From: an uncultured virus (IMG/VR IMGVR_UViG_2710724122_000003)
Lineage: Duplodnaviria > Heunggongvirae > Uroviricota > Caudoviricetes
Reading direction: 5' to 3' (one strand)
IMG/VR virus record: IMGVR_UViG_2710724122_000003
Coordinates: 52,066-72,065 of that record
DNA: 20,000 nucleotides
Position 1 is the stretch's first letter, and every line of letters begins with the position of its first letter. The notes below the pieces were generated by a model that saw only the letters and a program-made list of their open reading frames with translations, had not been told where the DNA came from and searched no databases. The position numbers and the translations under genes were made by a program. Of this stretch, positions 1-20,000 are shown piece by piece.

Positions 1-178
1 TAGTTTGCTACCCAACCATATTTGTCTAGAAGTTTGGAATCATCTTTATATTCTTCTAATTTCTCCTCTACAACTTGTTTATGTTGAGCTAAACGTGAAC
101 GCAAATGGTTTGCTCCGGACTGGAGCAGTACAGATAAATAGTTAACAAACTAATGTCCATCACTATCTTTTTCAACGG
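1..178 (-). pseudogene. Decayed 3' fragment of a hypothetical protein, possibly of the class III nucleotide-cyclase-like family; runs off the window edge
   Basis: Minus frame reads SVEKDSDGH*FVNYLSVLLQSGANHLRSRLAQHKQVVEEKLEEYKDDSKLLDKYGWVAN with an in-frame TAG at 152-150. DxDGxxFxxYL ... HKxxVExxL ... KYxW resembles C-terminal motifs I recall for that family (recall only). Confidence 0.4.
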
Positions 179-282
179 AAGCAAATAAAGGTGTGTATGC
201 TTTGTTATTAGGCTCTGGAGTATCCTATTCAGCTAATATTCCTACTAACCGGGGAATACTTACAGAAAGTTATATCCTTTAA
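160..282 (+). pseudogene. N-terminal remnant of a SIR2-like (NADase) protein
   Basis: Reads SLSFSTEANKGVYALLLGSGVSYSANIPTNRGIL, matching the sirtuin N-terminal NAD-binding loop (LLGxGxSxxAxIPT). It has no start codon or RBS and ends at a TAA overlapping the helicase stop codon. Confidence 0.6.
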
Positions 283-2072
283 ACACTTTCCATTTTAACG
301 GCATAGGCCTTATCTACAAATTGAACATGTTGTTGTAAATGCATGTAGTTGTTTTCTTGAATGGAAGGAGCCCATACACATAATAACTTTCTAGCTCTAG
401 AAAACGCTACATAACCTACACGTGCTTCTTCTATTTCTCCATTTTTTCCAAGCCACTCCTTAAGCTGAGATTCGTATTCAGCCATTACCAATACACATTC
501 CGCTTCTTGACCTTTTGCATCATGAATGTTTAAAACAGAGCCTTCACTTTCAGAAAAGTGCCCTTGTAGCTCTACTTGCTCTACGAGATGTGATAACATG
601 GTATTCTTTGATGCTTTAACTTGATTCTTCCATTTGTAATTAAGCATATTTAGTTTTTTCCCTATAGATTTACCATACAGTTTTTTTGATTCTTCCATCA
701 GAAATTTTTTCAGTACTACAAACAGCTCTTCCACCGATGTTTCTGTTAATACCAGGTTATCTAAAAACTGAAGCGTAAAGATCTGCAATTTCTTCCACAT
801 AAACATACTATATCCAATTTCAACTAATGCAATATAATTGGGGTGTTCATTAAAAAATAAATAGCTGAAGGCTTCACTCATTCTTTCAACAGCTCTGTCA
901 AATTCATTTCTCCGCTTATATGAGATAGCCAATATGAGATTTTGCAAAATTTGAAAGCGACGATAATGCTCTTTTGCTAATTTCTTAAAAAAAGGGCTTA
1001 CTTCCACTTCTTGTTTTTTTAAAAGATTATTTATATTTTTCACATAATCATTCCGTCTAGCTAGAATCATAAATGGCTTCTTTTGTTCCTCACATTCTAT
1101 ATCTGTACAAATACTTTGAAACAATTGAATAGCCTCTGAAGCCTCTTTAATATCTTTTATAAATATCACCTTTTGCTTTCTTGTAGCATTGTTACCAGCT
1201 CCAGTCTGCTCAATTTCTGTTTTATAATTAGCAAACTGGACAATGTGTTGCGTACTCCGAAAATTGTTGGTTAACATATAGTTTCTTTGACTCTCATTGT
1301 TCCACTTTGCTTGAAATATTTCTGGCTTTGCTCCTGTAAAGCTATAAATTGATTGATTTGTATCCCCGACGCAAAAGAACGAAGAATGTTCTAGCAAAGA
1401 AAATAACTTCTCTTGATAATAAGTAACATCTTGATACTCATCTACAAGAATATATTTAAAGCGGGAACTAAATGCATTTCGAATATGACCATACTTTTTT
1501 AAAATAAGATAAGAAAGATAAATCACATCTTGTTGATCTATGTACCCTTTATTTTTAATAAAGCTCTTCCAGGTCAATGCATCTGAAGAAGAAATCTTAT
1601 TTCTATAGCAATAAGGATTTCCCTTTTCATCACGGCCCAGGCTCTCGAACGCTTTAAATATACTCTCATTAATATGATAATGGGGGCGTCCTAACATATT
1701 TGCAATATAATCTTTATATCCCCTAGCAAAGCCCACAGAAGCAAGTTTATATGGTATCCCTTCCTTATGCTTAAAGTGTGAATAGGGTTTAATCACATGC
1801 TCCAATAAAAATGAATGAATTGTTCCTATAAACAGCTCATTAGGTAGCTGCACTCCTTCATTTTGTAGTCGCATCATGATTTCTTCTTTAGCCGCATTGG
1901 TATAAGTAATACAAGCAATCCCGGACAAAGCATTTATGCGATTTTCAATTATATATTTTAACCGCTCTATCAATAACGTCGTTTTACCACTTCCAGGTCC
2001 AGCTTGTACAGTAATTGAATCAGTATGAGGAGCACATGCTATACTTTTCCGGAAATCATCATTATCAACCAT
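279..2072 (-). CDS. gajB: UvrD/Rep superfamily-1 helicase, Gabija GajB-like
   Basis: Walker A AGPGSGKTT, ITYTNAA, GTIHSF, Walker B LVDEYQD, VGDTNQSIYSF, NFRS, IHDAKGQE, YVAFSRA. Overlaps the upstream OLD nuclease stop. RBS GAGGAGG spacing favours the ATG at 2072 over TTG at 2075. Confidence 0.85.
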   Translation of the reverse strand: MVDNDDFRKSIACAPHTDSITVQAGPGSGKTTLLIERLKYIIENRINALSGIACITYTNAAKEEIMMRLQNEGVQLPNELFIGTIHSFLLEHVIKPYSHFKHKEGIPYKLASVGFARGYKDYIANMLGRPHYHINESIFKAFESLGRDEKGNPYCYRNKISSSDALTWKSFIKNKGYIDQQDVIYLSYLILKKYGHIRNAFSSRFKYILVDEYQDVTYYQEKLFSLLEHSSFFCVGDTNQSIYSFTGAKPEIFQAKWNNESQRNYMLTNNFRSTQHIVQFANYKTEIEQTGAGNNATRKQKVIFIKDIKEASEAIQLFQSICTDIECEEQKKPFMILARRNDYVKNINNLLKKQEVEVSPFFKKLAKEHYRRFQILQNLILAISYKRRNEFDRAVERMSEAFSYLFFNEHPNYIALVEIGYSMFMWKKLQIFTLQFLDNLVLTETSVEELFVVLKKFLMEESKKLYGKSIGKKLNMLNYKWKNQVKASKNTMLSHLVEQVELQGHFSESEGSVLNIHDAKGQEAECVLVMAEYESQLKEWLGKNGEIEEARVGYVAFSRARKLLCVWAPSIQENNYMHLQQHVQFVDKAYAVKMESV

Positions 2073-3945
2073 CAAATCTTACCTCCTCTTCATTCGTAAG
2101 AAAACTAAATACCTGCTTGATATATGCTGGAATATGAAGAACTTTCCCTTTATTCAATTCATCTAATATGAACTGAGAGAATTGCCCCTTCTCCTTTGAA
2201 ATAACTTCATAGGCTTCTTTTGCAAATTCGTGCCCGTCCAAAGTAACAATTCTTTCCCTTTCTGCTTTTGTTCCAATATCGTATGTTTGAATTAATTCAC
2301 GAAAGAAAGATACATTATTCTCCATCATCAAATCATATTCAAATGTTTTAAGATTACTAGATATATAAATATTAGAGGATGTGCTAAAATCATTAATTAA
2401 ACCAGCTGTTCTTGAACAGACTGGAAACTGACCAAATTTCGTAGGATAAACTGCCTCTTTTACAACCTTATCGTCACTTCCAATCACTTCATCCCCATGC
2501 ATGTCTATTACAGGAACAGATTCTGGATCACTATCAGTCAAAACAGCACACTTCATATCTAATCCCTTTGATCCAAATAACTGTAAAAACGGTCTAAATG
2601 CTACACCATCTACTGAAATAATAGATATCCCTTCACTTTCTAATGTTGTATCTTCTCCCGCGTATCCCTTTTGTAGCATAGAGAAAAATTTCGGTATTAA
2701 TAGACGTTCTGCAATTCCTTCTACTAATAAGACCCTTCTACCAAAGAAAATATCAGATTTGGTAGCATCTAACCATCTTTCTAAATACCGTTTATAATCT
2801 CTTTCCTCTTTTTTATTGGTATCAAAAATTGTTCCAATACGTTTAGATAATGTCTTATTGTTCCCCTTATAAAACACTACTAAACTATCCAGTTCTGCAT
2901 GAGAACTAACGTGTGAAGAATGGGTTGTCATAATAACCTGGCCCACGACTTTCTGATTAAAGAAATAATTAGCTAAGAACTTTTGTAAATGACTATGCAG
3001 ATGAGCTTCCGGTTCCTCAACAATTAAAAGTGGAAACACATAGTCATGATTTTGATTTCGCTTTTCCTTAATGGCTGTATATTGAGTAAGTAAAAGGCTA
3101 ATATACAGCAAATTATTATAACCAAGGCCATTCATATCAACAGAATGTACTCTGTCTTCATTTGAACCGATTAGAACCTTTAAATCTTTCAATAAAGCGT
3201 CATAGTCACTTTCTCCCATTTGGATTTTTACTTGCTGTCTCATAGTTCCTGTAATTTTTCTAAGGTGTTCATTGATATCACTCTGTACCTTCTGAATTTC
3301 TCTACCTTGCATAATTTGCTCATTAAGCTCATCAATTTTCCCTGAAATCTTATGAAGCTCCTCTTCCCCAAGATCGAAATTTTTTAGGATTCTCTGCAAT
3401 TGACCAGAGGACTTTTTTAATTCAGCATTTGCATCTCTAAGAGCCCCTACATACTCGACTCCAAACTTGGATAGCATATTAAAATCAAAGGTGTCTAATG
3501 TTTCACGCTCCCCACCATAAATTATCCACTCATACTCATGAAGGGGTAGCTGAATTTTGCTAATAGGGGTAGCATCAAGAGGAGCTGAAACCGAAATATT
3601 TGCCTTTGGTTTGTACTTGTAGGTAAGTTTTGCCTCTCCTGGATTCCTTGTTAGCCATCTACTTGTAATAGCAAGATCGTTTTCTGTTTCGATTCCTTTT
3701 AAAGTTGCCTCAATTGTAATCTCTGGCCAGTTCCCTTGAATATTGAGTCCACTCCAAAAATCCTCTTGTTGTAATGTTCTTTTTCGTAATGAGTAATTAC
3801 TATTAAAGATAAGACTCAATGCCTCTAAAAAATTGGATTTCCCCGCATTATTTTCTCCAATGATTATAGATAAGCCTTCATTCAAGCTTACATTAAACTC
3901 TGAAAAGCTTCTGTAATTCAAAATTTTCACATCAGATATATACAT
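2065..3945 (-). CDS. gajA: OLD-family ATP-dependent endonuclease (ABC ATPase + TOPRIM), Gabija GajA-like
   Basis: Walker A GENNAGKS, signature-like NGLGYNN, Walker B IVEEPEAHLH, TTHS switch, TOPRIM LLVEGIAE and TDSD. RBS GGAGG. Coupled to a UvrD gene, the Gabija / class 2 OLD arrangement. Confidence 0.85.
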   Translation of the reverse strand: MYISDVKILNYRSFSEFNVSLNEGLSIIIGENNAGKSNFLEALSLIFNSNYSLRKRTLQQEDFWSGLNIQGNWPEITIEATLKGIETENDLAITSRWLTRNPGEAKLTYKYKPKANISVSAPLDATPISKIQLPLHEYEWIIYGGERETLDTFDFNMLSKFGVEYVGALRDANAELKKSSGQLQRILKNFDLGEEELHKISGKIDELNEQIMQGREIQKVQSDINEHLRKITGTMRQQVKIQMGESDYDALLKDLKVLIGSNEDRVHSVDMNGLGYNNLLYISLLLTQYTAIKEKRNQNHDYVFPLLIVEEPEAHLHSHLQKFLANYFFNQKVVGQVIMTTHSSHVSSHAELDSLVVFYKGNNKTLSKRIGTIFDTNKKEERDYKRYLERWLDATKSDIFFGRRVLLVEGIAERLLIPKFFSMLQKGYAGEDTTLESEGISIISVDGVAFRPFLQLFGSKGLDMKCAVLTDSDPESVPVIDMHGDEVIGSDDKVVKEAVYPTKFGQFPVCSRTAGLINDFSTSSNIYISSNLKTFEYDLMMENNVSFFRELIQTYDIGTKAERERIVTLDGHEFAKEAYEVISKEKGQFSQFILDELNKGKVLHIPAYIKQVFSFLTNEEEVRFDG

Positions 3946-4304
3946 AAAATACCTCCATATTTATGATGATGTTCCAAATAATTCTATTATAGAAGGTATG
4001 GTATAGTATATAAACAAATAAACTAACACAAGATTTAAGAATTATACCTAATATGCTAAGAATGTAAATTATCCCTGTCCAATACAATAAATTGTATTCA
4101 AGTTAATATTTTATTAATAAAATTTATTATTTAAATGGTCATCAACAAAGACATACTGTGTCCCTATTTCATTGTAAGTGGAGATTATCCCCTTCTTCTA
4201 GAAGCTTATAATTTTATCAAATATGACGAATAAGCCAGTTGGCTCTCTTTTTTTGTTACTTGATTGCAAAAATGATAACATAGACTTAGAAAGGAGTGAT
4301 GATT

Positions 4305-5564
4305 ATGAATCATAGTTTCAAAAAAAAATGTAAAGTTTGTGAAACTCCATATTTAATAAAATATCAAGTTGGTTATGTACCAGAAAACCATTTTTCTTTC
4401 GAGTGCCCAACTTGTGGAGTAATGATTGAAGGAACGATTAATGTAGATAATAAAAGTGTTAGAATAGGTTGGAATTTCGATAATTTAATAGATTTCACTG
4501 GAAATATTTCAGAATCTAAAGAAGGTTACTGTATGCAACTAACCGGTGAATTCTATGATGAGAAACTCTCTTCTCTTAAGGATTATTTTCCTTTTACCCC
4601 AAGCCCTTTTATGAGAAACCTTGGTCCTCATATAGAAAAAATGAATGGGTTAGCGGTTTACTTGGCTGAAGATATTCAACAAGATGTCAACAATCATAAA
4701 AATCTTGTCAATTTAGTACTTAGTAACAAGAATAATGTTAAATATGTTTATTCAGAACTAAAGAGATTAACTAGGAATTTAAATATACCTGAAGAAAAAT
4801 TTGCTACTGATTACAATATAAACAGATATTCTATATTGTTCTCGGCAATTGTAAATAGTATTAGCCCTTTATTAAAGCTAAATGAGAAAAAGTTCCAGGT
4901 AGATGATATTAAAAATAATCTTTATAAAATGTATGAGGATAATATTGAATTTCAAAAAGTTAAAGACTTATTTCAAGATAAATTACCTAGCCTGATTAAT
5001 TCTTTAATTAACGCTTTTTATTCTTCAATAAGTATTATTCCTAATATTGTTCCTATAATTACTTCCGAAACGTTCAACCATAAGAAGATTGAAAAAATAA
5101 AGGAGGATTATGGTCTAAGCACAGCTAACTATAAGACTCTACTGCAAAATTATGCTGAAAACTATGAAATACTTGGGAAAATAATTCCTTTAATAGTTGT
5201 TATTGATAATATCATTAACAGAAAAGACATTAATAAATTTTCAGACAATACTAATTCACTAGAAAATTTTTTAAATAAACCAATTGGATTTCAAATCCAA
5301 TACTTAAAAAAAATATCTTCAGGTGTTTCCAGATACAATGACCTATCTATTCTAAATAATAAAATACGAAATGCTATAAATCATGCCTCAGTGGAATATG
5401 AGTCTATTAGTCAAAAATTAATTTTTAAAGATAAAAAAATCACAACAGAAAAATATTTAATTGAATTTGCTGAGGAAAACTACGTGATGTTATACCTTCA
5501 ATTATATTGCCTATTCATCGTTTGTTCACTGGCTAAGAAGTTTTCAAAAGTAGATGCTACTTAA
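4305..5564 (+). CDS. Hypothetical protein with N-terminal Zn ribbon and C-terminal HEPN-like motif (candidate RNase effector)
   Basis: CKVC...CPTC cysteine pairs and an RNAINH (Rx4H) motif at 5367-5384. RBS AAGGAG at 4291-4296 favours ATG 4305 over GTG 4296. Confidence 0.65.
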   Translation: MNHSFKKKCKVCETPYLIKYQVGYVPENHFSFECPTCGVMIEGTINVDNKSVRIGWNFDNLIDFTGNISESKEGYCMQLTGEFYDEKLSSLKDYFPFTPSPFMRNLGPHIEKMNGLAVYLAEDIQQDVNNHKNLVNLVLSNKNNVKYVYSELKRLTRNLNIPEEKFATDYNINRYSILFSAIVNSISPLLKLNEKKFQVDDIKNNLYKMYEDNIEFQKVKDLFQDKLPSLINSLINAFYSSISIIPNIVPIITSETFNHKKIEKIKEDYGLSTANYKTLLQNYAENYEILGKIIPLIVVIDNIINRKDINKFSDNTNSLENFLNKPIGFQIQYLKKISSGVSRYNDLSILNNKIRNAINHASVEYESISQKLIFKDKKITTEKYLIEFAEENYVMLYLQLYCLFIVCSLAKKFSKVDAT

Positions 5565-5596
5565 TAAAAAAAGAGATACGTATCTCTTTTTTTATT
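5563..5596. terminator. Bidirectional intrinsic terminator
   Basis: Perfect 34-bp palindrome AATAAAAAAAGAGATAC|GTATCTCTTTTTTTATT at the stop of 4305..5564. Confidence 0.8.
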
Positions 5597-5600
5597 TTTA

Positions 5601-5666
5601 TTCAACAAAATATGACCAAATCGTTGTAACCAGAATCATTACATGAGTTCAGGAAATCTTACATTT
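5601..5666 (+). promoter_or_regulatory. Degenerate copy of the promoter module found upstream of the two DUF4352 genes
   Basis: TTCAACAAAATATGACCAAA...GTTGTAAC...GGAAATCTTACATTT aligns with 16022-16087 and 16937-17001. Confidence 0.6.
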
Positions 5667-5713
5667 CGAAGGGATAAACAATAAAATTCACTTTATTTAG
5701 AATATCTAACAGA

Positions 5714-5848
5714 CAAATTAAAGAATCACTAGATAAGTTACAAACGAAGGCTGAGTCTTTGGAGACTGTAAAAGAGATTCAGGATAAGATCATCTCAACG
5801 AAAGATAGTCAAATATGATTTTTAAATGATTAAATAGCTAATATATAA
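5714..5848 (+). pseudogene. Decayed 5' part of a coiled-coil hypothetical gene
   Basis: QIKESLDKLQTKAESLETVKEIQDK, then after a frameshift IISTKDSQI*FLND*IANI*. Coiled-coil-like composition with a frameshift and nonsense codons, directly behind the promoter module. Confidence 0.45.
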
Positions 5849-6463
5849 ACGTCAACTTAATTTGCTAAAAAGAACACAAGAAACAATAAAAAATCAATAG
5901 ACCTAAATATCTTAATGTTAGATGACGCAGAAGCAACTTAATTTAACAACTATTTTTTCTTGTAGCAGAACTAGAATCAAATAGGTTAGAAAAGCACCTT
6001 AGGATATTTTTTCACTTTCTTTTGAACGCCATACTAAATATTAACTATATTTGCAAGTCGAATTCTATATTGATTACTAAAAAATAATCTCATATTAATT
6101 TTAATTTAATTAAAAATCCAGAAAACAAATCATATTCTGGACCTAATTAGAAATGAATCCCATCTAAAGCAACTTTCAAGTTTGTAAATATATATTTTCA
6201 AAAAAATTTATATATTTTAATCGTGCGGTTATTTATATCTATTTAAAATATACTTAAATTTCTTCCGATTTTATTATAATATATATATATAAATTATTAA
6301 CTGCTAGGTAATAAAAGACATTTTTTTGATAATGAATAAAATTTTATCCGAATAGGAAAATATGTTATTCAAAGGGTTACCAACATAATTATTTCACTGA
6401 AATTGTCTCTAACTATTACATTTTATCATGCGGTTACATAAAAATAAGGGGAGATTTTTAGGG

Positions 6464-7654
6464 ATGCCTTCGGATAAAGAATTCAAAGCTGTCGTGGATC
6501 AATTACGTTTATTAAGAGATCGGAATTTGACTATTCAAGATTTAAAAAATGCAAAACAACAACTTCATGAAAAAAATTATTTTAATTTAATAAATGGTTT
6601 TGAAACCCTTTTATTAGATAACCCTAAAGGTACATCTAAATACTATACTAATGTTTTCTTTGACGACTTTTTAAATCTTTATAAACTTGATAATCAACTT
6701 TCAAGTTTAATATTCCAAAAAATTTCGGAACTTGAAAACAAATTAAAGACTTCTATATCTTATCATTTTAGTAAAAATCATTGCTCTACTTTATGTGATA
6801 ATAATAAATACATTGAACTTACTAGTTATTCTCTTCCTAAAAGAACAGATGGACCTAAAGAATATACTAAACATTTTAATAAACATAAACTTTTTAAAAA
6901 AAACGCTTATTTTGAAGGCATTTTTAGTGGCGATTTTTCTGGACAAGTGACTTATGATTCCGCCCGTGGTGGGAAAACTATACTCGAAGGAACATTTACA
7001 GGCAGATTTGGATCTACATCAATAAATACAGTCCAAGGTAAGTGCACTTTTTTTAATTCGAATCAAGCATCATTAGTAACACTTATTCGTTCACTTGCCC
7101 CTTCATCAGGAACATCTATTACTACAACAATAACCATTAGGGATGAAAGAATATATGGTTTAAATTATATCGATGAATGCAAAACTAGATTTCCATTTAT
7201 AAATGAATATAATAACCCTCCATTTTGGGTTGTTATTAAAACCCTAATGTTTAATGATTTAATTCTTTTACTTTATGGACTAAAGAAACGTACTTTTGAT
7301 GCTATTTTAAGGGATTTTAACCTAAAACCCATAGACAAAAAGAAATTTCTAAATTCTTTGCAAATCATTAGAGAATTACGTAATACGTGTGCACATTTCG
7401 AATTGGTTAATCGTTTCAGAACATCAAGTTCTTTAAAAATTAATCAGCATTTAATTTCCGAATTAGGTCTTACACCTATGAGAGCAAATAAATTCGTCCT
7501 TAAGTTATATGATGTTTTAAAAATCTTAAAACAATACATTGATTTAACGGAAATTAAATTATTATTATGGAAATATCGTTATGAAGAAAAGCGTGATATT
7601 GCAATTTCTTTATTAGATAGAATGGGAAACTCTAATATTTTTTACTGGATATAA
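6464..7654 (+). CDS. Abi family protein (Abi_2, AbiD/AbiF-like HEPN RNase)
   Basis: KEFKAVVDQLRLLRDRNL, NYFNLINGF, LYKLDNQLSSLIFQKISELENKLKT, PPFWVVIKTLMFNDL and catalytic RNTCAH (7379-7396). RBS AAGGGGAG at 6446-6453 favours ATG 6464 over 6428. Confidence 0.85.
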   Translation: MPSDKEFKAVVDQLRLLRDRNLTIQDLKNAKQQLHEKNYFNLINGFETLLLDNPKGTSKYYTNVFFDDFLNLYKLDNQLSSLIFQKISELENKLKTSISYHFSKNHCSTLCDNNKYIELTSYSLPKRTDGPKEYTKHFNKHKLFKKNAYFEGIFSGDFSGQVTYDSARGGKTILEGTFTGRFGSTSINTVQGKCTFFNSNQASLVTLIRSLAPSSGTSITTTITIRDERIYGLNYIDECKTRFPFINEYNNPPFWVVIKTLMFNDLILLLYGLKKRTFDAILRDFNLKPIDKKKFLNSLQIIRELRNTCAHFELVNRFRTSSSLKINQHLISELGLTPMRANKFVLKLYDVLKILKQYIDLTEIKLLLWKYRYEEKRDIAISLLDRMGNSNIFYWI

Positions 7655-7670
7655 ATTAAACATTAAGTTA

Positions 7671-7699
7671 TTGACCTTTTTTCGTATATATGTTATATT
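7671..7699 (+). promoter_or_regulatory. Strong sigmaA-type promoter directly after the abi stop codon
   Basis: TTGACC (7671-7676), 17-bp spacer, TG at 7691-7692, TATATT (7694-7699). Confidence 0.75.
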
Positions 7700-7705
7700 T
7701 ATTTC

Positions 7706-7796
7706 ATAAAATAACGTATAGCCAAGACGGCGTGTCAAGCTATCGCAGCTTGCTAAAAGTCCAAAAAAACACTATTCATTAGAATAGTGTTTTTTT
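7706..7796 (+). ncRNA. Candidate RNA antitoxin of the AbiF-like protein
   Basis: ORF-less ~90-nt unit between a near-consensus promoter and a terminator. GC-rich structured core at 7719-7755 (hairpin CAAGCT-ATCGC-AGCTTG; outer TAGC/GCTA) in very AT-rich surroundings. Confidence 0.6.
7763..7796. terminator. Bidirectional intrinsic terminator
   Basis: AAAAAAACACTATTC-ATTA-GAATAGTGTTTTTTT, 15-bp arms. Confidence 0.85.
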
Positions 7797-7921
7797 GTTA
7801 CATTTTATTAAACATTAAGTTCACAGCTTTTTCAAATTCATCATTTTCAAAAATAAATTAATTCATTTTCTTAATAATAAATTATACAACTTTATTTCAA
7901 ACTAACATTTTTATTAAAATT

Positions 7922-8572
7922 CTATTCCAGTTCAATAAATTCATTAAATTCTTTTTCTAATGTTTTTAATACTTCATATGTAATTTGTCTCATTGTAAAC
8001 AAATGAGGATTAGTAATTGGCTCAGGATTCCCATCATTTCTTTGAAACGTCTCTCCTGTAGAAATCCCTCTAGTCAAATGGAAATAAGAATCACGAAGTT
8101 TGCTACCAACATGAGCACCTCCGTCTCGATTTGCAAGCTCTGTAACAATACTTTTTCTTGTAAATGTGTTACCATATCCATTTGTTAATATCACTTGTTC
8201 CTCCCACCATTCCTTAAATGGAATGTATTTCTCTTCATTCTCATTCAAGTACGGTATCAGTGTAACCCCATCAATGCTAACCTCTTCATAATACATTGGT
8301 TTACTCAGTGGCATAATACAAATAGACCCATCCTCTTGAACCATGTCATGTTTAAATGACGAGTCACAAAAATGTATATCTTTTCGGTCTAGATGTTTTA
8401 ACAATGATGTTGATTGATTTGTATCATGTAAAAGAACCCTAACAGTTGTTGCCATTCTTTTGGCCTCATGATATTTTTGCTTTTTATCAAATACATCAAC
8501 AGAAGTAATTAAAAAATCATATGCTTCAATTAGATTCTCCATAAAATCTTCCTTTTTCAACTTCATAAACAT
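7922..8572 (-). CDS. Conserved-looking hypothetical protein, possible divergent HEPN fold
   Basis: 216-aa ORF with RBS AAAGGGGG. Motifs EAKRMATTVRVLLHD and FTRKSIVTELANRDGGAHV. Confidence 0.6.
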   Translation of the reverse strand: MFMKLKKEDFMENLIEAYDFLITSVDVFDKKQKYHEAKRMATTVRVLLHDTNQSTSLLKHLDRKDIHFCDSSFKHDMVQEDGSICIMPLSKPMYYEEVSIDGVTLIPYLNENEEKYIPFKEWWEEQVILTNGYGNTFTRKSIVTELANRDGGAHVGSKLRDSYFHLTRGISTGETFQRNDGNPEPITNPHLFTMRQITYEVLKTLEKEFNEFIELE

Positions 8573-8785
8573 ATCCCCCCTTTATGTAAAAATAGCTCTT
8601 ACTATATCATACACGATACCCAATCCAATTTTCATTTAATGATTTTAAAAAGCTTAATAAAATCCATTTCCTAAGTACCCTTTTGAAACACAATCACTTC
8701 AATTAAACTCATAACAAATCTTTTCATTTGTCTTTTTTTCAAATCTTCTCTACCTTTCCCCATAATTGAACTGATTAACTGCAAG

Positions 8786-9091
8786 AGCTGCGGTTCAAGA
8801 AATTCAGTTGAAGGAAATGTAATTACAGTAGATCACAATTACTTTGTTATGGAAAATAAACAATCAAATGAAACAATAAATGTAAAATATGACTTTAAAT
8901 CTACTGTAAAAGTTGGAGAGTAAATAAAAGTAGCTAGTAACAGTCCAATGTTACAAAATGCATTCCAAAATTTCGCGATACCAAGCTTTATTGAACATTT
9001 AGATTTAGTTCTGGGAAATTATAAAGATTTTGTGTCTGGGCATGTAGGTACGTTATATCAAAAATCTTTGGGGATAGTTCTGTTGACTTAA
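8786..9091 (+). pseudogene. Decayed lipoprotein-like gene (possibly DUF3221/YobA-like OB fold)
   Basis: SCGSRNSVEGNVITVDHNYFVMENKQSNETINVKYDFKSTVKVGE*IKVASNSPMLQ... is a ~100-codon frame with one internal TAA (8921-8923) and no start codon or signal peptide. Confidence 0.4.
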
Positions 9092-9231
9092 ATTGTCGAG
9101 TGGCCCTCAAAAGTAGTAATCGTTGCCATGCCCCTTCTTGAGTTAGTAAGTTATATGAATTTTCTTATTGATTTACTTGTTAAAATACGACATGATAATA
9201 AATGAAATTAATAAATTAAATCGATTGGGAG

Positions 9232-9642
9232 ATGGTATTTATTATGGTTAAATATGGATATGGCGGTTCTGAAGAAGCTTTATATCTACAAGCTTATGAT
9301 TTAGCTGAGTCAGGTCATCCTACATTATTATTTAGTTTTGAGTCGGCTACGATTAAGTTAGTGAAAATACTTATGTCGCACAAACTGAAGATTGAAATAG
9401 ACGATCTTGATCTAACTGATGATGCTTTAGTTGACAGGTTTACACAACGTACAGAAGCGTTACAAGCTCCATTCAGATATGTAGATGAAGTAAGCTTGTC
9501 ACTGCAGGAAATCAGTGACATAATTTCAAAAAACAAAGCATCCCATAAAATTACTCATGTTGTCTTTGATCGTGTGAACCCGCAAGACAGCAATGCAATA
9601 AATCAACTTGGTTTGAAGCTTAATGTAATTATTAAATACTAA
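9232..9642 (+). CDS. Small DnaB-C/RecA-like domain protein with degenerate Walker A
   Basis: GGSEEALYLQAYDLAESGHPTLLFSFES parallels DnaB GxGKTxxxxxxAxxxxxxxxVLFFSLEM. YVDEVSLSLQEI and THVVFDRV parallel IDDxxxxSIxEI and LIVIDYL. Start may be ATG 9244. Confidence 0.5.
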   Translation: MVFIMVKYGYGGSEEALYLQAYDLAESGHPTLLFSFESATIKLVKILMSHKLKIEIDDLDLTDDALVDRFTQRTEALQAPFRYVDEVSLSLQEISDIISKNKASHKITHVVFDRVNPQDSNAINQLGLKLNVIIKY

Positions 9643-9727
9643 TTAATATCGATGATCCAGACAGACGATTGAAAGTTGCGATTGCAGTACTGGAATTAAA
9701 CAACAAATAAAAACAGTTCCAATTAGA

Positions 9728-9754
9728 GAAAGACACCTTAGGGTGTCTTTTTTT
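9728..9754 (+). terminator. Terminator matching the 3' hairpin of the array repeat
   Basis: GAAAGACACC-TTAG-GGTGTCTTTTTTT. Confidence 0.75.
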
Positions 9755-9811
9755 AGTGGACAAACCAATATAAATTGTATTATAAAAATAATAGGATAAA
9801 AAGAAAGGTAA

Positions 9812-10021
9812 GTGAACATCATAATTAATTTTGAACCATTTAACCCAACTATAAATGACATAGCGATCAAACTTGCTATGGTATTGTTTATACCGTTATT
9901 CTTAGCATTGATTGTCAAAGTGATACTTATGAAATTTATGAAAGAATCGATTGCTGGCAGACTAGCATATCTATCTTGTTTGTTTTTTATGTACTATGTA
10001 TTTAAATTTGTTACAGAGTAG
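9812..10021 (+). CDS. Small two-TM membrane protein
   Basis: 69 aa, GTG start after AAAGGT, two hydrophobic segments, followed by a degenerate GCAC/GTGTCTTTT hairpin. Confidence 0.6.
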   Translation: MNIIINFEPFNPTINDIAIKLAMVLFIPLFLALIVKVILMKFMKESIAGRLAYLSCLFFMYYVFKFVTE

Positions 10022-10106
10022 AAATGCACCATATAGTGTCTTTTCTTTATTAAACATACGTTATATCATTTCAAATAAATAGATTTATATTAGAAAGGAA
10101 TATATT

Positions 10107-10340
10107 ATGGATTTTCAAGTAAATATACCAAGCCCCTTCCAAGCAATTCCTGAGAGTGCAGTGATTATTTTCTGGATTTTTATCTTGTTAGGTGCAGCAC
10201 TATTAATTTTCTCAAATTGGATACAAGGTGTAATTCCTTATCAAACTAGACAATACATTAAAATTGGTTTTATGATACTGACACTTGTATTTATCATACT
10301 AGCAATTATAAAACCTGAATATATTACAGCTTTATTTTAA
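10107..10340 (+). CDS. Small two-TM membrane protein
   Basis: 77 aa, RBS AAAGGA, two hydrophobic helices. Confidence 0.65.
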   Translation: MDFQVNIPSPFQAIPESAVIIFWIFILLGAALLIFSNWIQGVIPYQTRQYIKIGFMILTLVFIILAIIKPEYITALF

Positions 10341-10396
10341 AAGTAGTTATGAGGATATTCTTTCCTTAATCAAATTACGGCTTTAAGGTTATATAA

Positions 10397-10427
10397 AAAG
10401 AGTAGTAAAATTAAAATACTACTCTTT
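10397..10427. terminator. Terminator-like inverted repeat
   Basis: AAAGAGTAGTA ... TACTACTCTTT, 11-bp arms. Confidence 0.6.
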
Positions 10428-10567
10428 AAAAATCCATATAATAGGGGGGATTACAGATGAAAGGGAATAATTTAAATTGGACTGATATGTTTCAATAATC
10501 GTTCCATATGTTAATAAAGTTTCTTTCATCCTTAGATTAGATAGCCTCTCGAAATATTAAGTCACAT

Positions 10568-11737
10568 TTACTTAATAACTTCATTAAGCCATTCGGGTTT
10601 GATTTGTTCACCTTGAACCAACCGTAACTCCCTAAACAAAAAAACTAAATCCGCCCCTGAAAATAGCTTTACAGGATATCCATCCTGATATACTTCCTCC
10701 TGAGCCTGTTTTGTATAATATGAAGTTGTAACAAAGATACCATATTGTCCACGAGATAACCGTGCCACTAAGCGTGATAGGTGCCTTGGCTCAACCCTAG
10801 TTTTCCTGTCAAATCTTTTTGCTTCCCCCAGAAAATTTATATCATAGGCCAAGGGATATGGTAAGCTAAAATGCCCTATAAAATCGAATCCCCCATCTTT
10901 AGTCGGCCTTGTTTGCGTAATAGAGTGAGTTACATCTTTTAACTGTCGAAATAAAGCTACCGTTACTGCTTCAAATTGTATTGGAGATAGCGAAACTAAC
11001 TGTTCCAATATTTTAGCATCTGGACTTCCTTCTTTGGGTAATTGACTATCTAGAGTTCTTATTTTATTTTTCCATACATGCAATTTGTTTATTTTGCCAT
11101 TTTTGTATTCTCTCCATGAAGAAGGTGCATCCTCATCTATAACTTTGATCTCCTCAAAATCATTTGCTCTTGCTCGATTATGTAACCAAGTAATATCTAC
11201 TTCTTCAATATCAAGTATTGATAGGTGACATCTATAATTTTTTATTGGTAAACCACTTTTATTATCTACAAACCAAGTAAGTTCAAGTTTATCTAATATA
11301 CAAAGTCCATTAAACCTAACAATTCCCGTCCTTGTTTTTGAAAAATGTAGTATTGGGGGGACATGCTTAAAATTACCATCTAATATTAAATGATTGATAA
11401 CTTCAAGCGTTTTATTTCCTTCAAAGTCATCATATCTCTTTTCATAATTGAATTTTGCATCACCCCAATATAAAATTTCTCCCTCAGATAAATCTACAAT
11501 ATCATGCCAGGGATTACTTTCCCCCGAGTTTGTATCACTTGTCACCAATATTAGATATGCAGGTGCATCACTAAATCGGGATACATATTTTAAAGGGCGA
11601 ATCCCTGGCGAATTTCTCATACCACTGTTCTTTATGTTTATCCAACGTGAAAACTGGTCTTCTTCATTACGGGTTGAAGCTTTATCTATGTATTCATGTC
11701 CTAACCTATATAAGTTTCCCAACATAATTGCCCCCAT
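10568..11737 (-). CDS. AspBHI/MspJI-like modification-dependent (type IV) restriction endonuclease: SRA-like N-domain + Mrr catalytic domain
   Basis: N-terminal GIRP, NPWHD, YWGDAK, PPILHF, RFNGLC. C-terminal FEAVT, TKDGGFDFIG, EAKR, LVARL, GIFVTTS, QAQEE. No cognate methyltransferase in the window. Confidence 0.85.
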   Translation of the reverse strand: MGAIMLGNLYRLGHEYIDKASTRNEEDQFSRWINIKNSGMRNSPGIRPLKYVSRFSDAPAYLILVTSDTNSGESNPWHDIVDLSEGEILYWGDAKFNYEKRYDDFEGNKTLEVINHLILDGNFKHVPPILHFSKTRTGIVRFNGLCILDKLELTWFVDNKSGLPIKNYRCHLSILDIEEVDITWLHNRARANDFEEIKVIDEDAPSSWREYKNGKINKLHVWKNKIRTLDSQLPKEGSPDAKILEQLVSLSPIQFEAVTVALFRQLKDVTHSITQTRPTKDGGFDFIGHFSLPYPLAYDINFLGEAKRFDRKTRVEPRHLSRLVARLSRGQYGIFVTTSYYTKQAQEEVYQDGYPVKLFSGADLVFLFRELRLVQGEQIKPEWLNEVIK

Positions 11738-12124
11738 TGACGAGTTATTCTTTTTATAAGACTATCTTTATTAAAAAAACAAGATTAAAAACTCCTTATA
11801 TTTTAACAGGAAAATCACACCATAATAATATTGTTTTTTTTAAATATAAAAAGTAAAGCATCTTTTAAATACTAACCTCATAAAAACTGTATACCGCGTA
11901 CCTACAATCCCCCACCGCAGCGATACGAATTTAAGAACCGATTTCTTCCCCCAAAACGATAAGAATGAACTTCGGTGTTATTAAAACACCAAATTTCCGT
12001 TTAGGTGTACTTTAAAATTTTAGCTTGATAGGTATTTCTGTACCCCACTAACAACCCAAACTAAATAGATATAGTAATTACTTGATTAATGTAAGGTTGT
12101 ATAGTTAATTTGAATTTAAATAAA

Positions 12125-12179
12125 AAACCAAAACCCTATTAAATCCACAACAAACGTTGATTTAATAGGGTTTTGGTTT
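12125..12179. repeat. Perfect 21-bp inverted repeat with 13-nt loop
   Basis: AAACCAAAACCCTATTAAATC (12125-12145) / GATTTAATAGGGTTTTGGTTT (12159-12179). Confidence 0.9.
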
Positions 12180-12209
12180 AAAAATAAAATCAGCAAAAAA
12201 AATAACCTA

Positions 12210-12238
12210 TTGCATTTAATATACCTACATTGTATACT
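12210..12238 (+). promoter_or_regulatory. sigmaA-type promoter for the two-gene reader/HNH unit
   Basis: TTGCAT, 17 bp, TATACT. Confidence 0.65.
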
Positions 12239-12376
12239 GAGTTCATCAAGTTGATACACAAAAAAACTTGTTTTTAACAATAGACTTCCATCGAAAAGTC
12301 TATAACAACAACACCTTCATACACTGCCATGTATGTGAGTTGGTGTTGCACACAAATATTAGGAGGTAACATTAAA

Positions 12377-12901
12377 ATGCAATTATATCAAAATGAAGAA
12401 TTAAGAAGCAAGAAAATAGGACTTGTGCTACAACCATTAGGTCAACAAGGCAATGAAGAACTTACAATACTTAAAGCAGTTCATTTAGACGATATAGCCG
12501 AGGCTTTAACAGATGTACAATATACATATTTAGAAAAAATGTTCCCAAATAAGAAATTTCTAATTTGGGGAGTACACGATCGCGGAATTACAGCTAGTCG
12601 GTATAATCTAATTGAAAATTATTTTCACGTTCTTTTTTATAAGCAACGTAATTATTTTTTACGTGCAAAAATAGCTTGTAAGTTCCATAATCCAAAAGTA
12701 GCAAGCACTCTCTGGGAAAAAGAGCAGGATGAAAAAGGTCGCAATTTTAACAACTTATATTTTTGCCCTGTTGAATCATTAGAGAATATCAATTTATCTG
12801 TATTTGAAGTGAATGAAGTATTAGAATCAAAGCAAGATAGATTATATGGTATGAAAGTTTGTGTTGATGAAGAAGCAACGGCTTTATTGAAATTACTATA
12901 A
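12377..12901 (+). CDS. Stand-alone PUA/EVE-like domain protein, paralogous to the middle domain of the next gene
   Basis: RBS AGGAGG at 12361-12366 puts the start at ATG 12377. IWGV...VLFY...AKIACKFHNPKVASTLWE...LYF aligns with VWGV...VLFY...AIVAYKIHSPKLSEYLWE...IYF of 12978..14249. Confidence 0.6.
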   Translation: MQLYQNEELRSKKIGLVLQPLGQQGNEELTILKAVHLDDIAEALTDVQYTYLEKMFPNKKFLIWGVHDRGITASRYNLIENYFHVLFYKQRNYFLRAKIACKFHNPKVASTLWEKEQDEKGRNFNNLYFCPVESLENINLSVFEVNEVLESKQDRLYGMKVCVDEEATALLKLL

Positions 12902-12907
12902 ATATAC

Positions 12908-12947
12908 AAAATCGTGACCAAGGACCTAATTCTCTGGTCACGATTTT
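12908..12947 (+). terminator. Intergenic hairpin (terminator or attenuator-like)
   Basis: AAAATCGTGACCA / TGGTCACGATTTT, 13-bp arms between the two genes. Confidence 0.6.
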
Positions 12948-12977
12948 ATACTAGAAGTACTAAAAGGAGCAATTTAA

Positions 12978-14249
12978 ATGACAGAAATAATGACAGGCTT
13001 ACGTTATTTAATGAATGTCAAAGGGCAAAAAAATAAAGATATTGCGAAGATCCTTGGCATCTCTACCCAAGCAGTTTCACTATGGACAAAGAAAGGCACT
13101 ATTCCCAATAAACATTTAGAAAGACTCGCAAATCACTATAAAGTATCCCAAGAGTATTTAGTAAATCCACTCACTGCTGATACAATTAGTGTCATTGAAA
13201 AAGATGCAACGCCAATGATGCAAATTGTCCATAATGGACTTAACATGTATGGAGATTTTAATGTTGTGCTGCAGCCAACCAGTGATAAAATAGCGCGTAC
13301 AAATTATGAGAATACAGTTCGTAAACTGCGAAATATTGAGGAATTTTCTGAGTATGTGAAAATAAACGAGCTAACTGATTTGCATACGATCTTTCCAGAA
13401 GGACAATGCGCCGTTTGGGGTGTAAAGTCGGGTACCAATGACACAACAAAAAAGCAATACAATAAACTAAATCTCGGTGATTTCGTACTATTTTATCAAG
13501 ATAAACATTTTTATAACCGTGCAATTGTAGCATATAAAATACATTCACCTAAACTAAGTGAATATTTATGGGAAACCTCTATTTTTGAACACATATACTT
13601 TCTACAGGATGTTCAACCATATAACTTATCCGTTGTACGATTTAATGAAATTGTATATGGAAAATCAGAAGATTTCCCAGTAATGGCATTCCGCGTTTTA
13701 AACCGTGAACAAAGTTTACAGATTATTGATGCATTTGATATTGAAGCTGATTATTCTCCAACTAAATTAACTGACAGAAAACAATCTCGTGAAGATATTT
13801 TGAAAGCACTGTTAAATTTAGAAAATAATAAAGAACTTGACCGTGATACAAAACGAAAATATCGCATTGAACAAAGTTTATTACGTGAATTTTTATTTAA
13901 TGGAAAAGAAGAAGTTACATGTGCCTGCTGCCAAACAAAACTTTCACCAGAATTTTTTGCAACAGCTCATATTAAAAAACGCTCACACTGTTCAACAGAA
14001 GAAAAACTAGATGTCAATGTTGTAATGCCTCTTTGCTACTTAGGATGCGACATGCTGTTTGAAAAAGGTCTACTTGTCGTCAATTCACATGGTCATTTCC
14101 AACGTACTGATGTAATAAATAAAAAGGTTACCTATGAAGGACGTTTAGGCACATTGCTTGCAAAGTATGACCAAAGACCTTGTTCTTATTGGAACAAAGA
14201 AACAGCCCAATATTATCAGTGGCATTACAAACACCATATAATGAAATAA
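12978..14249 (+). CDS. XRE-HTH + PUA/EVE-like + HNH endonuclease (probable modification-dependent restriction nuclease)
   Basis: N-terminal KNKDIAKILGISTQAVSLW...IP...LERLANHYKVS (XRE HTH). Central WGV/GDFVLFY domain. C-terminal RIEQSLLR, CACC, AHIKKRS, LCYLGCDMLFEKG (HNH). RBS AAGGAG. Confidence 0.8.
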   Translation: MTEIMTGLRYLMNVKGQKNKDIAKILGISTQAVSLWTKKGTIPNKHLERLANHYKVSQEYLVNPLTADTISVIEKDATPMMQIVHNGLNMYGDFNVVLQPTSDKIARTNYENTVRKLRNIEEFSEYVKINELTDLHTIFPEGQCAVWGVKSGTNDTTKKQYNKLNLGDFVLFYQDKHFYNRAIVAYKIHSPKLSEYLWETSIFEHIYFLQDVQPYNLSVVRFNEIVYGKSEDFPVMAFRVLNREQSLQIIDAFDIEADYSPTKLTDRKQSREDILKALLNLENNKELDRDTKRKYRIEQSLLREFLFNGKEEVTCACCQTKLSPEFFATAHIKKRSHCSTEEKLDVNVVMPLCYLGCDMLFEKGLLVVNSHGHFQRTDVINKKVTYEGRLGTLLAKYDQRPCSYWNKETAQYYQWHYKHHIMK

Positions 14250-14347
14250 AAAAGCTACAATAAGTCTTTGTATAAAAGATGAAGCCAAATCATGCAATAA
14301 GCATTAGCGGACATTAAAAATAATAAAAAACAGAATAATTGAAGCGA

Positions 14348-14430
14348 TAAAATAATATTTGGATTGGCATCCGATACCATATTATGATGGTTCAAGTCGC
14401 AGGAAGGCACCTTAGGGTGTCTTTTCTTTT
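14348..14430 (+). repeat. Array repeat copy 1 (internally shortened)
   Basis: TAAAATAATATTTGGATTGGCATCCGATACCATATTAT-GATGGTTCAAGTCGCAGGAAGGCACCTTAGGGTGTCTTTTCTTTT. Confidence 0.85.
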
Positions 14431-14439
14431 TTCTTAAAA

Positions 14440-14476
14440 GGGGCTTTCCAGCACTTCGGAAAAAAAGCACGCTAAG
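14440..14476 (+). repeat. Tn4430-like left terminal inverted repeat
   Basis: GGGGCTTTCCAGCACTTCGGAAAAAAAGCACGCTAAG versus Tn4430 IR as I recall it, GGGGTACCGCCAGCATTTCGGAAAAAAACCACGCTAAG. Has the Tn3-family GGGG...CGCTAAG pattern. Confidence 0.8.
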
Positions 14477-14575
14477 AGTATGCATGATTTTATACAGTTT
14501 TTCAGCTAATCCAGTAACAAACGAGAACTCTAAATCCGCGCCAGGATAGGAATGTATAAAAAAATGAATAGAGTG

Positions 14576-14615
14576 AAAAGGCGGATTCCTTGTGAAATTA
14601 GGGATCTGCCTTTTT
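14576..14615 (+). terminator. Intrinsic terminator just before dif-like site 1
   Basis: AAAAGGCGGATTCCT...AGGGATCTGCCTTTTT. Confidence 0.65.
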
Positions 14616-14619
14616 CCTT

Positions 14620-14648
14620 GCTACCAATAATGAGACGTTATGTTAACC
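14620..14648 (+). other. Xer/dif-like recombination site 1
   Basis: GCTACCAATAA-TGAGACG-TTATGTTAACC. Arms match B. subtilis dif (ACTTCCTAGAA-TATATA-TTATGTAAACT) at 7/11 and 9/11, with a 7-bp centre. Confidence 0.7.
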
Positions 14649-14815
14649 GAGTATGTATACAATATTCAACCGAAAACAAACAACATATCACCTCTCTCAA
14701 ATGGTAAAATAGGGAAAAGGGATATTCTAAATAATACCTTTAGAAACCACTCTTTATCACATAGGAGTTACCAAAAAAAGAGATGAAAAAGAAAAAAAGT
14801 AAAGGGGGGGCATAA

Positions 14816-14998
14816 GTGAAATATATTAATGGATTGTACATATCACTTATATTGATGATGTTCATTAATTTACTTAATATTACAATGTTTGATAATAAAT
14901 ACTCAGGGATAACAATGTATATCTCTTCCGTTATATTCACAATTGGAAGCGCATTTTTCATAAATGCAAAACGGCTTAAAATTAGTGAGAAAAAATAA
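14816..14998 (+). CDS. Small two-TM membrane protein (cassette 1 cargo)
   Basis: 60 aa, GTG after a G-rich RBS, extended -10 TGGTAAAAT at 14702-14710, hairpin AAGTCCT...AGGACTT at 15024-15054. Confidence 0.6.
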   Translation: MKYINGLYISLILMMFINLLNITMFDNKYSGITMYISSVIFTIGSAFFINAKRLKISEKK

Positions 14999-15077
14999 AA
15001 CCTCTTGCAACTCAAAATCACTTAAGTCCTCCAGTTAAACAATCTGAAGGACTTTTAATAGTTTTCTAAATACATTG

Positions 15078-15106
15078 AGTCCCGATAATGTTGCGTTATG
15101 TTAACC
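15078..15106 (+). other. Xer/dif-like recombination site 2
   Basis: AGTCCCGATAA-TGTTGCG-TTATGTTAACC. Arms 7/11 and 9/11 to B. subtilis dif, 7-bp centre, right arm identical to site 1. Confidence 0.7.
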
Positions 15107-15185
15107 TTACATGAATATCCTATGCATCCAAATTTGCACAAAGTTGTCCTTGCTAATGATACAATTAGGATAACGGAGGGATATT

Positions 15186-15494
15186 ATGAGTTATATCGAA
15201 TTTTATGGAATACCGTTTCTTATAATCGGTACTGGAATATTCGTAATTATCAAGGCTGATTCACCCAAAATTAGGGCTAGAAATCTATCATTCGTAATGA
15301 TCTGTTTAGGGATAAATATACTCGCAATTCCAATGGATTTATTTATAAGTATGATGGCAACAGTTTCTCCATATAGTACTGAACTTGATTTTTGGATAGG
15401 AATTTTTTTTACTCAGGGAATACCGCTCCTCATACTACTTGTAGCTTTGATAAAGTGGTTTATCCGCAAGGGCAAAGAAAAAATCGACACATAG
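15186..15494 (+). CDS. Three-TM membrane protein (cassette 2 cargo)
   Basis: 102 aa, RBS GGAGG, extended -10 TGATACAAT at 15157-15165, stop 12 bp before dif-like site 3. Confidence 0.7.
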   Translation: MSYIEFYGIPFLIIGTGIFVIIKADSPKIRARNLSFVMICLGINILAIPMDLFISMMATVSPYSTELDFWIGIFFTQGIPLLILLVALIKWFIRKGKEKIDT

Positions 15495-15506
15495 AATTTT
15501 AAAATG

Positions 15507-15534
15507 ACTTCCACTAACGATAATTATGTAAATA
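15507..15534 (+). other. Xer/dif-like recombination site 3
   Basis: ACTTCCACTAA-CGATAA-TTATGTAAATA. Arms 8/11 and 9/11 to B. subtilis dif, canonical 6-bp centre. Followed by hairpin AATAAGCTGTCC-ATAT-GGGCAGCTTATT. Confidence 0.75.
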
Positions 15535-15568
15535 AGCTGTCCATATGGGCAGCTTATTGTATTTTCTG

Positions 15569-15584
15569 CTTAGCGTGTTTTTCC
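15569..15584 (-). repeat. Partial right terminal IR (inner half)
   Basis: CTTAGCGTGTTTTTCC is the reverse complement of GGAAAAACACGCTAAG, matching the inner half of the left IR. The outer ...CCCC end is missing. Confidence 0.6.
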
Positions 15585-15673
15585 ATCTCTCCTTATTAAT
15601 CTAGGCAGAATAATATTTATAACAATAATAGGTAGTAGGTACTCTTAGGTAGATGGCGATATGATGATACCCC

Positions 15674-15787
15674 TCAATGAACAAAACAATTTAACATGGT
15701 AAAATAATATTCGGCTTGGCATCCAATACATATTATTAAAATTAAGATGGTTCAAGTCGGAGGAAGGCACCTTAGGGTGTCTTTTTT
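15674..15787 (+). repeat. Array repeat copy 2
   Basis: TCAATG...TTAACATGGTAAAATAATATTCGGCTTGGCATCCAATACATATTATTAAAATTAAGATGGTTCAAGTCGGAGGAAGGCACCTTAGGGTGTCTTTTTT. Confidence 0.9.
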
Positions 15788-16021
15788 CGGTAATTATATT
15801 AATCATTTGTAATGCATTCAAAGAGTTTATAAGAAGCTTGATGGACGTCAACAAGGGCGATTCGCTAAACAATTAGCTTTATATGTCAAAATGTTACGTG
15901 ATAACAAAAACATACTGTGATTTTACTTTATAAGAAATTTTTTCAATGAATAACGGTAAAATTTAACAATATTTTACCGTTTATACCAGTGGGGGCTACG
16001 GCTCTCTATTTTTTATTTTCG

Positions 16022-16087
16022 TTCGACAAAATATGACAAACTTGTTGTAACTGTTTCTGTTATGATAGTTTCGGAAATCTTACATTT
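16022..16087 (+). promoter_or_regulatory. Promoter module with tandem Spo0A-box-like motifs
   Basis: TTCGACA (reverse complement of the 0A box TGTCGAA), then TATGACA 10 bp later, extended -10 TGTTATGAT, and AATCTTACATTT. Confidence 0.6.
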
Positions 16088-16108
16088 TATCATTGGAGGA
16101 ACTACATA

Positions 16109-16702
16109 ATGGGTAAAATTTTTAAGTTTGGGTGTTTAGGATTTATTGCTTTAATCGTACTTGGTGCTATTGCGGCGGCATTAGGTGGCGGAGACGACGA
16201 GAAAGAAAAAGCTTCTTCTGAGCCAAAGCAAGAAACACAAGCGCCAGCTGCTAAAGAAGAGCCTAAGAAGCAAGAGGCTAAGAAAGAAGAACCTAAAAAG
16301 GAACTTTCTAAAGCAGGCGAGTCTTCTAAAGTTAAAATCGCTGTAGGTTCTGTTGAATCAATTGATTCAGTAGGTGGAGAATATTTAAAAGAAAAAGCAC
16401 AAGGCGTGTTTAAAGTAGTCGAAATTACTATTACAAACAATCAAAAAGATGCTATCACTGTTGATGCTAACAGTTTTAAATTAGTTGATAATAAAGATCG
16501 TGAATTTACTTACTCTACACAAGCTCAAACTGCTTTCGATGTAGGTAATGGTGGAAGTTCTGATTTCTTCTTAAAACAACTTAACCCTGGTTTATCTCAA
16601 ACAGGAAAAATCATCTTCGATGTTCCTGCTGACGCACAGGGATTAGTGTTAAAAGCTCGTGGCGGTATGATGGGTAAAGAAATTAAGTTAAAAGTAGAAT
16701 AG
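16109..16702 (+). CDS. DUF4352-domain membrane-anchored surface protein (Ig-like)
   Basis: N-terminal TM, KEEPKK low-complexity linker, AQGVFKVVEITITNNQKDAITVDANSFKLVD...LNPGLSQTGKIIFDVP. RBS GGAGG. Confidence 0.85.
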   Translation: MGKIFKFGCLGFIALIVLGAIAAALGGGDDEKEKASSEPKQETQAPAAKEEPKKQEAKKEEPKKELSKAGESSKVKIAVGSVESIDSVGGEYLKEKAQGVFKVVEITITNNQKDAITVDANSFKLVDNKDREFTYSTQAQTAFDVGNGGSSDFFLKQLNPGLSQTGKIIFDVPADAQGLVLKARGGMMGKEIKLKVE

Positions 16703-16704
16703 TT

Positions 16705-16735
16705 GAAGGCACTCGAAAGAGTGCTTTTCTTTTTT
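16705..16735 (+). terminator. Intrinsic terminator
   Basis: GAAGGCACTC-GAAA-GAGTGCTTTTCTTTTTT; near-identical copy at 17545-17576. Confidence 0.8.
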
Positions 16736-16736
16736 C

Positions 16737-16855
16737 TCAATGCCCAGCATTACTTAATGTGGGAAAATAATATTTGGATGGGAGTCCACCAATACATATT
16801 ATTAAAATTAAAGTGGTTCAAGTCGGAGAAAGGCACCTTTAGGTGTCTTTTCTTT
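16737..16855 (+). repeat. Array repeat copy 3
   Basis: TCAATG...GAAAATAATATTTGGATGGGAGTCCACCAATACATATTATTAAAATTAAAGTGGTTCAAGTCGGAGAAAGGCACCTTTAGGTGTCTTTTCTTT. Confidence 0.9.
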
Positions 16856-16936
16856 ATGAATAAGAGGTACAGCAGAAATAATAGATCATAGGACAGAAAT
16901 CTAGTCTAAAACTTCTAAACTATCTTTTTATTTCCT

Positions 16937-17001
16937 TTCGACATAATATGACAATATAAAGATATTTAATTTGTTATTATTAACGTGGCAATCTTACATT
17001 T
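16937..17001 (+). promoter_or_regulatory. Promoter module with tandem Spo0A-box-like motifs
   Basis: TTCGACATAATATGACAA...TGTTATTAT...AATCTTACATTTT, same layout as 16022-16087. Confidence 0.6.
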
Positions 17002-17022
17002 TACATAATTGGAGGAACAAAC

Positions 17023-17541
17023 GTGGGAAAAATATTTAAGTTTGGATGCCTAGGCATTATAGCTTTATTTGTAATCGGAATAATTGCTATGATTGCTGGT
17101 GGCGGAGATTTAACAGAAAAGACTTCAACAGACACTAAAGCGGTATCAAAAGAAGGTGTATCTTCTGATGTAAAAATCGCTGTAGGATCTATGGAAACAG
17201 TAGATTCTGTAGGTAATGAATACTCAAAAGAACAAGCACAAGGTGTCTTTAAGATTTTAGAAGTTACACTTACTAATAATCAAAAAGACGCTATCACCGT
17301 TGATACTAACAGCTTTAAATTGGTAGATAACAAAGGTCGTGAATTCACATCTTCAGTACAAGGTCAAACATCTTTTGACTTAGCTAACGGTGGAAAAACT
17401 GACTTCTTCTTAAAACAATTGAATCCTGGTCTAACACAGACAGGTAAAATTGTATTTGATATACCCAAAGATGCTGCAGGACTTTTCTTAAAAGCTAGTG
17501 GCGGTATGACAGGTGAAGAAATTAAGTTAAAAGTAGAATAG
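17023..17541 (+). CDS. DUF4352-domain membrane-anchored surface protein, paralog of 16109..16702
   Basis: GTG start after GGAGG. Same MGKIFKFGCLG N-terminus, NNQKDAITVD core and EIKLKVE end, with a shorter linker. Confidence 0.85.
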   Translation: MGKIFKFGCLGIIALFVIGIIAMIAGGGDLTEKTSTDTKAVSKEGVSSDVKIAVGSMETVDSVGNEYSKEQAQGVFKILEVTLTNNQKDAITVDTNSFKLVDNKGREFTSSVQGQTSFDLANGGKTDFFLKQLNPGLTQTGKIVFDIPKDAAGLFLKASGGMTGEEIKLKVE

Positions 17542-17575
17542 TTAAAGGCACTCGAAAGAGTGCTTTTCTTTTTTT

Positions 17576-17691
17576 TCAATGGCCAATATTAATTAACATG
17601 GTAAAATAATATTTGGATGGGAGTCCAATACATATTATTAAAATTAAAGTGGTTCAAGTCGGAGGAAGGCACCTTTGGGTGTCTTTTCTTT
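17576..17691 (+). repeat. Array repeat copy 4
   Basis: TCAATG...TTAACATGGTAAAATAATATTTGGATGGGAGTCCAATACATATTATTAAAATTAAAGTGGTTCAAGTCGGAGGAAGGCACCTTTGGGTGTCTTTTCTTT. Confidence 0.9.
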
Positions 17692-17754
17692 ATGGGGAAT
17701 CAGTTTAAAAACTAAAAGTAAAAGAACCTCAATAAATGAGGTTCGAAAAATCTA

Positions 17755-18036
17755 CTATTTTAAATTACCTTCGTAAAAAGCAACTCCATTTTGAACATGT
17801 TTTAAATACCACGTAATCGTTCCGCCACAAACATTTTCATTAAAACTATTAGCATATACTCCATTTGAGTGATAAAGAGTTCTTTTGAATTTACCATTAG
17901 AATACTCATAAGGAATTGAACATGTTGCTTGCTTCGGAGAGCTCACATCTTTTTGCGTATCAGCTGAAGCTGCCCCAATTCCTCCTGTTAATGCAATACC
18001 AGTTGCTAATGCTCCTACTACTAATTTCTTAAACAT
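17755..18036 (-). CDS. Secreted LCI-fold antimicrobial-peptide-like protein
   Basis: Signal peptide MFKKLVVGALATGIALTGGIGAASA. SNGVYANSF...ITWYLK...FYEG resembles B. subtilis LCI (SPNGNFAASF...TKWIFK...GIYE). RBS AAGGGGG. Terminator at 17724-17744. Confidence 0.7.
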   Translation of the reverse strand: MFKKLVVGALATGIALTGGIGAASADTQKDVSSPKQATCSIPYEYSNGKFKRTLYHSNGVYANSFNENVCGGTITWYLKHVQNGVAFYEGNLK

Positions 18037-18434
18037 AATAAATCCCCCTTTAATAGTTTTTATAGATTACAGCTTAACTGCATCACATTTGTAATTATGT
18101 AAATATTTTGAATCTATAGAAATATTTATTTAATTTTTGGTAATATTAGGATTATTTTTTATCAAACGGAAAATAGAGGTGGTTATAAGATTATGTAACA
18201 ATGCATAATAAATCAATCAGATATTATGATATACTCACAAAGAACTGATACAAAATTTCTTTAGATTGGAAAACTAAAGTCTTATCTACCTAAAAGGAAG
18301 GCGCCTAATGGCGTCTTTTTTTTATTTTCAAAAGGACTTGCTCAATTCATGCGTAAAAACATACAGTAAATTGAATCCGTTAAAATACATGAGTGAACCC
18401 TTGTTTTCCCCTCCGATTTAAAGGAGGAACTATT

Positions 18435-18545
18435 ATGGGATTTGGTGGTAGTTGCGGCGGCGGCTGTGGCTTTGCTGGAGGATTTGCTTTATTAGTTGTA
18501 TTGTTTATATTATTAATCATTGTTGGAGCTTCTTGCTTCTGCTAA
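18435..18545 (+). CDS. YjcZ/SscA-family small sporulation protein (not in ORF track)
   Basis: MGFGGSCGGGCGFAGGFALLVVLFILLIIVGASCFC, with the family motif FALLVVLFILLIIVGA. RBS AAGGAGG. sigmaE/sigmaK-type -10 CATACAGTA at 18360-18368. Terminator at about 18556-18588. Confidence 0.9.
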   Translation: MGFGGSCGGGCGFAGGFALLVVLFILLIIVGASCFC

Positions 18546-18892
18546 AAAACTATTGGAAAAGGCACTCTTATATGGGTGTCTTTTCTTTATTTCCAAAAGG
18601 GGTATCGAGGGACTAACCTTTTCTAATTTGAAAGTAAATTTTTGAATATAAATTCAAATAAAAAAGCTTGGGTTCTAATACTTCTTACCCCATAAATAAT
18701 TTAGTTTTCTTCCAATCATTGACTTGAGATTCACTACTAATAGAACTAATTATTTTTTAAATCCTTTTATATTAAATTTGTTATTTCTTAATATTCAGTT
18801 AAATATTTATAAATAAATTAAAATGTTAGAAAATACAAATAATATGTTATTCTTATTTATGTAATATTCATTCCAAAAAAGGGGGATTTTTC

Positions 18893-19183
18893 ATGTTTAA
18901 GAAAGTAATAATTGGAACATTAGCAACTGGAATTATGTTATCTGGTGCTGGAGGAGTATTTGCGGAGACACCTACTGATACAAGTGTAAAATTAAAAATT
19001 GATAATAAAAAAAGTTTTGTTAAAAAACTTGAAAAACAAGACTTTCCTGGTTACAAGTCAAAAAAGGAAATACCCGCTGTAAAAGAGTGGAATGGAGTGA
19101 CTTGGTATTTAAAAGGAGCAACTGAAGTAAGTAAAAATTCATGGACAGGACATTATGAAGGATGGCGAACAAGTAATAATTAA
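18893..19183 (+). CDS. Secreted LCI-fold-like protein
   Basis: Signal peptide MFKKVIIGTLATGIMLSGAGGVFA. NGVTWYLKG...SWTGHYEGWR parallels LCI DGTKWIFK...YWVGIYEVW. RBS AAGGGGG. Confidence 0.65.
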   Translation: MFKKVIIGTLATGIMLSGAGGVFAETPTDTSVKLKIDNKKSFVKKLEKQDFPGYKSKKEIPAVKEWNGVTWYLKGATEVSKNSWTGHYEGWRTSNN

Positions 19184-19212
19184 GAAACTTTAATTAAGTT
19201 TTCAAAGAAAAT

Positions 19213-19267
19213 AAATAAAAAGAAGGCCGAACTAGATTGTTATTCTAGTTCGGTCTTCTTTTTATTT
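19213..19267. terminator. Bidirectional intrinsic terminator
   Basis: AAATAAAAAGAAGGCCGAACTAGA / TCTAGTTCGGTCTTCTTTTTATTT. Confidence 0.85.
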
Positions 19268-19368
19268 TAAATTCATTAATAATTAATTTTTTCATATCAC
19301 TATAAAATACCATTATTAACATCCCTAATATAGTTATAATTAAAGAAATTCCTTCAATGCCATTTTTC

Positions 19369-19419
19369 AAAATTAAGATGGTTCAAGTCACGGGAAGGCA
19401 CCTTAGGGTGTCTTTTTTT
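19369..19419 (+). repeat. Array repeat copy 5 (3' core only, with its own TATAAT at 19335-19340)
   Basis: AAAATTAAGATGGTTCAAGTCACGGGAAGGCACCTTAGGGTGTCTTTTTTT. Confidence 0.85.
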
Positions 19420-19478
19420 CTACCTAAAACTATTTAATTATTATATAATGATAACATTATATTTCAGGAGGAACATAA

Positions 19479-20000
19479 ATGAACAAGAAACTAATCATTG
19501 GCATTATCGCCGTAATAGTTGTTATCATTGCTTCCGTATCTATTTTTAAGGATTCCAAATCAGAAGATATGAAACCTAAGTATTCACAAAAAGATATGGA
19601 TAAAGTTATCGATAAACACTTTAATGAACAACAAGAATTAAAAACACAAATCAAAGAGTTGAAATCTAAAGTAGACTCCTATGAAAAAGAGCAAACTAGG
19701 TCACTTCAAAAAACTACACAGCCGAATCAAGAAACACCTAAACCGCAAGAACAACCAGAACAAGAACAGCCTAAAAGTGATCCGCCAACTACAACTGAGT
19801 ATACTCTTCAACAATTAAAAGAGGCATTCCCAGTTGGCATGGAATTTAATCAATATGTAGAGAAGAAAAAAACGATGAATGTAGATCATCCTTTTAGTAT
19901 TTCTCTAAAAAAAGGCAATGTTGGAAGTGTTATTCAAGCTAAAGATGGATTATTAGTAGTATGTGTTGATGGTAACAAAATATTTGACCTGAAAACATTT
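19479..20000 (+). CDS. Membrane-anchored exported protein, truncated by the window end (not in ORF track)
   Basis: RBS AGGAGG, MNKKLIIGIIAVIVVIIASVSIFK anchor, coiled coil, P/Q/E-rich linker; frame open to 20000. Confidence 0.8.
   Translation, partial: MNKKLIIGIIAVIVVIIASVSIFKDSKSEDMKPKYSQKDMDKVIDKHFNEQQELKTQIKELKSKVDSYEKEQTRSLQKTTQPNQETPKPQEQPEQEQPKSDPPTTTEYTLQQLKEAFPVGMEFNQYVEKKKTMNVDHPFSISLKKGNVGSVIQAKDGLLVVCVDGNKIFDLKTF

Follow-up and report, generated by a model that had tools for sequence, protein, structure and literature searches.

A transposase-less Tn4430-type shell enclosing two small gene cassettes between dif-like sites on a Bacillus cereus group plasmid

Composition of the locus

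The locus lies between positions 14440 and 15584 of the window, by which we mean the whole stretch of 20,000 nucleotides that was analyzed. It is a plasmid shell of the B. cereus group with Tn4430-type ends and without a transposase, and it encloses two small gene cassettes. The following features were identified:

14440..14476, plus strand: left terminal inverted repeat of Tn4430 type, 37 nt, GGGG...ACGCTAAG
14477..14619, plus strand: subterminal conserved segment, ending in a hairpin and T-run (~14580-14615)
14620..14648, plus strand: head site A1, left arm GCTACCAATAA, centre TGAGACG, right arm TTATGTTAACC
14652..14668, plus strand: palindrome of 17 nt, ATGTATA-N3-TATWCA type, 4 nt 3' of A1
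14816..14998, plus strand: cassette 1 gene, 60 aa with two hydrophobic stretches, GTG start after AAAGGGGGGG
15026..15077, plus strand: inter-cassette spacer, terminator hairpin (15026-15052) with T-run and a conserved AATAGTTTTCTAAATACATTGAG tail running into A2
15078..15106, plus strand: head site A2, left arm AGTCCCGATAA (spacer class), centre TGTTGCG, right arm TTATGTTAACC
15110..15127, plus strand: palindrome after A2, CATGAATATCCTATGCAT
15186..15494, plus strand: cassette 2 gene, 102 aa with three hydrophobic stretches, ribosome binding site GGAGGG
15507..15534, plus strand: tail site B, ACTTCCACTAA-CGATAA-TTATGTAAATA (11-6-11)
15531..15558, plus strand: hairpin of 12 pairs between the B site and the right end, kept in L004, L005, L006, L034, L044, L074 and L157
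15569..15584, minus strand: right terminal inverted repeat, inner 16 nt, with the outer 22 nt missing or replaced

The left end was aligned with the published 38-bp end of Tn4430, taken from the supplement of PMC10250215 and from the actual Tn4430 copy in pBMB126, and was identical at 32 of 38 positions with one gap. The consensus of the ends from 28 matches across the compared loci was likewise the Tn4430 end. At the right side an inverted-repeat search found a 14-nt arm with 93% complementarity to the left end. Full-length right ends were present in an equivalent context of B site, hairpin and end in L004, L005, L044, L165-L168 and others, and metagenome contigs (X4, X16) keep the outer part that is missing here, starting where the window diverges (15565 or 15583). 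Because of this shared context and of the contigs carrying the outer part, we regard 15569-15584 as a truncated end and not as a chance match. A candidate outer remnant at ~15651-15671 was rejected, as the alignment gave no support for it. Both ends are complete in the relatives L044, L164, L165, L167 and L168, while the window has a complete left end and 16 nt of the right one.

For positions 14440-14625 of the window, 420 plasmid records gave a match, mostly with 60-90% identity; in 325 records it covered 80% or more of the length. Parts of a complete 635-bp element (L044) were matched by 731 plasmid records. An alignment of the Tn4430 interior with the window segments next to the ends revealed no homology. 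The hairpin and T-run closing the subterminal segment may shield the array from outside transcription.

The locus is flanked by two copies of a 110-nt repeat. Contig joints from 14429 to 15722 were considered as empty sites and rejected, since the two repeat copies explain them. A search of the whole window against Rfam gave nothing at the gathering score, and positions 14200-17000 gave chance-level matches only (E at least 0.29); neither the flanking repeat nor the sites correspond to a described RNA family. Repeats named bcr1-18 were reportedly described by Kristoffersen et al. in 2011. The accessible part of PMC6542083 characterizes bcr18 as a repeat found only on plasmids, to which the flanking 110-nt repeat or the left-end segment may correspond.

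Between the ends, the two ORFs at 14816-14998 and 15186-15494 were the only sizeable ones on the same strand, and no transposase, resolvase or recombinase was found there. Neither the 60-aa nor the 102-aa protein had a match in Pfam or NCBIfam. The protein of cassette 1 is annotated as WP_000875167.1 in L001, L002 and L005, that of cassette 2 as WP_053446080.1, and both are hypothetical proteins in the near-identical plasmid NZ_CP126518.1. Promoter-like sequences were read by eye, namely an extended -10-like TGGTAAAAT at 14702-14710 for cassette 1 and TTGCAC-N20-TACAAT at 15134-15165 for cassette 2; the promoters of both cassettes were absent from the output of a consensus scanner.

The three dif-like sites are duplex sites of 28-29 bp, share one orientation, lie 458 and 429 bp apart and bound two single-gene units. 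The initial annotation had described a Tn3-family inverted repeat with the inner half of its inverse, three co-oriented sites, one small membrane-protein gene with its own promoter per interval and no transposase or recombinase in between. All of this stood: the coordinates of ends and sites were confirmed, the arms of the sites match the chromosomal dif of the B. cereus group, and hydrophobic stretches are present in both proteins. It has to be amended in that the sites are of two kinds, a head site A with a 7-base centre and a tail site B with a 6-base centre, and in that a palindrome adjoins the A sites.

Exact matches to the A pattern ATAATNNNNNGTTATGTTAAC occurred twice in the window, at 14627-14647 (A1) and 15085-15105 (A2); with up to three mismatches three matches were obtained versus 0.99 expected. 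The B pattern gave two matches with up to three mismatches versus 2.19 expected, which alone is not significant. We nevertheless hold the B site to be real because its context is conserved in other loci. The left arm and flank of A1 belong to a class, here named platform class, which was found beside left ends in many loci. The centre and right flank of A2 were also present in L003, there behind a left arm of the platform class.

A palindrome follows the A sites at a distance of 4-6 nt from the right arm and was kept after 79 of 135 distinct matches to the A pattern. It served as a filter parting sites of the Bacillus type from chance matches. Candidate roles are those of an accessory or an operator element; in a by-eye comparison, none of several known operator types fitted in spacing.

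In 9 of 10 genomes the chromosome has one copy of a site containing CCTATAATATATATTATGT. The full chromosomal dif of the B. cereus group reads ACTGCCTATAA-TATATA-TTATGTTAACT, in agreement with the form given in the available portion of PMC3210476. The arms of A (GCTACCGATAA, TTATGTTAACC) and of B (ACTTCCAATAA, TTATGTAAAT) share the asymmetric arm pair of dif, those of A being nearly identical to it.

Distribution of the sites and variation of cargo

Of 71 species genomes from the genus, 62 had exact A sites, with 373 matches versus 2 for the reversed control. Sites of the B type numbered 4-8 per genome in five genomes (0-2 in the control). Arrays were also found on chromosomes and without Tn4430-type ends. 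On seven complete chromosomes the A sites lay 78-660 kb away from dif, some of them near mid-chromosome, and integration at the chromosomal dif was therefore rejected. A literature search gave no description of such cassette arrays in Bacillus, in line with the initial annotation, which knew of none.

For 50 A sites, 600 nt or more of downstream sequence was available, and in 28 of these cases the next site was a B site, at a median distance of 643 nt. One single ORF was present in 21 of these 28 A-to-B cassettes, and 29 of 37 ORFs were co-oriented with the site. The cargo was diverse and included detoxification and modification enzymes as well as some resistance-type genes. A spacer matching that of the window follows B sites in L003, L013, L022, L075, L131 and others, and contigs join a B site to position 15024 with 3-5 letters in between.

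Comparison of the loci revealed a mosaic. Unit 2 has a counterpart of 98.2% identity in another plasmid, L003; there the left shell shared 77.9% and the right flank 56.7% (unrelated). Unit 1 was 98.4%, 96.9% and 91.2% identical in L002, L005 and L004, respectively, next to left flanks of 54-62% (unrelated). In L003 the left end joins cassette 2 directly, so the window has an extra 458-bp unit between the A sites. In L004 it is cassette 1 that directly joins a B site and a full right end. Judged from these alignments, the same cassette appears in different plasmid contexts with its boundaries at the sites, as is the case for the Acinetobacter modules. Contig joints in four runs fell at 14647-14650, 14669, 15001, 15024, 15082, 15116, 15507-08 and 15532-34. 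The variable number and identity of cargo between homologous ends, proposed as a test in the initial annotation, was thus borne out across the compared loci and contigs.

The same test had placed the breakpoints at the dif-like centres. Homology does break at the sites, and for B the break lies within the 6-base centre or at its edge in three of four informative pairs. The left context of the B site corresponds to that at position 2925 of L003, and the right contexts part from within the centre onward. The breaks at A sites, however, are not confined to the centre. They spread over ~37 bp. Of the 13 pairs, among 16 listed, whose break lies between 11 nt left and 26 nt right of the core, 6 break at the left arm or further left, 2 within the centre and 5 in the 4-6 nt that separate the right arm from the palindrome. 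This last group would not be expected from simple exchange at the borders of the centre. Moreover, the centres of A1 and A2 differ (GAGACG versus GTTGCG), and a conservative exchange of two strand pairs can therefore not have made both.

As to the shell, the initial annotation proposed a non-autonomous Tn3-family platform. The Tn4430-type ends and the lack of a transposase agree with this; transposition itself found no support, since a 5-bp target-site duplication was seen in only one of 12 end pairs inspected, the window included (L164, with the low-complexity sequence TATAT). In the window TAAAA flanks the left end and nothing comparable the truncated right one. No Tn3-family transposase was found in the five site-bearing plasmids searched. 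Many Tn4430-type ends adjoin the flank tgatgggcat|GGGG, which we take to be an IS231-type end and which in relatives lies only outside the ends. IS4-family transposase genes beside L167 and L168 support this naming. The shell was perhaps once moved in trans by a Tn4430-type transposase, and its internal dif-like site would then be available for cointegrate resolution.

Candidate recombinase and alternative readings

In our reading of the array, a cassette begins with the head site A, consisting of dif-like arms and a 7-base centre and followed by a palindrome of 17-19 nt and a promoter, and closes with the dif-like tail site B with its 6-base centre. Cassettes other than the last have a terminator-spacer running into the next A site. 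Recombination at A and B sites would swap cassettes between shells and other contexts. The 458-bp unit of the window, made up of cassette 1 and the spacer, is situated between the left A arm of the shell and cassette 2, a placement expected if a putative circle integrates at the A site.

The enzyme would most likely be the pair of chromosomal Xer recombinases of the host (homologues of CodV and RipX). Two full-length chromosomal Xer paralogues were present in 5 of 5 and in 9 of 9 genomes. A match to PF00589 (tyrosine recombinase) was lacking in 4 of 11 site-bearing records, no tyrosine recombinase was found in the whole 72-kb record of the window, and among 72 neighbouring ORFs with a length of 150 aa or more there was no tyrosine or serine recombinase. 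Host XerC/XerD appears as the best candidate because the sites are unlike those of TnpI and because of the four records without a tyrosine recombinase.

Taken together, we consider it probable that self-expressed cassettes are exchanged at A and B sites within Tn4430-type shells, likely by host Xer, and that the locus is a decayed member, with a truncated right end, of a large family of such shells on replicons of the B. cereus group. A more far-reaching version is put forward only tentatively, as we would not call it the expected outcome. It sees here an integrase-less integron-like system with dif-mimicking head and tail sites, in which Xer may excise circles and stack cassettes, while shells derived from Tn4430 resolve their cointegrates at these sites, and which may occur in most species of the group, on plasmids (some of them well studied) and on chromosomes.

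It seems rather unlikely that the sites, though real recombination sites, are served in trans by a small (181-196 aa) tyrosine recombinase of plasmids or prophages instead of Xer. All 71 genomes encode such enzymes (E at most 1e-15), often more than one, and the plasmids W02 and W05, which bear sites, carry 190-aa versions that are 92.6% identical. The tail of a cassette lies 54-400 nt from a small recombinase gene in L172 and L144. In L170, L171 and L163 the gene of a 181-aa version precedes a left end with an A site by 35-40 nt, and about six further copies of ~65 continue through the left end to an A site. This 181-aa gene is, however, paired with an ArpU-family phage regulator, and a search of the 450 nt downstream of 20 other small-recombinase copies gave a dif-like site in none of them. 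Behind the same TTTTAAATCTA, other repeats or ends have been inserted, pointing to a hot spot of insertion. An integron-type integrase was accordingly rejected for the small recombinase, on the grounds of the ArpU pairing and the 20 copies without an adjacent site, and the association is read as such a hot spot. A single recombinase usually acts on near-symmetric arms, whereas the arms of A and B reproduce the asymmetric pair found in dif. The site-bearing records and neighbouring ORFs without a tyrosine recombinase argue in the same direction.

Still less likely, in our view, is a reading without mobile cassettes, in which A and B are sequences for plasmid maintenance or regulation, that is, a cer-like multimer-resolution site with an operator and terminators. 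The mosaic would then result from homologous recombination or gene conversion within conserved stretches of 30-140 bp. This would suit the A-site breaks, spread over ~37 bp and in 5 of 13 pairs beside the palindrome. The necessary homology is on offer in the conserved head (core, palindrome and promoter with TGGTAnAAT) and in the junction of B site, terminator, spacer and A site. In addition, MerR/DUF3967 genes lie divergently 236-344 nt from A sites in L019, L052, L072, L077, L004 and L002, and in other arrangements within ~2 kb in L026, L054 and L007, which suggests a fixed backbone context. Against this, RecA-dependent exchange would have only very short conserved stretches to work with, and the B-site breaks fall within the 6-base centre in three of four pairs. 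Strict co-orientation, one-gene units and diverse cargo are unexpected for regulatory repeats, and there is no regulatory rationale for mimicking both dif arms.

The third alternative holds that the sites are resolution sites of a TnpI of the Tn4430 or Tn5401 type, supplied in trans by autonomous transposons. TnpI sites of Tn5401 were reportedly described by Baum in 1995. Read from actual copies, the resolution site of Tn4430 is ACAACACAAT-ATTA-ATTGTGTTGT plus direct repeats and that of TnBth4 is ATGTCCGCTAAT-TAAT-ATTAGCGGACAT, both symmetric and unlike A or B; the core and accessory repeats read in L161 had no counterpart in the window. The ends are of Tn4430 type, and some left arms of B (ACTTCCGCTAA) agree in 9 of 11 positions with the motif ATGTCCGCTAA of the TnBth4/Tn5401 type. 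The hypothesis was nevertheless rejected as highly improbable. The cores of Tn4430 and TnBth4 form perfect palindromes around a spacer of 4 bases and come with accessory direct repeats, which A and B lack; the right arm of A and B is instead of dif type. The interior beside the ends has no homology to Tn4430, and no Tn3-family transposase was found in the five site-bearing plasmids searched.

To our knowledge, modules between Xer sites were until now regarded as something peculiar to plasmids of Acinetobacter. If the exchange of cassettes by host Xer holds true, a second system would show the hijacking of dimer resolution for gene shuffling to be a general solution, here in a Gram-positive host group with insect and food-borne pathogens among its members. 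It would account for much of the small-gene mosaic of B. cereus group plasmids, provide annotators with a simple motif pair to delimit accessory units and offer a testable case of cointegrate resolution by a transposase-less Tn3-family shell. Since the cargo includes detoxification, modification and resistance-type genes, the system would also bear on the spread of such genes.

Comparison with known systems

The shell shares with Tn4430 the 38-bp ends and a recombination site just inside the left end. Unlike Tn4430 it has neither tnpI nor tnpA, and its internal site is dif-like and not of the IR1-IR2/DR1-DR2 type. MIC231, reportedly described by De Palmenaer et al. in 2004, has IS231 ends as its own, whereas here the ends are of Tn4430 type and IS231-type ends merely adjoin them in several loci. 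Transposase-less elements with transposon-type ends, some with passenger genes and presumed to be moved in trans, are known according to the accessible parts of PMC6199540 and PMC4133298. As far as these parts go, our shell resembles them in its transposon-type ends, its cargo and its lack of a transposase. It differs from them in the near absence of 5-bp duplications, and the accessible part of PMC6199540 mentions neither dif-like sites nor internal cassette arrays for such elements.

As with cer/psi and IMEX, extrachromosomal DNA would exploit the host Xer here. The centre of cer comprises 8 bp, and one-sided strand exchange by Xer tolerates non-identical centres, as stated in the available portion of PMC5357621; centres of the cer/psi type can thus exceed 6 bp. 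In contrast to the single resolution sites of cer/psi, the sites described here are repeated and alternate around cargo, and the accessory palindrome lies on the side of the XerD arm, 4 nt from the core. Unlike IMEX, there is no integration at the chromosomal dif, and the window is plasmid-like.

Integron cassettes are similar in that tandem, co-oriented and mostly single-gene units of diverse function lie between recombination sites, and the difference between the window and L003 resembles the integron-style insertion of one unit at the first site. Unlike integrons, no integron integrase is present; the small recombinases scored 29-31 bits versus a model cut-off of 265 and are not consistently adjacent. 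The sites are dif-like duplexes and not folded attC, and the cassettes have their own promoter-like sequences and terminators.

There are also parallels with the dif modules of Acinetobacter (pdif sites), described in the accessible part of PMC13141974 as accessory-gene units between sites that mimic dif with XerC arm, spacer and XerD arm, without a linked recombinase and with Xer presumed to act. Both systems have discrete plasmid units, dif-mimicking sites, units shared across contexts and no linked recombinase. The B site fits the 11-6-11 layout of the Acinetobacter sites, and the A sites match in their arms but have 7 bases in the centre. The Acinetobacter modules reside on Rep_3/OrfX plasmids, the present ones in a Bacillus host on a different plasmid backbone. 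In Acinetobacter the orientation of the sites alternates (C and D modules) with 6-bp spacers; here all are direct repeats, in the window as well as in the L003 array. The architecture further differs in that two site types, a head A with 7-base centre and palindrome and a tail B with 6-base centre, alternate around mostly single-gene units, which carry their own promoter and terminator and whose arrays often lie inside shells with Tn4430-type ends.

Ends, content and surroundings of the element

The element of the window is a shell with Tn4430-type ends around two cassettes, i.e. gene units running from a head site (type A) to a tail site (type B). The following features were recognized:

14440-14476, left end, starting with GGGG and finishing with ACGCTAAG; 32 of 38 positions identical to the 38-bp Tn4430 end, with one gap
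14620-14648, type A site (A1)
15078-15106, type A site (A2)
15507-15534, type B site, ACTTCCACTAA-CGATAA-TTATGTAAATA, in 11-6-11 layout
15569-15584, right end, truncated to its inner 16 nt

The reference Tn4430 end was taken from oligonucleotides in the supplement of PMC10250215 and from the intact Tn4430 in plasmid pBMB126, and the consensus of the ends from the other loci examined is the same. This agrees with the Tn3-family left end proposed in the initial annotation, and the partial inverse end proposed there is genuine as well. A chance match is excluded, since the B site and hairpin in front of it are what typically precedes full-length right ends (L004, L005, L006, L034, L044, L074 and L157) and since contigs from other samples carry the missing outer half from exactly the point where the window diverges. 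Between the ends only two ORFs of 60 aa (cassette 1, two hydrophobic stretches) and 102 aa (cassette 2, three hydrophobic stretches) were found; neither product matched a known family. As had been noted, no transposase or recombinase lies between them.

The window covers the final 20 kb of a record of 72 kb that is classed as provirus, and its sequence is plasmid-like in character. Positions 14300-15785 are 99.5% identical to the Bacillus toyonensis plasmid NZ_CP126518.1. Defence genes are found in the neighbourhood (279-3945, 6428-7654 and 10568-11737), including an Abi_2 protein, an AspBHI-N/Mrr-type restriction endonuclease and a Gabija-like pair:

279-2075, minus strand, UvrD-type helicase
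2065-3945, minus strand, OLD-type ATPase/TOPRIM protein

Downstream of the element two DUF4352 paralogues and two small LCI-fold proteins are encoded (16109-16702, 17023-17541, 17755-18036 on the minus strand, 18893-19183), with a duplicated segment (repeats D5 and D7) upstream of each DUF4352 paralogue. The surroundings of these genes (16109-19183) had neither A nor B sites.

A repeat of about 110 nt is present in three copies at 14321-14425, 15673-15785 and 16736-16851 (fold z-scores -2.7, -3.9 and -1.7, respectively), with a strong terminator hairpin at its end. Copies also lie directly outside right ends in L044, L026 and L071 as well as in contigs from other samples. Many of the 410 matching plasmid records are probably explained by this repeat along with the transposon-end segments. 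The repeat is not in Rfam and may correspond to the plasmid-only repeat bcr18. A second terminal repeat, a Tn5401/TnBth4-type remnant (…ATGCAATAAGCATTAGCGGACATTA), is located at 14261-14315, and its inner part contains a TnpI-type motif as at the TnBth4 end in pBMB126 (L161 about 5986-6040). With the Tn4430-type end about 125 nt further downstream, two Tn3-family ends stand side by side.

Two kinds of dif-like sites and the putative recombinase

In 9 of 10 genomes CCTATAATATATATTATGT is part of a single-copy site, the chromosomal dif of the group, which reads ACTGCCTATAA-TATATA-TTATGTTAACT in full. This fits the 28-bp site with AATATATATT that the available text of PMC3210476 places at the GC-skew maximum. 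Type A sites have arms that are almost those of dif (GCTACCGATAA or AGTCCCGATAA, plus TTATGTTAACC) around a centre of 7 bases, and four variable bases past the core a palindrome of 17-19 nt follows (ATGTATA-N3-TATACAT type). The dif likeness originally reported for the three sites therefore holds, but they are of two kinds, A with a 7-base and B with a 6-base centre. Xer sites with centres of 6-8 bp are known, cer having 8 bp (PMC5357621, in part).

Of 71 genomes representing species of the genus, 62 had the exact A pattern, with 373 matches versus 2 for the reversed pattern; it is far more abundant than by chance. Over all prokaryote species at least 128 stretches carried it. Among the matches listed, 135 distinct occurrences had sufficient flank; 79 were accompanied by the palindrome, and with four exceptions these came from the B. 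cereus group or related Bacillaceae. The exceptions (L057, L065, L109 and L120) include a Paenibacillus and an Ornithinimicrobium record, the latter possibly a contamination; occurrences without palindrome among these matches were scattered chance hits in unrelated organisms. Since A sites also occur on megabase contigs, they are found on chromosomes too. B-type sites numbered 4-8 per genome in five genomes versus 0-2 for the control.

Genes for MerR-type HTH proteins of about 185-205 aa, some with DUF3967, stand in divergent orientation 236-344 nt before A sites (L002 1614-2174, L004 1558-2166, L019, L052, L072 and L077), and these A sites are without a transposon end. Other arrangements of such genes near A sites occur in L026, L054 and L007. 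The proteins are candidates for a palindrome-binding or recombination-assisting factor.

Judged from sequence, the economical candidate for the enzyme acting at A and B is the two-protein Xer system of the host, since both sites copy the two different dif arms. Two full-length chromosomal Xer paralogues were found in every genome examined (5/5 and 9/9). The 72 ORFs of 150 aa or more in the surroundings of 67 A-site loci included no tyrosine or serine recombinase, four of eleven site-bearing records had no PF00589 match, and a Tn3-family transposase was absent from all five plasmids searched.

The main rival to host Xer is a family of small tyrosine recombinases (181-196 aa), which occurs in 71 of 71 genomes and whose 190-aa plasmid-type member lies near cassettes in some plasmids and is a possible candidate. 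However, the 181-aa type comes together with a phage regulator of the ArpU family and adjoins a left end and A site in a minority of copies only; downstream of 20 other copies no dif-like site was found. In the adjoining cases a 160-aa ArpU-family regulator and a 180-aa tyrosine recombinase form an operon that ends 35-40 nt before the Tn4430-type left end and A site:

L170 1457-2533, ArpU-regulator/recombinase operon
L171 1512-2593, the same
L163 1-437, the same
L173 923-2055, the same; stops 81 nt before an A-like site heading a three-cassette array

For most of the remaining copies, the repeat that follows the same TTTTAAATCTA is a different one. A TnpI route is excluded by sequence, as the resolution sites of Tn4430 and TnBth4 (Tn5401-type), with symmetric cores, 4-base spacers and accessory repeats, are unlike anything in the window; the shell interior had no homology to Tn4430.

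Cassettes in different contexts and their breakpoints

A complete minimal element of 635 bp was found in L044 (1304-1938). It consists of the left end, about 160 conserved nt with a terminal hairpin, A site, palindrome, promoter, a gene for a 63-aa membrane protein, terminator, B site, hairpin and right end. Parts of it matched 731 plasmid records, many places having both ends around other cargo, which bears out the variable cargo within conserved ends that the initial annotation had predicted. In plasmid NZ_CP043832.1 (L003) one left end is followed by seven A-/B-type sites and one other dif-like site, with the recurring junction B, terminator, conserved 30-nt tail, A. At L003 3344-3620 an insert of about 277 bp with 14-nt terminal inverted repeats (GGGGTTCAGCCGAG … CTCGGCTGAACCCC) separates a B-like left arm from the A-type rest of the site; this represents insertion of a MITE-like element into a dif-like site.

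Downstream sequence of 600 nt or more was available for 50 A sites (the twin of the window left out): the next site was B in 28 (median distance 643 nt) and another A in 2, while 20 had neither within the flank. A single ORF (at least 35 aa) was present in 21 of the 28 A-to-B cassettes, and 29 of 37 cargo ORFs were co-directional with the site. The cargo included PlsY, nucleotidyltransferases, DinB-like proteins, a methyltransferase, NUDIX, nucleoside hydrolase and GNAT enzymes as well as MerR, lipoproteins and many small membrane proteins.

A shell of this kind is also present in pXO1 (L162, NC_001496.1 50617-51972), with left end, A site, two small genes (HTH regulator and hypothetical protein), B site and a right end that is partly degenerate; pBCXO1-type plasmids have the same element. 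Resistance-type genes adjoin sites in other replicons: in plasmid p237 a fosB-type gene (L144 4395-4811) directly precedes an A site, and an AadA-like nucleotidyltransferase ORF (L074 1733-2659, minus strand; outside the 37 cargo ORFs) lies between the right end (about 1721) and a B site.

Cassette 2 (15085-15519) is 98.2% identical to L003 2504-2938, compared with 77.9% for the shell to its left and 56.7% for the 60 nt right of the B centre. As the left end of L003 is joined directly to cassette 2, the window holds one unit more, the 458 bp between A1 and A2 with cassette 1 and a terminator-spacer. The left arm of A1 belongs to the shell class and that of A2 to the spacer class. A circle with one A site integrating at the A site of the shell would be expected to produce this unit. 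Cassette 1 recurs in L002 (98.4%), L005 (96.9%; a second gene follows) and L004 (91.2%; running directly into a B site and full right end), its left flanks being at the unrelated level of 54-62%. Contigs from four runs break or join at 14647-14650, 14669, 15001, 15024, 15082, 15116, 15507-08 and 15532-34, which are edges of sites and spacer.

Divergence at B sites began within the 6-base centre or at its left edge in three of four informative pairs, and just after ACTTCC in the fourth. Sixteen A-site pairs had one flank in common and the other not; three broke in the shared flank and were uninformative. In the other 13, not all independent, every break lay between 11 nt to the left and 26 nt to the right of the core. 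Six of these were at the left arm or to its left, two in the centre and five in the short spacer before the palindrome. Breakpoints at the dif-like centres, named as support in the initial annotation, were seen mostly at B sites; those at A sites are not confined to the centre. The breakpoints support site-associated exchange, though not cleanly. The spacer-side breaks (5/13) are unexplained by it and keep alive the reading as a mosaic from homologous recombination. A1 and A2 differ at three of six centre positions. Site-associated exchange would tolerate such unlike centres if it were one-sided and replication then resolved the junction, a mechanism that the accessible text of PMC5357621 gives for cer and for phages integrating at dif.

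Transposition of the shell and comparison with known systems

Transposition of the shell is not supported. A matching 5-bp flank, of low complexity, was found in one of 12 end pairs inspected, that of the window included. With its right end truncated, the window element could not move as a unit as it stands, and the non-autonomous Tn3-family mobility suggested at first was not substantiated. A recurrent flank, tgatgggcat before GGGG and its complement after CCCC at right ends, was present in L162, L165, L167, L168, L041, L044 and L125, at both ends in L165 and L167. It looks like an IS231-type end abutting or inserted at the Tn4430-type end, which is supported by IS4-family transposase genes beside L167 and L168. 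Tn4430-type ends are a target preference of IS231.

Literature on dif modules, pdif and Xer, on non-autonomous Tn4430 elements and on MIC231 in Bacillus, with subscription papers thinly covered, yielded no description of this architecture, in line with its unfamiliarity in Bacillus stated at the outset. The shell resembles TIMEs, MITEBth3 and MICs, whose descriptions, in the available parts of PMC6199540 and PMC4133298, are without internal dif-like sites. In its form the array is like an integron, but without integrase and attC sites. The closest system is that of the Acinetobacter dif modules: judging from the accessible portion of PMC13141974, the logic is the same, but the two differ in the rules of site orientation, in the types of site and in the design of the units.
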